Shown piece after piece: positions 1 through 64,000 of a stretch of 64,000 bases of DNA. Location: contig JBMNJH010000007.1 of assembly GCA_050951565.1 (NCBI GenBank), positions 14,515-78,514 on the forward strand. Direction: 5' to 3'. The notes below the pieces were generated by a model, which saw nothing but the letters and a program-made list of their open reading frames with translations, was not told the DNA's origin and did no database searches. Within the stretch, counting starts at the first letter, position 1; every line of letters begins with the position of its first letter. The translations under genes and the position numbers were made by a program. The DNA is from Peptococcia bacterium (GTDB taxonomy: Bacteria > Bacillota > Peptococcia > DRI-13 > DTU073).

Positions 1-641
1 TCTTTCTTGGCCTGGTCCCGGGAAAGCTGAGCCTTTTCCAAAGCAATTTCCGCCAGGGAAACGCTATTGGCACTCTGCTTCAGCTCTTCGGCTGTTGGCT
101 CATCCAACACTAAAACGGGCGGATGATGCAGGATGGCCATCGCCAGGGAAAGCCGCCGCTTCATCCCGCCGGAATAATGTTGCACCGGTTTGTCAATGTC
201 GTTAGATAAGTTGACTAACGCCATGACCTCTCTGATTCGTTTTTTGATTTCCCCCTTATTCATCCCATAAATCGAACCGAAAAACCGCAGGTTTTCGCCC
301 GCCGTGAGTGTCCCGTACAGGGCATCGGACTGCGCCATGTAACCCAGCTTGTTCATTAAACTAAGCTGCGGCATCGGCTCGTCCAAAACATCCACTTCAC
401 CCGAAGTGGCTTCCAAAAGCCCCGCGATGATTTTGACCATGGTTGTTTTGCCACAGCCGGAAGGACCCAGCAATCCGTAGATTTTTCCATAGGGAATCTC
501 CAGACTAATCCCTTTCAAAACGTGCTTGTCGCCAAAATATTTATGCACGTCCCGCACCACAATACAGTAAGAACTTTTGTTACTGTCCGAATTATGCTGT
601 TCCTTTTGGGGCGCATGGGGATAAGAGCGCTCTTCCATCAT
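1..641 (-). CDS. ABC transporter ATP-binding protein, partial (runs off the window; region after Walker B is atypical)
   Basis: Manual reverse-strand translation from ATG at 641. Walker A GLLGPSGCGKTT, signature YSGGMKRRLSLA and Walker B VLVLDEPT are all in one frame (ATG GCC ATC at 140 is in frame with 641). It is absent from the ORF track because there is no stop inside the window. After DEPT the frame reads AEELKQSANSVSLAEIALEKAQLSRDQAKK rather than a D-loop/H-loop. Confidence 0.75.
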   Translation of the reverse strand, partial: MMEERSYPHAPQKEQHNSDSNKSSYCIVVRDVHKYFGDKHVLKGISLEIPYGKIYGLLGPSGCGKTTMVKIIAGLLEATSGEVDVLDEPMPQLSLMNKLGYMAQSDALYGTLTAGENLRFFGSIYGMNKGEIKKRIREVMALVNLSNDIDKPVQHYSGGMKRRLSLAMAILHHPPVLVLDEPTAEELKQSANSVSLAEIALEKAQLSRDQAKK

Positions 642-690
642 CAAGCATCACTTCCAAAACTGATCGTTTAAATCTACTTCCAAAGCCTGT

Positions 691-1851
691 CTACCGGTCA
701 AAAATCCGGGATACCTCTTGCAGGTTCTCCACGATCTTGAGGTGTTGAGGACAATGCTCTTCACACTGCTTGCAGCCGATACAGTCCCCCGCCTTCCCAT
801 AGTTCTCGATAAAATTGCTGTAGTAAGTCCGGTGGGCAGGCACCAACCTAAACCGTTTCACATTGTTATACAGGGCAAAGTAGTCGGGGATCGCTATTTT
901 TTGGGGGCAGCCTTCCACACAGTAACCACAGGCCGTACAGGGGATGGCAATACTGCTGTTAATGATCTGGGCCGCCTGGTCGATGATTGCTTTTTCATCT
1001 TCATTTAAAGGAACAATATCCTGCATATAGCTGATATTGTCAACCATTTGTTCCAGGTCGCTCATCCCGCTCAAGACCATAAAAACATGATCCAGGGATG
1101 CGGCAAAACGGACAGCCCAGGAGGCTACGCTCATCTCGGGATGATAGGCCTTAAATAGCTTTTCCGCTTCTTCCGGGACATTGGCCAGGGCGCCGCCTTT
1201 GACCGGTTCCATGACGATAATCGGTTTTTGGTGCTTGACCGCTAGTTCATAACACTTGCGGGATTCAATGGTTTCATGTTCCCAATCGATATAGTTGATC
1301 TGCAACTGCACAAATTCCATCTCCGGATGCTCGGTTAAAATCCGGTCCAACACCTCCGCTTTATCATGGAAGGAAAAGCCGGCATGCCTGATTTTGCCCT
1401 CTTTCTTCATTTTATCGATGAATTCAAAACCGCCATGTTCCAATGTATTGGCATAGTTTTTTACGCCGAGGGTATGCAAGAGGTAATAATCAAAATAGCT
1501 AACCCCGCATTTTTCCAACTGCTCATTGAAAAAGCGCTCGTAATCTTCATGTTTGGTAACAAAAAAGGTGGGCATCTTATCAGCAAGCTGGTATGATTCC
1601 CGGGGATGCCTTTCCACCAGGGCCTTACGGGTAGCAAGCTCGCTCAATCCTTTATGGTAACGGTAGGCCGTATCAAAATAGGTAAAACCTTGCGCGAGAA
1701 AATAGTCCACCATCTGATTGAGCAGTTCCTGATTAATACTGGTCTGATCTTCCTCGTTGGTTAACGGTAACCGCATCAAGCCAAATCCTAGTTTCTTCAT
1801 TACAGCTTTTCCTCCTGTCATGACGTTTTTTGGGACAACTTTTGTTTCCAT
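691..1851 (-). CDS. Aldo/keto reductase with C-terminal 2x[4Fe-4S] ferredoxin-type domain
   Basis: 386-aa ORF. The N-terminal part is AKR-like (GFGLMRLP, FDTAYRYHKG). The C-terminus has two CxxCxxCxxxCP motifs (CTACGYCVEGCP, CIGCKQCEEHCP). Confidence 0.85.
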   Translation of the reverse strand: METKVVPKNVMTGGKAVMKKLGFGLMRLPLTNEEDQTSINQELLNQMVDYFLAQGFTYFDTAYRYHKGLSELATRKALVERHPRESYQLADKMPTFFVTKHEDYERFFNEQLEKCGVSYFDYYLLHTLGVKNYANTLEHGGFEFIDKMKKEGKIRHAGFSFHDKAEVLDRILTEHPEMEFVQLQINYIDWEHETIESRKCYELAVKHQKPIIVMEPVKGGALANVPEEAEKLFKAYHPEMSVASWAVRFAASLDHVFMVLSGMSDLEQMVDNISYMQDIVPLNEDEKAIIDQAAQIINSSIAIPCTACGYCVEGCPQKIAIPDYFALYNNVKRFRLVPAHRTYYSNFIENYGKAGDCIGCKQCEEHCPQHLKIVENLQEVSRIFDR

Positions 1852-1887
1852 TGGATCTTATTTTATAAATCTATGGTTGCCTCATGA

Positions 1888-2847
1888 TCATCCTACGTTT
1901 CTTAGGCGGTTTAATGTATCTTTCAGGATATGATAGCCGGTTTCCGGATCCTCAACATCAAAAACTGATTCTTCCAGCGGGCAGATGCCGTCCCCGGTCC
2001 GGTTGATTACTTTATCGATTAATTGGCCAAAACTTACCCCACAATCATGTCCGGTCAGATAGTCCCGGGCGGCAGCGCTCATGAGTTCCCCGTAGGCTCT
2101 TTTCGCCCCTCCCAGCACAAGCACGATGGCGGCAGCCTTTCCAATGAGCTTGTCAACAACATAGGAATCCTTCAATAATTCCGGTTCCTCCTCAAAAATT
2201 GTGATCAACGGGGAAATCCCTTGACCACTGGCCGTACGGATAATCTCGTCGTTTTTGATAATCACGCAACTGACCTTTCCATCCTTAATCATTTGGATGG
2301 CTTTGGCCAGGGACAACATTTTCAATTCGGCACCATGATTCCAATGTGAACGAACAGCTTTAACAACGGCCGGAACTAAAAGCAACTGAAGTACAATCCC
2401 GGGAAGCCCCTTCATAAAAGCTGCCGTTACGGAAAGAGCTTGCAATACTCCGTTATTTAACATCAGGAGAAACGTAAACAGCAATCCGTAAGCCAGCCGT
2501 CCACAGAACATGGCAATCAGCATGGAGGGATAAAGCGGGATCCTGACCTTTTGATAAAGAAAGCCGCTTACCAACCCATAGATGAAAAGCTCCCCCATCA
2601 TAATAGGCAGCATCGGAAAAAAGGAAGGCATCCCCGTTAAAAGGCTGGATAGAAAAGGGGTAAGTAAACCTCCTATAGCGCCGTAGGCCGGTCCGCAGAG
2701 CAGCCCCATCAAAAAAACCGGTATGTGCATTGGCAAAAGTACTGTTCCCGGTACACCGAAAGCATGAGCAGTGAAATAAGGAAGTAACAAACCGATACAG
2801 ACAAGCAATCCTGATAAAACAATACGGTGAGATGCGCTTTTCGTCAT
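1888..2847 (-). CDS. ThiW-like ECF-transporter S component fused to a C-terminal DUF1893 (TM1506-like) domain
   Basis: The N-terminal ~170 aa are polytopic, with the ThiW-type signature LPMHIPVFLMGLLCGP...LLTPFLSSLLTGMP. The C-terminal ~140 aa are soluble and match the DUF1893 pattern (DKLIGKAAAIVLVLGG ... INRTGDGICPLEE). Confidence 0.6.
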   Translation of the reverse strand: MTKSASHRIVLSGLLVCIGLLLPYFTAHAFGVPGTVLLPMHIPVFLMGLLCGPAYGAIGGLLTPFLSSLLTGMPSFFPMLPIMMGELFIYGLVSGFLYQKVRIPLYPSMLIAMFCGRLAYGLLFTFLLMLNNGVLQALSVTAAFMKGLPGIVLQLLLVPAVVKAVRSHWNHGAELKMLSLAKAIQMIKDGKVSCVIIKNDEIIRTASGQGISPLITIFEEEPELLKDSYVVDKLIGKAAAIVLVLGGAKRAYGELMSAAARDYLTGHDCGVSFGQLIDKVINRTGDGICPLEESVFDVEDPETGYHILKDTLNRLRNVG

Positions 2848-2926
2848 TTGAACACTCCTTCTGTTACTATGTCTTTTTTTACATCTTTTAAGAAAGCGGT
2901 TGATGCAAAAAGGGCTACTTTAGATA

Positions 2927-3214
2927 TTATACTCTTTGAATCCCTTGCAAATCAAAATAAACATTGTCTAATTTTTCATCCCTGAGCCAATCAGGAATGT
3001 CCATACCATTTATCTGCAGACAACAATCTATTAAGGCCGAAGCTTTTGTCAAATACACAAGCTCCTGATCAGTACATAAATCCAGATTCACCGGCTCGTT
3101 AAGACTGTTGATAAAGTCATTATCTTTGCTCTTTTATAACTCGATAAGCTGATTGAAACTTGTATCCTCGTCAGGGTAAGTAAATAATTCCTGTAAATAC
3201 CTATTCCCAATCAT
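2927..3214 (-). pseudogene. Small ORF interrupted by an in-frame TAA (26 codons, stop, 68 codons)
   Basis: Manual translation gives MIGNRYLQELFTYPDEDTSFNQLIEL*KSKDNDFINSLNEPVNLDLCTDQELVYLTKASALIDCCLQINGMDIPDWLRDEKLDNVYFDLQGIQRV*. The internal TAA is at 3136..3134. No family recognised. Confidence 0.35.
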
Positions 3215-3241
3215 AACCTAAATCCTTTCCTAAGATGGCCA

Positions 3242-3622
3242 TCATGCTCCTCCCTTTTGTTCACAATTATATTCCCTGCTCATGGCCTCTTTTAAATCAT
3301 CCCGGACACTTATCTCCGCCAAGGGTACTTTGGAACGATAAGCCGCCCGGCAAGTCATGTGCGCTGCAACGGGAGAAGTAAGAAAAACAAAGAAAATCCC
3401 CAGGAATAACTTGATACTAAAATACCTCTCCACAAACAAGAAAAACAAAAAGGTGCCCAGGAGAACAAATAATACCCCCAAGGTGCAGCTTTTGGCAAGA
3501 GCATGGGCACGGTTATAGACATCCGGTAAGCGAATAAACCCGATGGCACTAAGGGAACCAGCGACGGTCCCAATTAAAATCAAAAAAACACTGCCCAATT
3601 CAATCAGATGACCGGCGCTCAA
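3242..3622 (-). CDS. mrpG: Na+/H+ antiporter Mrp/Mnh subunit G
   Basis: 126-aa three-TM protein. It is last in a seven-gene operon with the canonical MrpA-G sizes and order, and overlaps mrpF. Confidence 0.8.
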   Translation of the reverse strand: MSAGHLIELGSVFLILIGTVAGSLSAIGFIRLPDVYNRAHALAKSCTLGVLFVLLGTFLFFLFVERYFSIKLFLGIFFVFLTSPVAAHMTCRAAYRSKVPLAEISVRDDLKEAMSREYNCEQKGGA

Positions 3623-3884
3623 TCACCACACCCCTTTCCATGTACTTGGCCAAGGCGATGGTCCCTATAAAGGACAAAATGCCCAGCAAGAGAATTACTT
3701 CGAAAAAGGCGGTGCTTCTTAAAATCACCGAAAAAACCCCCATCCCGGCAATCATGTTAATCCCTAACGCATCTAAGGCCTGGGTCCGTTCCGGAGTCGA
3801 AGGCCCCTTAATCAAACGATAAATCGAAACCAGGATAGAAAGCGTCACAAAGCCGGTCGATAAATACAACATAACCTTAATCAT
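3600..3884 (-). CDS. mrpF: Na+/H+ antiporter Mrp/Mnh subunit F
   Basis: 94-aa membrane protein in the correct position within the mrp operon. Its stop/start overlaps mrpE (ATGA-type). Confidence 0.8.
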   Translation of the reverse strand: MIKVMLYLSTGFVTLSILVSIYRLIKGPSTPERTQALDALGINMIAGMGVFSVILRSTAFFEVILLLGILSFIGTIALAKYMERGVVIERRSSD

Positions 3885-4369
3885 TTTCTCGTCACCTTCT
3901 TAATCGCTTCTTCAAACCGGTTCCTGGACCGCAGCACCGCATCACTCAACTCCGGGATATCCATCACATGGGTGTATAGTATTTTGTAATCAGGAGAAAC
4001 CTCCATCACCACTGAACCCGGCGTTAAGGTAATCAGCAGGGCCAGTAGAGTAACTTCTATGTCCCCTTCCAGGCTGGTTTCCATCGCCACAATGCCTGGT
4101 TTAATGCGAATTTGCGGGGTGATAATTTTTCGGATCACCAGGATACTGGAAATAAACATTTCCCAGATAAAAAGCAGAAAAAGACTGATTACCGCATGCA
4201 AGGTGAACAAGTAAAATTTCGAACGCAGGAAGCGCCGGATAACAAACAACACACACAAACCGAATAAATAACCGCTTAAAAAGCTCAAAGCGCTCCAATC
4301 ATTTTGAAAGAACATCCATAACAAACCGATAAACAGATTGATTAACACTTGCATGGGCATTATCATCAC
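3881..4369 (-). CDS. mrpE: Na+/H+ antiporter Mrp/Mnh subunit E
   Basis: 162 aa, with N-terminal TM segments and a soluble C-terminus. Placed by position in the operon. Confidence 0.75.
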   Translation of the reverse strand: MMIMPMQVLINLFIGLLWMFFQNDWSALSFLSGYLFGLCVLFVIRRFLRSKFYLFTLHAVISLFLLFIWEMFISSILVIRKIITPQIRIKPGIVAMETSLEGDIEVTLLALLITLTPGSVVMEVSPDYKILYTHVMDIPELSDAVLRSRNRFEEAIKKVTRK

Positions 4370-4445
4370 CCCTTTCTGTCATCATTGCTGTAAATTGCGG
4401 CTCAGCAACGCACCTAAATACTGCTCCCATCTGCTTTATCCCCTG

Positions 4446-5930
4446 CTAAAGATTGCTACTCAGCACCGCATCTACATAGAGGCGAGGATCGCTTAGGACC
4501 GCTACCGCCAAATCCACATACTCACTAAGCGCTTCCGCCCCTAAACCCAAGAAAAGAACGACCGCGGTGAGAATTCCCAGGGGCCACAACAACCCTTTCG
4601 TGGTCCCTTTTTCCGTCTCGGCGGTATAGTTCGTATATCCCCAAAAGACCTGCATAAAGATTTTCATGACCGAATACAGCACCAAAAGCCCGGTGAAAAG
4701 GCCAATTCCCCCCAGCCAGAAATAGCCGGCCTGAAAAGTCCCGGTAGTGACAAACAGCTTCCCAATAAAACCGCTTAAGGGCGGGATTCCGGATAAAGCC
4801 AGGGCCGCCAGAAAGAACATCCACCCCAACTGGGGATGCAAACGAATCAGCCCACTCATCTCTTTCAGTTTATCGGTCCCGGTTAAGTGAATAATCGTTC
4901 CCCCCAAAAGAAAGAGCAGCGCCTTCACGTTCATATCATGAAGCAGGTAATACACCGCGCCTCTCATCCCTTCTAAAGTAAAAGAGGCAAAGCCCGCGAG
5001 AATAAACCCAACCCCCACCACCACGTTATAAGTAAGAATCCTTCGAATATCCCAATAGGCTACGGCTCCCATCGCCCCCAGCACCATCGACACGGCGGCC
5101 AAAATCCCGATGAACAGGTGGGTAACATTAGGCTCATGGTAAAAGACAAGGGAAAACAAACGGATAATCCCGTAGACCCCCACCTTGGTTAATAGGGAGG
5201 CAAAAAGAGCCGCGATGGCCGTAGGCGGCGCGCTGTAAGGGCCGGGCAACCAAAAGAACAGAAATAAACCGGCTTTAATACTAAAGACTATCAAGAACAA
5301 AAAGGCAACGGCCGTCATCAGCCCGCCCTGCCCGGCTTGAGCCACCCGGACGGACAAATGCGCCATATTTAAGGTGCCCAGCATGGCATATAAAAAGGCA
5401 ATGGCGATCAAAAACAAAGAAGAGGAAATCATATTAATTAGAATATACTTAACCGACTCCCTTAGCTGCATCTTCGTTCCGCCCAAGGTAATCAACACAT
5501 AGGAAGCTACCAGCATCACCTCAAAGAAAACAAACAGATTGAAAATATCCCCGGTCAGAAAAGAACCGTTCACCCCGGCCATTAAAAACAAAGTCAAAGG
5601 GTAAAAGTAATGTTGCTCCCGGTCCGCTCCAATGGAAGAAAAAGCATAGCACAAGCAGCAAAAGGTGATCAGGGCGGTAGTCAAAACAAGCAGTACCGCA
5701 AACATATCTGCTACCAAGGTGATGCCAAAGGGAGCCTCCCAGCCGCCTAAATAAAGGGTTTGCACCCCTTCCCTTTTGATTTGTTCCAGCAAAAAGGCCG
5801 CTACAGCGCCAATCGAAAGGGTCACCGCAATGCTTAAATAGCGCTGTAGCTTTATCATATTTTTGCAGATCACCATCACCATGCCGGCAATGATGGGAAT
5901 GACAATGGGCAAAACAATGGTATTATTCAT
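4446..5930 (-). CDS. mrpD: Na+/H+ antiporter Mrp/Mnh subunit D (NuoN/ND2-like proton-pumping subunit)
   Basis: 494-aa polytopic protein of the complex I antiporter-like family (WLPGPYSAPPTAIAALF, GIPPLSGFIGK). Confidence 0.9.
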   Translation of the reverse strand: MNNTIVLPIVIPIIAGMVMVICKNMIKLQRYLSIAVTLSIGAVAAFLLEQIKREGVQTLYLGGWEAPFGITLVADMFAVLLVLTTALITFCCLCYAFSSIGADREQHYFYPLTLFLMAGVNGSFLTGDIFNLFVFFEVMLVASYVLITLGGTKMQLRESVKYILINMISSSLFLIAIAFLYAMLGTLNMAHLSVRVAQAGQGGLMTAVAFLFLIVFSIKAGLFLFFWLPGPYSAPPTAIAALFASLLTKVGVYGIIRLFSLVFYHEPNVTHLFIGILAAVSMVLGAMGAVAYWDIRRILTYNVVVGVGFILAGFASFTLEGMRGAVYYLLHDMNVKALLFLLGGTIIHLTGTDKLKEMSGLIRLHPQLGWMFFLAALALSGIPPLSGFIGKLFVTTGTFQAGYFWLGGIGLFTGLLVLYSVMKIFMQVFWGYTNYTAETEKGTTKGLLWPLGILTAVVLFLGLGAEALSEYVDLAVAVLSDPRLYVDAVLSSNL

Positions 5931-6261
5931 TCTCGTAACCCCTTAATTGTTCTGAGTTGTCGGTGCCTAATTCTTCATAAGTACGGTAGCTTAACACCAA
6001 AAAAAGTGCGGTGGTGGCAAAATTAATGACGATGGCCGTAAGCAACAGCGCCTGGGGCAAAGGATCGGTAAAGGAATACTCCTTCCAACCCAAAAGCGGC
6101 GCCCCGCCCTTTTTTAAGCCCCCCATGGTCATAATCAGCAAATTGACGCCATGACCAATAATCGAGATCCCTAACAGAATCCTCAGCAAAGTTTTCGAGA
6201 GAATCAAATAAGTGCCTATAGCAAATAAAATTCCAATGACAACGCACATAATGGTTTCCAT
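5923..6261 (-). CDS. mrpC: Na+/H+ antiporter Mrp/Mnh subunit C (NuoK-like)
   Basis: 112-aa three-TM protein that overlaps both mrpD and mrpB. Confidence 0.85.
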   Translation of the reverse strand: METIMCVVIGILFAIGTYLILSKTLLRILLGISIIGHGVNLLIMTMGGLKKGGAPLLGWKEYSFTDPLPQALLLTAIVINFATTALFLVLSYRTYEELGTDNSEQLRGYENE

Positions 6262-6686
6262 TAACGATCATCACCTATGCTCATAATAATGGTCAACGAT
6301 GTTCCGATGACGGCCAGGGCCACGCCCACATCAAATAAAACCGCCGTGGCCAGCTCAGTCTGCCCAAAAACCGGAAGATGCACCTGGCCAAAGGTTTGGT
6401 ATAAAAAGTTTTTACCGGCAAGCATGCCGCCTACCCCGGTAAACACCGAAATGAGCACTCCTATTCCGGCCACCTTTTTAAAATCCACCGCGATATTCCG
6501 GCGCACCTTATCAATCCCGTAAACAAGAAAAAGAAGAACAATCGCCGCCACAAAAGACAGCCCGCCGATAAAGCCTCCTCCCGGCCGGTGATGCCCGGAA
6601 ATAAACAGGTGGATGGAAAAGGTCAGGATGATCACCACGGCTGCTTTCGATACTGTTCTTAAGATCACATCATTGGCTTCCTTCAT
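6261..6686 (-). CDS. mrpB: Na+/H+ antiporter Mrp/Mnh subunit B
   Basis: 141-aa membrane protein (GHHRPGGGFIGGL motif) in the correct operon position. Confidence 0.85.
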   Translation of the reverse strand: MKEANDVILRTVSKAAVVIILTFSIHLFISGHHRPGGGFIGGLSFVAAIVLLFLVYGIDKVRRNIAVDFKKVAGIGVLISVFTGVGGMLAGKNFLYQTFGQVHLPVFGQTELATAVLFDVGVALAVIGTSLTIIMSIGDDR

Positions 6687-9087
6687 GTTCTTCCCTCCTT
6701 GTCAAACACAGCTTAATCAAGGTATACACTCCTAAGCCCGCCATGGACAGAACCAATATTTCCAGCATGGTATCAAAACCACGGAAGTCCACAAGAATGG
6801 CATTCACAATATTTTTGGCTCCGGCCAGTTGGTATGAGTTCTTATAAAAACCGGAGATCGACGGAAACAAATGATGGGCATAGGCCGAAAAGGCCACCAG
6901 CGTCATCACGGTCCCAACCCCGATGGCGATGACGCCATTGACCAACTTAAACCGCCAGGGGCTTTTTTCCTTTTTAAACTTGGGCAAATGGTAAATGCAC
7001 AACAATAACAAAACTGTGGTAACGGTTTCCACCACTAACTGGGTAAGCGCCAGGTCTGGGGCCCGAAAGATCACAAAAAAGGTAACCACCATAAATCCCA
7101 GTCCGCCAACAGCGATAACGGACGTCAATCTTGATTGGGAAAGGAGCACCGTAATAGCGCAGGAAACCATCCCCAGAAGCAACAGAATTTCATAAAGACT
7201 GACCGCGGAGTTCCGGGAAAAATCCAAAGTAAATCCATTAAATAAATAGACCGCTCCCCCTACCACCAAAATTACAAAAGCCAGGATATAGACCAAATAA
7301 TCCCGGGCGAAACCGGTCATATACCGCTTCGTGACCGCCCGCGAGAACACTTCCGTCTTTTCCAGGAGCCATATGTAGAGATTGTTCAAAGTGTACCTAT
7401 GAGGGTAAAGACGCAAGAAGCGTCTCCATTTAAGAAAGGTCTTATATAAGAAAAACCCCAACAGCACTACCCCGATGGTCATCAATAAGGCCGCATTAAA
7501 CCCATGCCATGGTTTAATTTCGTACTGTAAAGAGGCTGCCCCCTCAAAAGTCGGCAAGACCGCTTCCCAGGCCGGCTGCAATAAATGGCGGGACAAAACA
7601 TTGGGGTAGAAAAAAATAATGATCACTAAAGCCGCTAAGATGATGGGTGAAAGCAACATGCCAAAAGAAGCTTCATGGGGTTTTTTCTTCAATTTCTCAG
7701 TATGTTGCTTGCCCAGGAAAGTCCTACAAAGAATGATTAAGCAATAAACAAAAGTAAAGACACTGGCCAGCCAGGCCACAAACACCAGGAGACTACCCCA
7801 TCTTCCCATTTGAAAAAATGGCATTTCCCCGGCCTTTAATACCGCCGCAAAAAACATCTCCTTGCTTAGAAAGCCGTTAAAAGGAGGCAGGCCGGCCATG
7901 GCCAAGCTCCCCGTCAAGGTCAGAAGGAAGGAGATGGGCATGGCCTGCATTAAACCGCCTAACTTCCGAATACTCCGTGTCCCTAGCTCATGGTCGATTA
8001 TCCCCACCACCATAAAGAGACAACCTTTAAAAGTGGCGTGATTCACCAGGTGAAAAATGGCGGCAAAGATGGCAATGGCGTACACTGTCCCTTCCTTGCC
8101 GGCACCAAAATACAAAGCAGCCGAGCCTAAACCTAATAAGCTCATGATTAAACCCAACTGGCTAATGGTCGAATAAGCCAGGAGGGCTTTTAAATCGGTC
8201 TGTTTCAGGGCATTTAAAGAGCCGTAGAACAAGGTGACCAGACCGACGCCCGCCACCAGCCAGAACCATTCCGCTGCCCCACCGAAAAGCAGCGTTAAAC
8301 GGGCGACCAGATAAATGCCCGCTTTCACCATCGTGGCCGAATGTAAATAGGCGCTGATGGGCGTTGGCGCCTCCATGGCATCAGGCAACCAGATACTAAA
8401 GGGAAACTGGGCTGATTTGGTAAACGCCCCCAACAGGACTAAAACCATCGCCGGCACAAAAAAGGGATGCGACTGGATGAGCTCTACTTTGTTCATTAAT
8501 GCTTGAATGCTGGCTGTTCCGGTGATCAGGAAAAGAAGAATAAAGCCCGCCAGCATCGATAGACCGCCAAAAACCGTAATCAACAAAGACTTTTGGGCGC
8601 CGGAGCGGGATTTTTCCCGTTCGAACCAGTAGGCGATCAACAAAAAGGACGAGATACTGGTGATTTCCCAAAAAACATATAAGACAAAAAGGTTGTCGGC
8701 AAAAACAACGCCCAGCATGGCTCCCATAAAGAGGAGCAAATAAACATAGAAATTATGTAAGGCTTCTTTGAACTTGGACAAATAATAAATTGAATAAAGG
8801 GTCACCAAAAAGCCCATGCCGCTAATGATTAAAGCAAAAACTAGGGCTAAACCGTCCAGATGGGCGGTTAAATTAAGACCATAAGACGGAATCCAGGGAA
8901 GGTTCAAATGAACGATCCGGCCGGCGGAAATAATAGGGATGTAGGAACAAAGATAACAAAATAAAATCAACGGAACAAACAGAACAAACCAACCCGTGTG
9001 GATCCGAGGGTTAATACGCTTATGTAAGAACGGAACAAAAACAGCGGTAATAAATGGAAGAGCGATGACCTGGTAGAAGTATGCCAT
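6670..9087 (-). CDS. mrpA: Na+/H+ antiporter Mrp/Mnh subunit A (NuoL-like plus MrpB-like C-terminal domain)
   Basis: Large polytopic ORF of the complex I antiporter family (WLPDAMEAPTPISAYLHSATMVKAG). I moved the start to ATG 9087 (MAYFYQ...), which follows the RBS AAAGGAGAAGG. The track start at 9135 has no RBS. Confidence 0.9.
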   Translation of the reverse strand: MAYFYQVIALPFITAVFVPFLHKRINPRIHTGWFVLFVPLILFCYLCSYIPIISAGRIVHLNLPWIPSYGLNLTAHLDGLALVFALIISGMGFLVTLYSIYYLSKFKEALHNFYVYLLLFMGAMLGVVFADNLFVLYVFWEITSISSFLLIAYWFEREKSRSGAQKSLLITVFGGLSMLAGFILLFLITGTASIQALMNKVELIQSHPFFVPAMVLVLLGAFTKSAQFPFSIWLPDAMEAPTPISAYLHSATMVKAGIYLVARLTLLFGGAAEWFWLVAGVGLVTLFYGSLNALKQTDLKALLAYSTISQLGLIMSLLGLGSAALYFGAGKEGTVYAIAIFAAIFHLVNHATFKGCLFMVVGIIDHELGTRSIRKLGGLMQAMPISFLLTLTGSLAMAGLPPFNGFLSKEMFFAAVLKAGEMPFFQMGRWGSLLVFVAWLASVFTFVYCLIILCRTFLGKQHTEKLKKKPHEASFGMLLSPIILAALVIIIFFYPNVLSRHLLQPAWEAVLPTFEGAASLQYEIKPWHGFNAALLMTIGVVLLGFFLYKTFLKWRRFLRLYPHRYTLNNLYIWLLEKTEVFSRAVTKRYMTGFARDYLVYILAFVILVVGGAVYLFNGFTLDFSRNSAVSLYEILLLLGMVSCAITVLLSQSRLTSVIAVGGLGFMVVTFFVIFRAPDLALTQLVVETVTTVLLLLCIYHLPKFKKEKSPWRFKLVNGVIAIGVGTVMTLVAFSAYAHHLFPSISGFYKNSYQLAGAKNIVNAILVDFRGFDTMLEILVLSMAGLGVYTLIKLCLTRREEHEGSQ

Positions 9088-9149
9088 CAAGCCTTCTCCT
9101 TTCCAATTGATGAAAGCACGTCCCAACCAAAGCAAAAAAGCGGCTAATA

Positions 9150-9178
9150 TTGACGGAACAGCAAAGATAAGTTATATT
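9150..9178 (+). promoter_or_regulatory. Candidate sigma-A promoter for the Usp-like gene
   Basis: TTGACG (9150-9155), a 17-nt spacer, then TATATT (9173-9178), about 45 nt upstream of ATG 9223. Confidence 0.4.
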
Positions 9179-9222
9179 CATCATAAGTGCAAGTATACTA
9201 TACCTGCGGAGGGAAACAGAAA

Positions 9223-9891
9223 ATGCCGGGAATGAACAAATGCACCGATGAACGGATTCTCGTTTGTGTTTATTATGGACCAAATGGTGAACGACTGATC
9301 AAGCGTGGCATTAAGATTGCTCAAATGTCCAACTGCCCCCTCTATATTTTACATATTGACCCGAAACCCCTTGACGAAATGGATGCGGAAAAATCAGACT
9401 ATATTGCCAAATGGAGACGTTTAGCGGAAGAAAACGGAGCCGAGGAGTTTGTCCTGCTCGATAACGAACCGCGTCCCGCCTATCAAGTAATTGCGGAAGT
9501 GGCCCGCCAGAAGAGAATCACACAAATCATTATCGGCGAATCCCCCCACAGCCGCTGGGAACAAATCTCCAAAGAATCCATCGTCAATGCCTTGTTGCGG
9601 GAAATTCCCTTCATTGATCTCCATATTGTTTCGGTCGCCCGTTATATGAAAGACGCCGATGATAATTACAATAAAGGCGTAAGAGCCTATCTTGTAAAAG
9701 AGGATGACCACTATCGGCTGACTTTTATCTACACCCATAACGTTGAATATGAGGGTATCTTCTTTAAAGAAAGCGGAACCGATTTTAACAACGGCATCTT
9801 TCGCTTTCGAAAAGAGCAAGAAACCATCCAGGTGCAAGTAATTGAAGATCTTGTTAAAGATTTTACCAATGTGGAATTGGAAACCAACTAA
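9223..9891 (+). CDS. Universal-stress-protein (KdpD-Usp-like) domain protein with an uncharacterised ~80-aa C-terminal domain
   Basis: The N-terminal part is ILVCVYYGPNGERLIKRGIKIAQ...ITQIIIGESPHSRW...IDLHIVS (Usp/adenine-nucleotide alpha-hydrolase pattern). Start set at ATG 9223, after the RBS GGAGGG. Confidence 0.6.
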   Translation: MPGMNKCTDERILVCVYYGPNGERLIKRGIKIAQMSNCPLYILHIDPKPLDEMDAEKSDYIAKWRRLAEENGAEEFVLLDNEPRPAYQVIAEVARQKRITQIIIGESPHSRWEQISKESIVNALLREIPFIDLHIVSVARYMKDADDNYNKGVRAYLVKEDDHYRLTFIYTHNVEYEGIFFKESGTDFNNGIFRFRKEQETIQVQVIEDLVKDFTNVELETN

Positions 9892-9979
9892 TGTTGTTTT
9901 ACTATACCTCTTCTGCTATTTAGTATTCATTATAGCATATTTCACCATTAGTTCACCAACCATGAAAAAGGATTCCCCA

Positions 9980-10006
9980 AAGCCGGCGATAGGCCGGCTT
10001 TTTTAT
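9980..10006 (+). terminator. Rho-independent terminator of the Usp-like gene
   Basis: AGCCGGC-GATA-GCCGGCT hairpin followed by TTTTTTA. Confidence 0.7.
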
Positions 10007-10028
10007 TGGCAGCGACAAAACAACAAAA

Positions 10029-10059
10029 AGGCAGCCCTACCAAAAGCTTGTGGCTGCCT
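10029..10059 (-). terminator. Rho-independent terminator of the DUF4153-like gene
   Basis: AGGCAGCC / GGCTGCCT stem with a 15-nt loop. On the minus strand it is followed by TTTTTGTTGTTTTG. Confidence 0.6.
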
Positions 10060-10097
10060 TCAATAGATACTCTTCAATAAATACTCTTAAGATCCTC

Positions 10098-11339
10098 TTA
10101 AAAAATTAGTGGAAAAGCAAAGGTAACGAAAGCTGCCCAAAGTCCGTAGACCGGCAAAAACTTGGTAACCGAATCCTGGACGATGGAAACTCCGTTTTTA
10201 TTACGAAGAAAACGCAGATAAGAAAGCGTAATCCAGATTAAATTCGCCCAGATCAGGATGTTTACGCCCAAAACCGCTATTCTGTTCGGCGTAATCCCGT
10301 AAGAAGTAAGCCTGAACAGGATAGCGGACAAAGCGACCGTATCAATGACCAGCGACAACATGATCAGGGCACAGTTTATATAATCGGAAATGGTCTTGCG
10401 CTCGTCCGCGCCGCTTTCCGAGATGGAATAAATCGTGACACCCAATACAATGAAAAGGATAATGTTGAAAGAAAGAAGAAAATTGCGATCCAAAAAGGGA
10501 TTCTTGCCCACCCAAACAACTGCGATCAGATAGGCGACCAAAGTGGCAAGGACCAGCGGGCTAAAAATTTTGGCCAGATACGGGGCAATATTTTTGGCCA
10601 GTTTAAGATTCCTTAAGATAAGGTACGCCGCCACAATCGCCAGGGCCGCCGCCCCAAATTCCACCACGTTTGCAAAATAGAAATCTTCAATCGACAGGCC
10701 GATATATTGAAACAGCGAGATGGTCAATAGTGATAATATAATGCCGCAGATGCCCATACTGGTGTAAATGATGGCAAATTCCCCGTTGAATTTGAGATAG
10801 GACAACCTGGCGCTGCCTAAGCCATACTCATTACCGGTATAGGCAAGCCCGACCAATACCCATAAGAAAACGGGAAGATGGAGATAAGCCAGATTGATAC
10901 TGTCTTTTTGCTCGAGGGGCAACAAATTAATATACAGTGCGGAAACCAGAAATACCGCTCCGATGATGTACCGGATCTTTTTCTCGGGCAGCTTTTTGTG
11001 TATGAAATAGGCCGCCAAAAAAGGAGCGATCCCAAAAACGAAATTAATCGGCGCGATGGCACTTTGTTCTGTAAAATACAAAATGATCCTGGTGCTTAAT
11101 CCGGCCAGAATGGCTAAAAGGCCCATGAACAGAAAATCTCTCGAACAGAAGGAAGCGTTGCCGCTACTTTCCTCCTGGAAAAATAACCGTTCATGCCAGA
11201 CCGCCAGGACCGGCGAATCCTGGTTTTGTTCCCAGGCGGACAAAAATGACTTTTTAAAAGCTTCCGGATCTTTTCGGTATATTTTCTCCAACTCATGAGG
11301 ATTAGCAAGATTCTCGACAATCGGATTATTACCCTCCAT
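10098..11339 (-). CDS. DUF4153-like polytopic membrane protein
   Basis: About 10 TM segments after a soluble N-terminus (LEKIYRKDPEAFKKSFLSAWEQ...WHERLFF) that resembles the DUF4153 family. Start moved to ATG 11339, after GGAGGTAGAGGG. Confidence 0.5.
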   Translation of the reverse strand: MEGNNPIVENLANPHELEKIYRKDPEAFKKSFLSAWEQNQDSPVLAVWHERLFFQEESSGNASFCSRDFLFMGLLAILAGLSTRIILYFTEQSAIAPINFVFGIAPFLAAYFIHKKLPEKKIRYIIGAVFLVSALYINLLPLEQKDSINLAYLHLPVFLWVLVGLAYTGNEYGLGSARLSYLKFNGEFAIIYTSMGICGIILSLLTISLFQYIGLSIEDFYFANVVEFGAAALAIVAAYLILRNLKLAKNIAPYLAKIFSPLVLATLVAYLIAVVWVGKNPFLDRNFLLSFNIILFIVLGVTIYSISESGADERKTISDYINCALIMLSLVIDTVALSAILFRLTSYGITPNRIAVLGVNILIWANLIWITLSYLRFLRNKNGVSIVQDSVTKFLPVYGLWAAFVTFAFPLIF

Positions 11340-11388
11340 CCCTCTACCTCCCATGCTAAATCTTAATTGTTTACCATATTATATTAAT

Positions 11389-11721
11389 TTAATTATTTTT
11401 CCGCAAGATTTTATCCATCGCTTTTCCCTTGGCTAACTCGTCAATCAGCTTGTCCAAATACCGAATCTCCCGCATTAACGGTTCTTCGATTCCCTCTACC
11501 CGAACCCCACAAACGACTCCTTTGATTAAACTCCGCGCCGGGTTCGGTTGAGGCGCTTCCGCAAAGAAGGTTTCGAAGTTGACCTGTTTTTCCAATTGGG
11601 CTTCCAGCTCTTCCTGGCTGTATCCTGTTAACCAACGGATGATTTCATCGACTTCCGCTTTCGTGCGCCCCTTCTTTTCCGCCTTCGCTTTTTTAATAAT
11701 AAATTTTAAAAAATGCCTTAT
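11389..11721 (-). pseudogene. DUF2200-family gene lacking its 5' end and start codon
   Basis: The frame is open from the TAG at 11724-11722. It reads [111 protein letters not shown] recognise the conserved DUF2200 core. There is no ATG or GTG before the internal TTG used by the track (11595). Confidence 0.55.
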
Positions 11722-11758
11722 CTAATATATATACTATCGTACATATATTAGATAAGGC
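11715..11758 (-). terminator. Perfect 16-bp inverted repeat (terminator of the TA cassette / junction marker)
   Basis: GCCTTATCTAATATAT (11715-11730), a 12-nt loop, then ATATATTAGATAAGGC (11743-11758). On the minus strand it is followed by ATTTTTTAAAATTT. It lies 30 nt after the toxin stop and overlaps the start of the truncated DUF2200 frame. Confidence 0.55.
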
Positions 11759-11787
11759 CCATGATGCCATACCTAAAAAGTTGTTAC

Positions 11788-12054
11788 TCATAATTTATCT
11801 ACAATAGAATGATGTCCAATATCCAACGTAATAATAATATCAGACCCTTCATACGGCCAAGGTATCCTTATATCCATGTTAACACTACATTCAAATAAAC
11901 CTTCAAAACCCTTGATTTTTTTGGTACGCAAAGATGGATGGTATGGGTTAATTTGAAGTATTTTCAGCTTTTCTGCTACCTGCTTCTGTTCAGTAATTAT
12001 AAGTCTTTTTAAATTCTTTTCAAAGGTTTTAGTGAAAATGATTTTAAACTTCAT
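11788..12054 (-). CDS. Type II toxin, RelE/ParE (YafQ-like) family
   Basis: 88 aa. The pattern KTFEKNLKRL...NPYHPSLRTKKIKG...FECSVNMDIRI...ITLDIGHH is typical of RelE/StbE mRNA interferases. It overlaps the upstream antitoxin by 11 nt. Confidence 0.75.
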   Translation of the reverse strand: MKFKIIFTKTFEKNLKRLIITEQKQVAEKLKILQINPYHPSLRTKKIKGFEGLFECSVNMDIRIPWPYEGSDIIITLDIGHHSIVDKL

Positions 12055-12316
12055 CTAAATTAATCCCCATATCCATAAACATCTTGTCTATGTCGTCATA
12101 AGCTTTCATTTCACCACTCTTATACTCAGCTTCCGTTTCTTTAATAAGTTTAGCGATACGGATCATTTCATTCTTAGGGTAAACAACTACAGGACATAAA
12201 AATATACCACCATCTTTTTCTATTACTTCAAATTGATCGCCTTCTTTAATGCCAAGTTTTTTAACTATTTCAGAAGGAATAGTAATCTGTGATCTCCCTC
12301 GTATTTCAACCAGCAT
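12044..12316 (-). CDS. Type II antitoxin, AbrB/MazE/SpoVT-type DNA-binding domain
   Basis: MLVEIRGRSQITIPSEIVKKLGIKEGDQFEV is a swapped-hairpin AbrB-like motif. Start placed at ATG 12316, after GGTGA. Confidence 0.75.
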   Translation of the reverse strand: MLVEIRGRSQITIPSEIVKKLGIKEGDQFEVIEKDGGIFLCPVVVYPKNEMIRIAKLIKETEAEYKSGEMKAYDDIDKMFMDMGINLDEV

Positions 12317-12329
12317 ACAAATCACCTTT

Positions 12330-12383
12330 TCAGAATTTCATACTTTCTGATTTTATTATACGCTAAGTAAACTGATAAGTCAA
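12330..12383 (-). promoter_or_regulatory. Near-consensus sigma-A promoter plus candidate operator of the TA cassette
   Basis: TTGACT (12383-12378), a 17-nt spacer, then TATAAT (12360-12355). Downstream is the inverted repeat TCAGAA-N9-TTCTGA (12330-12350), between the -10 box and the RBS. Confidence 0.6.
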
Positions 12384-12388
12384 TAATA

Positions 12389-12418
12389 AACCTCCCCCAC
12401 TTAAAGATGAGGGAGGTT
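12389..12418 (-). terminator. Terminator of rubrerythrin
   Basis: AACCTCCC / GGGAGGTT stem with a 14-nt loop. On the minus strand it is followed by TATTATTG (a weak U-tract). Confidence 0.45.
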
Positions 12419-12426
12419 CAGTTCGA

Positions 12427-12960
12427 TTAATAATTTTCTTTTCTCACTTCGAAAAAGCTTTGGGGGTGGTTGCAAACGGGACAAACCTCAGGTGCCTTTT
12501 TCCCGATTACAATGTGACCGCAATTCCGGCATTCCCACACCGTATCTTCTGTTTTTTCAAACACTGTCTTCGTCTCGACATTACGAAGTAGTTTACGGAA
12601 TCTTGCCTCGTGAGCCTTCTCGATCTCCGCAACTTTGCGGAATTGTTCGGCCAGATCGATGAATCCTTCTTCCTCTGCCTCCTTGGCAAAACGAGCGTAC
12701 ATATCAGTCCATTCGTAATTTTCACCTTCCGCGGCATGGAGAAGATTTTGGGCAGTACCACCAAGCTCTTCTAAAGCTTTAAACCACAGTTTGGCATGTT
12801 CCTTTTCGTTGTTTGCAGTCGCTTCAAAAATAGCGGCGATTTGCTCATAACCTTCTTTCTTGGCGGCGGAAGCAAAATATGTATATTTATTCCTCGCCTG
12901 TGATTCTCCCGCGAAAGCTTCCCAGAGATTTTTTTCTGTCTTTGTGCCTTTAAATTTCAT
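12427..12960 (-). CDS. rbr: Rubrerythrin
   Basis: [30 protein letters not shown] marks the ferritin-like diiron domain (EKEHAKLW). The C-terminus is a rubredoxin-like CRNCG...CPVC. Start moved to ATG 12960. Confidence 0.9.
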
Positions 12961-13098
12961 TCCTATCATCTCCCCTTTTCTATTTGTTTTATTTCTCTTA
13001 TTTTAAAATTGTTTCATTTCGGTTCATCCAGCTTCTTCCGAGAAACCGGTCGGTCGGTTTTAACTTATCTCAGCCCTGCTCTTTTGTCAAGACATATA

Positions 13099-13557
13099 TT
13101 ACTTTCTTAGTTGCTCCAGCATTGCGGCCGCTTGCCCGACCATCTCCACACAAGAAGGTTTTTTAGCGTACTCTCCTTTTCTTTCCTCTGGGATAAGCCT
13201 GTTCGTATCTGTGCTCAAGCCGGTTAATTCTTTACAGATAATCGAACCGTTTGCTTCTTTAAATTGCTGGGCAAGGGATTGAATCAATTTATAATGCTCG
13301 ATCCTTTTTTCTTTATTGGAGGGATCAGAAAACCCGTAAAGCAGACCGGCAACCATAAACATCCCCGTAACCGCTCCGCAGACCTCACGCAGCCTTCCCA
13401 TCCCCGCGCCAAAAGAAGAAGTAAGCTTCATCGCCGTGTCAAAATCCATCCCGATTTCATCACAAAAGGCACCTATTACCGCTTGCGAGCAACTGTATCC
13501 ATTGTTGAAAAGTTCCATCGCACGGTCCGCAGCACAGCTAGTCTTATTCTCTTGCAT
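13099..13557 (-). CDS. C_GCAxxG_C_C family (putative redox-active) protein
   Basis: GYSCSQAV ... EVCGAVTG ... CKEL ... CVEM follows the cysteine pattern of the C-GCAxxG-C-C family. Confidence 0.7.
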   Translation of the reverse strand: MQENKTSCAADRAMELFNNGYSCSQAVIGAFCDEIGMDFDTAMKLTSSFGAGMGRLREVCGAVTGMFMVAGLLYGFSDPSNKEKRIEHYKLIQSLAQQFKEANGSIICKELTGLSTDTNRLIPEERKGEYAKKPSCVEMVGQAAAMLEQLRK

Positions 13558-13649
13558 CGTCTATTTCTCCTTTGTTTTCAATTATTTGCATATATGTTGA
13601 TAGGAATCACAATGTATCTCTTTTATTATATACTCTTATCTAACCGCAA

Positions 13650-13666
13650 ACCAATGTCACATTGGT
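13650..13666. promoter_or_regulatory. Perfect 8-1-8 palindrome, candidate regulator binding site
   Basis: ACCAATGT-C-ACATTGGT. It overlaps the stop codon of ORF 13657-13980. It lies about 20 nt upstream of a TATAAT (13630-13625) that faces the C_GCAxxG gene, which puts it at the -35 position. Confidence 0.35.
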
Positions 13667-13980
13667 GTAACAATTAATAATATACTCCCAAAACAGATGC
13701 CAAACATATTACTTTTCTCAAAAATAAACAGAAATAACACTAACGCACCGGAAAAAAACAATGTGTTCACTAACCCGTAATTCCAATAATATGGTGAAAT
13801 TATTCGTTTGTCATACCATTCATAGACTTCTTTATGACTTTTTTTAAATCTCAAAATCTCATATTTATACCGTTTATAATGAGCTTTTATTTCACGGGTG
13901 CCAAGCATATCAAATATCCAGAATATACGGCATACCATGCTATCAGGAGAACACTGATTGCCAATAATACAGCGTAACAA
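13657..13980 (-). CDS. Hypothetical small membrane protein (start uncertain; see the overlapping frame at 13887-14012)
   Basis: AT-rich ORF with a basic loop (KAHYKRYKYEILRFKKSHK) followed by hydrophobic segments. The track start is a TTG with no RBS. An internal ATG (MLGTREIK) is possible. Confidence 0.35.
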   Translation of the reverse strand: MLRCIIGNQCSPDSMVCRIFWIFDMLGTREIKAHYKRYKYEILRFKKSHKEVYEWYDKRIISPYYWNYGLVNTLFFSGALVLFLFIFEKSNMFGICFGSILLIVTPM

Positions 13981-14012
13981 TTACGCCAATTTTGGAGCGT
14001 CTTCATTTCCAT
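13887..14012 (-). CDS. 41-aa hydrophobic ORF with a strong RBS, overlapping the 5' end of 13657-13980 in another frame
   Basis: GAAGGAGG, 4 nt, then ATG GAA ATG AAG, reading MEMKTLQNWRNCYAVLLAISVLLIAWYAVYSGYLICLAPVK*. Not in the ORF track (<60 aa). Confidence 0.35.
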   Translation of the reverse strand: MEMKTLQNWRNCYAVLLAISVLLIAWYAVYSGYLICLAPVK

Positions 14013-14082
14013 CACGCCTCCTTCATAAACACAGTTTAGAGAAAGATAAGAAGAAATTCATTAGCCAAAAGGATGAAATTGC

Positions 14083-14113
14083 AAAAAAAGCCTCTCATAC
14101 TAAAGTATGAGAG
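14083..14113 (-). terminator. Rho-independent terminator (second of two downstream of ppdK)
   Basis: CTCTCATAC-TTTA-GTATGAGAG stem. On the minus strand it is followed by GCTTTTTTTGC. Confidence 0.65.
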
Positions 14114-14359
14114 ACCAAAAATATTCGCCGTTGAGCTAAGGTGAGCTATGGAAATGCGGTGTTGTAACATAAATTTCTCATCTTGGCATTAATATCATTG
14201 TAGTACATTTAAAAAGCCATAATTATAAGATAGTCGCCTGGATTAATTTGTGTGTTCCAAGCCCACAGGGCAGAGCAATCAGTAAGGCCAGGCAGGGACA
14301 CATCAACCACGGAAGCTCCTGATAACAGGGTTTTATAAAAAACGAATGCCGGCACTGAT

Positions 14360-14399
14360 AAAAAAAGGGTATTATCTCTTCATTGAAGAGATAATACCC
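14360..14399 (-). terminator. Rho-independent terminator of ppdK
   Basis: 16-bp stem GGGTATTATCTCTTCA / TGAAGAGATAATACCC. On the minus strand it is followed by TTTTTTTATC. It lies 65 nt after the ppdK stop. Confidence 0.8.
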
Positions 14400-14464
14400 T
14401 GTCTTATTTTCCCTTAATCGCTCATGTCCTTGGTAGAAGTCTTTCTGAGCTGTATTGGCCCTGT

Positions 14465-17116
14465 TTATTTGCGCGGATAGCTGATCTGCGCCTGGGCGGC
14501 CGCTAGTCTGGCAATCGGCACTCTAAAGGGTGAGCAACTGACAAAGTCCAAACCGACCAGGTGGCAGAACTCTACGGAGTTCGGATCGCCGCCATGCTCG
14601 CCGCAGATGCCGATGAGGAGATTCGGCTTCTTCTCGCGGCCTTTCTTCACCGCTAACTTCATAAGCTCGCCGACGCCGTCACGGTCGATGACCATGAAGG
14701 GATCTTCCTTGAGGATTTTCTTATCGAGATAGTCATGCATAAATTTGCCTTCCGCGTCGTCACGGCTGAACCCAAAGGTCGTCTGGGTAAGGTCGTTGGT
14801 TCCAAAGGAGAAGAAGTCGGCGTGCTCAGCCAGTTCATCTGCTACCAGGCAGGCCCGCGGTAATTCAATCATGGTGCCTACGTAATACTCAAATTTCACC
14901 CCTGCTTTATTTATAATTTCTTCCGCGATCTGTACAGCTTCTTCCTTCAAGAGGGACAGCTCATTGGGATGAATAACGAGCGGAATTTCTACTTCCGGAA
15001 TTACCTTATAGCCTTCCTTCACCAAACGGACCGCCGCCTGGAAAATAGCTCTTACCTGCATCCGGTAGATTTCAGGATAACTGACCCCTAAACGGCAGCC
15101 TCTGTGGCCGAGCATCGGGTTAAATTCATGCAGGGATCTTGCTTTGGCCAGGAGAAATTCTTTTTTCTCGATTTCCTTCTTGTTGCCGCCCTTAAGCCTT
15201 AATTCAGCAAGCTCAATCGCCAGCTCTTCCGCATTAGGCAGGAATTCATGTAAGGGAGGATCCAGCAAACGAATGGTAACCGGGAATCCGTCCATTGCTT
15301 TTAAGATACCGTAGAAATCCTCTTCCTGCATAGGCATCAGTTTAGCTAAAGCCGCTTCCCTTTCCTCGGCTGTATCCGCCATAATCATTTCCTGCACAAT
15401 CGGAATCCGGTCGGGCGCCATAAACATATGCTCGGTGCGGCAGAGCCCAATTCCTTCGGCTCCAAAACCCCGGGCCTTTTTCACATCATTAGGAGTATCG
15501 GCATTAGTACGCACACCCAGCTTTCTGAATTGATCCGCCCACTCTAAAAGAATCTGGAACTCACCGCTTAATTCCGGATCGATCATTTTTACTTCACCTA
15601 ACATTACACTGCCGGTACTACCATCCAGTGAGATAATGTCGCCTTCCTTAATGACCAGATCTTTAACCCTAATTACACCGGCTTGTTCATCAATCTTCAA
15701 GGCTTCACAGCCACAAACACAACATTTACCCATCCCGCGCGCCACAACCGCAGCATGGCTGGTCATCCCGCCACGGCTGGTTAAAATACCTTGTGCCGCC
15801 ACGATACCATGAATATCATCAGGTGTTGTTTCCGTGCTCACTAAGATTACTTTTTCTCCATTTTTTCCGAGTTCTTCAGCTTTATCCGCATTCAAAACAA
15901 CGGCACCACTAGCCGCACCAGGAGAAGCAGGCAAACCTTTGGCAATCACTTCAGCCTTGGAACTGGGATCAATTCTTCTATGTAATAATTGATTCAGGGA
16001 AGAAGGATCTACCCGTAACACCGCTTCCTCTTTCGTAATCAATCCTTCTTTCTGTAAATCAACGGCAATCTTGACCGCTGCATGGGCCGTTCTCTTTCCG
16101 GTTCTGGTCTGCAGCATGTATAATTTACCGCGTTCAATGGTAAACTCGATATCCTGCATATCCCGGTAGTGGTTTTCCAAGGTCTTACAAATCTTCTCAA
16201 ACTGTGCATATATTTCCGGTGCATCCTTCTGCAAAGCCGAAATGGGATTAGGTGTACGAATTCCGGCCACAACGTCTTCCCCTTGGGCATTCATTAAATA
16301 TTCGCCGTAGATTTTCTTTTCCCCGGTCGAAGGATTGCGGGTAAAGGCCACCCCGGTTCCGGAATCATCGCCCACATTACCGAAAACCATCGACTGGACA
16401 TTAACGGCAGTGCCCAGGTCATCGGAAATCTTGTTGATTTTCCGGTATACGATCGCTCTCGGATTGTACCATGAACTGAAAACTGCCTTTACGGCCATGA
16501 TTAATTGTTCTTTCGGATCGGTTGGGAACTCACGGCCGGTCTCTTTCTTGACGATCTCTTTATAGGCCTGGATCACCTTTCTCAGCGCTTCCGGTGATAA
16601 GTCTTTGTCTACCTCTACCCCGTACTCTTCTTTCACCTTCTCCAACGCCGCTTCAAAGTTTTTATGCTCCACTTCCATTACCACATTAGCGAACATTTGA
16701 ATAAACCGTCTGAAGCAATCCAGTACAAAACGCTCGTTGCTGGTCTGTTTAATCATCCCTTGAACGGTTTGTTCGTTCAAGCCAAGATTGAGAATTGTAT
16801 CCATCATCCCAGGCATGGAAACAGGAGCGCCCGAGCGAACGGAAACCAGCAACGGATTGTCGGCATCGCCAAATTTTCTTCCGGTCTCTTTTTCCACCTC
16901 TTTTAATTTGGCCCACATGTCTTCTTCCATGCCGTCGGGGAACTTCTGCCCTAACTTGTAATATTCTTTACAGGCTTCCGTGGTAATCGTCAATCCAGGA
17001 GGCACCGGCAGACCAATACTTCTCATTTCCGCAAGGTTAGCCCCTTTGCCGCCCAGCAGGTTTTTCATGTCCGCCCGTCCTTCATTGAACAAGTAAACAT
17101 ACTTTACCTTTCCCAT
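14465..17116 (-). CDS. ppdK: Pyruvate, phosphate dikinase
   Basis: 883 aa. ATP-grasp N-terminus (GGKGANLAEM), phosphohistidine domain (GGMTSHAAVVARGMG) and PEP-utilising C-terminus (GLCRTEHMF ... FSFGTNDLTQ). Confidence 0.95.
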   Translation of the reverse strand: MGKVKYVYLFNEGRADMKNLLGGKGANLAEMRSIGLPVPPGLTITTEACKEYYKLGQKFPDGMEEDMWAKLKEVEKETGRKFGDADNPLLVSVRSGAPVSMPGMMDTILNLGLNEQTVQGMIKQTSNERFVLDCFRRFIQMFANVVMEVEHKNFEAALEKVKEEYGVEVDKDLSPEALRKVIQAYKEIVKKETGREFPTDPKEQLIMAVKAVFSSWYNPRAIVYRKINKISDDLGTAVNVQSMVFGNVGDDSGTGVAFTRNPSTGEKKIYGEYLMNAQGEDVVAGIRTPNPISALQKDAPEIYAQFEKICKTLENHYRDMQDIEFTIERGKLYMLQTRTGKRTAHAAVKIAVDLQKEGLITKEEAVLRVDPSSLNQLLHRRIDPSSKAEVIAKGLPASPGAASGAVVLNADKAEELGKNGEKVILVSTETTPDDIHGIVAAQGILTSRGGMTSHAAVVARGMGKCCVCGCEALKIDEQAGVIRVKDLVIKEGDIISLDGSTGSVMLGEVKMIDPELSGEFQILLEWADQFRKLGVRTNADTPNDVKKARGFGAEGIGLCRTEHMFMAPDRIPIVQEMIMADTAEEREAALAKLMPMQEEDFYGILKAMDGFPVTIRLLDPPLHEFLPNAEELAIELAELRLKGGNKKEIEKKEFLLAKARSLHEFNPMLGHRGCRLGVSYPEIYRMQVRAIFQAAVRLVKEGYKVIPEVEIPLVIHPNELSLLKEEAVQIAEEIINKAGVKFEYYVGTMIELPRACLVADELAEHADFFSFGTNDLTQTTFGFSRDDAEGKFMHDYLDKKILKEDPFMVIDRDGVGELMKLAVKKGREKKPNLLIGICGEHGGDPNSVEFCHLVGLDFVSCSPFRVPIARLAAAQAQISYPRK

Positions 17117-17280
17117 TTACCAATCACCTCGATAAAAAATTTGTAAAACAAGAGCTCTGCTCAACGACCGTTGTGTTACAGAATCCAACCATTTTTGTTT
17201 TCTCTGCTCCTTCCCCCTCCTTATCTATAACATCAGCAGCGTTACTAACCGGAATCGGTAGCTTCTGCGCTTAGCCTTTC

Positions 17281-17922
17281 CTAATCCACACCTAATTCTA
17301 CAAAAGCCTTGGTAATATTAGATTTCGTAATGCGGCCAATTACCTCCAGCCCTTCTCGTCCATTATGAAAGATTGGTTGAACCACTGGTAGAGAATCGAT
17401 TTCATGGTCAACCAGTTTTTTGGCGGCTTCCCACAAAGAATCATCGGCAGTCACGGTAACCACATTGGGCATCCGGGTCATTATCACATTAATCGGTATT
17501 TTATGAATATCGGCCTGTCCAAGGACAATCTTCAAGAGGTCTTTGCGGGAAACAACCCCTTCCAGAATGCCTCCCTCGCTGATAATATACAAAGTACCCA
17601 CATCGTTAAGGAACAGATTAACAATGGCATCATACACGGTTACATTTTCCTCAACGACGACCGGAGCCGACTTCCAATCAGCGACCTTCATTCCTTTAAC
17701 CGTTTCCGCAGTCTGGGAAGGAATCTTTTTGCTGGCAAGATAATAACCGACGCGAGGACGCGCTTTTAACAATCCGGCCTTCGTCAATAAAGCAAAATCA
17801 GGACGCAAGGTAGCTCGAACTACCCCTAACAGATCTGCAATATCTTCTCCGATAATTGGTCCGTGCTCTTCTACAATTTTGATAATCTGCTCCTGGCGCT
17901 TTGTCAGACGAATAATGACCAC
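17281..17922 (-). CDS. ccpN: CcpN-like transcriptional regulator (HTH plus two CBS domains)
   Basis: RLTKRQEQIIKIVEEHGPIIGEDIADLLGVVRATLRPDFALLTKAGLLKARPRVGYYL closely parallels the B. subtilis CcpN N-terminus and is followed by a CBS pair. The true start is uncertain: GTG 17922 is proposed, and the track ATG at 18000 adds an AT-rich extension. Confidence 0.7.
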   Translation of the reverse strand: MVIIRLTKRQEQIIKIVEEHGPIIGEDIADLLGVVRATLRPDFALLTKAGLLKARPRVGYYLASKKIPSQTAETVKGMKVADWKSAPVVVEENVTVYDAIVNLFLNDVGTLYIISEGGILEGVVSRKDLLKIVLGQADIHKIPINVIMTRMPNVVTVTADDSLWEAAKKLVDHEIDSLPVVQPIFHNGREGLEVIGRITKSNITKAFVELGVD

Positions 17923-18030
17923 CTCGCATTCAATAATGTTATCATTATTACCAACATTACTATCATATACTATAACACATTTTAATATATAATTTACCAT
18001 TTTTAAAGGAAAAAAATTTTGGGATTATGG

Positions 18031-20112
18031 TCATTTGTCCACAACGATTTTACCAAGATCCCCCACCTTTTTGGTCAAAGCAACTACCTCCGCCAGTAGT
18101 CCCAAACGGTTAATCCGCACCTGCCGGTCTTCCGCCATCACCATGACCGCGTCAAAAAACCGGTCGATGGGCTCGGCTAAGGCCGCAAGTATGGTAATCA
18201 TTCCCTGGAAATCCCGTTTGACTTCCAAAGGGGCAAGCTCAGCGGCCGTATTTTCGAGAGCGGCAAAAAGGACTTTTTCCGTATCGTCACTGAAATAGGC
18301 CGGGTTGATCTCCCCTTCCTCTTTCTTGGCCGCCAGATTCGAGGCCCGGGTATACCCGCGCAATAAATCCTGGAATTGCTCATTATCCCGCAGCGAGGTC
18401 AGAGCCTCGGCCCGGGCTACTGTGCTTAACAGGTCTCCGTATTCCACGCCCAATACAGCGTCAATCACGTCGTACCGATGCCCCCGGTCGGCAAGGATAT
18501 TCTTGATGCGGGACTGGAAAAATTCCTTGAGCCTGGCCGCCGTGTTTTCCCCCAAAGCAGCTTCGTCCAGCACTGCCCGGTAATTGGTCAGGGCGCTCGC
18601 AATCAGGTGGTCAAGATGCACTTCGAAACCATGAGCCAAAAGAATCTGGCATACGCCCATCGCCTGCCTTCTTAAAGCATAGGGGTCCTGGGAGCCGGTA
18701 GGTTCAATGCCAATGGCAAAGCAACCGGCCAGGGTGTCCATCTTATCCGCAATACTGACGATGGCGCCAGCCGTGCTCGCCGGCACAACATCACCCGCAA
18801 AACGAGGCTGATAATGCTCAAGGATCGCTTGCGCCACCTCTTCCTTTTCCCCGGAGAGTAAAGCGTAATAGCGACCCATAATTCCCTGCAATTCCGGGAA
18901 TTCATAAACCATATTGGTCACCAAATCAGCTTTCGCTAACTGGGCCGCCCGCGCCGCAGCACCTGCCACCGCATCAATGACCTGCAGCCTGGCAGTCAGG
19001 CTGCCAACAAGACGAACCACCCGCTCACTTTTCTGAGCGATGGTGCCCAGTTTCTCCTGGAAAACAACTTTTTCTAACTGGGGCAGGTAGTCCTCCAGCT
19101 TTTTCTTTTGGTCCTCTTCCCAGAAAAAGCGGGCATCGGCCAAGCGCGCCTTTAAAACCCTTTCGTTTCCCGCCCGGACGATGTGGATGTGGTCGGCATT
19201 GCCGTTCCGGACCGTAATGAAATAGGGCAATAGTTTTCCTTCCCCGTCACGCACCGGGAAATAGCGTTGGTGTTCCCGCATCGGCGTGATCACCACTTCT
19301 TCCGGCATCTGGAGATATTCTTCGGCAATACTACCGGTCAAGGCCGTCGGCCATTCCAGCAAATAAATGACTTCTTCCAATAGGCTGCTGTCTTCTTTAA
19401 CCCGGCCATTGACCCGTGCCGCCTGTTCCTGAATCTGCCGCCAGCATTCTTCTCTCCTCTCCTCCTGGTCGACCATGACATAGTTTTCCCGCATTTGCTC
19501 AGGATAAGTCTGCGGACTTTTTATCTCAATTTCAGGCTGGCCCAGAAAACGATGTCCCCGGCTCCTTCTTCCTGCCTGCAAGCCCGCTAAGGAAAAGGGA
19601 ATGACTTTTTCATCAAACAGGGATACCAACCACCGAATGGGGCGGGCAAAGCGCATCTCTATACTGCCCCAGCGCATCGGCTTTGGAAAGCTCAAACCGG
19701 TAACCAACTGCACAGCCAGCTCCGGTAATAGCTCCTCGGTGGCTTTCCCTTTCACTTCCTTCAGGGCAAAAAGATATTCACCGTTTCCGGTTTCCTTCAC
19801 GATCAAGCTTTCCACCGGAACACCCTGGGAACGGGCAAAGCCTTGGGCTGCTTTGGTCGGCGCTCCCGTTGCGTCAAAGGCGGCTTTTTTGGCCGGGCCA
19901 CGCACCTCTTCCTTTAAATCCTCCCCGTAGGCCGCAAGATCCTCAATATACAGCACCAAACGGCGGGGCGTCCCCATGGTCCGCAGGGACTTAAAACTAA
20001 TGCGATGTTCCTTGAGCTTTGCGGCGGCCATCGCTTGTAATTCTGCTAAAGCGCCGGGCATAAACTTCGCCGGTATTTCCTCCGTGCCAATCTCTAACAA
20101 ATAATCAGCCAT
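18031..20112 (-). CDS. glyS: Glycine--tRNA ligase beta subunit
   Basis: 693 aa. MADYLLEIGTEEIPAKFMP is the N-terminus typical of GlyS. It lies immediately downstream of glyQ. Confidence 0.95.
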   Translation of the reverse strand: MADYLLEIGTEEIPAKFMPGALAELQAMAAAKLKEHRISFKSLRTMGTPRRLVLYIEDLAAYGEDLKEEVRGPAKKAAFDATGAPTKAAQGFARSQGVPVESLIVKETGNGEYLFALKEVKGKATEELLPELAVQLVTGLSFPKPMRWGSIEMRFARPIRWLVSLFDEKVIPFSLAGLQAGRRSRGHRFLGQPEIEIKSPQTYPEQMRENYVMVDQEERREECWRQIQEQAARVNGRVKEDSSLLEEVIYLLEWPTALTGSIAEEYLQMPEEVVITPMREHQRYFPVRDGEGKLLPYFITVRNGNADHIHIVRAGNERVLKARLADARFFWEEDQKKKLEDYLPQLEKVVFQEKLGTIAQKSERVVRLVGSLTARLQVIDAVAGAAARAAQLAKADLVTNMVYEFPELQGIMGRYYALLSGEKEEVAQAILEHYQPRFAGDVVPASTAGAIVSIADKMDTLAGCFAIGIEPTGSQDPYALRRQAMGVCQILLAHGFEVHLDHLIASALTNYRAVLDEAALGENTAARLKEFFQSRIKNILADRGHRYDVIDAVLGVEYGDLLSTVARAEALTSLRDNEQFQDLLRGYTRASNLAAKKEEGEINPAYFSDDTEKVLFAALENTAAELAPLEVKRDFQGMITILAALAEPIDRFFDAVMVMAEDRQVRINRLGLLAEVVALTKKVGDLGKIVVDK

Positions 20113-20115
20113 GCT

Positions 20116-21081
20116 TTATTTCACCTCCTCTGCTCCGGTTGTTTCTGCTGTTTCGGCTGCCTGGGCCCCATTGGTCGCACCGGTTTTCCCGGCAGACCCG
20201 GCCGCTCCGGTCGCTTTTTTCAGCAACGGAAAACCTAAGGCCTCCCGTTGCGCCACATAGCCCTGGGCGCATGCTCGCGCCATATTCCGCACCCGCGCCA
20301 CAAAGCCGGTACGTTCCGTGACGCTAATCGCGCCCCGGGCCTCCAGAAGATTAAAGGTATGAGAGCATTTTAAAACATAATCGTAAGCCGGCTGGACCAG
20401 CCCTTTTTCAATCACCCGCATCGCTTCCTGCTCATAGGCATCAAAAAGCTTAAAAAGCAGGTCCGTATCCGCTACTTCAAAATTATAAATGGAATAGTCC
20501 ACTTCCCCCTGGTGATGGACGTTGCCGTAAGTAATGTCGTTCACCCATTCAATATCAAAGACATTGTCCTTCCCCTGAATAAACATCGCTAAGCGCTCAA
20601 TCCCGTAAGTAATCTCCGCACAAACCGGATGACAGTCGATCCCGCCGCATTGTTGGAAATAGGTGAACTGGGTGACCTCCATGCCATCCAGCCATACTTC
20701 CCAGCCTAAGCCCCAGGCGCCTAAGGTGGGCGATTCCCAGTTGTCCTCCACAAAACGGATATCGTGTTCCAAAGGGTTGATTCCCAAAACCCGCAGGCTA
20801 TCCAGGTACATCTCCTGCACATTGTCGGGGGACGGTTTGAGAATAACCTGGTATTGATAATAGTGCTGCAAGCGGTTGGGGTTCTCCCCATAGCGGCCGT
20901 CGGTGGGACGACGGGAAGGTTCCACATAGGCCACATTCCACGGTTCCGGCCCTAAGGCTCGCAAAAAAGTTGCCGGATTCATGGTTCCTGCCCCTACTTC
21001 CAAATCATAGGGCTGTTGAATAATACAACCCTGTTCTCCCCAGTATTTATTGAGGGCGAGAATCAGTTCCTGAAAATTCAT
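20116..21081 (-). CDS. glyQ: Glycine--tRNA ligase alpha subunit (with a ~33-aa Ala/Thr/Gly-rich C-terminal tail)
   Basis: [26 protein letters not shown] matches the canonical GlyQ N-terminus. Start set at ATG 21081, after AAAGGAGTG. The 83 extra codons in the track ORF cover the T-box leader. Confidence 0.95.
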
Positions 21082-21084
21082 TGT

Positions 21085-21345
21085 TTTTTTCACTCCTTTA
21101 CGAAGTACTATACAAAAACGAAAACCTCTCAACCCTGCAGCAAGCACGCTGCAGGGACGAGAGGCTAATCCCGCGGTTCCACCCTGCTTGATCTTCATCA
21201 CATTAATGAAAAAGACCCTCTTTTTCGCTCCTGGCTCAAGGCTGCCTCCTTCCCTGCCGCTTCTGGTCAAGCTTGCACCCTCCTTGACTCGCTGATATGT
21301 CCCTTCAGCAGGTACTCTTCCCTTCATCACCAGATTCCTGATTCA
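21085..21345 (-). promoter_or_regulatory. T-box riboswitch leader (glycine-specific, glyQS type)
   Basis: Minus-strand features are as follows. GA/K-turn element GTGATGAAGGGAAGAGTACC (21330-21311). Candidate GGC-A specifier at 21258-21255. Conserved T-box AGGGTGGAACCGCGGGATTAGCC (21184-21162). Terminator CCTCTCGTCCCTGCAG...CTGCAGGGTTGAGAGG plus TTTTTCGTTTTT (21164-21110), overlapping the T-box. Confidence 0.85.
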
Positions 21346-21422
21346 ATTGACGCTCCGCTGCGGAGCCCGACCTAACCCGGCCGGAGTCAAAAGGCTTACA
21401 GCCTAAACTACCCTCTTGCGGC

Positions 21423-21878
21423 CTAAGATTCCGCTCCGGGATCTTGCTTGTTTTCTTCTTCCAGAAAACTTAAATCACGTTTTTCCACTTGCCCATCCTG
21501 CCGCTCGATTTCCAAACTATAATTCGCAACTAAGGCGGCAACCGTGCCGACAACACTCAAAATGGCCAGAATCGGGCTGAGGAAGATTCCACCGATTCCG
21601 ATTGCTCCCACGGTGGCCGGGATCTCGATCACCACATGGTCGCCTTTCTTAAGTTTAACCCTGGTTACATTTCCTTTCCTAATAATTTCCTTAATATATT
21701 CGATTAATTGCCGCCCTTTTTCCTCCAGGGCGTCATCCCATTTGCGATGGGCGTCCTCCAGGTTAATCAAGGCCTGAACCACATCACCCCCTGCCCGATC
21801 CAGGGCTTCCTTCGCTTCCTTATATGTAACACCGAGCCTTTCCCTGATCACATCAATCTTTTCCAGTTCATCCATCAC
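21423..21878 (-). CDS. DUF4342-like protein with an N-terminal UBA/EF-Ts-N-like domain
   Basis: IDVIRERLGVTYKEAKEALDRAGGDVVQALINLE is a UBA/TS-N-like helix bundle. The C-terminal part is hydrophobic and beta-rich. Confidence 0.55.
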   Translation of the reverse strand: MMDELEKIDVIRERLGVTYKEAKEALDRAGGDVVQALINLEDAHRKWDDALEEKGRQLIEYIKEIIRKGNVTRVKLKKGDHVVIEIPATVGAIGIGGIFLSPILAILSVVGTVAALVANYSLEIERQDGQVEKRDLSFLEEENKQDPGAES

Positions 21879-21926
21879 AAAACCCTCCTGTTCTCTTTTT
21901 TAATATTATTACCATCTAAGGACCTT

Positions 21927-22679
21927 TTAATTTTGCGGCGTCTGAACGATTTCCCTGAGGATTGGCCGTGCCTTTAAGGGACACTCCAACTGAACCGCCA
22001 AATACTTTTCCAACGCTTTATCAAGAGCGCTCAATCCTCCGCCGCTCACCTTTAATCTGCCCAGTTTAGTTAACTCAATGCGCTGGAGCTGTTGCCACGC
22101 CCGTACACTCTCCGAGGTCATGGGCACCACATCACCCTGTCGACAAGAGCCGCACAGAACTCCGCCTTTCACCGCGGAAAAGCCAATCGGCTCGCCATGC
22201 TGCAAAATCCTGCCGCAGGAAACGCACCGCTCTAATTCCGGCATATAGCCTCGCTGCAGTAACAGTTTTACTTCCAACGCCCTCATCGTAAGTTCATCAT
22301 AATCTAAAGCCAAAAGATGAAATCCGGCCAGGGCCAGAGCAAATAAACTCAGGTCCCTTTCCCCGTCAGGAACAAATTTATCCAGCAATTCGCACCAGTA
22401 GCTGGCGGCGGCCATAGCCTCCATATTCTCCTGGATGCTGGTGAAAGCCTCCAGACACTGGCTTTGCGTGACAATATCCAAATTGCGGCCTTCATACAAC
22501 AGCATATCATTGTACGTAAATAACTGCACGCCACCCCGCAAACTACTGTTGCTTTTCCGGACCCCCTTGGCAATTACCGTTATTTTGCCTTTCTTTCTTG
22601 TAAGCAGGGTTAACAGGCTGTCTGTCTCCGCAAATTTTCTACTTCTTAAAACGATTGCCTTCGTTCTATAAAGACCCAT
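21927..22679 (-). CDS. recO: DNA repair protein RecO
   Basis: MGLYRTKAIVLRSRKFAETD... (OB fold) plus a Cys4 zinc motif (CVSCG...CGSC). Start moved to ATG 22679. Confidence 0.9.
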   Translation of the reverse strand: MGLYRTKAIVLRSRKFAETDSLLTLLTRKKGKITVIAKGVRKSNSSLRGGVQLFTYNDMLLYEGRNLDIVTQSQCLEAFTSIQENMEAMAAASYWCELLDKFVPDGERDLSLFALALAGFHLLALDYDELTMRALEVKLLLQRGYMPELERCVSCGRILQHGEPIGFSAVKGGVLCGSCRQGDVVPMTSESVRAWQQLQRIELTKLGRLKVSGGGLSALDKALEKYLAVQLECPLKARPILREIVQTPQN

Positions 22680-22715
22680 ACCCTCTTTCTCCATTCCCGA
22701 GACCGATTTATATTA

Positions 22716-22853
22716 TTACAAAATGTCTCTGCTGTTTTTTTCCGCTCTTTTAAACTTGAGACCTTGCTCGTGCCCAACTTTCCGAAAAAGAAGATATGCA
22801 CCAATATTTCCGGTTGCCATAAAATAGTTCCAAAACACTTTGTTTTGCCCCAT
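22716..22853 (-). CDS. yqzL: YqzL-family small protein (45 aa), missing from the ORF track
   Basis: Manual translation gives MGQNKVFWNYFMATGNIGAYLLFRKVGHEQGLKFKRAEKNSRDIL*. The W-x-x-F-x-x-TG-x-I-x-x-YLL core and the position directly upstream of recO match yqzL. Confidence 0.7.
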   Translation of the reverse strand: MGQNKVFWNYFMATGNIGAYLLFRKVGHEQGLKFKRAEKNSRDIL

Positions 22854-22956
22854 GGTTGCTGTTATCCTTTCGTCAGGTTTTGTGCTCAGGCTGTTTGGTA
22901 TTTGTTAGTCTGGCACCACCCGTTCTTTGTATACTGGTTTTTTGTTTCCACATCTA

Positions 22957-22985
22957 ATTATAATCGAATTTGGCAAAAGAAACAA
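22957..22985 (-). promoter_or_regulatory. Candidate sigma-A promoter for yqzL-recO
   Basis: TTGTTT (22985-22980), a 17-nt spacer, then TATAAT (22962-22957). Confidence 0.35.
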
Positions 22986-23033
22986 AGAGTAAAAATAGAA
23001 ACAAAAATCAGAATTCGGTTAAGGGTATAACAA

Positions 23034-23729
23034 TTAGACCGAAGACCCCTGGGCTTCAAGATATTCCCGGACAATCTTTTCGCCGCTGCTCGTCCCCAGG
23101 CGGCGCGCTCCGGCCAGCAATAGTTTTTCCGCTTGTTCCCAGGTCCGGATGCCGCCGGATGCCTTGACCCGCGCTTGGTCCCCGCAGACAGCCGCCAGCA
23201 ACCGTACATCCTCCACCGTGGCTCCGCCCCCGTTAAAGCCGGTGGAAGTCTTCACAAAATCCGCTCCCGCTTCCACGGCAAGCTCTCCGGCTTTTCTTTT
23301 TTCCGGTTCGGTTAATAAGCCTGTTTCAATGATTACTTTGACGATTTTCCGCTCGGAAAAGGCGCGGGCTACCTGTACCAGTTGCTGTAGTTCCTCCGCG
23401 ACAACATTGAAGTGGCCGTCTTTTAAGGCTCCGATGTTAATGACCACGTCAATTTCCGCCGCCCCGTCGGCGAAAGCCTGTTGCGCTTCCCAAACCTTGA
23501 TTTTAGCCCTGTTGGCACCCAAAGGAAAGCCCACCACGGTCGCCACCAGCACCGGCGAGTTTTGTAATTGCTGAACACAAAAAGGAACATAACAAGGCAG
23601 TACGCATACTGCCTTGAAAGCTCTCTTTACTGCCTGCCCGCATAAAAGCCGGTAATCCTTTTCCGTGGCCGCGGGATTAAGCAAAGTATGGTCAATGCTT
23701 TGGACAACTTCCTGCAAGGTAAACACCAA
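23034..23729 (-). CDS. deoC: Deoxyribose-phosphate aldolase
   Basis: VATVVGFPLGA, IDVVINIG, VKVIIETG, ADFVKTSTGF and VKASGGIRT are class I aldolase DeoC motifs. Confidence 0.9.
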   Translation of the reverse strand: MVFTLQEVVQSIDHTLLNPAATEKDYRLLCGQAVKRAFKAVCVLPCYVPFCVQQLQNSPVLVATVVGFPLGANRAKIKVWEAQQAFADGAAEIDVVINIGALKDGHFNVVAEELQQLVQVARAFSERKIVKVIIETGLLTEPEKRKAGELAVEAGADFVKTSTGFNGGGATVEDVRLLAAVCGDQARVKASGGIRTWEQAEKLLLAGARRLGTSSGEKIVREYLEAQGSSV

Positions 23730-23776
23730 AGACCCCCCTTAATCCCTTAATGTGCTTAGTGAACAAAAATTTCACC

Positions 23777-25147
23777 TTATAAAAGATAGACAATCAGGAG
23801 CGTCGCCAGCGTGGAATAAATCAACAAACCGGTAATATCTATGGCAGTGGAAATAAAGGGCGCGGAAGCCACCGCCGGGTCAATCCCTAATTTGCGGAAG
23901 GTCAGCGGCACAAAAGCCCCCATGGCGGCAGCGGTCAGCATATTCCCGGCCATGGCCAGCCCCACCACTAAACCAAGCATCGGTTTATCCTGCCACCATG
24001 AAGCGACAACACCCACAAAAACGCCTAATACCAGCCCAATCATTAGCCCGACCAAAGCTTCCCGGCACACAATCTTCCAGGCACCCTTCCCTTTAATCTG
24101 CCCGGTAGCGATCCCCCGTACCGTTACCGTCGAAGACTGGGTGCCCACATTCCCGCCCATTCCCGTTAACAAAGGGATAAAAAAGGCTAAGGCCACCACC
24201 GCATTGATTTGGTCGGAAAAATGGCTCAAAATCTGCCCGGAAACCAACCCGCCTAACATGGTCACGAAAAGCCACGGCAAACGAGCTTTTAAAGAGGTGG
24301 CAATTTTCCAGACGGACGTGTCTTCCTCGTCTTCTTCTTCCCCCGGCGCACCGGCCAAACGGAAGATATCTTCGGTCACTTCTTCATGAATGACGTCAAT
24401 AACGTCATCAACCGTGACAATGCCAAGCAAATGCTGCTGGTCGTCAATAACCGGCACCGCCAGAAAATTGTACTTCGAAACAATCCGGGCGACTTCTTCC
24501 TGGTCCATGTCCACCGGTACGCTAACCACCTTCCGGTGCATAACGTCCCGGATTAAAGTGGTGGGAGCGGCCACGATCAATTCCCGCAGCGAGATTACAC
24601 CCACCAACTGGTTATGGGTATTGACCACAAAAACATAGTAGATGGTCTCCGCGTCAGGGGCGATTTTCCGTAAAGTTGCAATCGCTTCCTCGGCGGTAAA
24701 GTCTTCCATGACGGAAACATACTCCGTAGTCATGATCCCGCCGGCCGTATCGGCAGGATAGGTCAGCAATTCCTCAACTTCGGTCCGGTCTTCTTTTTCC
24801 AGTAAATTTAAATAGTGGGTTTGTTCGGAATCCGGGAGCTCTCCTAATAAGTCGGCCGCATCGTCAAAGGGCATTTCCTCCAAAATATCGGAAGCTTTTT
24901 GCTGGTTTAATTGCCCCAACAATTTCAGCCCTAATTCCGTATCAACCTCGTTTAAGACCAGCGCTGCCGTTTCGTCATCCAAAAGCGACAAGACCCAAAG
25001 CTGCTGCTCCTCAGAAGCAAGCTCCTCCAGAATTTCCGCAATGTCCGCGTACTGCAACTGAGCTAAAAACTGCCTTGCCTGTTCCGCGTCTTTTTCTTCA
25101 ATGTATCCTTCCAATTCTGTCAAAAGTAATTTCTTTTCCTCGGTCAT
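23777..25147 (-). CDS. mgtE: Magnesium transporter MgtE
   Basis: 456 aa. Acidic N domain, CBS pair and a C-terminal 5-TM domain (GNVGTQSS, PFISTAIDITGLLIY). Confidence 0.95.
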   Translation of the reverse strand: MTEEKKLLLTELEGYIEEKDAEQARQFLAQLQYADIAEILEELASEEQQLWVLSLLDDETAALVLNEVDTELGLKLLGQLNQQKASDILEEMPFDDAADLLGELPDSEQTHYLNLLEKEDRTEVEELLTYPADTAGGIMTTEYVSVMEDFTAEEAIATLRKIAPDAETIYYVFVVNTHNQLVGVISLRELIVAAPTTLIRDVMHRKVVSVPVDMDQEEVARIVSKYNFLAVPVIDDQQHLLGIVTVDDVIDVIHEEVTEDIFRLAGAPGEEEDEEDTSVWKIATSLKARLPWLFVTMLGGLVSGQILSHFSDQINAVVALAFFIPLLTGMGGNVGTQSSTVTVRGIATGQIKGKGAWKIVCREALVGLMIGLVLGVFVGVVASWWQDKPMLGLVVGLAMAGNMLTAAAMGAFVPLTFRKLGIDPAVASAPFISTAIDITGLLIYSTLATLLIVYLL

Positions 25148-25377
25148 CCTGCTTCCTCCTTTCGACCGAAGCAGAACTAAAAGAGGAAAGAAAAACTCAT
25201 GACAGAAGATTATTTCCTCCCTTTAATCCTGCTTCGGTATTGGTTGTTCAATAATCGGTCTGAGCTACTACAAGGAGGGTACGAATCCACAAAACTCACC
25301 TCTTTCCATTCGTTATTGGGCCATCCTTTTTTGCTCTGCTAAAGTAAACATTAACAACTATCTAATACTATTGTCAA
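25146..25377 (-). promoter_or_regulatory. mgtE 5' leader with a candidate promoter and a three-segment alternative-pairing element
   Basis: TTGACA (25377-25372), a 16-nt spacer, then GTTAAT. The leader contains segment A CCGAAGCAGGAT (25237-25226), segment B CTGCTTCGG (25174-25166) and segment C GGAAGCAGGAT (25156-25146, including the AT of the start codon). B is complementary to both A and C. The AAAGGAGG RBS lies between B and C. Confidence 0.45.
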
Positions 25378-25402
25378 GAAAAATTTTGCATCCTTCTTAA
25401 GC

Positions 25403-25439
25403 CAAAAAAGTTGCCTGGGATTTTTCCTCCCAGGCAACT
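25403..25439 (-). terminator. Rho-independent terminator of the small ORF 25504-25728
   Basis: AGTTGCCTGGGA / TCCCAGGCAACT 12-bp stem. On the minus strand it is followed by TTTTTTGG. Confidence 0.8.
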
Positions 25440-25503
25440 TACTTACCCTTTGATAACAATACCTATGACAACAAGGCATCTCTTTTCATTTTATTTGAAC
25501 GCA

Positions 25504-25728
25504 CTACCGTATTGGTCCCTCATTTATTATCCCGACATTTCCTCCGTTCAGGATTACGTTACCGTTTTGGACAGGCACGGCATTAGTATGTAGTTGGGAC
25601 TCCCATGTTACATCGATATTAGCAGGTCTAACATTGTCCAGCTCAAAAGTCGGAGCCTTGGGTGTTTTTTGTATCGCCTTTATTGTTAATGTCATCGACC
25701 ACAACATAATCACCATCACAAGAAGCAC
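25504..25728 (-). CDS. Hypothetical small secreted or membrane-anchored protein (~70 aa; start uncertain)
   Basis: Hydrophobic N-terminus (VLLVMVIMLWSMTLTIKA) followed by a polar Asn/Gly/Val-rich region. Candidate promoter: TTGCTC (25888-25883), a 17-nt spacer, then TATAAT (25865-25860). It has its own strong terminator. Confidence 0.35.
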   Translation of the reverse strand: MLLVMVIMLWSMTLTIKAIQKTPKAPTFELDNVRPANIDVTWESQLHTNAVPVQNGNVILNGGNVGIINEGPIR

Positions 25729-26014
25729 CGCTCCCAGCCCTTTAAAAAAACCATTGGCTACACAGCATCCCTCTCTTTTTTTAAAAAATGTTACAAATGA
25801 CTGCCTGTATTTCCAATTTTATTATGCATTTTTATAATCTTTAGGCACTCACATTTACCATTATAACTAAACTTCATTTCCAGAGCAAGTAAAAAATGCA
25901 TAACATTTTACACTATTTACTTATATTTCCTTTTTACGCTCTGTTTTCCGGAATTGTTGCCTGCTTTTATCTTCCGTATTTTTTCCCAAGCTTAATAAAC
26001 CCTTCCCTTCACCT

Positions 26015-26959
26015 TTACCTTTCTTCCCGGAAATAAGGAATCCCCAGCCCCTTAGGCGGTGCATTTTCCTTGGACTTGCGGAAAGAAACCACCACGAGAA
26101 TAAGAATGGTCACTAAATAAGGCAACATATCAATCATGTACTGGGAAACCGGGAAACCGGTGCCTTGAATGCGAAAACCGATAATATCCAGTCCCCCGAA
26201 AAGGTACGAACCTACCAAGGCTCGGTATGGGTTCCAGGTGGCGAAAATCACCAGAGCCACCGCAATCCAGCCCCGTCCGGCGGTGACGTTTTCTTGCCAG
26301 GCCGGAATATACACCAGGGACAGGTAAGCTCCACCCAGCCCGCAGAGGGCCCCGCCTAATAGAATATGCACATACTTGTACAACGAAACATTGATACTGG
26401 CCGCATCGGCTGCCGCTGCGTTTTCTCCTACGGCTCGCAAATTCAAGCCCAGTCGCGTCCGATACAAATAAAGGCCCGCCACGATTGCCGTCACATAACC
26501 CAGGTATACCAGGGGATCCTGTTGAAAAAAGATCGGCCCCAGATACGGAATATCGCCTAAGACCGGGAGGGAAACAGGCTTGAAAACCAGTTTCACCGCT
26601 TCCGGAACCACTTCTCCCATCATTCTTTGCCCGAGGAAGCCGGACAGCCCGGTTCCGAAAATCGTCAAGGTCAAGCCGGTAACCACCTGATTCGCCCTTA
26701 AGCTAACCGTTAAGACGGCATAAATCAAAGCCCCTGCCGCGCCGGCCAGCATGGCCGCAAACAAGGCATACCAGGCATTCTGGGTAAAAAGGCTTACGGC
26801 AAAGCCGCTGACCGCGCCCATCAGCATCATCCCTTCCACACCCAGGTTCAGGTTCCCGGCGCGTTCCGTAATAATCTCGCCCAAAGTGGCAAACAGCAAG
26901 GGAGTCCCGGAAACAAGCGCGGCTTGGAGAAAGAAGACAATAGCCATGGTCGTAGTCAT
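26015..26959 (-). CDS. ABC transporter permease (BMP/nucleoside-type, YufQ/NupQ-like)
   Basis: 314-aa polytopic protein. It is the fourth gene of a BMP-ATPase-permease-permease operon and overlaps the upstream permease by 4 nt. Confidence 0.8.
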   Translation of the reverse strand: MTTTMAIVFFLQAALVSGTPLLFATLGEIITERAGNLNLGVEGMMLMGAVSGFAVSLFTQNAWYALFAAMLAGAAGALIYAVLTVSLRANQVVTGLTLTIFGTGLSGFLGQRMMGEVVPEAVKLVFKPVSLPVLGDIPYLGPIFFQQDPLVYLGYVTAIVAGLYLYRTRLGLNLRAVGENAAAADAASINVSLYKYVHILLGGALCGLGGAYLSLVYIPAWQENVTAGRGWIAVALVIFATWNPYRALVGSYLFGGLDIIGFRIQGTGFPVSQYMIDMLPYLVTILILVVVSFRKSKENAPPKGLGIPYFREER

Positions 26960-28038
26960 TTGTTCATCTCCTCCTCAAGACCGCCCAGGGGTGCTCTGTC
27001 CAACACAAAGCGGTAACGGATAAAAAACTCGCTGCCCAGCACAAAAAACAAAATCATCCCCTGCAAAAGCTCGGCCGCCGCCTGGGGAATCCCGAAAGCG
27101 GTCTGAATGTAGGAAGCGCCTTGCACCAAGGCCGCGAATAACACCGAAACCAGTAAAATCACCACAGGCTTTAACGCCGCCAGCCAGGTGGTGATAATCG
27201 CGGTAAAGCCGATGCCCTCCGATACTTCAATGGAAAGCGTATTATTCAGAGCTGAGGCCTGGATCATCCCCACCAGACCGCACAAGGCCCCGCTCCAAAA
27301 GACGGCCGTGATAATGGTGCGTTTCACATTAATCCCAGCGTACAGCGCCGTTTGCTCGCTTTCCCCTAACACGGCAATTTCATAACCTTTTTTGGAATGA
27401 TTTAAAAACACCGCTACCAAAAAAACCAAAATCAGTGCGAAAATCCAGCCGATATGCACTCCAAAAACCTTCGGCAGAATGGCATTGGCGGTAAAATTCG
27501 GTATTTTGGGAAAGCCCAGTGCTGTCGGGTCCTTCCACGGCCCAAATTGAAGGTACATGACCCATTTCAGCGCAATATAATTCATCATTAAGGTGATAAT
27601 CGTCTCATTGGTTTTCCACTGCGCCTTAAAAAAGGCCGGAATCATCGCCCACAAACCACCGCCGATCATCGCGGCGATAATCATGGTGGACAAAAGGAAA
27701 AACGCCGGCAGGTCCGGAAAGTGCAAAGCGAAATAAGTAGCGGCAAAAGCCCCCATCAGGATTTGCCCTTCCCCGCCGATGTTCCAGAATTGCATCCGAA
27801 AGGCAATGGCGATCCCTAAAGAAGCAATAGTTAACGAGGTCGCCTCAATCACTACTTCCCGGATACGGTAGGCGGAGCCAAAAGCCCCCTTCAACATCCC
27901 CCCATATACGGCTAAGGGATTAAGATCCATGGCAAAGATCAGCAAAGCGGCAGTCAGTAGCGCCAGGATAACCGCCAGAATTCTGATTCCGATCTGTTTC
28001 GTTTTGGTCATTTCAGCTTTTTTAACGATCCTAAGCAC
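26956..28038 (-). CDS. ABC transporter permease (YufP/NupP-like)
   Basis: 360-aa polytopic protein that overlaps the ATPase gene. Confidence 0.8.
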   Translation of the reverse strand: MLRIVKKAEMTKTKQIGIRILAVILALLTAALLIFAMDLNPLAVYGGMLKGAFGSAYRIREVVIEATSLTIASLGIAIAFRMQFWNIGGEGQILMGAFAATYFALHFPDLPAFFLLSTMIIAAMIGGGLWAMIPAFFKAQWKTNETIITLMMNYIALKWVMYLQFGPWKDPTALGFPKIPNFTANAILPKVFGVHIGWIFALILVFLVAVFLNHSKKGYEIAVLGESEQTALYAGINVKRTIITAVFWSGALCGLVGMIQASALNNTLSIEVSEGIGFTAIITTWLAALKPVVILLVSVLFAALVQGASYIQTAFGIPQAAAELLQGMILFFVLGSEFFIRYRFVLDRAPLGGLEEEMNK

Positions 28039-29551
28039 CTTCGGCTTCCTCCAGTTTCCCTTTTCCTCCGGTCATCAATAAACCCAGTTCTTCTTTCGTG
28101 GTCTTTGCGGCCGGTAAAATCCCGTTTACCCGGCCGCTGTAAAGGACCAGAATCCGGTCACACAACTCCAGCAGCACATCCAAGTCCTCACCGATATATA
28201 AAATGGCGACGCCTTTTTTCTTTTCCTCATTCAGTAATTCATAAATTTTGTAGCTGACGTTGATGTCCAACCCCCGCACCGGATAAGCGGTAATCAGCAA
28301 ATCCGGCCGCGATTCCAGTTCCCGGCCCACCAAAACCTTCTGGATATTTCCTCCCGACAACTCCTTAATGGGATGAAAGACACTGGGAGTGCTGATATCC
28401 AGCTTTTCCACAATCCTTTTGGCCTTGGTCACAGCCGGCTTCCGGTTAATCAACGGTCCCTTTTGATTTTGATAGTCCTTCAGAATCATATTATCAACAA
28501 GATCCATGGAGGCAACCAGCCCCATCCCCAAACGGTCTTCCGGGATAAAGCTCATACTGATGCCGCGGGTGATAATCTGTCGCGGCGAAAGACCCACGAT
28601 GCTCTCCTGCTTAAAGATAATGGTCCCTTCTTTAATGGGCTGCAAGCCGGCAATCGCCTCACACAATTCCTTCTGCCCGCTGCCGGCCACCCCCGCCACA
28701 CCGAGGATTTCGCCCTCCGCCAAATCAAAACTGACTTTTTTCAATACTTCCACCTGTTCCTCGTTTTCCACCGTCAGCTGATCAACCTGCAAGATCACCC
28801 GCCCGCGGGGATGGTCCGGCCGCTTGATCGCCAAATCAACCGGATGCCCCACCATTAATTCGGCTAACTCCCGCGTGTCGGTCTCGGCGGTGTTTACGGT
28901 TTTTACCGTCTCCCCCTTGCGCAGAACGGTAATCCGGTCGGAAACTTCCAATACCTCGTTCATCTTATGGGTAATAAAGATGACCGCACAACCTTCTTCC
29001 TTCATTTTACCCATAATGCGGAAAAGCTTTCTGGTTTCCTGCGGAGTTAAAACGGCGGTAGGCTCGTCCAGAATTAAAATCCGTGCTCCGCGGAAGAGTA
29101 CTTTCAGGATCTCTAAGGTTTGTTTTTCTCCCACCGACATATCATAAACCTTTTTATCAAGGTTAATATCCAGTTGAAAGCGCGCCGAAAACTCGGCGAT
29201 TTTTTGCGTCAGTTTTTCAGTATTAATAAAGAAAGTGCCCTTTTGCCCCAGCAAAATATTCTCCCTGGCCGTCATAACATCGACCAGTTTAAAATGCTGG
29301 TGGATCATCCCGATGCCTAGATCAATGGCGACCCGCGGCGAATTAAGCCGCACCGGTTTTCCATTGATAAAAATAGAACCGCTGTCAGGGGTATAAATCC
29401 CTGACAGCATATTGACCAGCGTACTTTTCCCGGCGCCATTCTCTCCTAACAGGGCATGAATTTCGCCGGTTTTCACCTGAAACCTGATATTTTTATTGGC
29501 CACCACCTGGCCGAAGGTTTTCGTAATCCCTTCCATCGAAATTAGATTCAT
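28031..29551 (-). CDS. ABC transporter ATP-binding protein with duplicated ATPase domains (YufO/NupO-like)
   Basis: 506 aa. First Walker A GENGAGKST. First signature VGEKQTLEIL with Walker B ILILDEPT. Second domain has GVAGSGQKE and LSGGNIQKV. Confidence 0.9.
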   Translation of the reverse strand: MNLISMEGITKTFGQVVANKNIRFQVKTGEIHALLGENGAGKSTLVNMLSGIYTPDSGSIFINGKPVRLNSPRVAIDLGIGMIHQHFKLVDVMTARENILLGQKGTFFINTEKLTQKIAEFSARFQLDINLDKKVYDMSVGEKQTLEILKVLFRGARILILDEPTAVLTPQETRKLFRIMGKMKEEGCAVIFITHKMNEVLEVSDRITVLRKGETVKTVNTAETDTRELAELMVGHPVDLAIKRPDHPRGRVILQVDQLTVENEEQVEVLKKVSFDLAEGEILGVAGVAGSGQKELCEAIAGLQPIKEGTIIFKQESIVGLSPRQIITRGISMSFIPEDRLGMGLVASMDLVDNMILKDYQNQKGPLINRKPAVTKAKRIVEKLDISTPSVFHPIKELSGGNIQKVLVGRELESRPDLLITAYPVRGLDINVSYKIYELLNEEKKKGVAILYIGEDLDVLLELCDRILVLYSGRVNGILPAAKTTKEELGLLMTGGKGKLEEAEGA

Positions 29552-29597
29552 GGGTTCTTCCTCACCGTCGTCCTTGATTCCAAGACTTGTTTATTGT

Positions 29598-30704
29598 TTA
29601 TAATTCTACCTTACCTATTACTCCTTCGACCAACCAGTCAATGCTGGTTAATTGTTCATCGGTTAAAGTTACTCCCTCCGGAACTTTTAGTTGCCCGGTG
29701 TTATCTTTGAGAGGTCCGGTAAAGATTTTGTTCTCGCCGGATAAAATTGCCGCTTGGGCCTTATCCACAGCCTCCTGAGCTCCTTCCGGCGCATTTTCCG
29801 TCAGCGGGGAAAGATTGACGATGCCGTCTTCCATGCCGCCCCAGTAGTTTTCCGCTTTCCAGCTATCGTCCATCACTGCTTTGATCTGGTCCACGTAATA
29901 GGGCCCCCAGTTCCAGACCGGCGCCGTCATATGGGCTTTCGGAGCAACCGAGGTCATATCCATGTTATAGCCAATTGACCAAACACCGCTTTCCTCGGCG
30001 GCCACCTGCGGTCCCGGAGCATCCTGGTGCTGGGCGATCACGTCACAACCTTCATCAAGCAAAGCCTTGGCCGCTTCTTTCGCTTTCGGCGCATCCACCC
30101 AGGTATGGGTCCATTTTACCGCAACGGTAGCATCGGGATTAACGGAACGAACGCCCAGGGTAAAGGCATTGATTCCCCGCACTACTTCGGGAATCCCGAA
30201 AGCAGCCACATAACCAATTTTATTGGTCTTGGTTTTCATACCGGCAACAATCCCGGATAAATAACGGGGTTGATAGATTCTCCCGAAATACACGCCCAGG
30301 TTGTCCGCCATTTTATAACCGGAGCAATGCAGGAATTTTACGTCGGGATGATTCTGCGCCGCCTGCACCACATAATCCATATAGCCAAAGCTGGTGGCAA
30401 AAATGATATTGCAACCCTGGTCCACCATGTCATTGATTATCTTTATACAATCCGGCCCTTCCGGCACCGATTCCTTTACAACCGTCTCCACCCCAAGTTG
30501 TTCCTCCAGGTATTGACGACCTTTGTCGTGGGCTTCGGACCAACCCCCGTCACTGGCGGAACCTATGTAAATAAAACCTACTTTGACCGCCGGTTTTTCA
30601 TTTTCTTGCGGTTCCTCCGTATCCGGTGTCCCGGCCCCGCAACCAGTAGCAACTAAGGCAAAAACCAGCAGCAGACTTAAAAATACAGCCAACTTTCTTT
30701 TCAT
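29598..30704 (-). CDS. BMP-family (Med/PnrA/NupN-like) substrate-binding lipoprotein
   Basis: Signal peptide with the lipobox LVATGC. BMP family core (KVGFIYIGSASDGGWSEAH..., GYVAAFGIPEVVRGINAF). Confidence 0.85.
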   Translation of the reverse strand: MKRKLAVFLSLLLVFALVATGCGAGTPDTEEPQENEKPAVKVGFIYIGSASDGGWSEAHDKGRQYLEEQLGVETVVKESVPEGPDCIKIINDMVDQGCNIIFATSFGYMDYVVQAAQNHPDVKFLHCSGYKMADNLGVYFGRIYQPRYLSGIVAGMKTKTNKIGYVAAFGIPEVVRGINAFTLGVRSVNPDATVAVKWTHTWVDAPKAKEAAKALLDEGCDVIAQHQDAPGPQVAAEESGVWSIGYNMDMTSVAPKAHMTAPVWNWGPYYVDQIKAVMDDSWKAENYWGGMEDGIVNLSPLTENAPEGAQEAVDKAQAAILSGENKIFTGPLKDNTGQLKVPEGVTLTDEQLTSIDWLVEGVIGKVEL

Positions 30705-30775
30705 TGTTTTCTTTGCCTCCCTCTGTTTTTTTATATTTTGTTGTTATAAAAAGCCAATATTCAGCCAACGGCTTT

Positions 30776-30804
30776 ATCATATAATAAATGATGATCTTTC
30801 GCAA
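30776..30804 (-). promoter_or_regulatory. Candidate sigma-A promoter of the BMP/ABC operon
   Basis: TTGCGA (30804-30799), a 17-nt spacer, then TATGAT (30781-30776). Confidence 0.3.
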
Positions 30805-30832
30805 GCCGGAAAAACTTTTCACAAAAGAGGCC

Positions 30833-31741
30833 TTATTCCGGCGCGGTATAGCCGAACTCCCGCAAATTACGGGGGCTGTTCCGCCAATCAGCTTTCACTT
30901 TAACCCACAGCTCCAGGAAAGCTTTCGTTCCCAGCAGCTTTTCTATCTCCTGTCGTGCTTGGGTGCCGATCTCTTTTAACCTTTCCCCTTGCTTCCCGAT
31001 CAGAATCGCCTTCTGGGAGGCATGTTCCACAAAGATGGTCGCCCCAATGTAAAACAGGTCTTCCGCACGCTCCTCCATCAGCTCTACCAATACTGCCACG
31101 GAATGGGGAATCTCCTGATGGGTAGCCAGGATGATTTTCTCCCGGATTAATTCGGCTAAAATAACCCGCTCCGGTTGATCCGTCAGCGCATCGGAGGGAT
31201 AATACTGCGGCCCTTCTTCCAAATAGGGCAAGGTGACCTCAAGCAAGCGGTCCAGGTTTTCACCGGTTAAGGCGGAAAGCGGGACAATCTCCGCCCATTC
31301 CCTTTTCTTGCGGTAAAAATCAATGAGCGGCAAAAGCTCCGGCTTCTTCAGCCGGTCGATCTTATTAAGCAGTAAAAAGACCGGTTTTTGGACATGCTCC
31401 AATTTCTCCAAAATGAACGCTTCTCCCCCGCCAAAAGGCACTGCAGCATCTACCAGATAATAGATTAAGTCAACCTCCCGCAAAGTATGCAAGGCCGTTT
31501 CCACCATGACCTGCCCTAATTTATCCAACGGCTTGTGAATCCCCGGAGTATCCAGAAAAATCAACTGGTGCTGCGGTTTGGTCAAGACCCCCACAATTTT
31601 ATTACGGGTCGTCTGCGGTTTAGCGGAGATAATGGCCACCTTCTGCCCGAGCAGGGTATTCAGGAGGGTGGATTTTCCCGCATTCGGCCGCCCGATTAAA
31701 GCGATAAAACCGGATTTGAATGGCTCATCAGTCCTCACCAT
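30833..31741 (-). CDS. era: GTPase Era
   Basis: GRPNAGKST (G1), DTPG (G3), NKID (G4) and a C-terminal KH domain. Confidence 0.95.
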   Translation of the reverse strand: MVRTDEPFKSGFIALIGRPNAGKSTLLNTLLGQKVAIISAKPQTTRNKIVGVLTKPQHQLIFLDTPGIHKPLDKLGQVMVETALHTLREVDLIYYLVDAAVPFGGGEAFILEKLEHVQKPVFLLLNKIDRLKKPELLPLIDFYRKKREWAEIVPLSALTGENLDRLLEVTLPYLEEGPQYYPSDALTDQPERVILAELIREKIILATHQEIPHSVAVLVELMEERAEDLFYIGATIFVEHASQKAILIGKQGERLKEIGTQARQEIEKLLGTKAFLELWVKVKADWRNSPRNLREFGYTAPE

Positions 31742-31742
31742 T

Positions 31743-32168
31743 CTATCCCTTATCCTCCATTAATTTGTCCGGCCCAAAAGCGTATGGCAATAGATCCTTT
31801 ACCTTCAGACAGCTTATTTTGCCCTGCAGGTTGCCCATGAAAAGCGGCATTTCCGGCGCAAATTCCGCTAATACCTGACGACAAGCCCCGCAAGGCGGCA
31901 CCGGCTCGTCCAAAGCGGCCACTACCGCCATCGCCCGGAAGGAACGGGCGCCATTTAATACAGCCTGAAAGACAGCTACCCTTTCGGCGCAAACAGCTAA
32001 TCCATAGGAGGCATTTTCCACATTGCAACCGGTATAAATCTTCCCGTCATCGGCAAGAAGCGCCGCGCCCACTTGAAAACGGGAATAAGGGGCATAAGCA
32101 TTCTCCCGTGCCTTCAGGGCTGCTTCCAGCAATTCTGCTTTTTTCTCCCCACAAAGCTCCTCATCCAT
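31743..32168 (-). CDS. cdd: Cytidine deaminase
   Basis: CAERVAVFQAV and PCGACRQVLAEF are the zinc-binding motifs. It lies directly upstream of era, as in Bacillus. Confidence 0.9.
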   Translation of the reverse strand: MDEELCGEKKAELLEAALKARENAYAPYSRFQVGAALLADDGKIYTGCNVENASYGLAVCAERVAVFQAVLNGARSFRAMAVVAALDEPVPPCGACRQVLAEFAPEMPLFMGNLQGKISCLKVKDLLPYAFGPDKLMEDKG

Positions 32169-32249
32169 CTTTTTTCCTCCTGCTTAATTTATAACCTGGC
32201 TAACGGGTGTCGATCGATCTATGTATACCCCCACGATTGATGGAGCACC

Positions 32250-33320
32250 TCAGTATTCCACCTTAACTCCTTTGGGCACGATCACGAGCCACGTAGGACC
32301 TTCCAGCAAAGACACCTCTTTCCCGTTGCGGTCGGTAAATTTGGTGAGTTCCCCGGCCGTTTTCTGCCACCGCCCTTTCAGCACCTTTCCCCCACGGAAA
32401 ATCAGGGCATCGCCTTCTCCTGTCAAAGCAATCTTTAACCGTCCGTCCCCATCGATCACGCGGGAATCGGCAAACTGGATCAGCACATTGGCCACCAATA
32501 GCTGTTCCCCTTCCGCGTTCAGATGGGGCTGGTCCTGGTCGGTAATGTACCGGGCGAAAACCCCCTTCTTCTGGTCAAAGGCAAAACGGACCATCGAACT
32601 TTTCTGCGGGAACATAATGTGCACGTTTTCCACCGGCTCCCCTTCGATTTCCGCGTCGGCCGCCAAAAGCTTCCGCTGGGGCGGCAGCGTGGTGGTGTTC
32701 ATCTGCAGTTTTTTCGCCGTCCGCCGAAGGGTGTCGGTGCTGGTATAAAGATTATGCGGTTTGGAGCGGTCCGGAGCCCGCCAGAAAGCCCCGGCCACTT
32801 GCCCCCCGCCGGTTATTTCATCAAGGTGTTCAAGCTTGCGCGCCGCCAGTTGCTGTAAGGAATCGGGCGACCCGCCGGCATGGACCAAAATGGCCTTATA
32901 TTCTTCCGCCAGGTCAACGAAATAGGACCGGGCGCTCCGCACAGGGCCGACTAAATCCAGATTATCACAGCAAATCAACGCAAGAAAGCGGGTTATGCCC
33001 CCCTCCACGGGGACTTCCACCACCACATCGGCATCTTCCAGCCCGGTTTGGGGTCGGGCGGCCTTGACATTATCAATCACCACGGCCAATGCCCTTCCCC
33101 TTGCTTTATCCTTCCAGCCGGCAAAATAATAGCCCGGGGCGTCTTCGGCCGGATCTTCCACCACTTCCTCCTCCTGTTCCTGCTCCGGCACTTCGTTATT
33201 GACGGCTGATTTGAAAAAGTACGGATGCGCCAGATAATAAGCTCCCGCGCCCAAAGCGATGCTCAAAAAAAACGCTGCCAAGCCGCCAACTGCCAGTTTC
33301 CACTTCTTGATCATTGCCAT
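32250..33320 (-). CDS. DUF3048 (YerB-like) membrane-anchored protein
   Basis: N-terminal TM anchor. ALAVVIDNVKAARPQTGLEDADVVVEVPVEGGITRFLAL and RSARSYFVDLAEEY match the DUF3048 pattern. Confidence 0.6.
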   Translation of the reverse strand: MAMIKKWKLAVGGLAAFFLSIALGAGAYYLAHPYFFKSAVNNEVPEQEQEEEVVEDPAEDAPGYYFAGWKDKARGRALAVVIDNVKAARPQTGLEDADVVVEVPVEGGITRFLALICCDNLDLVGPVRSARSYFVDLAEEYKAILVHAGGSPDSLQQLAARKLEHLDEITGGGQVAGAFWRAPDRSKPHNLYTSTDTLRRTAKKLQMNTTTLPPQRKLLAADAEIEGEPVENVHIMFPQKSSMVRFAFDQKKGVFARYITDQDQPHLNAEGEQLLVANVLIQFADSRVIDGDGRLKIALTGEGDALIFRGGKVLKGRWQKTAGELTKFTDRNGKEVSLLEGPTWLVIVPKGVKVEY

Positions 33321-33341
33321 TGCTCCTTTAATTATGCTATT

Positions 33342-34622
33342 TTACTCCTCGTTCCGATTCGTTTTCTCCTCATTTTTCTTCCAAAGCTGCAACTTCCCAA
33401 TCCGTTGCCCGGTGATCTTCTCGATTTTCACATGAAGCTCCCCGATATCAAACTCTTGTCCTTGATTAGGTAATGTACCCAAATTGTGAAAAACCCAACC
33501 GCTAATGGTTTCAAATTCATCTTCCGGCAAACTCGTATTCAGTAAATTATTAATCTCGGAAATGGGCGTGCGCGCATCGACGATTAACGAACCGTCGCTT
33601 TGGACTTCCACTTCCCTTTCCTCCTGGTCATATTCATCCTGGATCTCCCCGACGATCTCCTCAATCACATCCTCAATGGTGATTAACCCGGCCGTCCCCC
33701 CGTACTCGTCCAGCACAATGGCCATGTGCACTTTTTCCTTGCGTAATTCAGCAAACAAATCCCGGACCTTTTTGCTCTCAGGAACATAATATGCCTGCCT
33801 CATCAAATCCTCCAGCCTGGTCTCGGCAGCATTCCGCTCCGCAAAAACCCGCAATATGTCCTTGGCATAAATCAGGCCAATAATATTGTCTACGGTTTCA
33901 TCAAAAACCGGAAGCCGGGAATGTCCTTTTTCTACAATTAGTTTAATCACCTTTTCTAATGGCTCGGTGATATTCACCGCCACAATATCAATACGCGGCA
34001 CCATTACTTCCCGCACCAGGGTATCGTCAAATTCAAAAATGCTGTCAATCATCTCCCGTTCGTCTTCATCGATAAATCCTTCTTCTTCCCCTACATTAAC
34101 CAGCATCCGCAGTTCCTCTTCCGTAATCAAATGATCCTTCTTGACCGGACCGCTGATTAACCTGACTAAAAGATTAGTAAAGCTGTTAAACACATAAATA
34201 ACGGGAGAAAGCAACTTTCCTAAACCATGCAGAATGCCGCTAATCCGGATGGCAAAGCCCTCCGGTCGCTGTGACACCAAAGTCTTGGGCGTGATTTCCC
34301 CGAAAAGAAGAATCAGGACGGACATGATTCCGGTGGCAATTCCCGCACCCGTTGAACCGACGATGCTAATCGCTAAAGACGTGGCCAGCGCCGTGGCGCC
34401 GATATTGACCACATTGTTACCAATCAAAATGGTCGAGATGACCTTACCGGGCTGCTCCATTAACCGCTTCAATAGGGCAGCCTGTTTATTCCCTTCTTCG
34501 ATCAGGTGCCGGATTTTCACTTTATTGGCGGAAAAAACTGCTGTTTCGGAAGCAGAGAAAAAAGCCGACAAACACAGCAAAAGCCCTAAAATCAATAACT
34601 GAATCGCGTGGACCTCTGACAA
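33342..34622 (-). CDS. CNNM/HlyC-CorC family transporter (DUF21 plus CBS pair plus CorC_HlyC domain)
   Basis: 426 aa. Four-TM DUF21 N-terminus (SASETA...), a CBS pair and a C-terminal transporter-associated domain. Confidence 0.85.
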   Translation of the reverse strand: MSEVHAIQLLILGLLLCLSAFFSASETAVFSANKVKIRHLIEEGNKQAALLKRLMEQPGKVISTILIGNNVVNIGATALATSLAISIVGSTGAGIATGIMSVLILLFGEITPKTLVSQRPEGFAIRISGILHGLGKLLSPVIYVFNSFTNLLVRLISGPVKKDHLITEEELRMLVNVGEEEGFIDEDEREMIDSIFEFDDTLVREVMVPRIDIVAVNITEPLEKVIKLIVEKGHSRLPVFDETVDNIIGLIYAKDILRVFAERNAAETRLEDLMRQAYYVPESKKVRDLFAELRKEKVHMAIVLDEYGGTAGLITIEDVIEEIVGEIQDEYDQEEREVEVQSDGSLIVDARTPISEINNLLNTSLPEDEFETISGWVFHNLGTLPNQGQEFDIGELHVKIEKITGQRIGKLQLWKKNEEKTNRNEE

Positions 34623-34653
34623 AATAATTAAATTCCCTCCTAAACAAAATCAC

Positions 34654-35133
34654 TTAATTCTCGCGGCCATAAGCAACCGCTTCAAGAATCTCTTCTTCGA
34701 TTTGACGCATTTGGCGCCTTTCCTCATCCTCCTGGTGATCATAACCCAACAGGTGCAGCATGCCATGCACAAAAAGAAAAGCCATTTCCCTTTCCACGCT
34801 ATGCCCATACTCCTCCGCCTGCGCGATGGTGCGCTCCAGGGAAATGACGATTTCCCCCAGAAGGTGGATTTCCTGTTCGCTCATGGATACTGCCGCTTCC
34901 CCTTCGGTCGCCTCGTCAAAAGCAAAGGATAATACATCGGTGGGTCGGTCGATCCCCCGGTAGGATTTATTTAGTTCCTGAATCGTTTCGTCATTGACCA
35001 AGGTAACACTTACTTCGGTCTTTTCATTCAAGCCAAACCGCCGGCTAATTCCCTCCCCCACCCGGCAAATCACCGTTTCCATGGTTGGAGTTATTGTGAC
35101 GCTCTCCGGTTGGCTCCCCACTAGAATCCTCAC
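34654..35133 (-). CDS. ybeY: rRNA maturation endoribonuclease YbeY
   Basis: YRGIDRPTDVLSF and the HGMLHLLGYDH zinc motif. GTG 35133 lies 10 nt after GGGAGGC. An alternative start is ATG 35082. Confidence 0.9.
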   Translation of the reverse strand: MRILVGSQPESVTITPTMETVICRVGEGISRRFGLNEKTEVSVTLVNDETIQELNKSYRGIDRPTDVLSFAFDEATEGEAAVSMSEQEIHLLGEIVISLERTIAQAEEYGHSVEREMAFLFVHGMLHLLGYDHQEDEERRQMRQIEEEILEAVAYGREN

Positions 35134-37309
35134 TGGACAAATTGCCTCCCTTCATCGCTTCCAGCACATTCTCCGGATACTCGATGCGCGTGTGGAATAT
35201 GCCGCTTAAAATCCGGGTAAAAGCGATGGCGATTAAATCTAAGTCCTTAAAAGTTAATTCACATTCGTCCAGTTGACCGTCCTCCAGGCGCTCTTTAATC
35301 ATTTTGCGGACCAGCCCTTCGATCTTGCCCGGACTGGGCGAACTCATGGAACGAACCGCCGCTTCCACACTATCCGCCAGCATAATAATCGCGGCTTCCT
35401 TGGATTGGGGTTTTTCGGCATGATAACGGTATTCATCTTCCTTAATACTATCAGAATTCCCCATTTCCAACGCTTTATGATAAAAATAGGTGACTAAGCC
35501 CGTCCCATGGTGCTGGGCAATCAGGTCGATGACCTCTGCCGGCAAGTTCTCCTGCCGGGCGATTTCCACCCCGTCTTTCACATGGGAAGTAATAATCAAG
35601 GCGCTTAAAGAAGGTGACAGCTTTTCATGGGGGTTTTCCCCGCCCATCTGGTTCTCGGTGAAAAAGTACGGGCGCCTCAGCTTCCCGATATCGTGATAAA
35701 AAGCCCCTACCCGCACTAACAAGGAATCGGCTCCCACCGCATCCGCCGCCGCCTCCGCCAGATTCCCCACCATAATACTGTGATGATAGGTGCCGGGCGC
35801 TTCAATTAAAAGCCTTTTCAGTAACGGCTGATTAGGATTGGAAAGCTCCAAAAGCCGCACACTGGTGGTAATCTTAAAACACGATTCTAAAAAGGGCAAA
35901 CTGCCATAAGCGAAGATCGCCGAAACGATCCCGTTGATTACCCCGATGGAGCCGCCAATCAACAGAACATACCATTGCTCGTTGTTCATCAGTTCCATTG
36001 ACGTAATGGTAAAAACATTGGCCAGGGAAATAAACAAGCCTGCTTTAACCCAGTCAAAATGCCGGTTAAATTTTGCGACGCTGTATATACCAACCAAGCC
36101 GCTGACAAAACCCGTAATCGCGTAGGAAAGCTCATTTCCGGTCATAATGCCGATATAAAAGCATAAGAGCACGGTCATAAAAATGGCCAAAGCCGTATCC
36201 AGCAAAATGGCAATAAGCATGGAAAAGGTCGCTACCGGAATCAAATAGCCGGCCAGCCTGGCAATCTCCGGATTAGAACTGATATTAATTGAAGAAATTA
36301 AATGAATAAATAACAGCGCGACAAAAGAAATCAAGCCCAGCAAGACAAAATTAAAGCCCTTCTGGTATAAATGCCTGCGATAGAATTTCAAATAAATGAC
36401 GACCAGCACCGACGCCAGGGCCGTAAAAAGGCTAATCCCTAAAAGCGTAATATAAGGTGCAGCCGAACGTTTATAGCCCAATGCTTCCAGAATGCGAATA
36501 TGCTCGGCGGTGACTACTTCCCCTTCTTCGATGATTTTTTGTCCTTTTCGCACTTCCACCATTACAACGCCTTGGCTTTGCGAGGCTTCACGCTTCGCCT
36601 TTAAGGTGGCTTCCTCATCCAACAGATAATTTGTCTGGAAATCCACTTGATCGAAAACGGACCTTAACAAGTTTTTATAAGGAACCGTAAGATTCAACAA
36701 ATCCAACTGGTTGTAGAGTTCCGTTTTTTTCTTCACGACTTCGTCTTCCCGGACGCCGTCCTGCCAATGGTTTTTTAATAAAGTCATCGCTTCCAACTGC
36801 AATATTTTAATCGTATCCGCATCTAAAGACACCAACGCCCGCACCGTTCCTTCGGTGAGCCCAAACTTTTCTTCCAGCAAGGCCATTTTTTCCGTGCTGC
36901 TGCGTTCAGAGTTAATAATCGCTTCTAAATCAGCAAAACGATCGTTGACCGTCTGTTCCATTTTCGTCAAAACACTGCGGTCTAAGATATAAACCTCCTT
37001 AATGTTGTCTTCCGCCTGTTTCTTCCGTTCCGCTGTTTTGGCAGTGTCTTCAAAAGTTTTGGTTTGGGGCGCTTTTATCGTCCTGGGCGAAACCTGTCCT
37101 TCCTGTACCGGCAAATCCTCCGGCAGGAAATGAATAGCAAAAATAATCAGAATCCCCAGGAAAAAAGCCAGAAAAGAAACAATATTTCTCACCCGGCGGT
37201 TGCCGAAAACCGCGCCGGATTGCCGAAGTAATGTCGCCTTCATTTTCTGCGTTTCGATTGTAATCTCCTCCTCACTGTCCTTCCCATTCCTGGAGCGCAT
37301 GGCGAACAC
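35045..37309 (-). CDS. pgpH: 7TM-receptor/HD-domain phosphohydrolase (YqfF/PgpH-like cyclic-di-AMP phosphodiesterase)
   Basis: 754 aa. Extracellular N domain, seven TM segments and an HD domain (HHSIMVGNLAE...FYHDIGK). It has a ~35-aa low-complexity C-terminal tail that overlaps ybeY. Confidence 0.85.
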   Translation of the reverse strand: MFAMRSRNGKDSEEEITIETQKMKATLLRQSGAVFGNRRVRNIVSFLAFFLGILIIFAIHFLPEDLPVQEGQVSPRTIKAPQTKTFEDTAKTAERKKQAEDNIKEVYILDRSVLTKMEQTVNDRFADLEAIINSERSSTEKMALLEEKFGLTEGTVRALVSLDADTIKILQLEAMTLLKNHWQDGVREDEVVKKKTELYNQLDLLNLTVPYKNLLRSVFDQVDFQTNYLLDEEATLKAKREASQSQGVVMVEVRKGQKIIEEGEVVTAEHIRILEALGYKRSAAPYITLLGISLFTALASVLVVIYLKFYRRHLYQKGFNFVLLGLISFVALLFIHLISSINISSNPEIARLAGYLIPVATFSMLIAILLDTALAIFMTVLLCFYIGIMTGNELSYAITGFVSGLVGIYSVAKFNRHFDWVKAGLFISLANVFTITSMELMNNEQWYVLLIGGSIGVINGIVSAIFAYGSLPFLESCFKITTSVRLLELSNPNQPLLKRLLIEAPGTYHHSIMVGNLAEAAADAVGADSLLVRVGAFYHDIGKLRRPYFFTENQMGGENPHEKLSPSLSALIITSHVKDGVEIARQENLPAEVIDLIAQHHGTGLVTYFYHKALEMGNSDSIKEDEYRYHAEKPQSKEAAIIMLADSVEAAVRSMSSPSPGKIEGLVRKMIKERLEDGQLDECELTFKDLDLIAIAFTRILSGIFHTRIEYPENVLEAMKGGNLSSEDSSGEPTGERHNNSNHGNGDLPGGGGN

Positions 37310-38338
37310 TTAGCTGTTATTGGAATTGTTTTCTTCGGCCTCCTGGTATTTCTCGTAGGCCAGAACAATCCTTTGCACAACAGGATGACGAATGACGTCT
37401 GCCTGCGTAAGGTATTGAAAGCTAATCCCTTCCAGCCCCTTCAAGATATTCTGCACGACAACCAAACCCGAATTAGAGTTTCTGGGCAAATCCACCTGGG
37501 TAACGTCACCGGTCACAACCGCTTTCGAACCAAAGCCCAGTCGGGTGAGAAACATCTTCATTTGTTCAGGAGTAGTGTTCTGGGCTTCGTCTAAAATAAT
37601 GAAGGAATCATCCAAAGTCCTCCCCCGCATATAGGCAAGGGGAGCCACCTCAATCACCGACCGGTCCATATACCGCTGGGCCGTTTCAATCCCTAAAATA
37701 TCGTACAAACCATCATAAAGCGGCCTTAAATAAGGATTGACTTTTTCCTGCATATCACCCGGCAGAAAGCCGAGTTTTTCGCCGGCTTCCACCGCCGGAC
37801 GGGTCAAAACGATGCGATTTACTTCTTTCTTCTTCAAAGCGGAAACGGCCATTACCACTGCTAAATAGGTCTTCCCTGTCCCGGCCGGGCCGATGCCGAA
37901 GGTAATGTCGTTTTTCCTGATTGCTTGTACATAATGATATTGCCCAACCGTCTTGGGTTTGATCTGTTTCCCGCGGGCGGTGACCTGAATCACCTGATTC
38001 AGCATTTCCGAAAGCTGCTCTCCCTGGCCTTCCAGCACAGCCTGAATACAGTAATTAATACCAGGAATGGAGATGGCATTACCCTTTTTAATTAAATCAA
38101 TCAACTGCTGGAGCACGGCGCCGGCGAACTCAACTTCCTGTTCGGTCCCGGTGAGGTGAATGTCGCCACCACGGGCCACAATCTTCGCGCCCAGATGATT
38201 TTCCAAAAACCGCAGATTCTCGTCCTGTAATCCATATAATTCTGCCGCTTCCTGATTAGTAAGGCTAAAGTGTTTTTCCGTTAACTCCGTCAAATTATCT
38301 ACCTTCCTTATTCCTTTTTCTCTTTGTTTTCTTTCCAT
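37310..38338 (-). CDS. phoH: PhoH-family ATPase
   Basis: GPAGTGKTYLAV (Walker A), FIILDEAQN (Walker B) and an N-terminal KH-like region. Confidence 0.9.
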   Translation of the reverse strand: MERKQREKGIRKVDNLTELTEKHFSLTNQEAAELYGLQDENLRFLENHLGAKIVARGGDIHLTGTEQEVEFAGAVLQQLIDLIKKGNAISIPGINYCIQAVLEGQGEQLSEMLNQVIQVTARGKQIKPKTVGQYHYVQAIRKNDITFGIGPAGTGKTYLAVVMAVSALKKKEVNRIVLTRPAVEAGEKLGFLPGDMQEKVNPYLRPLYDGLYDILGIETAQRYMDRSVIEVAPLAYMRGRTLDDSFIILDEAQNTTPEQMKMFLTRLGFGSKAVVTGDVTQVDLPRNSNSGLVVVQNILKGLEGISFQYLTQADVIRHPVVQRIVLAYEKYQEAEENNSNNS

Positions 38339-38397
38339 GAATTAATCCAGCCCTATTTTTTTAACTATTTAATTATACCCTATCTTTCATTAACAAT

Positions 38398-39621
38398 CTA
38401 TCGTTGGGGATAGGTCCCGATGTTCTCCACTGTTTCCAGGACATACTTCAAGGCGACTGCTCCTTTATCCGGCCAGGGAATCGGTTCCGCCGAACGGTTC
38501 ACAATTTTATAATCCTGGGGCAACTCCCGCCTTAATGCTTCATGAGCCCTGCGCGCCGCTTCCTGAAAGGCACCTTCAATGCCCCAGTAATGTGTTTCAC
38601 AATTTTGCTCTTTATAGACAATAGTAATTAATTCGACAGTCCCCTGCAAATTCCTTCCTTTCCACTCAAGAAGTGGCTTGACCTGACGAATCGACCGAAA
38701 GTGGGCATAGGGGGCTTCTTTCGTGCCCCGCAGATAAATTTCCTTCCCCCCAAAATTAAGACAAATGGTTTGCATCTCCGCCCCCGTATCTTTCAGCACG
38801 GTTTCCTGGATGGGACAATACATTTTTTTGCTGCGGGACACCCGGGCCCGTACCACCCCTTTGGCCCGCACCGCTTCCGGTTCCCCGCCGGGGCTGATTT
38901 GCCCGTCTTCTGCTACAATGATCTGCGGGTAAACGTAGCCGGCAATCAATAGCTGTCCCTTTTCTACCGGATCCCCCTCCTGCACCAGAGGGGTTCCTTT
39001 CATCACCAGGATTTCCTCGATTACGCCGTCCACCCGGGCCACCAAATCGGCTGGCTTCTTTTCATCATCGGCCGGGGGAAAGGTTTTTTCCGCTACCTCA
39101 ATAATCATTTTCGTTCCTTGCCCCCGAATTCCCACCCAGGAAAGCTCCGGGATTTCAAGCAGTAAACTTTCCGCCAGTTCATTGCAGTCAACAGCTTTTT
39201 GGGGTACTCCCCTTTTTAGCCCCAACTCCTGGCTTTTCGTGAGAATAAGCTCCGCCGGGACCAGTTTGTTACCCGTCACTTCCACCACCCAAACAAAGGA
39301 ACTGAAAAAATACAAACTCAAACAAAAAAAGAAAGTACCGAAGACGAGTACTTTTCTTCTTTTGGCTTTCATTAAATAAAAAGGGATTCCCTTTTTTTGC
39401 AGCAGCTTCACCCGGCAGGAGGAGCGCCTGATGAGGGAACGAAAGGCCTTGTACCCTCCCACGCTGACTTTTAACCGGTACTGATGCGGTTTTTCCTGCC
39501 GGATATCCCAAATGGTAATCCCCCTGCTTAAAGCCATATTGATGATTCTTTCGGGCTGAGACCCCTGCAAAGCTACTTCCACATAACCGGAGAGGCCCGA
39601 AATCCATTTCATGTCAACCAC
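38398..39621 (-). CDS. yqfD: Sporulation protein YqfD
   Basis: 407 aa with a single central TM segment. The N-terminal pattern YVEVALQGSQPERIINMALSRGITIWDI is typical of YqfD. It directly follows yqfC. Confidence 0.8.
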   Translation of the reverse strand: MVDMKWISGLSGYVEVALQGSQPERIINMALSRGITIWDIRQEKPHQYRLKVSVGGYKAFRSLIRRSSCRVKLLQKKGIPFYLMKAKRRKVLVFGTFFFCLSLYFFSSFVWVVEVTGNKLVPAELILTKSQELGLKRGVPQKAVDCNELAESLLLEIPELSWVGIRGQGTKMIIEVAEKTFPPADDEKKPADLVARVDGVIEEILVMKGTPLVQEGDPVEKGQLLIAGYVYPQIIVAEDGQISPGGEPEAVRAKGVVRARVSRSKKMYCPIQETVLKDTGAEMQTICLNFGGKEIYLRGTKEAPYAHFRSIRQVKPLLEWKGRNLQGTVELITIVYKEQNCETHYWGIEGAFQEAARRAHEALRRELPQDYKIVNRSAEPIPWPDKGAVALKYVLETVENIGTYPQR

Positions 39622-39876
39622 CTACCGGTAATATTTTAAAGCGGCGATTTCCCCTTCAATCAGTATTTCGTCCCGGCTGATATTCCGAATCATTAAATCC
39701 CGCCCCGTAATCTCCATTTCTCCTAAATTTACGGCAATCCGGATTTTTTCCGCCCTATACTCAATCACGCCACGGTGATTTTCCATCAACAACTGAGCCT
39801 GCCCGATGAGGGTCGTTTTGGGTAAATCATAAACAATTTCCTTCGGTAAATCTAAAAAGTCGGTTAGTTTATCCAT
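39622..39876 (-). CDS. yqfC: Sporulation protein YqfC
   Basis: MDKLTDFLDLPKEIVYDLPKTTLIGQAQLLMENHRGVIEYRAEKIRI is the YabP/YqfC family pattern. Start moved to ATG 39876, after AGGAGAGGGG. Confidence 0.85.
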   Translation of the reverse strand: MDKLTDFLDLPKEIVYDLPKTTLIGQAQLLMENHRGVIEYRAEKIRIAVNLGEMEITGRDLMIRNISRDEILIEGEIAALKYYR

Positions 39877-39975
39877 TGAGATCCCCTCTCCTAACTGTAA
39901 AATAATCTTATGCCTTTCCCTCGGAAAACAGAACCAAAACAGCGCCCTTTTCAACTAAAAAGCCCCACGAGGCAC

Positions 39976-40020
39976 AAAAAAACTGCCTCATCATGGTAAC
40001 TTTTATCCATGATGAGACAG
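39976..40020 (-). terminator. Rho-independent terminator ending the nfeD-floA-yqfB-like unit
   Basis: CTGTCTCATCATGG / CCATGATGAGGCAG stem. On the minus strand it is followed by TTTTTTTG. Confidence 0.8.
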
Positions 40021-40034
40021 CTTCCGAAAGTTTC

Positions 40035-40550
40035 CTAAAAACGATACCCCATCCCCAAGCCCCTGCGGCGTTGCAAGGCCTTGGGCTTTTGTAAAATCTC
40101 ACTCCAGGCCACCATCTGTTGTAAATTCACTCCGGCCAAAGCCATTGGATAGCCGGATGTTGATAGTTCCCCTTCGCCCGGCCCAGGCGCGGAACGAACG
40201 CTGGGCTTGATTACAGCTAGCGAACTATCGACAGGGGCGGACCCTGCCGGGGTATTGCCCGCAAGCCCTTCCATTGTTGTTTGAGCCTCCCCGGGAAGAC
40301 TGTATCCCTCCATTGACTCACGATAGTAGTCTCCCCAGTCCTCCTCCTCGTAAGAAGGCTCTTCTTCCCATGCTCTCCAGGGTTCCGCTTGCGCCTCCTG
40401 CCTTGGTTCGACTACCGGTTCAAAAGACGGTGGAGGCTCCACCTGACAAGGCCGCGGCGGCGTTTCCCTGCTCATCCCCTGCCTACGGTCCTTGAAGGCC
40501 CGGGAAAATATGATCAACAAGAAAATCAGAAAACCTATTAAATCTTCCAA
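40035..40550 (-). CDS. YqfB-position small membrane-anchored protein with an acidic/proline-rich linker
   Basis: N-terminal TM segment (LIGFLIFLLIIFS), then a Pro/Glu-rich low-complexity region. Assigned by position (downstream of floA) only. Confidence 0.4.
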   Translation of the reverse strand: MEDLIGFLIFLLIIFSRAFKDRRQGMSRETPPRPCQVEPPPSFEPVVEPRQEAQAEPWRAWEEEPSYEEEDWGDYYRESMEGYSLPGEAQTTMEGLAGNTPAGSAPVDSSLAVIKPSVRSAPGPGEGELSTSGYPMALAGVNLQQMVAWSEILQKPKALQRRRGLGMGYRF

Positions 40551-40621
40551 GGGGCTCCCCCCTTTCTTAAACTCATTTTTCCGTCTGTCTTATTACGACG
40601 TCAGCCCTGTTCCTGTATCCT

Positions 40622-41614
40622 TTATCTGCCTTGTTCCTGATTATTGGGTACGGTGCCCTTGGCAATTGCTTCCCGCATACCGGTATCGGCCAGGATATTC
40701 TGCAACTGATAGTAATCCATAACGCCCAGTTTGCCTTCCCGCAGCGCCTGCGCCATCGCTTGGGGAACTTCGGCCTCTGCTTCCACAACCTTCGCCCGCA
40801 TCTCCTGGGTCATCGCCTTCATTTCCTGTTCACGGGCTACCGCCAAGGCCCGGCGTTCCTCGGCCTTGGCCTGGGCGATCCGCTTGTCGGCTTCCGCCTG
40901 ATCGGTTTGCAGTTGGGCACCGATGTTCCGTCCCACATCCACGTCGGCAATATCAATCGACAAAATCTCAAACGCCGTTCCCGCATCCAGCCCCTTGTTC
41001 AGCACGGTCCGCGAAATTAGATCGGGGTTTTCCAAGACGGCCTTATGAGTTTCCGAGCTACCAACCGTGGTGACAATTCCTTCGCCGACCCGGGCAATAA
41101 CAGTTTCTTCCCCGGCACCCCCCACCAGACGGTCAATATTCGCTCTTACCGTGACCCTGGCTTTAGCCCTTACTTCAATCCCGTTTTTGGCCATCGCCGA
41201 CACAGTCGGGGTTTCAATCACCCGCGGATTAACGCTCATCTGCACGGCTTCCAAAACATTGCGCCCGGCTAAATCAATGGCGGCCGCCCGTTCAAAAGGC
41301 AAAGGAATATTGGCTCTGGCCGCCGCGATTAAAGCGTTGACCACCCGGTCCACGTTTCCGCCCGCCAGGTAATGGGCTTCCAACTGATTGGTGCTCACAT
41401 TAATGCCGGCCTTATCCGCTTTAATCAAGCTGTTGACAATTAAGGCAGGCGGTACCCTTCTAAAGCGCATCCCCACCAAAGTAAAGATCCCGATCCGAAC
41501 CCCGGCGGCCCAGGCGGAAATCCACAGCCCCACCGGGATAAAACTAAACAACACCGCCACAAAAACCAGGATAAGCGCAAACATGATGATGATGGAAATA
41601 ATAGCTGGATCCAC
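40622..41614 (-). CDS. floA: Flotillin-like protein FloA (YqfA)
   Basis: 330 aa. An N-terminal hairpin TM, the SPFH-like core ([27 protein letters not shown]) and an Ala/Glu-rich coiled coil. GTG start after GGGAGG. Confidence 0.9.
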
Positions 41615-41694
41615 AAAAATACCTCCCTTTTTTTGCCGTATTGCATACGGTTTTTCTTTACCTTATGTTAAGCTGCTTATTATGCCCTACATTG

Positions 41695-41788
41695 TTAATT
41701 AAAGCTGCTGATTTAATTGAGGCTGCCGTTTTAATGGAAACGGCTGTGCTTAATTGAAACAACCGTTCTTCATTGAAATTACCGTGAC
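41695..41788. repeat. Five tandem degenerate 18-20 bp repeats in the nfeD-floA spacer
   Basis: The units start at 41695, 41713, 41731, 41750 and 41769. They are TTAATTAAAGCTGCTGAT, TTAATTGAGGCTGCCGTT, TTAATGGAAACGGCTGTGC, TTAATTGAAACAACCGTTC and TTCATTGAAATTACCGTGAC. A related half-unit GTTAAGCTGCT sits at 41667. An internal hairpin GCCGTTT/AAACGGC lies at 41725-41744. Confidence 0.75.
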
Positions 41789-41799
41789 TACCCGGGCTT

Positions 41800-43119
41800 T
41801 CATTCCTGCTTGACTTCCCGCACCACCAGGCTGACCCCTTCCGCACGCACCACCTCTACTTGCGCCCCTTTCTGAATAAAAGCGCCGTCCGTCACCACGT
41901 CAAGCTTCGTACCATCTTCAAGCAGAACAGTACCGGCAGGACGCAGAAGCGTTACCGCTTCCCCGCGTTTCCCTACGTAAATCGATAAATCCTCCTTCTG
42001 CGGGACGTATCCGGCCTCTGTATTATATTTTGTCCCCAAAACTAGTTTATCCCATATTTTCCGCCGGGTTAATACTTTGAAACTGATCAACACCAGCACA
42101 ATCGTCCCTGCCAGGGCCAGAACCAAAGAAATAATCCCGGTTTCCCAGTTGGGAGCAGCAATGATGATACTTGCGGCAATACTGATGATGCCGCCGATCC
42201 CCGGTAAACCAAAGCCCGGGAAAAAGGCTTCCACGGCAAGGAGAATGATTCCCAGTAAAAAGAGTAAAATAGCTTCCCAACCGCTAAAGCCGGCCATCAG
42301 GTGCCCGCCGAAATAAAGGGTTAACGAGATAATCCCTATTAAACCGGCAATCCCAAAGCCCACCGTAAAAAGTTCAATGACGATTCCGGCAATGCCGATC
42401 ATCAACAGCAAAGAAGCAATATAGGGATTGGTGGCAAAGCGGGTGAGGGTCTCGGCGGTGGATTGCTTGCCGATGATGATTTCCGCACCGTCCATCTCCA
42501 GGGCTTTCAGCAATTCTTCCCGGTCTTGCACGATATAATCCGCAAAACCGTGTTCCTGCGCCTGCCGGTAGGTAAGGGTTAGCAACTTCCCTTTTTCAAT
42601 GACACCGGGAATTTCGATACCCCGATCCACCATGGCCATGGCAATCGTCCTGTCCCGGCCGTATTTTTCGGCAGCAGCGCCCATTTCGGCCGCCCAGAAG
42701 GACAAAATCTTTTCATCGACCTTCTCCCCGGTGCTCAGTTGGGGTTCGGCATCACCAATGGTGGAACCCGGCACCATGGCAATTTTCGGGCAGGCCAGCG
42801 TAATGTACGCGCCTGCGGAAATTGCTCCTCCTTTGACCAAAGCCACCACCGGGGTTTTTGTGCGGTCGATGGACTTGCGAATCTCCATGGCGGAATCCAC
42901 CATTCCGCCCGGCGTGTCGATCTCCAAAAGGATAAGATCCGCCTGCTCTTCTTCGGCTTCGCCGATACTTCTTTCAATGAAACTAGCGAGTCCCGGATCA
43001 ATCATTTCTTCCACCGGGACCACATACACCTTGGGGGCAGGCGCGGCCAAAGCGTTTGCCCCCAAAAAACAAACCAGGAGCATCCAAAGCAGACTTGTTA
43101 AAAATATTCTTCTTTTCAT
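41800..43119 (-). CDS. nfeD: NfeD-family membrane-bound ClpP-class serine protease (YqeZ-like)
   Basis: Signal peptide, ClpP/crotonase-like domain (IDTPGGMVDSAMEI), four or five TM segments and a C-terminal NfeD OB-fold. Start moved to ATG 43119. Confidence 0.85.
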   Translation of the reverse strand: MKRRIFLTSLLWMLLVCFLGANALAAPAPKVYVVPVEEMIDPGLASFIERSIGEAEEEQADLILLEIDTPGGMVDSAMEIRKSIDRTKTPVVALVKGGAISAGAYITLACPKIAMVPGSTIGDAEPQLSTGEKVDEKILSFWAAEMGAAAEKYGRDRTIAMAMVDRGIEIPGVIEKGKLLTLTYRQAQEHGFADYIVQDREELLKALEMDGAEIIIGKQSTAETLTRFATNPYIASLLLMIGIAGIVIELFTVGFGIAGLIGIISLTLYFGGHLMAGFSGWEAILLFLLGIILLAVEAFFPGFGLPGIGGIISIAASIIIAAPNWETGIISLVLALAGTIVLVLISFKVLTRRKIWDKLVLGTKYNTEAGYVPQKEDLSIYVGKRGEAVTLLRPAGTVLLEDGTKLDVVTDGAFIQKGAQVEVVRAEGVSLVVREVKQE

Positions 43120-43266
43120 TTTCCACCCCAAACGTCAAATTTTAATACTATTATACTTTAGCGTTCTGTTAACGTAAATATCAACCTTCTAAAAAGCATC
43201 CGCCCTTACCGGCCGGGGGTTGACCATATGTGTCACAATTCGCCATTATTACCTGATTTTTTACTA

Positions 43267-43295
43267 TTGCCAAACGGAAAATTATTTTATATAAT
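43267..43295 (+). promoter_or_regulatory. Candidate sigma-A promoter of the SLT gene
   Basis: TTGCCA (43267-43272), a 17-nt spacer, then TATAAT (43290-43295). The short leader carries a TTGGCGC/GCGCCAA hairpin (43305-43326). Confidence 0.5.
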
Positions 43296-43358
43296 ATATA
43301 GTGTTTGGCGCATTCTTTTGCGCCAAAATTTTCCATTTTATAAAGGTAGGAGGTTTTT

Positions 43359-44018
43359 GTGTTTAGCAGTAAGTACAACAAAATACCGTTGCTCTTTCTG
43401 TTTTGTACAGCGGTAACCGTTGCGGCAATTTTCTGTTATTGCGAACTTTACGAAGAAAACAATCTTTTAAAACAACAACTACTGAATACGCACGAAGAAA
43501 CCACGCAATTGAAAGAAGAACTATCTAAAACCCAGGAGGAAGCAAAAATCTTAAAAGAACAACTGACCACAATCAACCGGTTCGCACAGATTTACAACAC
43601 CAGCCCCGAAGTAATCTCTCTCGTTTTTCGGGAAAGTGAGAAAAACGGAGTTCACCCCGGAATCATGCTGGAATTAATTAAAACGGAAAGTAACTTTGAT
43701 CCCAAGGCGGTGAGCAAAGACGGCGCCAAAGGATTGTGCCAGATCCAACCGACAACGGCTCGCGAGCTTTGCCGGGAATTAGGAATAAGCTTTACGCCGC
43801 AAAAGCTTTTCAACAGCGACTTCAACATCACCTTGGGTGCTTATTACTTAAAGAAATTACTAAAGAGCAACAATGGGGACTATCATCGCGCCCTTACTGC
43901 TTACAACCGGGGTCCCGCGGGGCTGGAAGCCTATATGCGTAACCGGGGAACCGCTGTCAGCAGATACTCGCAACGCATCAGCAGTAGAGGGATGCAATAT
44001 CACAACCCCAACCAATAA
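43359..44018 (+). CDS. Membrane-anchored lytic transglycosylase (SLT domain) with a coiled-coil linker
   Basis: GTG start after GGAGG. TM anchor, coiled coil and the SLT catalytic motif LIKTESNFDPKAVSKDGAKGLCQIQPTTA ... AYNRGP. Confidence 0.85.
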   Translation: MFSSKYNKIPLLFLFCTAVTVAAIFCYCELYEENNLLKQQLLNTHEETTQLKEELSKTQEEAKILKEQLTTINRFAQIYNTSPEVISLVFRESEKNGVHPGIMLELIKTESNFDPKAVSKDGAKGLCQIQPTTARELCRELGISFTPQKLFNSDFNITLGAYYLKKLLKSNNGDYHRALTAYNRGPAGLEAYMRNRGTAVSRYSQRISSRGMQYHNPNQ

Positions 44019-44025
44019 CTCAAAA

Positions 44026-44070
44026 AACCCGGAGAATGATTGCCAGCAATCATCCTACCGGGTTTTTTCT
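44026..44070. terminator. Bidirectional rho-independent terminator (SLT gene on +, rpsU on -)
   Basis: AACCCGG...CCGGGTT outer stem with an ATGATTG/CAATCAT inner stem. It is flanked by AAAAAA on the left and TTTTTTC on the right. Confidence 0.8.
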
Positions 44071-44105
44071 TCCTCCAAACCAACTGTTTTTTGAAAAACT
44101 TACTC

Positions 44106-44282
44106 TTATCTGAACCTGCGCTTCCTGGCAGCTTCCGATTTCTTTTTCCTCTTCACACTTGGTTTTTCATAATGTTCATGCTTCCTATATTCGGCAAGAA
44201 CACCTGCTTTCTGACAAGTACGCTTAAAGCGGCGGAGTGCACTATCAAGAGTTTCGTTTTTGCCTACTCTCACTTCGCTCAT
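44106..44282 (-). CDS. rpsU: 30S ribosomal protein S21 (58 aa), missing from the ORF track
   Basis: Manual translation gives [71 protein letters not shown]. Confidence 0.95.
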
Positions 44283-44377
44283 TCCTTTTCCCTCCCTCCA
44301 CTACGACCGTCTTGCTAACAAACTTGCCACGTAGCTTGCCGCAAAGATTGCACGGAAAAGTAAAATAACACACCACT

Positions 44378-44406
44378 ATTATACTTAAAGAGCAATAGGG
44401 GGTCAA
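44378..44406 (-). promoter_or_regulatory. Near-consensus sigma-A promoter of rpsU
   Basis: TTGACC (44406-44401), a 17-nt spacer, then TATAAT (44383-44378). The ~90-nt leader contains three GCAAG motifs (two as GGCAAG). Confidence 0.6.
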
Positions 44407-44409
44407 GAA

Positions 44410-44751
44410 TTAACCTGGCGGCCAAAGCATTTTTCTCCCACCTAACAAATGGAAGTGGAGATGCCCTACTTCTTGTCCTCCCTCTTTACCACAATTATTG
44501 ACCACTCGATAACCATCAGCCAGTTTTAAATCGCGGGCAATATCCCTGATCTTCCCATGCAAATAGCCAATTAAGCCCAGGTGTTCATCCTGAAGGGCAG
44601 CCAGACTCTCGATATGCTCCTTCGGAATCACTAAAATATGTACGGGAGCAGCCGGATTTATGTCATAAAATGCGAGGATGCGGTCATCTTCATATACTTT
44701 TTTGCTTGGAATCTCATTACTGACAATCTTACAAAAAAGGCAATCACTCAT
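44410..44751 (-). CDS. HIT-family (Hint-like) nucleotide hydrolase
   Basis: CLFCKI at the N-terminus and the histidine triad HLHFHLLGG. Confidence 0.9.
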   Translation of the reverse strand: MSDCLFCKIVSNEIPSKKVYEDDRILAFYDINPAAPVHILVIPKEHIESLAALQDEHLGLIGYLHGKIRDIARDLKLADGYRVVNNCGKEGGQEVGHLHFHLLGGRKMLWPPG

Positions 44752-44823
44752 GAATACCTACACCTCCTTCTCCTGCTTCTTCTTTCCCCTTCTTATTCTC
44801 CCACACGCTTTCTTTCTCCTTCT

Positions 44824-46155
44824 CTATTGTATCTGGAAAAGCTCTCCAATACAATATCCCCCGGCAAATTCCCGCAAAAATACGGGGACGATCTTCCCCC
44901 GGAGCAACTCCGGCGACGAAGGAGCGGTAAAACGTACCTTTAAATAATTGGCGCTGCTGCCTTCCCACAGCGTGGCGTCGCTTTGTTCCTCCACCAAAAC
45001 GTCCACCACCCGAAGCAGGAACTTCTCTGCATAGCGTTCTTCCAGTTTTTCGCCTAAACGGAGCATCCTTCTGCTCCGGGCTTCCTTCACCGGAGCAGGA
45101 ATCTGGTCCGGAAAATCCGCTGCCGGTGTGCCCTGCCGTGGCGAATATTTAAAAACATGCAGCCTGCTAAAACCTACCTTCTCCACAAAGCGCCAATACT
45201 CCTGAAAATATTCCTCTTTTTCCCCCGGAAAACCAACCATGACATCGGTGGAAATGGCAATATCCGGCACCGCCTTTTTGATCTCCGTAACAATTTCCAG
45301 GTATTGGGCGGTAGTATAGGGCCTGTTCATGGCCCGGAGAATGGCATCATGGCCACTCTGTAAAGGCAAATGCAAGTGCGGGCAAAAATTCCGGTATTCT
45401 TTCAGCATTCTGATGATGCCCGGCGTAACCTCGGTAGGTTCTAAAGAACTCAAGCGCCACCGCACATTGAAATCAAGACGCAGCAAATCCAGCACCAGTT
45501 TCTCCAGGTTATATTTTTTGCCCAAATCCTGCCCGTAAGCACCTAAATGAATCCCCGTGAGGACAATTTCTTTAAAGCCCTGCCGGATGAGTTTCTCCGC
45601 TTCCTGTAAAGCACTTTCTACCGGTCGGCTGCGCACCGGGCCACGGGCATAGGGGATAATGCAATAGGAACAAAACTGATTGCACCCTTCCTGCACTTTC
45701 AAATACGCCCGGGCCCTTTGGACGTCTTTTTCCGCCGTTATTTCTTCAAAGTCCTTTAAATCCGCGTACTTGCGGACCACAACGCGGGGTTCGTCGGAAA
45801 GCTCTTCCAGCAAATCCACCAAACGGGACTTCTCGTTGGTCCCCACAACCAAGCTCACCCCGGGAATCTTTTGTATCGCGTCGGCATCGGTCTGGGCATA
45901 ACAGCCCGTAACCACCACTTTGGCCCGGGGATTGGTCTTTACCGCCCTCCGGATCATCTGCCGCGACTTGCGGTCCGCAAGATGCGTAACCGTACAGCTA
46001 TTAATCACATAATAATCCGCCTGGTCCGCAAAGTCCACGACCTCGTAGCCCCGCTCCCGAAAGAGGGCGGAAAGGGCCTCCGTTTCGTTTTGATTCACTT
46101 TGCAGCCCAGGGTATAAAAGGCAATCCGCTTGCCCGCGGCTGTTTTTTCGCTCAT
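44824..46155 (-). CDS. mtaB: tRNA t6A37 methylthiotransferase MtaB (YqeV)
   Basis: UPF0004 N domain (IAFYTLGCKVNQNE), radical SAM CNQFCSYC and a TRAM-like C-terminus. ATG 46155 overlaps the rsmE stop by 1 nt. Confidence 0.9.
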   Translation of the reverse strand: MSEKTAAGKRIAFYTLGCKVNQNETEALSALFRERGYEVVDFADQADYYVINSCTVTHLADRKSRQMIRRAVKTNPRAKVVVTGCYAQTDADAIQKIPGVSLVVGTNEKSRLVDLLEELSDEPRVVVRKYADLKDFEEITAEKDVQRARAYLKVQEGCNQFCSYCIIPYARGPVRSRPVESALQEAEKLIRQGFKEIVLTGIHLGAYGQDLGKKYNLEKLVLDLLRLDFNVRWRLSSLEPTEVTPGIIRMLKEYRNFCPHLHLPLQSGHDAILRAMNRPYTTAQYLEIVTEIKKAVPDIAISTDVMVGFPGEKEEYFQEYWRFVEKVGFSRLHVFKYSPRQGTPAADFPDQIPAPVKEARSRRMLRLGEKLEERYAEKFLLRVVDVLVEEQSDATLWEGSSANYLKVRFTAPSSPELLRGKIVPVFLREFAGGYCIGELFQIQ

Positions 46156-46988
46156 TATCCCAAATCCCCCCACGCAAACATGACCAGCGCGATCGACACC
46201 AGGCTGGCGGTCTCGGTACGCAAAATCCGGGGACCAAGCGTGACGGGGATGGCCCCGTATTCCTTCATCCTGTCCACCTCTTCTGCGGCCAAACCGCCTT
46301 CGGGCCCGATGACCAAATAAACCGGCGCGGCAAAAACTTCTCGGCCGGTTGCCTTTTGTTCATTTTGTACGGTTGCTTTTTGCCCTATGGAATCTTGTCC
46401 CGTTAAATCCTGTCCTATTGCTTCTTGTCTCGTTGTATTCTGCCCCATTAAGACTTCCTTAAAGGAGACGCCGCCTTCTTCCCACGGCACAAAAAAGTGC
46501 CGCTTTTGCGGCAAGCGCTCCAAAAACTCCCCAATACTACAGGGAGTCACTACCTCCGGCACGAAGGCACGGCCGCATTGTTTCGCCGCCTCAACGGCGA
46601 TTTTTTGCCACCTTTGGCGGCGCTCTTCTTTCCCCTTAAGCTTCACCACACACCGGGCCGTCTTTAAGGGGATAATGCCCCGTACCCCTAGCTCGGTGGC
46701 TTTTTGAATAATCAGCTCCATCTTTTCCCCTTTGGGAATGCCTTGCACCAGCCACAGCTCTAAAGGGCTTTCCTTCGAGGGCGCAGGCTTCTCCTGCACC
46801 TCCACCAGGGCTTCGTTTTTCCGCAGCGCGGTGATGCGGCCTGCATACTCGTGTCCCACGCCGTCAAAAACCGCCACCACATCACCAATGGTCAAACGCA
46901 GCACCCTGGAAAGATGCGCAAATTCCTGTCCCTGAATCAGCACTTTTCCATTATTAATAGCTTCTTTCGGTACAAAAAATCTATGCAT
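46155..46988 (-). CDS. rsmE: 16S rRNA (uracil1498-N3)-methyltransferase RsmE, with a repetitive ~35-aa insertion
   Basis: MHRFFVPKEAI... and GPEGGLAAEEV are the RsmE motifs. Start moved to ATG 46988. The insertion reads NTTRQEAIGQDLTGQDSIGQKATVQNEQKATGRE. Confidence 0.85.
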   Translation of the reverse strand: MHRFFVPKEAINNGKVLIQGQEFAHLSRVLRLTIGDVVAVFDGVGHEYAGRITALRKNEALVEVQEKPAPSKESPLELWLVQGIPKGEKMELIIQKATELGVRGIIPLKTARCVVKLKGKEERRQRWQKIAVEAAKQCGRAFVPEVVTPCSIGEFLERLPQKRHFFVPWEEGGVSFKEVLMGQNTTRQEAIGQDLTGQDSIGQKATVQNEQKATGREVFAAPVYLVIGPEGGLAAEEVDRMKEYGAIPVTLGPRILRTETASLVSIALVMFAWGDLG

Positions 46989-47002
46989 TTTCCCCTGCTC
47001 CA

Positions 47003-47941
47003 CTATTTAAATTTCCAGACCTGGCCCACCCATTCCTCCTGGCATTGTTCCTCCAGCAGGGTAAGTCCGTTGGCCTCCGCAATAGCCGCCACTTCTGCTT
47101 TTCTTTCCTTTATAATCCCTGCGGTAAGGAAAACCCCGCCTTCTTTCAAGTGTACCCACGCCTGGGGGATTAAACGGAGAATCACATCGGCCACAATGTT
47201 CGCAATAATCAAATCCGCCTTTCCTTCTACTCCGGCCAACAGGTCGCTTTGCCGGACCGTGATGATTTTTTCCAGGCCGTTCTGGACAATGTTCTCCCGC
47301 GCCACCTCCACCGCGACCTGATCGTAATCTAAGGCCAAAACGGAGTGCGCCCCTAAAGTGGCCGCCATCATCGCCAGAATCCCGGTCCCGGTGCCCACAT
47401 CATACACCACGTCCCCCATCCGCAGGTATTTCTCCAGGAGCGCGGCAGACATGGCCGTAGTAATATGGATCCCGGTCCCAAAGGCCATCCCCGGGTCCAA
47501 CTCAATAACCTGTTCCCCTTCCCTGGCCTGATAGCTTTCCCAGGACGGTTTAATCACAATGCGGCTGCCCAGTTTTAAAGGCTTAAAAAAGGCTTTCCAG
47601 GAGTTGGCCCAGTCTTCCTCGTCCAAAATTGCAAGCTTCACCCCGCCCGGCGCTTTTTTCCCCAGGCGGGCCAGGATTGCTTCAAGGCCGTTTTTCAATT
47701 CTTCAAGTTTTCCGGGCAGTTCTTCATTGACAGGCAAATAGCCTTTGACTACCGGGAAATTCTGCTCGAGGATTTCTTCCGGTAATTCAAAGGCGTCCCA
47801 CTGTCCTTCCTCGATCTTGGTCTTGATTAAGGCCGGATCTTCAATCACAACACCGCCGGAACCTAACTCGTAAAAACACTCGGCCACCGCTTCCACCGTC
47901 TCAGGTAAGGCAACTACCGCTATCTCTTGCCATTTCATCAT
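47003..47941 (-). CDS. prmA: Ribosomal protein L11 methyltransferase
   Basis: PrmA N domain plus the SAM motif VYDVGTGTGILAM. Confidence 0.9.
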   Translation of the reverse strand: MMKWQEIAVVALPETVEAVAECFYELGSGGVVIEDPALIKTKIEEGQWDAFELPEEILEQNFPVVKGYLPVNEELPGKLEELKNGLEAILARLGKKAPGGVKLAILDEEDWANSWKAFFKPLKLGSRIVIKPSWESYQAREGEQVIELDPGMAFGTGIHITTAMSAALLEKYLRMGDVVYDVGTGTGILAMMAATLGAHSVLALDYDQVAVEVARENIVQNGLEKIITVRQSDLLAGVEGKADLIIANIVADVILRLIPQAWVHLKEGGVFLTAGIIKERKAEVAAIAEANGLTLLEEQCQEEWVGQVWKFK

Positions 47942-47956
47942 TTTTCTCCCCCAATG

Positions 47957-49132
<1,176 letters not shown>

Positions 49133-49145
49133 TCACTCTCCACAC

Positions 49146-49189
49146 AAAAAGAGTAACCGGCTTCCGGATATTCTCTTTTCCAGAAGCCG
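49146..49189 (-). terminator. Intra-operon hairpin / partial terminator between dnaK and dnaJ
   Basis: CGGCTTCTGGA / TCCGGAAGCCG 11-bp stem (one G-U pair). On the minus strand it is followed by GTTACTCTTTTTG. Confidence 0.35.
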
Positions 49190-49233
49190 TATCCTCTTCA
49201 TTGCGCCTTTAATTCTGTCACAGGGAAAGCTTC

Positions 49234-51126
<1,893 letters not shown>

Positions 51127-51165
51127 TTATCAAGAATTTCATCAAAGAACTTTTAAGCAAAACCT

Positions 51166-51876
51166 TTAACCTTTTTGGACCACTTTCACCATGGAAGCGC
51201 GTAATACTTTATCCTTAAATAGATATCCTTTCCGGAATTCCTCCACGATTTGATTTTCCACCATTCCTTCTTCGGCCGGGGCCTGCATGACCGCCTCGTG
51301 ATAGACCGGATTAAACTCCTTCCCTAGGGCTTCGATGGGCTGCAACCCTTCTTTTTGCAGGATTTCCTGCAACTGCTTGATAATCATCGTGATCCCGGTA
51401 AAAGTTTTCTTAGTTTCTTCACTTTGCTGTTCTAAAGAAGCCATGGCCAAATCAAAGTTATCCAGAACCGGCAACAGCTTCTCAACTAAGCCCATACAAG
51501 AGTATTGGATCCATTCTTCTTTCTCTTTGTTGACCCGTTTCCGGTAATTATCAAATTCCGCGTGGATCCTCAGCAAGCGGTCCTGAGTCTCGGCCAATTC
51601 CGCTTGCAGCGCCTCGATCATCTTTGCGGGGTCTTCCTGCGTTTCTCCGCCTGAGGCCGGGCTTTCTTCGCCCTGTTCCCCCTCACCTGTGGTTGCGGCG
51701 CTTTCGTTTTCTTCCGGCCCTTTTTCTTCATTTATATAATCACGGGAACTTTCCTCCGTTCCCTTCTCTTCGAAAGTCTCGGCGGATGCCTTATTTAAAT
51801 CTTCATGAAAAGTGCCCCTTAATGTATCACTTGAATTTTCACTTAATTTCTTTGCTTTTAGTTTTTCTTCATGCAA
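51166..51876 (-). CDS. grpE: Nucleotide exchange factor GrpE (long acidic N-terminal extension)
   Basis: The C-terminal GrpE core is LLRIHAEFDNYRKR...GKEFNPVYHEAV...GYLFKDKVLRASMVKV. Confidence 0.95.
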   Translation of the reverse strand: MHEEKLKAKKLSENSSDTLRGTFHEDLNKASAETFEEKGTEESSRDYINEEKGPEENESAATTGEGEQGEESPASGGETQEDPAKMIEALQAELAETQDRLLRIHAEFDNYRKRVNKEKEEWIQYSCMGLVEKLLPVLDNFDLAMASLEQQSEETKKTFTGITMIIKQLQEILQKEGLQPIEALGKEFNPVYHEAVMQAPAEEGMVENQIVEEFRKGYLFKDKVLRASMVKVVQKG

Positions 51877-51921
51877 TTTTTCTTCCTCCCTGGTTTTCCT
51901 CCCGCATGTTTTCTTCTTCCG

Positions 51922-53487
51922 CTATTCGTCCTTGGGCGGATGCGCAACAGAGCTTTGCTCCTTTTTCTTGATAATGGTCTCAATGCGCAGCACGGCCTCC
52001 GCGACCTCTCCGGCCGCTTTCAGCGCATATTTTTTTACCAGCACCGGATCATAAATGCCCATTTCCTGCATATCGGCAATTTCTCCGGTATCACAGTTGA
52101 TGCCCAAAGCATCATTCTTCTTTTCCACCTGGGCCGCCACGACCAAACCTAATTTCTCCAGCGGATTAAACCCGGCATTGAGCACAATTTGGGCAAAAGG
52201 CTCCTTTAACGCTTCGATGACACAATCGATCCCGTAAACAGCCATCCCTTTGGCCTGCTGCCGTAAAGCGCTGATTTCACGGGAAATCGCCAGTTCCGCG
52301 GCACCTCCGCCGGCGATAATCCCTCCCTTGACCGCCGCCTGCACGGCCGCAGCCGCATCCTTGGCGATCCGCTCCCGTTCGCCCACCACTTCTTTGGTGG
52401 AAGCTCCTACGATTACCGTAGCCTGGGCTTTACCTTTCCCGCCCATAATGCAAACGTGTTTGAGTTTTTCGTCTAACCGGACCTCTGCCGCTTCTCCCAA
52501 AAGCTGCGCCAGCTCGGCTTCCGTCTTTTTTAAACCGGTGCGTTTCACCATCTTGGCGCCGGTAAACTCCGCCGCCTGCTGCAACTCTTTATGGGGAACC
52601 CGCTGCAGAACCATAATTCCCGCATCGGTGCAAATTTCTTCGGCTTTATCATGAATGCCCCGATCCACCAAAACAAGCCCCACACCCAGCCGAGCGACTT
52701 TCGCCAGATTATCGGCAAACTCCTCCTGCAGCTTCATATACCGGGAAAAACCGGTTTCCGTTCCTAAAGCCTCATCTTCCAATTCTTCCGGTTCTAAAGC
52801 ATCATCGATTACTAAAACCTTTACAGAGCGCAGTTTTTTCGGCATCTCAACATTAACCGGCTCTTTCTCAATGATGACCCCGGACACCACCTGGTTATCT
52901 GCTCCTTCTACCGCCCGGATGTTCTCCGCCAACTTAAAGCCGGGATCCAACAGTTTTTCCTTGCCCAGGACCTGAGCCGCCTGTGTTACTAATTCGGCAA
53001 TGTCCTCATTTTCGCGGGCCGCCACCCGGGCCACGTCCCTGAGCACCGGTTCATCCAACTCGTCAATGGCCTGCGCCCGGCTTTCAAAGACTTGTAAGGC
53101 CTTGCCAATCCCCAGCCTCATTCCTTCTATGACTTTAATCACCGGGACGCCCTTCATGACCTGGTTAACCCCTTCGTTCACCAACGCGCCCGCTAAGATC
53201 GTCGCTGTGGTGGTACCGTCCCCGATTTCGACCTGCTGCGCCTTGGCGATATTGATTAACAGGCGGGCAGCAGGATGATTGATATCCATTAATTCCAGGA
53301 TGGTCACCCCATCATTGGTGATCACCACATCCCCGAACTGATCCATCAGCATGGTATCCAGCCCCTTCGGGCCAATAGTTCCTTCCACCGCTTGCGCAAT
53401 GACCCTGATGGCATTGGCATTAGTCATTAAAGCCGATACATTCTCTTCCTCCCCGGTGCTACGGCTGTTTTGCTGTTTAGCGTTCAT
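51922..53487 (-). CDS. Thermosome/CCT-like (group II-like, so-called group III) chaperonin
   Basis: 521 aa. GPKGLDTML, ITNDGVTIL, GDGTTTATILAG and GGIIAGGGAAELA match the Cpn60_TCP1 group II pattern rather than GroEL (LGPKGRNVV / VAGGGVAL). There is no GGM tail and no groES-like gene adjacent. Confidence 0.85.
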   Translation of the reverse strand: MNAKQQNSRSTGEEENVSALMTNANAIRVIAQAVEGTIGPKGLDTMLMDQFGDVVITNDGVTILELMDINHPAARLLINIAKAQQVEIGDGTTTATILAGALVNEGVNQVMKGVPVIKVIEGMRLGIGKALQVFESRAQAIDELDEPVLRDVARVAARENEDIAELVTQAAQVLGKEKLLDPGFKLAENIRAVEGADNQVVSGVIIEKEPVNVEMPKKLRSVKVLVIDDALEPEELEDEALGTETGFSRYMKLQEEFADNLAKVARLGVGLVLVDRGIHDKAEEICTDAGIMVLQRVPHKELQQAAEFTGAKMVKRTGLKKTEAELAQLLGEAAEVRLDEKLKHVCIMGGKGKAQATVIVGASTKEVVGERERIAKDAAAAVQAAVKGGIIAGGGAAELAISREISALRQQAKGMAVYGIDCVIEALKEPFAQIVLNAGFNPLEKLGLVVAAQVEKKNDALGINCDTGEIADMQEMGIYDPVLVKKYALKAAGEVAEAVLRIETIIKKKEQSSVAHPPKDE

Positions 53488-53533
53488 TTCCGGTACCCTC
53501 CATCACATTATCCCAGATCCCATCACAAACCAA

Positions 53534-54562
53534 TTATTTGACTTTCTTTAAAGCATCAGCCAGGACGGTTGTGAAGAACTCCACCATGCTGACCGATTTG
53601 GAGTACTCCATGCGGGTAGGCCCCAGCACCCCTAAAGTACCAATGGGGTTCCCGTCCACCTCATAAGCGGCAGTAATCAAACTGCAGTTTTTCATTCCTT
53701 CATAAGGATTTTCAGAGCCGATTCGTACGGTGAGCCCAACGCTGGGTCCGGTGCTCAACACTTCCTTCAGCACTCTTTCCTCTTCCAGGAGCTCAAAAAG
53801 CTCCTTCACCTTTTCCACGTTCCTAAACTCCGGCTGATTAAGAATATTCAGGGTTCCTCCCAGGTACACCTTACTCTCATGTTCAACCGACATCACATTC
53901 TCGAGTAATTCAATCACCTGATTCAGAAAGCGCTTTTGATAATCCAGTTCGTTATAGATTTCCTGGAAAATGCCGGCTTTCCATTGTTCCAAAGATAAAC
54001 CACGCAAATGCCGGTTTAAGATATACGACAAAGTCTGCAAATCTTTTTCCTCGAACTGCGTGGGAAAATCCAAAGTGCGATGCTCCACATGGCCGTTATC
54101 CAACACAATAACCAGCACGATTCGATTGTTTTCCAGGGACAATAACTGCACATGCCGCAAAATGTTTTTTCCGTAATTGGGAGCCATAATAATCGCCGTG
54201 TAGTTGGTGAGTTGGGACAAAAGTTTGCTGGTTAACTGGATTAAAGCTTCCGTTTCCCTGACCCGGTCCACTAAAACATCCTGCACATACCTTTTCATGG
54301 AATCGGCCAAGGGTTTTAACTCCATCAAACAATCCACATAATAGCGATAGCCCTGCTCGGAAGGAATTCTCCCCGCCGAAGTATGGGGCTGTTCAATAAA
54401 CCCCAGTTCCTCCAAATCCGCCATTTCATTACGGATCGTGGCAGAACTAACTCCCAACTTGTATTTTCGCGCAATCGTCCGGGAGCCTACCGGATCTCCG
54501 GTAGCAATGTAATCAAGGATGAGAGCCTCCAAAATCCTTTGTTTTCTTTCATCCACTTGCAT
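53534..54562 (-). CDS. hrcA: Heat-inducible transcription repressor HrcA
   Basis: MQVDERKQRILEALILDYIATGDPVGSRTIARKY is the winged-helix N-terminus typical of HrcA. 342 aa. Confidence 0.95.
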   Translation of the reverse strand: MQVDERKQRILEALILDYIATGDPVGSRTIARKYKLGVSSATIRNEMADLEELGFIEQPHTSAGRIPSEQGYRYYVDCLMELKPLADSMKRYVQDVLVDRVRETEALIQLTSKLLSQLTNYTAIIMAPNYGKNILRHVQLLSLENNRIVLVIVLDNGHVEHRTLDFPTQFEEKDLQTLSYILNRHLRGLSLEQWKAGIFQEIYNELDYQKRFLNQVIELLENVMSVEHESKVYLGGTLNILNQPEFRNVEKVKELFELLEEERVLKEVLSTGPSVGLTVRIGSENPYEGMKNCSLITAAYEVDGNPIGTLGVLGPTRMEYSKSVSMVEFFTTVLADALKKVK

Positions 54563-54579
54563 GCTTTTTTAGCTCCTTG

Positions 54580-54606
54580 TTAGCACTCTCCTCTCTTGAG
54601 TGCTAA
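54580..54606. promoter_or_regulatory. CIRCE operator (HrcA binding site)
   Basis: A perfect TTAGCACTC-N9-GAGTGCTAA, 18 nt upstream of the hrcA ATG. Confidence 0.95.
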
Positions 54607-54620
54607 ATACTTTATTTTTA

Positions 54621-54649
54621 AAAATACCATTATGTGTTTTTTTTGTCAA
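54621..54649 (-). promoter_or_regulatory. Candidate sigma-A promoter of the hrcA operon
   Basis: TTGACA (54649-54644), a 17-nt spacer, then TATTTT (54626-54621). CIRCE lies immediately downstream. Confidence 0.5.
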
Positions 54650-54710
54650 CATCCCTTTCCGGATATAAAACCGAGTTATTGTTATTTATTATTGCTATTC
54701 CCTCATTAAC

Positions 54711-55985
54711 CTACAAAAATTCCTGCATAACTAAATTCGCCACAAATAAGCCCTTATCGCTTAAAGCAAGGTGGGTTCCCTTATCCTCTAAAAGCCCTTG
54801 TTGCAGAAGCTTTTCGATGGCTGGCCCGTATTTTTCTTCAATGCTCATCCCGTATCTCCGCCGGAATCCTTCCTTATTAACCCCTGCGCGGAGCCGCAAA
54901 CCCAAAAACATGGTTTCCGCCATGCTCAAAGCCTGGTCAATGTTTTCCTCCTCCGCCAGCGGCAGCTTCCCTTGGACAAGCTGCGCTATATAATCTTCGA
55001 CGGAGGAAGTGTTTTTGTACCGTACCCCCTCAAGGAAACCGGCCGCTCCCGCCCCTAAGCCTAAGTATTCTTCGTTTCGCCAATAGATTTGGTTATGGCC
55101 AGCCTCCTTCCCCGGCAAAGCAAAATTGCTGATTTCATAATGCCGGTAGCCCTGTGCCTGTAAATACTCGATGGCCTCCCGGTACATAACATATGCAGCA
55201 TCCTGGTCAAACTCCCTTAAAAGTCCCTTTTCCACTAAAGAAGCAAAGGGTGTGCCTTCCTCAATCTTTAACTGGTAGACGGAAAGATGCTCCGGATGAA
55301 GCTCCACCGCTTGCCGTAGGCTTTCCCGAAAGCTGGACAAGCTCTGCCCCGGCAAACCATACATCAGGTCCAGGCTAATATTGGCAATGCCCATTTGGCG
55401 CGCTAAAGTAAAGCTTTCCACCACCTCCTGGGCTGTATGGATCCGTCCCAACGCACGCAGTTCCTGCTCCGAAAAGCTTTGTACCCCCAAAGAAAGCCGG
55501 CTGCACCCGGCCTCCTTTAAACACGCCAGCTTTTCCCGCTCGATGGTCCCCGGATTGGCTTCCACCGTTATTTCCGCATCCTCGGGCAGTTGAAAAAGCT
55601 CCCGGAGACGGCTGATTAACAAAAAAAGCTGCTTTCCGGTTAAACTGGTGGGGGTTCCCCCGCCCAGGTACAGGGTTTGACCGGAAAGCCCTTGCTCTGC
55701 CCCATGGCCACCGTCATTATTACCGCCATTACCAGCAGCAATACCACCGCCATTAGCAACGGCATTAGCATTAGCATTAGCATCGGCATTAGCAACAGCC
55801 TTACCACTGGCACGTGTGCCACGATAACGCTGCCGGTAAAGCTCGCCTTCACGAAAAAGAGCGGCCAGATAGGCTTCCTTGTCCTCGCTGCTATATCCGG
55901 CGTAAGAGACAAAATCACAGTAATGGCACTTGGCCTGGCAAAAAGGCACATGGACATAAATGCCGACCTTTTTCTTCGGTTTCAT
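54711..55985 (-). CDS. hemW: Radical SAM heme chaperone HemW (HemN-like, YqeR), with an Ala/Asn/Gly-rich insertion
   Basis: VGIYVHVPFCQAKCHYCDF radical SAM motif, GGGTPT and the HemN_C domain. Start moved to ATG 55985, after GAGGA (the track start at 56000 overlaps lepA). Confidence 0.85.
   Translation of the reverse strand: MKPKKKVGIYVHVPFCQAKCHYCDFVSYAGYSSEDKEAYLAALFREGELYRQRYRGTRASGKAVANADANANANAVANGGGIAAGNGGNNDGGHGAEQGLSGQTLYLGGGTPTSLTGKQLFLLISRLRELFQLPEDAEITVEANPGTIEREKLACLKEAGCSRLSLGVQSFSEQELRALGRIHTAQEVVESFTLARQMGIANISLDLMYGLPGQSLSSFRESLRQAVELHPEHLSVYQLKIEEGTPFASLVEKGLLREFDQDAAYVMYREAIEYLQAQGYRHYEISNFALPGKEAGHNQIYWRNEEYLGLGAGAAGFLEGVRYKNTSSVEDYIAQLVQGKLPLAEEENIDQALSMAETMFLGLRLRAGVNKEGFRRRYGMSIEEKYGPAIEKLLQQGLLEDKGTHLALSDKGLFVANLVMQEFL
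55750..55797. repeat. In-frame hexanucleotide microsatellite inside hemW
   Basis: (GCATTA)x3 is perfect at 55762-55779. It is flanked by the variants GCATCG, GCATTA and GCAACA and an earlier CATTAGCAACG. On the coding strand it encodes ANADANANANAVAN. Confidence 0.8.
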
Positions 55986-55989
55986 CTTC

Positions 55990-57795
55990 TCAATCCTCAT
56001 CGTCCAGGCTCAACACCGCCATAAAGGCTTCCTGGGGGATTTCCACGTTGCCGACCTGCTTCATCCGCTTTTTCCCCTCTTTTTGTTTTTCCAGCAGTTT
56101 CCGTTTGCGGGTGATATCGCCGCCGTAGCACTTATCGATCACATTTTTCCGAAGTGCTTTGATGTTCTCCCGGGCGATCACCTTATTGCCCACGGCGGCC
56201 TGAATCGGTACTTCAAAGAGCTGACGGGGAATCAAACCCCGTAGTTTTTGCACCAGAGCGCGCCCCCGCGGATAAGCCCGTTCCCGATGCACAATAAAAG
56301 ATAGCGCATCAACGATTTCATTATTAATCAGGATATCCAGCTTGACCAGGTCGGACACTTGATAATCGGCCAGTTCGTAATCTAAAGAAGCATAACCCCG
56401 CGTCCGGGATTTTAACTGGTCAAAGAAGTCATAAATAATCTCGCTTAACGGTAAATCATATTTGAGCATCACCCGGCTCGGTGAAAGGTAGTCCATCGTA
56501 ATGAAGGTTCCTCTTTTCTCCTGGGCTAATTCCATCACCGCACCCACATAATCGGTGGGAACCATAATCGTCGCCTGCACAAAGGGTTCGGCAATTTCCT
56601 CAATTTCTTGCATGGGCGGAAGTTCAGTGGGGTTATCAATAGAGATTTGCTCCCCGTTTGTCTTGCGAACACGATAAACCACACTGGGCGCCGTCGTGAT
56701 CAATTCCAGTTTATACTCCCGCTCCAGCCGCTCCTGCACAATTTCCATATGCAACAAGCCCAGGAAGCCGCAGCGAAAACCAAAGCCTAAGGCCACCGAT
56801 GTTTCCGGCTCGTATTGCAGCGAGGCATCATTAAGCTGCAGCTTTTCTAAAGCATCCCGCAGGTTTTCGTAATCACTGGTCTCCACGGGATAAAGGCCGC
56901 AGTACACCATGGGTGTAGCTTTGCGGTAACCGGGCAGCGGGGCCGGGGCCGGATTGGCGGCTGTAGTAATGGTATCGCCCACCCGGGTGTCCCCCACATT
57001 TTTAATGCTGGCCGCCATGTAACCGACCATTCCGGTGGGAATTTCGTCGACGCTCTTCATCTCGGGCACAAAAACGCCCACTTCCGTTACCTCAAAGGTT
57101 TTCCCGGTGGACATCATTTGAATGACGTCCCCTTTTTTGAGAGAACCGTTGACCACCCGGAAATAGGAGATGGCCCCTTTATAGGAATCAAAATGGGAAT
57201 CGAAAATCAAGGCTTGCAAAGGCGCATTGGGATCTCCCTTGGGTGCCGGGATTTTGTGGACAATCGCCTCCAGGATTTCTTGGATGCCGATTCCTTCCTT
57301 GGCGGAAGCCAAAATCGCCTCCCTGCAGTCTAAGCCAATGACCTCTTCAATTTCCTGCCGCACCCGTTCCGGCTCCGCCCCGGGTAAATCGATTTTATTA
57401 ATCACCGGAATAATCTCCAGATCATGCTCTATGGCCATGTAGACGTTGGCCAGAGTTTGCGCCTCAATCCCTTGCGCCGCATCTACGACCAAAATCGCCC
57501 CTTCACAGGCCGCCAGGCTCCGGGAAACCTCATAGGTAAAATCCACATGACCCGGTGTGTCAATGAGATTAAGCATATAGGTTTCGCCGTTATCCGCCGT
57601 GTAATTCATGCGCACCGCTTTTAGTTTGATGGTAATGCCCCTTTCCCGTTCCAGGTCCATTTTATCCAGGACCTGTTCCGTCATCTCCCGGGCGGTCAAG
57701 GCGCCTGTAGCTTCCAGCAAACGGTCGGCCAGCGTTGATTTGCCGTGGTCGATATGAGCAATTATGCAAAAATTACGGATATATTTTTGCTCCAA
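55990..57795 (-). CDS. lepA: Translation elongation factor 4 (LepA)
   Basis: [25 protein letters not shown], and the NKID motif (PVINKIDLP), plus the LepA C-terminal domain. TTG start 10 nt after AAGGAGG. Confidence 0.95.
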
Positions 57796-57918
57796 TCTTG
57801 TATTGCCTCCTTAAAGATCGCTTGTCAACACCATCCAATTCTATAAGTATATCGGAAAAAAAGCACATCAGCAAGATTTTGGTTTTTATCCTTGAGCAGA
57901 TGCGCCATGGCGAATCCT

Positions 57919-58257
57919 TTAACTAAATTCCACAAACCCCACTAAAATATCTATTACTTCTTCTAATATCTCCTTTGGTACCTTTTCATAATAAGATGCC
58001 TTCCGCGCATAAATATCTAAAGCTTTAACCTGCTCACACATTATAACGCCTGTTGTTTTAGTAGTTTTATCCAATTCCACGTGTAACGGAAATTTTCTAT
58101 TCGTGTTAGTAATCGGACATACCATCGCCATATTCGTGAATTGATTATATGTGTTATTACTAACAACCAGGGCAGGCCTTTTCCCGCTTTGTTCATGGCC
58201 TGCCTGAGGGTTAAACTCTAAAAAGATAATATCTCCTTGTTGCGGTATATACTTCAT
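57919..58257 (-). CDS. mazF: Type II toxin, MazF/PemK-family endoribonuclease
   Basis: PQQGDIIFLEFNPQAGHEQSGKRPALVVS ... VCPIT ... CEQVKALD follows the MazF fold pattern. Its start overlaps the mazE stop by 1 nt. Confidence 0.85.
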   Translation of the reverse strand: MKYIPQQGDIIFLEFNPQAGHEQSGKRPALVVSNNTYNQFTNMAMVCPITNTNRKFPLHVELDKTTKTTGVIMCEQVKALDIYARKASYYEKVPKEILEEVIDILVGFVEFS

Positions 58258-58496
58258 TAGAACACCTCATTACCTTCCGGGGCTCCTGTATCCCATTCAC
58301 TACACTGATAATCTCCCTTGTATTCAGCAATCCTTTCCTGCAAAGTCTTATGTTTTTTCACAGGAACAATAATTAAATTGCCATCTTGAACTTTTATCTC
58401 TACCGGATCATTTTCATTAAGCCCAACCATCTCAAGAATAGGCTTCGGAATCCTTATTGCCCGGCTATTCCCCCACTTTTGGACTGTGGCGTACAT
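58257..58496 (-). CDS. mazE: Type II antitoxin MazE (AbrB/SpoVT-type)
   Basis: MYATVQKWGNSRAIRIPKPILEMVGLNENDPVEIKVQDGNLII is the canonical MazE N-terminal domain. ATG 58496 follows GAGGTG. Confidence 0.85.
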   Translation of the reverse strand: MYATVQKWGNSRAIRIPKPILEMVGLNENDPVEIKVQDGNLIIVPVKKHKTLQERIAEYKGDYQCSEWDTGAPEGNEVF

Positions 58497-58515
58497 CGAC
58501 ATCACCTCTGTTTAG

Positions 58516-58544
58516 AGTATATACAAAGTATCTACATTTGTCAA
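58516..58544 (-). promoter_or_regulatory. Candidate sigma-A promoter of mazEF
   Basis: TTGACA (58544-58539), a 17-nt spacer, then TATACT (58521-58516). Confidence 0.55.
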
Positions 58545-58594
58545 TTTTTATTTTTCCCTTGCCTGGAAACCCATCTTCTTTAAGTGGAGGAAGT

Positions 58595-58765
58595 TCACCA
58601 TAAATCCAGGTATGTTTTAATTGCTGTATTAACCTGTACCTTGATTTCCTCTGAGTCAATAATACCGCATCTTTCCCTTAGCCGTTCCTTGGCAATAGCC
58701 CTGATCTGATGGGCCATGACGATTGGATCTTGGGGATTTACATATACCTTAACAGATGAAAAAAT
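58595..58765 (-). pseudogene. 5'-truncated MazF/PemK-like toxin remnant (C-terminal ~50 codons only)
   Basis: The frame is open only from the TGA at 58768-58766. It reads IFSSVKVYVNPQDPIVMAHQIRAIAKERLRERCGIIDSEEIKVQVNTAIKTYLDLW*. This aligns with the C-terminal half of MazF/EndoA (…LLEQIRTIDKQRL…). The N-terminal half and a plausible start are absent. Confidence 0.6.
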
Positions 58766-58777
58766 TCATACTGCACC

Positions 58778-58824
58778 ATAAAAATAACCTTTGCAGACCA
58801 CTGTTTCCAAGACCTACAAAGGTT
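58778..58824 (-). terminator. Rho-independent terminator of the SLH-protein gene
   Basis: AACCTTTGTAGGTC / GGTCTGCAAAGGTT 14-bp stem (with G-U pairs). On the minus strand it is followed by ATTTTTAT. Confidence 0.65.
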
Positions 58825-58874
58825 TCTTTTTCATTCATCCATTATTCTCCGCTTACTACGCCAAGTTCCATGCA

Positions 58875-61800
58875 TTATGGACTACTTCTGCCAGCAAGGT
58901 AGTTCTGCAGAACTTCAGCAGCGGTGAGAGCTTTGTTGTAGACACGGATATCGCCAATTACCCCGACGAATGGATACCCAACCCTGTTAGGAATGATTTC
59001 TCGTCCAATAATTAACGGTTCAGTTGATTCATTTATTATCCCATCGGTATTATCTTTTACTACCGTTAATTCACCATTCACATAAATTTTGACAGTATTA
59101 TCAGCATAGGTACCAACTAAATGTATCCAGCCTGATTCAGGCAAAACATAGTGGGAATCAATATAATTCCATTTTAGGGACCCGCCTTCTTCCCCGTTGT
59201 TTACCCATAAATCAAAGTGGGCATATCTATTTTGGGGACGTACATTAAGCCTATATGCATAGGTTTTACACATAACAGTGGACGAATCCAAAAAATAATC
59301 CCCTATTTTTAACCATGCTTCTAAGGTAAGATTATCAGTTATATCAAGGCTTTCATCATTTCCACAATCCACATAATCATCCTTAGTGCCTTCCACTCCA
59401 TTAAACTGCAACCCTTCGTCCGTCCAGCCACTGCCTTCCGCATGAGCAAAATTATTCAGTGTACCATGATTCCCATTACCGCTCAAGTCATACCAAATAT
59501 CACTTGCCATATATTTGCCAATACTGCCATCAAGATAGAGAACACAGTTTTCAAGTACGGGAATTTCGGAATCAGAAGCTACAACCTTAACCCAGCAAAT
59601 TGCTTCCTTGCCCCCATCCTCTGTGGTGACGGTGATTTTCGCCGTCCCTAACGCTACGGCCGTCACTTTACCGTTATCATCTACCGTGGCAATAGCCGTG
59701 TTATCACTTGCCCACGTCACACCTTTATTCGTTGCGTTAGCAGGTTCAATAGTCGCCATTAAAGTTTCCTCTGTTGTTATTCCTTGTAAAAACAGCACCG
59801 TCTTATTCAAACTTACCCCAGACACGGGAATTCCCCATTGCGCATATACGGTAATGTCACTCGTTACTACCGTATCTGCATCAAACTCAGCACCGGTCCC
59901 GTCAGCTTCCGTATTCCAACCGGCAAAAACATATCCCTCTCTCGTAGGTTCTATTGGCAAAGTCGCCTACAGTACTACCATGTTCTACAGTCATGGTAAG
60001 TGGATCAGCTTCTGTATCCCCACCGTTCTTATCAAAAGTGACAGTATAAAGAATTACTTCCAATTCTACAGCCACCGTTACAGCTTCCGCAGGCATCGTA
60101 AAGGTATATGTTTTTCCGGCTTCCGTTTCTTCTGTTGTAATTATTTCTCCGCTTGCCTTGGTTACGGTAATCGCCTTAAATCTCTTCCCGATCTCAAGAT
60201 TAGTAATGTTTATGGTAACCAGATCCCCTGCTTTTGCTTTGGGCTTATCTGCCGTAACCTCCGCTGTCCCCCCACTTACAGTAGCTTCCACGGGATAAGT
60301 GGAAATTATGGTTATCTCCTGCTCCACACTTTTTCCGCTGGCGGTATGGGTTATGGTCACTTTGATATTTTCTGGCGATAATACTGCACCATCCTCTGGG
60401 TTCGTGCTTATCCCTTTTGTCGAAAAATCGGCAAAAGCAATGTCCTCAGTGCTTTCATCTGTTCTGGTCAAGGTAATGACCAAGCCGGTAAGATCTAAAG
60501 GCTCCCCTTCAATGTATGTGGTTTTCGTTGGCGCTGTTTTTATAGCTATCCCGGAAACAGTGGCTTTCACAAAGTTAATTAGATAAGTCTGGGTACTGCC
60601 GTTTTCCGCCGTTACCAGCACGGTGGCGGTATTATTCGCCGAATCTAATCCTGTGGCCTGGGTTACCGTTACCCGGGCTTTGGCATGGCGAGCCGTTGCC
60701 TGTACCACCGGTACTGCTGTCGTCTCATTCGATAAAATAATTTCATAGAATAAGACATCGGGAGCAAAGCCTTGCACTGTTTCCCCGTCGATAGTTAAAT
60801 CCTTTAAAGCAGCATCGTTGCTTTTCTTTTTCTTGGTTTTCCCGCCAATAATGCCAGGCTCCACGACTACTCCGTCCACACTGGCCTCAAGCATATTCAG
60901 AGACCCGTTCCCCTGCACGGTAGCAGGAGCATCAGCGGTCATCGTATTTATACTCGCCTGATTGGTCAGCTTAATCTGAGCCTCCTGGGCTGTGGAAGCC
61001 AGATTAAGATTGGCAATACTGCCTCTTTGCAAAGCAAGTTGCGCTGAGGCGGCCTGTACTTCTACATTATCAAAATTACCCAAAAGTTCCACGGTGATAC
61101 CCGGTTCTGTTTCTTGTGAACCAGTGTTTTCTTGTGTTCCTGTCCCTTCCTGGGAAGTATCTACTTGTGCTTGCGTTCCTTGTGAAAGAACTTGCTGGTT
61201 ATTCACAACCACCTTGGTGAAGCCGGAACCGGTTAACTCTTCCTCTTCCAGTCTGGCTGGTGTCCTGGCTTCTAAGATGCCAACCGCCGTATCCCCTTGC
61301 GCCAGCACACGGACCAGCTTGCGACTGGGCACATTAACCAAAACTGCGCCTAAGGTGGTATTCCGCAACTGAATACTATCCCTGCCGCCACCCGCTATTT
61401 TCGTGGTCCCCTGTACGGTGACATTTATTAAGGTAACATCTCCCTCCCCGATTCCTTCGGTGAGATAGAGGGTGCCGGTGATGGTGATGTTCTGCAGGGT
61501 AACCCCGGGTGTGCTGATAGTCGCGTTGCCCTCAATTACTACCGTTCCCTGAAAAGGTCCATAGGTACCGGCACGGTTATATAACATGCCAACGGCACGA
61601 TCTAAGACGGCAAGCGCTTCCGCCCGGGTAATTGGTCGATTGGGCTGAAAGCTACCGTCAGGATAACCGCTCATATAGCCGCCCTTCACGGCCGCGGCAA
61701 TGGCGGCTTCGCTCCATGCCGGGATCTGGTCTTGGTCGACAAATTTTGCAATAGTCCCCGCACTTTGAACATCGTTATGGGGCGGCAATATCCGGGCTAA

Positions 61801-62283
61801 AACAGTCGCCACTTCCTGCCTCGTGATCGGATTCTGCGGCTTTGCTGTTCCATCCGGGTATCCTCCAAGGTATCCCACGGCCGCCGCCTGGGCGAATTCG
61901 ACCGCATACCAGTCTGTTGCCGCTACGTCATGAAAAGTGACTGGATTAACTGAAGAAGCAGAACTATTCAGCTTTTCGCCTACCATCTCTGCATAGCCAA
62001 AAGCACGGTTAACCAAGGCCAGAAACTCTGCCCGGGTAATGGGGCTGTCCGGTCGAAAGGTCCCGTCGGGGTAGCCCCCCGCCAGCTCACGGGCTGTCCA
62101 GGATCTTATCTCCTTTTCCGCCCAATGCCCCGTTATATCAGTAAAGGAAACCCGCCCTGTCTCTGTATAAGCTACAGGTGTAGATGCTAGTTCCGCCTGA
62201 ACAGAAAGGCAGGGAAAGCAGTAATTTATAACAAAGGTGAAAAATAGGAATAAGCATATGTACAGCCATCTTTTCTTTTGCAT
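58875..62283 (-). pseudogene. Large multidomain SLH cell-surface protein split by a frameshift near 59957-59966
   Basis: Signal peptide MQKKRWLYICLFLFFTFVINYCFPCLSVQA. Three SLH domains (…GYPDGTFRPDSPITRAEF…, three times). Then a beta-helix-like region, a cadherin-like domain, Ig-like domains, a Listeria-Bacteroides (Flg_new) repeat, Big_2 and a C-terminal LamG/ConA-like domain. The Flg_new repeat YTVTFDKNGG...VGDFA | LPIEPTREGYVFAGWNTEADG is split between track ORFs 59902-62346 and 58875-59960. Confidence 0.7.
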
Positions 62284-62373
62284 TAAAGGTGCTAACCTCC
62301 TTAATGCTAAAATGCTATTTTTTCCCATTATATTATTTCTTTTCATAGAATTTTCGACTTGTTTTAAAGCTAT

Positions 62374-63972
62374 TTATATTATTCTCGCCTTACGCAATTT
62401 TTCCCTGCCAAAACGACGCAATAAAATATGCTTCACCTGTTCTACTTCTTCCATTTTCAGCAAGAGGGCAAGTAACCCAAAGATAATGACCCCCACCGTA
62501 ACGCCGCTACCTACCTGGATTATCTGTCCCGTTTTGGTAGCCGTATCGACAACGGAGGCCACAATATTGGCTGTTCCATAGGCGGCAAGTCCCATCAATA
62601 AAGAAATACCCAGGGTCAGCAGAAATGAATGCAGAATTCTTCGTCCATCGAACGCCCCGGCTTTTATACGGAATATATAGAGCAGTATTAACATATTAAA
62701 AATACCCGCCAGGGAATAGGCCAAGGCTAATCCCCCATGCCCCAACGGCTTAATCAATATAAAGTTCAAGGCAATATTCACGAGGATCGTCACTATGCCT
62801 ACGGTTACCGGGGTCCGCGTATCCTGTAAGGCATAAAAGACCCGGTTCAACAATTGCAGAACCGCATAGGCAAAAAGTCCGAAACAATAAAACAACAGCG
62901 CAAAGGCAGTGGCACTGGTGTCCTCAGGGGTAAACTGCCCCTGCTGAAAAAGTAACCTGACAATGGGTTCCTTTAAGACGATCAAGCCGATTGCGGAAGG
63001 AACCGTAATAAAAATAATCGTCCTAATGCCCAGCGACATGGTCGCTTTAAACTGGTCCCTTTCCTCCCGGGCAGCCTGTCCGGTAAGGGTGGGGAATACC
63101 GCCACCGCTACCGCGATGGCAAAAACACCGATCGGTAACTGCATGATTCTTTGCGCCGCCCGCAAGGCGGAGATCATCCCATCCGGCAAGGTCGAACCTA
63201 AATATTGATTCACAAAAAGGTTAAAGTGGGTCACGGACAAGCCGATTAAGACCGGGATAATCAGCGCACCGATCTTTCTGACCCCGGGATGTTTTAAATC
63301 AATGACCGGATGGTAATGCAAGCCAACCTTCCGTAAAGCGGGAACCTGGACCGCAAAATTAAAAATGGCCCCGGCAACTACGCCAATGGCAAAACTGATG
63401 ATGCCCAGTTCCGGACCATAATAATGGAAGAGGAGCACCCCGACCAGAATAATCCCGAGATTATAGCACACCGACCCTAAGGCGGGAGCCAAGAACTTCT
63501 GATAGGAATTAAGAATCCCCATGGAGATCCCGTTTAAGGCCATGAATAAAGTTTGCAGAAACATGATCCGCGTCATCGTTACGGTAAGGGCCTGATTTTC
63601 CGGGCTAAACCCGGGAACAAGCAAACGCACCAACGCCGGGGTAAAGATAACGCCTAAAACAATCCCCCCCAGCATGAGGATGAGCACAAGATTAAAAACC
63701 GTGCTGGCTACCCGCCAACCTTCCTCTTCCTGATTTTTCGCAATATAACCGGAGAAAACAGGAATAAAGGCCGAGCTCAAAGCCCCACCTACCAATAAGT
63801 AATATAGAAAATCGGGAATTGAAAAAGCCGCGTTATATGCATCGGTAAGATGGTTTTGACCAAAAGCGGCATAGATAACCATGTCCCTTGCATATCCGAG
63901 AATCCGCGACAGAACCATGGCCACCATGATTATGCCGGCGGCTTTCGCTACTTTGGTACCTGTTGACGACAT
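62374..63972 (-). CDS. murJ: Lipid II flippase MurJ (MviN)
   Basis: 532 aa with 14 TM segments. The MurJ N-terminal pattern is AAGIIMVAMVLSRILGYARDMVIYAAFG...TDAYNAAFSIPDFLY. Confidence 0.9.
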   Translation of the reverse strand: MSSTGTKVAKAAGIIMVAMVLSRILGYARDMVIYAAFGQNHLTDAYNAAFSIPDFLYYLLVGGALSSAFIPVFSGYIAKNQEEEGWRVASTVFNLVLILMLGGIVLGVIFTPALVRLLVPGFSPENQALTVTMTRIMFLQTLFMALNGISMGILNSYQKFLAPALGSVCYNLGIILVGVLLFHYYGPELGIISFAIGVVAGAIFNFAVQVPALRKVGLHYHPVIDLKHPGVRKIGALIIPVLIGLSVTHFNLFVNQYLGSTLPDGMISALRAAQRIMQLPIGVFAIAVAVAVFPTLTGQAAREERDQFKATMSLGIRTIIFITVPSAIGLIVLKEPIVRLLFQQGQFTPEDTSATAFALLFYCFGLFAYAVLQLLNRVFYALQDTRTPVTVGIVTILVNIALNFILIKPLGHGGLALAYSLAGIFNMLILLYIFRIKAGAFDGRRILHSFLLTLGISLLMGLAAYGTANIVASVVDTATKTGQIIQVGSGVTVGVIIFGLLALLLKMEEVEQVKHILLRRFGREKLRKARII

Positions 63973-64000
63973 CTGGACTGACCCCTTTTCTTTACAACTA

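Follow-up and report, generated by a model that had tools for sequence, protein, structure and literature searches.

A candidate nickel-pincer cofactor uptake module: an ECF S-component domain fused to a TM1506/DUF1893 domain beside an iron-sulfur aldo/keto reductase in a Peptococcia bacterium

Comparison of 401 genomes suggests that a vitamin-transporter-like membrane protein and the adjacent iron-sulfur reductase of a Peptococcia bacterium import and use the nickel-pincer cofactor (NPMN/NPN) or a very close derivative, which this bacterium is inferred to be unable to make. The two genes lie in a window of 64,000 nucleotides (positions 14,515 to 78,514 of contig JBMNJH010000007.1, assembly GCA_050951565.1), which is the whole stretch of DNA analysed here. 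All of the evidence is comparative, without biochemical support of any kind, and we give this reading a probability of about 0.5. The features of the locus, in window coordinates, are as follows.

2926..2955 (-): promoter-like site TTGATT-18-TATAAT, about 80 nt upstream of the start codon of the fusion gene, found by a consensus scan only
1888..2847 (-): fusion gene, 319 aa, ECF S-component domain plus TM1506/DUF1893 domain
2338..2847 (-): S-component domain, residues 1-170, with six predicted transmembrane helices and the invariant motif LPMH (residues 38-41)
1915..2301 (-): TM1506/DUF1893 domain, residues 183-311, with a predicted deaminase-like fold, probably cytoplasmic
2128..2154 (-): motif D232-K-L-I-G-K237-A-A-A, where the conserved site is completed by invariant R283, C289 and E292 (nt 1972-2001)
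691..1851 (-): aldo/keto reductase with two 4Fe-4S motifs, the candidate user of the nickel-pincer cofactor
1366..1374 (-): S160-F-H162 of the reductase, the proposed counterpart of NphT T142-x-H144 (the nickel ligand)
1198..1203 (-): V217-K218 of the reductase, the proposed counterpart of NphT I199-K200 (the covalent thioamide tether)
742..939 (-): two CxxCxxCxxxCP motifs of the reductase (residues 305-316 and 357-368)

The earlier note, made from the sequence alone, had described one ORF joining an S-component to a DUF1893 domain and followed by an Fe-S aldo/keto reductase, and this observation was confirmed. The 319-aa ORF is open, and Pfam profiles assigned PF12822 (ECF_trnsprt) to residues 8-162 (53.5 bits, cut-off 30.7) and PF08973 (TM1506) to residues 183-311 (125.6 bits, cut-off 27). 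Since the same architecture is common, occurring in 580 protein clusters at 47-71% identity, the ORF is not a sequencing join, a possibility that had been named beforehand as a refutation. The reductase ORF matched PF00248 at residues 20-293 (149.5 bits) together with Fer4 families. The gap between the fusion gene and the reductase gene is 36 nt, as the note had given, while the gap to the following ABC gene is 46 nt if its TTG start at 644 is used, compared with the 49 nt in the note. No terminator-like site was found between the fusion gene, the reductase gene and the start of the ABC gene. However, the ABC gene, which the note called a drug-exporter-type ATPase, is a truncated chimera in which an ABC N-terminal half is joined in frame to a HlyD barrel-sandwich domain. 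It does not recur next to the transporter elsewhere and nothing ties it to the pair, and it was thus rejected as part of the system.

The AlphaFold2 model of the fusion protein (mean pLDDT 87) shows six long helices (residues 5-30, 41-51, 53-71, 79-101, 105-130 and 140-169), a low-confidence linker at 171-175, and then an alpha/beta domain. Foldseek matched the membrane half to ThiT, PanT, RibU and FolT with target-normalised TM 0.57-0.66. Basic residues lie at the N-terminus, in the TM4-TM5 loop and after TM6, suggesting N-in/C-in topology, although this is inferred from the positive-inside rule and the known S-component fold. In helix 1, where a small-xxx-small (AxxxA-type) motif serves docking to EcfT, the protein has G13-x3-C17 and the family consensus is G-x3-A followed by invariant G19, in a register relative to solved S components that remains unverified. 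The note had remarked that no EcfA/EcfT genes were nearby. This is normal for a group II ECF system, and a single ecfA-ecfA'-ecfT cluster, with one CbiQ/EcfT gene preceded by two ABC ATPase genes and followed by truA and rplM, was found on another contig of the genome. The solitary S gene with a shared EcfAA'T module is as in the group II vitamin transporters, from which the fusion differs by its C-terminal soluble domain, the lack of a riboswitch, and a predicted substrate that is a metallo-cofactor. No transporter for this cofactor was described in the papers we searched. A possibility that the membrane half is only an anchor, placing TM1506 and the Fe-S reductase at the membrane as a redox module, is allowed by the uncertain inter-domain geometry of the model (pTM 0.53), which also precluded any judgement on whether the pockets of the two domains face each other. 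We consider the anchor very unlikely, because the domain keeps the full S-component fold and family-wide conserved polar and proline motifs, the genome encodes the energising module, stand-alone orthologues pair with a kinase in the classic import-then-trap arrangement, and the reductase has no signal peptide or membrane segment.

The interpretation in the note was partly supported. An uptake-type S component covalently fused to a DUF1893 domain and co-oriented with an Fe-S aldo/keto reductase fits a salvage or processing route for a small molecule, as the note had inferred, whereas its ThiW (thiazole-precursor) label failed. A whole-genome search with PF09512 at E<=10 found only another locus, at E about 1, and gave no match to this gene, and ThiW was not listed by a Pfam scan of the protein at E<=0.1. 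No Rfam match at E<=1 was found in window positions 1-10000, no thiM/thiE context or other thiamine genes lie nearby, and Rfam scans of 40 related loci found no TPP element and no riboswitch upstream of the S gene, the FMN, T-box and lysine elements found there belonging to other genes. ThiW clusters are structural neighbours in the ESM Atlas (TM 0.75), and ThiT is among the Foldseek hits, which is expected for any S component. ThiW is likewise a small ECF S component of Bacillota, but at the level of family membership this reading is already refuted.

The C-terminal domain matched the TM1506 structure 1VK9 by profile (E 4.7e-20) and superposed on it with TM 0.80 and rmsd 1.8 A, and it also matched 9E9A. 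D232 and K237, in the motif DKxxGKAAA, align with VIDKMVGKAAA of 1VK9 and are 90-100% conserved. D232 corresponds to Asp56 of TM1506, which is reported to be ADP-ribosylated (Xu et al. 2008, as quoted in PMC3239186), and TM1506 was also crystallised with a nucleotide-like ligand (PMC3239186). The combination of TM1506, a "5TM" membrane protein and an aldo/keto reductase with a Cys-rich C-terminal domain was described in 2011 by Iyer, Zhang, Rogozin and Aravind (PMC3239186) without an assigned function, and read as redox sensing or regulatory ADP-ribosylation before nickel-pincer reductases were known. Here, the membrane protein is identified as an ECF S component fused to TM1506, and the Cys-rich domain as a 2x[4Fe-4S] ferredoxin. 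What is new is that the unknown small molecule of the note now has a specific candidate.

NphT, the NPMN-dependent hydride transferase of the AKR superfamily (Semersky et al., Nat Chem 2026, PMC13524815), has the tetrad D47/Y52/K75/H106 with T142-x-H144 and I199-K200. The reductase has the AKR catalytic tetrad D60, Y65, K92 and H126, and S160-F-H162 in a position corresponding to the nickel-ligand motif, where the canonical NADPH enzyme 1YNP has S-S-I. The His is invariant in 17 of 17 and 29 of 29 family members. K218 lies 56 residues after H162, the same spacing as H144 to K200 in NphT, and 1YNP has Ala at this column, which is however Lys in only 8 of 17 neighbours of the transporter and Arg in most other members. 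A search of PDB sequences, even at E<=10, did not return NphT (9YEB), and the His/Lys assignment therefore rests on spacing, residue type and contrast with one canonical reductase rather than on a direct alignment. The reductase carries an additional two-cluster ferredoxin domain and is not next to larBCE; the NphT paper does not mention transporters, DUF1893 or ferredoxin fusions. Members of this Fe-S family sit directly beside larC in 2 of 30 larC loci.

The genome itself is 98% complete and has no LarC and no LarA, and no LarE or LarB match above cut-off, and we read the absence of larB, larC and larE as dependence on import. In the sample of 401 genomes of the phylum, LarC was present in 5 of 59 TM1506 carriers against 227 of 342 others, and in 33 of 119 carriers of the S family against 199 of 282 others, while the S family was present in 45 of 59 TM1506 carriers against 74 of 342 others. 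Of 161 LarC-negative genomes, 58 have a strong LarA homolog, up to ten copies each, and 50 of those 58 have the S family or TM1506, compared to 45 of the other 103. Of these 45 carriers without LarA, 31 have the Fe-S reductase, against 11 of 58 controls. Overall, 81 of 100 LarC-negative genomes with a candidate client enzyme have the S family or TM1506, against 14 of 61 without one, and collapsing to one point per family gave 41 of 50 against 7 of 32. The genomes are related, so that Fisher values for such counts overstate significance, and a shared ecology of gut-type anaerobes could contribute to the pattern. Our one control, BioY, was uninformative because it is near-universal (359 of 401 genomes). 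In addition, the 14 LarC-negative carriers lacking an identified client, the LarC-positive carriers, and Thermotoga maritima, which has TM1506, LarC and LarA, count against the proposal.

Gene neighbourhoods were examined as well. The Fe-S reductase lies next to the S gene in 14 of 80 loci, only about one in six. The transporter gene sits beside LarA-family genes in several LarC-negative genomes: a LarA homolog is adjacent to the S gene in two cases, and a LarA-like gene lies 16 nt upstream of it in two others. DUF362, which belongs to the same Pfam clan as the LarA N-terminal domain (PMC11770544), neighbours the S gene in 4 or 5 loci, although direct BLASTP of DUF362 against LarA showed no similarity and the relationship rests on that paper. 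Neighbours of stand-alone TM1506 genes (pilN/pilO, lexA, cupin, gerA, MATE, HD) reflect lineage synteny and were not informative, and literature searches on DUF3842 and COG1453 gave nothing useful.

Stand-alone orthologues of the S domain are followed by a uridine-kinase-like P-loop kinase with weak similarity to nicotinamide riboside kinase in about 20 of 53 loci, recalling the PnuC-NadR arrangement in which a riboside is imported and then phosphorylated, although with a different transporter fold. In the S-domain tree the kinase (sister clade) and TM1506 (the clade of the window) are alternative partners, and the genome analysed has no such kinase. A rival reading is that the S component imports another pyridine or nucleoside-type compound, for example an NAD precursor such as nicotinamide or nicotinate riboside or mononucleotide, with TM1506 as an NAD/ADP-ribose-binding regulator or ADP-ribosyltransferase controlling transport, as Iyer et al. 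proposed, and with only an indirect link to nickel-pincer genes. The ligands reported for TM1506, the kinase neighbours and the 33 LarC-positive genomes with the S family agree with this. We consider it unlikely, since it does not explain why TM1506 carriers so rarely have LarC, why genomes with LarA but no LarC almost always carry the transporter, or why LarA-family and His-motif reductase genes sit next to the S gene.

We propose that the two genes form a module of cofactor import plus client enzyme. In this view, the S component would capture the compound outside the cell, driven by the shared EcfA-EcfA'-EcfT module, and the TM1506 domain, a pyridine-nucleotide-binding, deaminase-like fold on the cytoplasmic face, would receive, hold or process it. 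The cofactor would then be loaded into the reductase, where His162 would ligate the nickel and Lys218 would tether the cofactor, and the two 4Fe-4S clusters would link its hydride chemistry to ferredoxin-type electron carriers. The domain identities, the ECF module, the absence of lar genes, the conserved His/Lys positions (mapped to NphT without a direct alignment) and the phyletic and neighbourhood patterns are direct results of the analysis, whereas EcfT-dependent uptake, the identity of the substrate, NPMN binding and the hand-over to the reductase are inferred, and the chemistry of the TM1506 domain is speculative. NPMN is usually protein-bound, and its availability in the environment is unproven.

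The TM1506 domain may instead be only a feedback sensor, which shuts a nickel-pincer transporter when the cytoplasmic ligand binds (trans-inhibition), and act as a general small-molecule regulatory domain wherever it occurs. It lacks the zinc ligands of true deaminases (PMC3239186), is most often a stand-alone protein of about 150 aa with varied neighbours, and is fused to unrelated catalytic partners, an S component here and a bona fide homoserine kinase in four genomes, the latter not being explained by our model. This reading is also unlikely, because a nearly invariant set of polar residues (D232, K237, S257, R283, C289 and E292) together with a covalent adduct on the Asp looks more like a reactive site than a plain binding site, and the alternation with the kinase suggests a processing role.

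If the proposal is correct, which remains tentative for its most far-reaching form, this would be the first recognised uptake system for the nickel-pincer cofactor, and would show that the cofactor is traded like a vitamin among anaerobes. TM1506, a structural-genomics orphan whose structure was solved in 2004, would gain a function as the cytoplasmic partner that accepts or remakes the imported cofactor, possibly by ribosyl or base-exchange through the Asp found ADP-ribosylated, with a riboside kinase doing the equivalent job in the sister clade. Nickel-pincer enzymes (LarA-type racemases and epimerases and, since 2026, aldo/keto reductases) are spreading through genome annotation, and how LarA homologs obtain their cofactor in genomes without the nickel-inserting enzyme LarC is not addressed in the papers we searched. 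A dedicated ECF-type importer would explain it, would add a new metallo-cofactor to the shared vitamins of gut and sediment communities, and would give a simple genomic marker for cofactor auxotrophy.

The genes considered here lie on the minus strand, and the stretch around them is organised as follows.

3-644 (-), continuing beyond the window to positions 7382-8644 of the extended locus L003: ABC ATPase ORF, starting 46 nt beyond the reductase gene
691-1851 (-): aldo/keto reductase with 4Fe-4S dicluster families, 386 aa, 36 nt after the fusion gene
1888-2847 (-): ECF S component fused to TM1506/DUF1893, 319 aa
2955-2926: promoter-like site
2927-3214 (-): short reading frame that looks like a gene remnant, in the 394-nt gap between mrpG and the fusion gene
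3242-9135 (-): complete mrp-type Na+/H+ antiporter operon of seven genes, A to G, immediately upstream and ordinary

In the 319-aa protein, Pfam gave PF12822 (ECF S component, residues 8-162, 53.5 bits) and PF08973 (TM1506/DUF1893, residues 183-311, 125.6 bits), while the 386-aa protein matched PF00248 plus 4Fe-4S dicluster families and has two CxxCxxCxxxCP motifs at residues 305 and 357. An AlphaFold2 model of the fusion, built on 49 homologues (pLDDT 87, pTM 0.53), showed six long helices, a low-confidence, apparently disordered linker at 171-175, and an alpha/beta domain. Foldseek placed the soluble half of the model on TM1506 structure 1VK9 (TM 0.80, rmsd 1.8 A), and the membrane half on ThiT, PanT, RibU and FolT. 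The same two-domain protein was found in 580 clusters at 47-71% identity, so it is a real fusion, and the observation made in the earlier note held. Basic residues lie at the N-terminus, in the TM4-TM5 loop and after TM6, which fits the usual N-in/C-in topology and would put TM1506 in the cytoplasm, although that placement is inferred. No terminator-like site separates the fusion, reductase and ABC genes.

The interpretation offered in the earlier note was only partly supported. It had called the membrane half ThiW-like, however the ThiW profile did not match this gene even at E<=10, the best NCBIfam hit was a sub-threshold FolT-family match, and no Rfam family matched window positions 1-10000 at E<=1. 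It had also remarked that no EcfA/EcfT genes are nearby. The 2.0-Mb genome, which is 98% complete, has one ecfA-ecfA'-ecfT-truA-rplM cluster on another contig and four PF12822 genes, an ordinary group II arrangement. The gene described as a drug-exporter-type ABC ATPase is a 420-aa chimera, in which an ABC N-terminal half with Walker A, the signature motif and Walker B is joined in frame to a HlyD barrel-sandwich domain, probably by a deletion that fused two genes. It is followed by spoIIGA, sigE, a GNAT gene, sigG, nrdR and nrdD, and we see no link between it and the pair.

The association of TM1506 with such a reductase is already known. Iyer et al. 2011 noted that TM1506 genes of Firmicutes and Bacteroidetes are linked to an aldo/keto reductase with a Cys-rich domain and to a '5TM' protein, and that TM1506 was crystallised with an unknown nucleotide-like ligand and with ADP-ribose on Asp56, and they proposed NAD/ADP-ribose sensing or regulatory ADP-ribosylation. 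In our profile alignment to 1VK9, Asp56 is the Asp of VIDKMVGKAAA, which is D232 of DKLIGKAAA in the window's protein. D232, K237, S257, R283, C289 and E292 are invariant or nearly so.

In order to examine the gene neighbourhoods of this S family, we scanned species-representative genomes and found at least 585 loci, of which 80 were analysed. About 27 of the 80 are fusions or have an adjacent TM1506 gene, and about 53 encode a stand-alone S protein of roughly 175 aa. The Fe-S reductase recurs in 14 loci. A P-loop kinase of about 195 aa from the uridine-kinase family lies directly downstream of the stand-alone S gene in about 20 loci (for example L082:3497-4090 and L181:2374-2967), with PDB hits to uridine kinase, phosphoribulokinase and, weakly, nicotinamide riboside kinase. 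This kinase is uncharacterised, and at loci L058, L059 and L060 it has an extra N-terminal region of about 190 aa of unknown family. DUF3842, of about 140 aa and with no known function, is a neighbour in 9 loci (L066:2330-2761 and 8 others), a SAM methyltransferase in 5, and DUF362, which belongs to the same Pfam clan as the LarA N-terminal domain, in 4 or 5. No riboswitch preceded the S gene in 40 loci. A tree of the S domains splits them into two clades with 95% SH-aLRT support for the split. One holds nearly all the TM1506-linked proteins, including the window's, and the other holds the kinase-linked proteins, while the reductase and DUF3842 occur in both. TM1506 and the kinase therefore look like alternative cytoplasmic partners. 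The window's own genome has no such kinase, no DUF3842 and no DUF362.

Semersky et al. 2026 showed that some aldo/keto reductases use the nickel-pincer mononucleotide (NPMN) in place of NAD(P)H. In their enzyme NphT, His144 ligates the nickel and Lys200 tethers the cofactor, while the catalytic tetrad D47/Y52/K75/H106 is retained. That paper does not mention transporters, DUF1893 or ferredoxin fusions. We looked for the corresponding residues in the window's reductase, which has D60/Y65/K92/H126, S160-x-H162 (NphT T142-x-H144) and V217-K218 (NphT I199-K200), a correspondence that rests on position and not on a direct alignment to NphT. The His-to-Lys distance is 56 residues in both proteins, and in the alignment to the canonical NADPH enzyme 1YNP these two columns are Ile and Ala. 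The His is invariant in 17 of 17 reductases that neighbour the transporter and in 29 of 29 further relatives. The Lys column is Lys in 8 of the 17 and mostly Arg elsewhere, which fits the remark of Semersky et al. that many candidates have His without Lys. Of 30 larC loci, two carry a reductase of this same Fe-S family directly upstream of larC. In comparison, the window's own genome has no LarC, no LarA, and no LarE or LarB match above cut-off.

Phyletic patterns were then compared in 401 genomes of the phylum, with the same genomes used in every search. TM1506 was present in 59 genomes, LarC in 232 and the S family in 119. LarC occurs in 5 of 59 TM1506 carriers, against 227 of 342 others, and in 33 of 119 S carriers, against 199 of 282 others, whereas the S family occurs in 45 of 59 TM1506 carriers, against 74 of 342 others. 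Of the five genomes with both TM1506 and LarC, two carry a different TM1506 fusion (to ThrB) and two lack the S family. Fusions of TM1506 to ThrB are not explained by the account proposed here: at L117:517-1899 (+), a locus of genome G001, a bona fide homoserine kinase (TIGR00191, 273 bits) is fused to a C-terminal TM1506 domain downstream of homoserine dehydrogenase, and open frames of 460-490 aa also occur in genomes G365, G340 and G389.

Of the 161 LarC-negative genomes, 58 have a strong LarA homolog, some with up to ten copies, and 50 of these 58 carry the S family or TM1506, against 45 of the 103 without LarA. Several of the eight exceptions are incomplete assemblies. The LarC-negative genomes G019, G360, G162 and G053 carry 6 to 10 Lar_N matches each, a large investment in enzymes whose cofactor they apparently cannot make. 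Of the 45 carriers without LarA, 31 have a full-length Fe-S reductase, compared to only 11 of 58 non-carriers without LarA. Taken together, 81 of 100 LarC-negative genomes with a candidate client have the system, against 14 of 61 without a client, although relatedness among the genomes inflates these statistics and a BioY control was uninformative. Collapsed to one point per taxonomic family and client state, the counts are 41 of 50 against 7 of 32. The only other genome of the window's family, G343, lacks TM1506, the S family, the Fe-S reductase, LarA and LarC. The two-gene module therefore appears to be present or absent as a unit, which fits lateral acquisition.

Physical links between the S family and LarA were also observed. 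In genome G231 a LarA homolog is divergently adjacent to an S-kinase pair, and at locus L023 a LarA homolog lies 1 kb upstream of a fusion gene. In G138 (L182:1533-4594) and G317 (L183), genomes that are in the same class as the window's and lack LarC, an operon reads TctB-like, galactarate/altronate dehydratase, divergent LarA-like protein (428 aa), then the S component 16 nt downstream, then a LysR gene. This may be a sugar-acid epimerase that depends on imported cofactor.

The role of TM1506 is the weakest step of the reading given below. The domain could be an acceptor or chaperone for the imported cofactor, or a processing enzyme, with the Asp adduct perhaps a trapped ribosyl-enzyme intermediate, in parallel with the kinase of the sister clade, or a feedback sensor. 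The analysis establishes domain identities, residue positions, gene neighbourhoods and phyletic patterns, all of them comparative, whereas the imported substrate and the binding of NPMN by the reductase are inferred, and the function of TM1506 is speculative. The occurrence of the S family in some LarC-positive genomes, and of 14 LarC-negative carriers without a client, also counts against the proposed function. The fusion and its reductase neighbour are known but uncharacterised, and the function proposed here was not found in the literature searched.

The simplest account is that this S family imports the nickel-pincer cofactor, or a close derivative, into bacteria that cannot make it, and that in the window the transporter would be co-transcribed with its only recognisable client. 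In this view it would be an ECF cofactor transporter with a new substrate class and a fused handling domain.

Follow-up and report, generated by a model that had tools for sequence, protein, structure and literature searches.

A group III chaperonin gene between hrcA and grpE in a Peptococcaceae heat-shock locus carrying a single CIRCE operator

Introduction

Group III chaperonins are bacterial, thermosome-like proteins whose prototype, Ch-CPN of Carboxydothermus hydrogenoformans, was reportedly first described by Techtmann and Robb in 2010. A second point of reference for the locus described here is the dnaK operon of B. subtilis, which is heptacistronic. The structure of this operon used for comparison is the one said to have been reported by Homuth and colleagues in 1997.

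Structures of Ch-CPN are available in an open (PDB 5X9U) and a closed form (PDB 5X9V; An et al., 2017, PMC5635000). The protein is a 16-mer with ATPase activity and a built-in lid that carries out refolding without a co-chaperone, and the same study described the signatures of the group, namely the nucleotide-sensing loop, an arginine within it (Arg155, which contacts the gamma-phosphate), the lid and a pivot leucine (PMC5635000). A resurrected ancestral group III chaperonin, ACIII (PDB 9RWQ, although the PDB molecule name reads ACII), likewise forms double octameric rings and hydrolyses ATP (PMC12696368); it is a computational, consensus-like ancestor and not a natural protein, and its structure does not resolve the apical domains. 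The slot between hrcA and grpE, within the dnaK operon, is typical of the group III clade, including Ch-CPN (PMC5635000, PMC5220055, PMC5904260). Passages in reviews place the group III gene under HrcA regulation (PMC5904260, citing Techtmann and Robb, 2010), a mode of control that also applies to GroEL/GroES of Firmicutes (PMC5904260).

Results

Family assignment of the chaperonin

The chaperonin ORF lies at positions 51922..53487 on the minus strand of the window, i.e. the whole 64-kb stretch of DNA that was analysed. It is intact, begins with an ATG that has GGAGGG 8 nt upstream, and its 521-aa product has a length typical of the family. An earlier note on this DNA had placed the protein in the thermosome-like group III class, and the ranking of solved relatives in the PDB, a phylogenetic tree, sequence signatures and Foldseek all agree that it is neither a GroEL nor a true thermosome. 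The HMM search that the note had proposed gave 362.7 bits with the Pfam profile Cpn60_TCP1 (PF00118), almost the full profile being covered (residues 30-509 correspond to profile positions 1-489 of 490). Among PDB sequences compared by phmmer, the top score was obtained with the reconstructed group III ancestor 9RWQ (662 bits, E = 3e-198), which aligns with single-residue gaps only; Ch-CPN (5X9U) scored 487 bits, ACII (9RWP) 292 bits, thermosomes ~230 bits and CCT subunits ~180 bits. The four motifs quoted previously, GPKGLDTML, ITNDGVTIL, GDGTTTATILAG and IIAGGGAAELA, are all found in the translation, but they are family-wide ATP-site motifs and not the group II-specific hallmarks for which they had been taken; the GDGTT and GGG motifs are common to the chaperonin family, including GroEL. 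The ATPase residues are shared with GroEL, a member of the same superfamily, with D59, D90, D377 and G393-395 of the window protein aligning with D52, D87, D398 and G414-416 of GroEL.

The phylogeny places the window protein outside group I GroEL and together with Ch-CPN. In a neighbour-joining tree (Kimura distances, 121 sequences, 515 columns, 100 bootstraps) rooted on E. coli GroEL, both proteins belong to a group III clade of 70 sequences that was recovered in 100/100 bootstraps. A second clade, likewise recovered in 100/100 bootstraps, unites 49 thermosome-like sequences; the members of this group II set are unannotated metagenomic sequences that were called thermosomes from their 30-34% identity, lengths and gene context. 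A second GroEL (locus L001) falls outside both clades, like that of E. coli. The median identity of the window protein is 62% to group III, 30% to group II and 27% to GroEL. It shares 49-50% identity with Ch-CPN in an alignment that is nearly gapless over 503 residues; about half of the residues differ, as does the C-terminal tail, and whereas Ch-CPN comes from a cultured thermophile, the window protein comes from an uncultured Peptococcaceae MAG and is known from metagenome assemblies. We conclude that the window protein is a core member of the bacterial thermosome-like group III clade that has Ch-CPN as its prototype.

The group III signatures are present throughout. Relative to group II, 6 aa are missing from the nucleotide-sensing loop (a 5+1-residue gap in pairwise alignments), the segment measuring 31 aa in the window protein and in 69/70 group III sequences, versus 37 aa in 48/49 group II sequences. 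Within this shortened loop, Arg158 (codon at 53014..53016, minus strand) occupies the position of Ch-CPN Arg155; arginine is found here in all 70 group III sequences and is invariant in our 40-sequence family alignment (A1), whereas the longer group II loop carries a lysine. The apical helical protrusion that forms the built-in lid (residues about 228-268; 52684..52806, minus strand) is seen in an AlphaFold2 model (pLDDT 88.1, pTM 0.84) as helices 238-242 and 244-266, lying between strands 218-227 and 269-274. Its length, which the earlier note had singled out for inspection, is that of Ch-CPN: the lid segment measures 54 aa in 70/70 group III sequences. The corresponding lengths are 58 aa in 48/49 group II sequences and 41 aa for GroEL, so that the segment lacks 4 aa relative to group II and has 13 aa more than that of GroEL. 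Leu443 is equivalent to the inter-ring pivot Leu439 of Ch-CPN and is invariant in the same family alignment, with leucine at this position in 70/70 group III sequences and mainly isoleucine in group II, whose subunits are also about 25 aa longer. The best Foldseek match of the model is the closed group III structure 5X9V_A (E = 5.1e-52, TM 0.87/0.91), followed by 5X9U_A (E = 3.5e-47) and then by group II thermosomes (~1e-36).

Organisation of the hrcA-dnaK locus

The locus reads lepA-hemW-[promoter-CIRCE]-hrcA-CPN-grpE-dnaK-dnaJ-prmA-rsmE and, with the mtaB-like gene that follows, has the same flanks as the B. subtilis-type operon, from which it differs by the extra chaperonin cistron between hrcA and grpE. 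The hrcA gene (53534..54562, minus strand) encodes a 342-aa heat-inducible transcriptional repressor of the CIRCE-binding type (TIGR00331, 372 bits against a cutoff of 197; PF01628, 242 bits). The nucleotide exchange factor GrpE (51166..51876, minus strand; 236 aa) matches PF01025 with 165 bits over residues 75-234 and NF010738 with 168 bits (cutoff 137), and has an acidic N-terminal extension of roughly 75 aa. Next come dnaK (Hsp70; 49234..51108, minus strand; 624 aa; PF00012, 865 bits) and dnaJ (Hsp40; 47957..49123, minus strand; 388 aa), the latter with DnaJ, DnaJ_CXXCXGXG and DnaJ_C domains. Still on the minus strand, prmA (47003-47941; Pfam PrmA), rsmE (46155-47003; Pfam Methyltrans_RNA) and the mtaB-like radical-SAM gene (44824-46173; Pfam UPF0004 and Radical_SAM) are spaced by 15 nt or overlap across 44824..47941; by analogy with the heptacistronic B. 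subtilis operon, they probably belong to the distal part of the dnaK transcription unit.

The chaperonin ORF follows hrcA after 46 nt and precedes grpE by 45 nt (measured to the TTG start of grpE) on one strand, exactly as had been noted. A sequence scan of these two gaps found neither terminator-like nor coding-strand promoter-like sites, and neither gap shows significant RNA structure (z = +0.75 and -0.82, respectively). The dnaK-dnaJ gap contains a strong RNA hairpin followed by a U-rich tract (49142..49206, minus strand; -39.3 kcal/mol, z = -4.3, with 0/200 shuffles folding equally well); it was not flagged by a simple terminator scan and is possibly an attenuator, a terminator or an mRNA-stabilising element.

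The region upstream of hrcA resembles that of the B. subtilis-type operon, in that the leader downstream of a sigma-A-type promoter-like site carries a perfect CIRCE. The promoter-like site (54621..54649, minus strand) consists of TTGACA, a 17-nt spacer and TATTTT, with a TG ahead of the -10 hexamer, and its 10/12 hexamer matches to the consensus make it the best of 12 such sites detected between 45500 and 58500 (13 kb). The CIRCE operator, TTAGCACTC-N9-GAGTGCTAA (54580..54606, an inverted repeat with no strand assigned), has 0 mismatches. It separates the promoter-like site from the ribosome-binding site of hrcA, with 14 nt between it and the -10 hexamer and 17 nt between it and the ATG of hrcA. 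The earlier statement that it is the only CIRCE holds for the entire window, where allowing up to 3 mismatches gave no other match, against a chance expectation of 0.02. In the transcript, the CIRCE part of the 5' leader would fold into a 9-bp hairpin (z = -3.9).

Conservation in related loci

The position in the dnaK operon, already highlighted in the earlier note, agrees with the literature and with related metagenomic loci. In group III loci, hrcA is immediately upstream of the chaperonin gene on the same strand in 29/30 cases, the most strictly conserved pairing in the operon, and grpE is immediately downstream in 24 of the 27 informative ones. A perfect CIRCE occupies the same position in 24 of the 25 loci that cover the hrcA upstream region. 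The hrcA-cpn-grpE triad is still present in relatives of only 34-37% identity. The downstream partners vary in a few relatives, with hrcA-cpn-dnaJ at locus L017 and hrcA-cpn-grpE-ftsZ at the P0147 locus. By contrast, none of 50 thermosome-like (group II-like) loci has hrcA, grpE, dnaK or a CIRCE nearby. A divergent Cyanobacteriota-associated subclade has left the operon.

The lack of a groES-like partner that had been remarked upon was borne out by tblastn of the window with E. coli GroES, E. coli GroEL and the GroEL of L001, which revealed no groES and no second chaperonin. Nor was a groES found within 5-10 kb of 34 group III loci (L004-L033 and L084-L087), whereas at L001, the one real GroEL locus fetched, groES is directly upstream of groEL.

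The class is known, as had been said, but the family is no longer as small as had been assumed: we count >120 clusters (90% identity) at >=61% identity, and some 25-30 full-length ones when the clustering threshold is 50% identity. The identical protein occurs on 68 contigs, and comparison with four other assemblies shows 0-1 nucleotide differences in the gene and no amino-acid differences. It is already in NCBI as a TCP-1/cpn60 family protein of Peptococcaceae MAGs.

Discussion

Our analysis makes it very likely that the ORF is a functional group III chaperonin gene that sits within a Firmicute heat-shock locus of otherwise canonical layout and is controlled by HrcA and CIRCE. Under non-stress conditions, HrcA, the product of the first gene, would bind the single CIRCE below the sigma-A promoter and repress the whole unit. 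A build-up of unfolded proteins would cause HrcA to lose activity, so that hrcA and the three genes after it, up to dnaK, would be transcribed jointly, with read-through to dnaJ and beyond. By analogy with Ch-CPN, the chaperonin subunits would then build a double ring of identical subunits (2 x 8), in which ATP binding is predicted to shut each cavity with the apical helical lid and to enclose a non-native client for folding; since the lid is built in, we propose that no GroES-type partner is required. The co-transcription of the chaperonin gene with the hrcA-dnaK unit and its heat induction are deduced from homology and gene layout, as is co-chaperonin independence. The predicted oligomeric state and co-chaperonin independence derive from 49% identity to one thermophile prototype, and ATP-driven lid closure in the window chaperonin is likewise extrapolated.

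The window protein shares with archaeal thermosomes and eukaryotic CCT a three-domain fold, a built-in helical lid, a predicted independence of GroES and common ATP-site motifs. A first rival reading would make it a true group II subunit of an archaeal thermosome, recently acquired by horizontal transfer and landed in the dnaK operon by chance. We consider this very improbable. Thermosome models are indeed its best NCBIfam matches, and its fold is thermosome-like (TM ~0.8 to Thermococcus and Methanococcus chaperonins by Foldseek), but the scores of 282-298 bits all fall far under cutoff (TIGR02339, 298.5 against 671.1; NF041083, 287.9 against 400; NF041082, 282 against 450). Its identity is 28-32% to the 49 thermosome-like sequences and 44-81% to group III, it groups with the latter in every bootstrap, and it is without the 6-aa nucleotide-sensing-loop insert and the 4 lid residues present in 48/49 group II sequences. 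The GC content (0.517) and GC skew of the chaperonin locus are similar to those of neighbouring intervals, so that composition shows no sign of recent acquisition, and the conservation of the insertion point across many lineages implies that any transfer was ancient and ancestral to the clade. Score, identity, clade, indels, composition and conserved insertion point together effectively refute the thermosome reading. There is even less to be said for a divergent group I GroEL paralogue working with a GroES encoded elsewhere, to which we give hardly any credence. Partial matches to GroEL models are significant, and 27% identity to E. coli GroEL is not far under that to group II; the best of these models nevertheless reach only 157-186 bits, in two stretches, far under cutoff, with the GroEL equivalog TIGR02348 at 157 bits against 582. 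GroEL forms 7-mer rings, requires GroES and ends in a GGM tail; the window protein has no adjoining groES, and its C-terminus (...KKKEQSSVAHPPKDE) was read and lacks a GGM repeat, as the earlier note had stated. The 13-residue apical insertion corresponds to a helical protrusion that has no counterpart at that place in GroEL, the predicted structure fits groups III and II and not group I, and groES was absent from the window and from within 5-10 kb of all 34 group III loci inspected, so that sequence and structure tests refute this reading.

A group III gene lying outside the HrcA/CIRCE transcript, through its own promoter or RNA processing, and hence uncoupled from heat shock and dnaK, has in our view a small probability, if a greater one than the two readings above. 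In the B. subtilis dnaK operon, internal promoters and transcript processing are known, which provides a precedent for differential expression within such operons. The strong dnaK-dnaJ hairpin also indicates that the unit is not uniform, downstream partners differ at L017 and the P0147 locus, and a weak internal promoter could conceivably lie in the 46-nt hrcA-chaperonin gap. Against this, the two short gaps are free of promoter-like sites on the coding strand, of terminator-like sites and of significant RNA structure, there is no second CIRCE in the window, hrcA and the chaperonin gene stay adjacent on one strand in nearly all loci and in distant relatives, and, according to the literature, group III genes are under HrcA control (PMC5904260). 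Decay of the gene into a non-functional relic is very hard to credit. Redundancy is conceivable because group III-bearing bacteria are reported to have GroEL/ES too (PMC5220055), and groESL presumably coexists elsewhere in this genome, but nothing specific favours decay: the ORF is intact at its family-typical 521 aa, the 150 invariant columns of the family alignment, ATP-site residues among them, are all intact (by definition, the alignment being that of its own family), the structure model is confident, and the identical protein occurs in many independent assemblies. A functional, HrcA-controlled group III chaperonin gene is thus the reading that we retain, and no observation made here speaks against it.

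The group III class, the hrcA-cpn-grpE position and the exact protein are all already known and public. Group III chaperonins and this gene position are said to have been described in 2010, and with the crystallography of group III in 2017 and the resurrection of an ancestral form in 2025, the locus has little value as a discovery. Its residual value is as a well-preserved, non-Carboxydothermus example of an understudied class, and the synteny counts given here quantify how tightly the chaperonin gene is tied to hrcA. This synteny would be compatible with two further roles, both of which we regard as unlikely though somewhat less so than the uncoupled transcript considered above: the group III chaperonin, and not GroEL, might keep HrcA active, or it might take clients directly from DnaK/DnaJ, a handover on which An et al. 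have speculated (PMC5635000). If either were true, hrcA-cpn-grpE-dnaK would constitute a self-contained proteostasis thermostat in which the sensor, the chaperonin and the Hsp70 system are titrated together.

Results

The window protein is a group III chaperonin

The ORF lying between hrcA and grpE (cpn, 51922..53487, minus strand) translates as the earlier note had described it, into a 521-aa protein with the quoted chaperonin motifs and a C-terminus (...KKKEQSSVAHPPKDE) that has no GGM repeat. The profile search proposed there gave a full-length Cpn60/TCP-1 match of 362.7 bits. Scores against the curated NCBI models were far below every cutoff (282-298 bits for the thermosome, 157-186 bits for the best GroEL models) and the protein is therefore a member of neither curated family. 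When all PDB sequences were searched, the best match was 9RWQ (662 bits), followed by Ch-CPN, the group III chaperonin of Carboxydothermus hydrogenoformans (5X9U/5X9V, 487 bits), an ancestral group II chaperonin (9RWP, 292 bits), thermosomes (~230 bits) and CCT subunits (~180 bits). In the PDB, 9RWQ carries the molecule name 'Ancestral Group II Chaperonin (ACII)'; the depositing paper identifies it as ACIII, a resurrected group III ancestor (PMC12696368). Judging by the sequence scores, which side with the depositing paper, the database label is misleading.

A metagenome scan with A1, our 40-sequence alignment of the chaperonin family, yielded one set of 30 loci encoding relatives 44-73% identical to the window protein and a second set of 50 encoding relatives 30-34% identical. 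A neighbour-joining tree (515 columns) was built from both sets, 39 database homologues, Ch-CPN, E. coli GroEL and the GroEL of an Armatimonadota groES-groEL locus (L001), which is 54% identical to that of E. coli and served as a further group I outgroup. The window protein and Ch-CPN fell together in a 70-member clade (100/100 bootstraps), and 49 thermosome-like sequences formed their own separate clade (100/100 bootstraps); the phylogenetic check thus placed the protein with Ch-CPN, apart from GroEL and from the thermosome-like sequences. By median identity it is closest to group III (62%), ahead of group II (30%) and GroEL (27%).

An et al. (2017) described the features that set group III chaperonins apart, namely a built-in lid with deletions relative to group II, the loss of the nucleotide-sensing loop, where group II has six more residues, an arginine contacting the gamma-phosphate (Arg155) and a leucine acting as inter-ring pivot (Leu439) (PMC5635000). 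All of these were found in the window protein. The loop segment is 31 aa long here and in 69/70 group III sequences, versus 37 aa in 48/49 group II sequences, and the lid segment measures 54 aa in all 70 group III members, where group II has 58 aa and GroEL 41 aa. Both Arg158 and Leu443, which align with Arg155 and Leu439 of Ch-CPN, are invariant across the group III clade. The ATPase residues are also shared with GroEL, D59, D90, D377 and G393-395 aligning with its D52, D87, D398 and G414-416.

An AlphaFold2 model built on A1 (pLDDT 88.1, pTM 0.84) has an apical helical protrusion consisting of helices 238-242 and 244-266. With this model as query, Foldseek ranked closed and then open Ch-CPN first among PDB structures (E = 5e-52 and 3.5e-47; TM 0.87/0.91), with group II chaperonins next (~1e-36). 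The assignment to the thermosome-like group III class made in the earlier note is thus borne out by the PDB ranking, the well-supported clade with Ch-CPN, the signature residues and indels, and the Foldseek search. Three other readings of cpn were considered and rejected: that it arose by recent archaeal transfer, that it is a GroEL paralogue and that it is a pseudogene.

An additional cistron in a CIRCE-preceded dnaK array

The position of cpn is exactly as first reported, 46 nt after the end of hrcA (53534..54562, minus strand) and 45 nt before the TTG start codon of grpE (51166..51876, minus strand). Next come dnaK and dnaJ, and the entire array from hrcA to dnaJ is on the minus strand. The surrounding gene order is lepA, hemW, [hrcA ... 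dnaJ], prmA, rsmE, a mtaB-like gene, a HIT-family gene and rpsU, so that the layout is the classical Firmicute arrangement plus one additional cistron. The CIRCE element upstream of hrcA (TTAGCACTC-N9-GAGTGCTAA, 54580-54606) proved both perfect and unique, being the only match in the window at up to three mismatches (chance expectation 0.02). Directly upstream of it is a promoter-like sequence, TTGACA-17-TG-TATTTT, which ranks first among 12 such sites over 13 kb of scanned sequence. When the 64-kb window was searched by tblastn with the GroES and GroEL of E. coli and one further GroEL as queries, there was no groES, as had been claimed, and no chaperonin besides the cpn ORF.

The gaps between hrcA and cpn, cpn and grpE, and grpE and dnaK (46, 45 and 57 nt, respectively) gave nothing above background in terminator and promoter scans or RNA folding. 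Rfam at its gathering threshold and ARAGORN had zero matches over the whole window, which therefore contains no known RNA thermometer or leader. The 110-nt gap between dnaK and dnaJ holds a strong hairpin (49142-49206, minus strand; -39.3 kcal/mol, z = -4.3) and, behind it, a U-rich tract; none of 200 shuffled sequences folded equally well, and the simple terminator scan had missed the hairpin.

Among the proteins encoded by the array, GrpE begins with an acidic, low-complexity extension of ~75 aa ahead of the Pfam GrpE domain, which matches residues 75-234, and DnaK (49234-51108) ends in a low-complexity tail rich in Gly, Ala and Gln. On the other side of the operon, hemW (54711-56000, minus strand) contains a tandem repeat (55708-55812; period 6, 12 or 36 nt) encoding a low-complexity insert (ANADANANANAVANGGGIAAGNGGNNDGG) in the N-terminal radical-SAM region of the protein. 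HemW is called at different lengths in different assemblies (424, 429 and 431 aa), which suggests that the repeat is variable; differing start-codon calls could also contribute.

The hrcA-cpn-grpE order is shared by relatives

In the group III set, hrcA lies directly upstream of cpn on the same strand in 29/30 loci, the 30th contig having only 86 nt of upstream sequence, and grpE directly follows cpn in 24 of the 27 loci with informative downstream sequence. Of the 25 loci covering the region upstream of hrcA, 24 have a perfect CIRCE, mostly 42-64 nt ahead of the first aligned hrcA codon (44 nt in the window). In the 50 thermosome-like loci, hrcA, grpE, dnaK and CIRCE are all missing throughout. 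Individual group III loci depart from the pattern: in L017 (3818-7195) hrcA-cpn is directly followed by dnaJ, with neither grpE nor dnaK between; L029 has hrcA-cpn and no CIRCE at up to three mismatches; and in L021 cpn is followed by ~2 kb of highly repetitive, low-complexity sequence without a grpE match, which probably reflects either a repetitive extension at an N-terminus or faulty assembly.

The hrcA-cpn-grpE triad survives in far more distant relatives, as hrcA-cpn-grpE-dnaK-dnaJ-prmA-rsmE around P0157 (34% identical to the window protein) and hrcA-cpn-grpE-ftsZ around P0147 (37% identical). The set of homologues P0157-P0228 (loci L088, L089, L092; L090, L093) comprises chaperonins of ~480-510 aa that are 28-35% identical to the window protein and keep the group III indels as well as an Arg matching Arg158; the pivot Leu is absent in most. 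One divergent subclade of this set, comprising P0162 and the Cyanobacteriota MAG protein P0158, has the indels too and adjoins an aconitase gene outside any dnaK operon. Two further homologues, P0148 (1057 aa; 'thermosome subunit alpha [Candidatus Freyarchaeota archaeon]' in the database) and P0189 (1047 aa), are of double length with two chaperonin-like stretches each, and are apparently tandem-fused thermosome subunits.

Discussion

The earlier observation is confirmed and its interpretation supported, including the remark that the class is not new: group III chaperonins, their operon position and their control by HrcA were published between 2010 and 2018, with structures in 2017 and 2025. 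The identical protein is in NCBI (e.g. HHZ17587.1, 'TCP-1/cpn60 chaperonin family protein [Peptococcaceae bacterium]') and on 68 contigs, and four assemblies, among them MAG GCA_002385735.1, match the window at 99.8% identity over the operon. On contig DGEB01000015.1 of that MAG, hrcA, cpn, grpE and dnaJ show no difference from the window, and dnaK differs at a single base. At 61% identity or more, the family has >120 clusters (clustered at 90% identity), whose sources include Peptococcia, Desulfotomaculia, heliobacteria, Thermincola and Thermosinus; clustered at 50% identity, it has roughly 25-30 full-length clusters.

Outside the operon, window 57936-59396 (and 58875-62346) is strain-specific: these four assemblies (L084-L087), otherwise 99.8% identical, lack a counterpart. 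Encoded there are a mazEF-type toxin-antitoxin pair, formed by a PemK/MazF toxin (57919-58257, minus strand) and an 82-aa AbrB/MazE-like ORF (58257-58505, minus strand), and a differing C-terminal part (Laminin_G_3) of an SLH surface protein. In the window this surface protein is broken into ORFs of 814 and 361 aa that overlap, versus a single 1169-aa gene in L084; its gene is absent from the MAG contig L086.

The promoter, operator, repressor gene, cpn, grpE and dnaK form one tight array on the same strand, and group III genes have been reviewed as HrcA-regulated (PMC5904260). From this report and established knowledge of HrcA and CIRCE, we would expect HrcA bound at CIRCE to repress the unit and proteotoxic stress to lift this repression, so that the chaperonin would be made along with the Hsp70 system. 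The hairpin between dnaK and dnaJ may divide hrcA-cpn-grpE-dnaK from dnaJ and the distal genes, whether by attenuating or terminating transcription or by stabilising the mRNA; given this strong hairpin and its U-rich tract, the principal stress transcript may, speculatively, be hrcA-cpn-grpE-dnaK with partial read-through. By analogy with Ch-CPN (PMC5635000) and ACIII (PMC12696368), the protein would assemble into a homo-oligomeric double ring (2 x 8 subunits), whose built-in lid would close upon ATP binding, allowing clients to be folded without GroES. Carriers of group III chaperonins are reported to possess groESL as well (PMC5220055). The window protein is a typical member, in its typical place, of a known but uncommon and understudied family of chaperonins.
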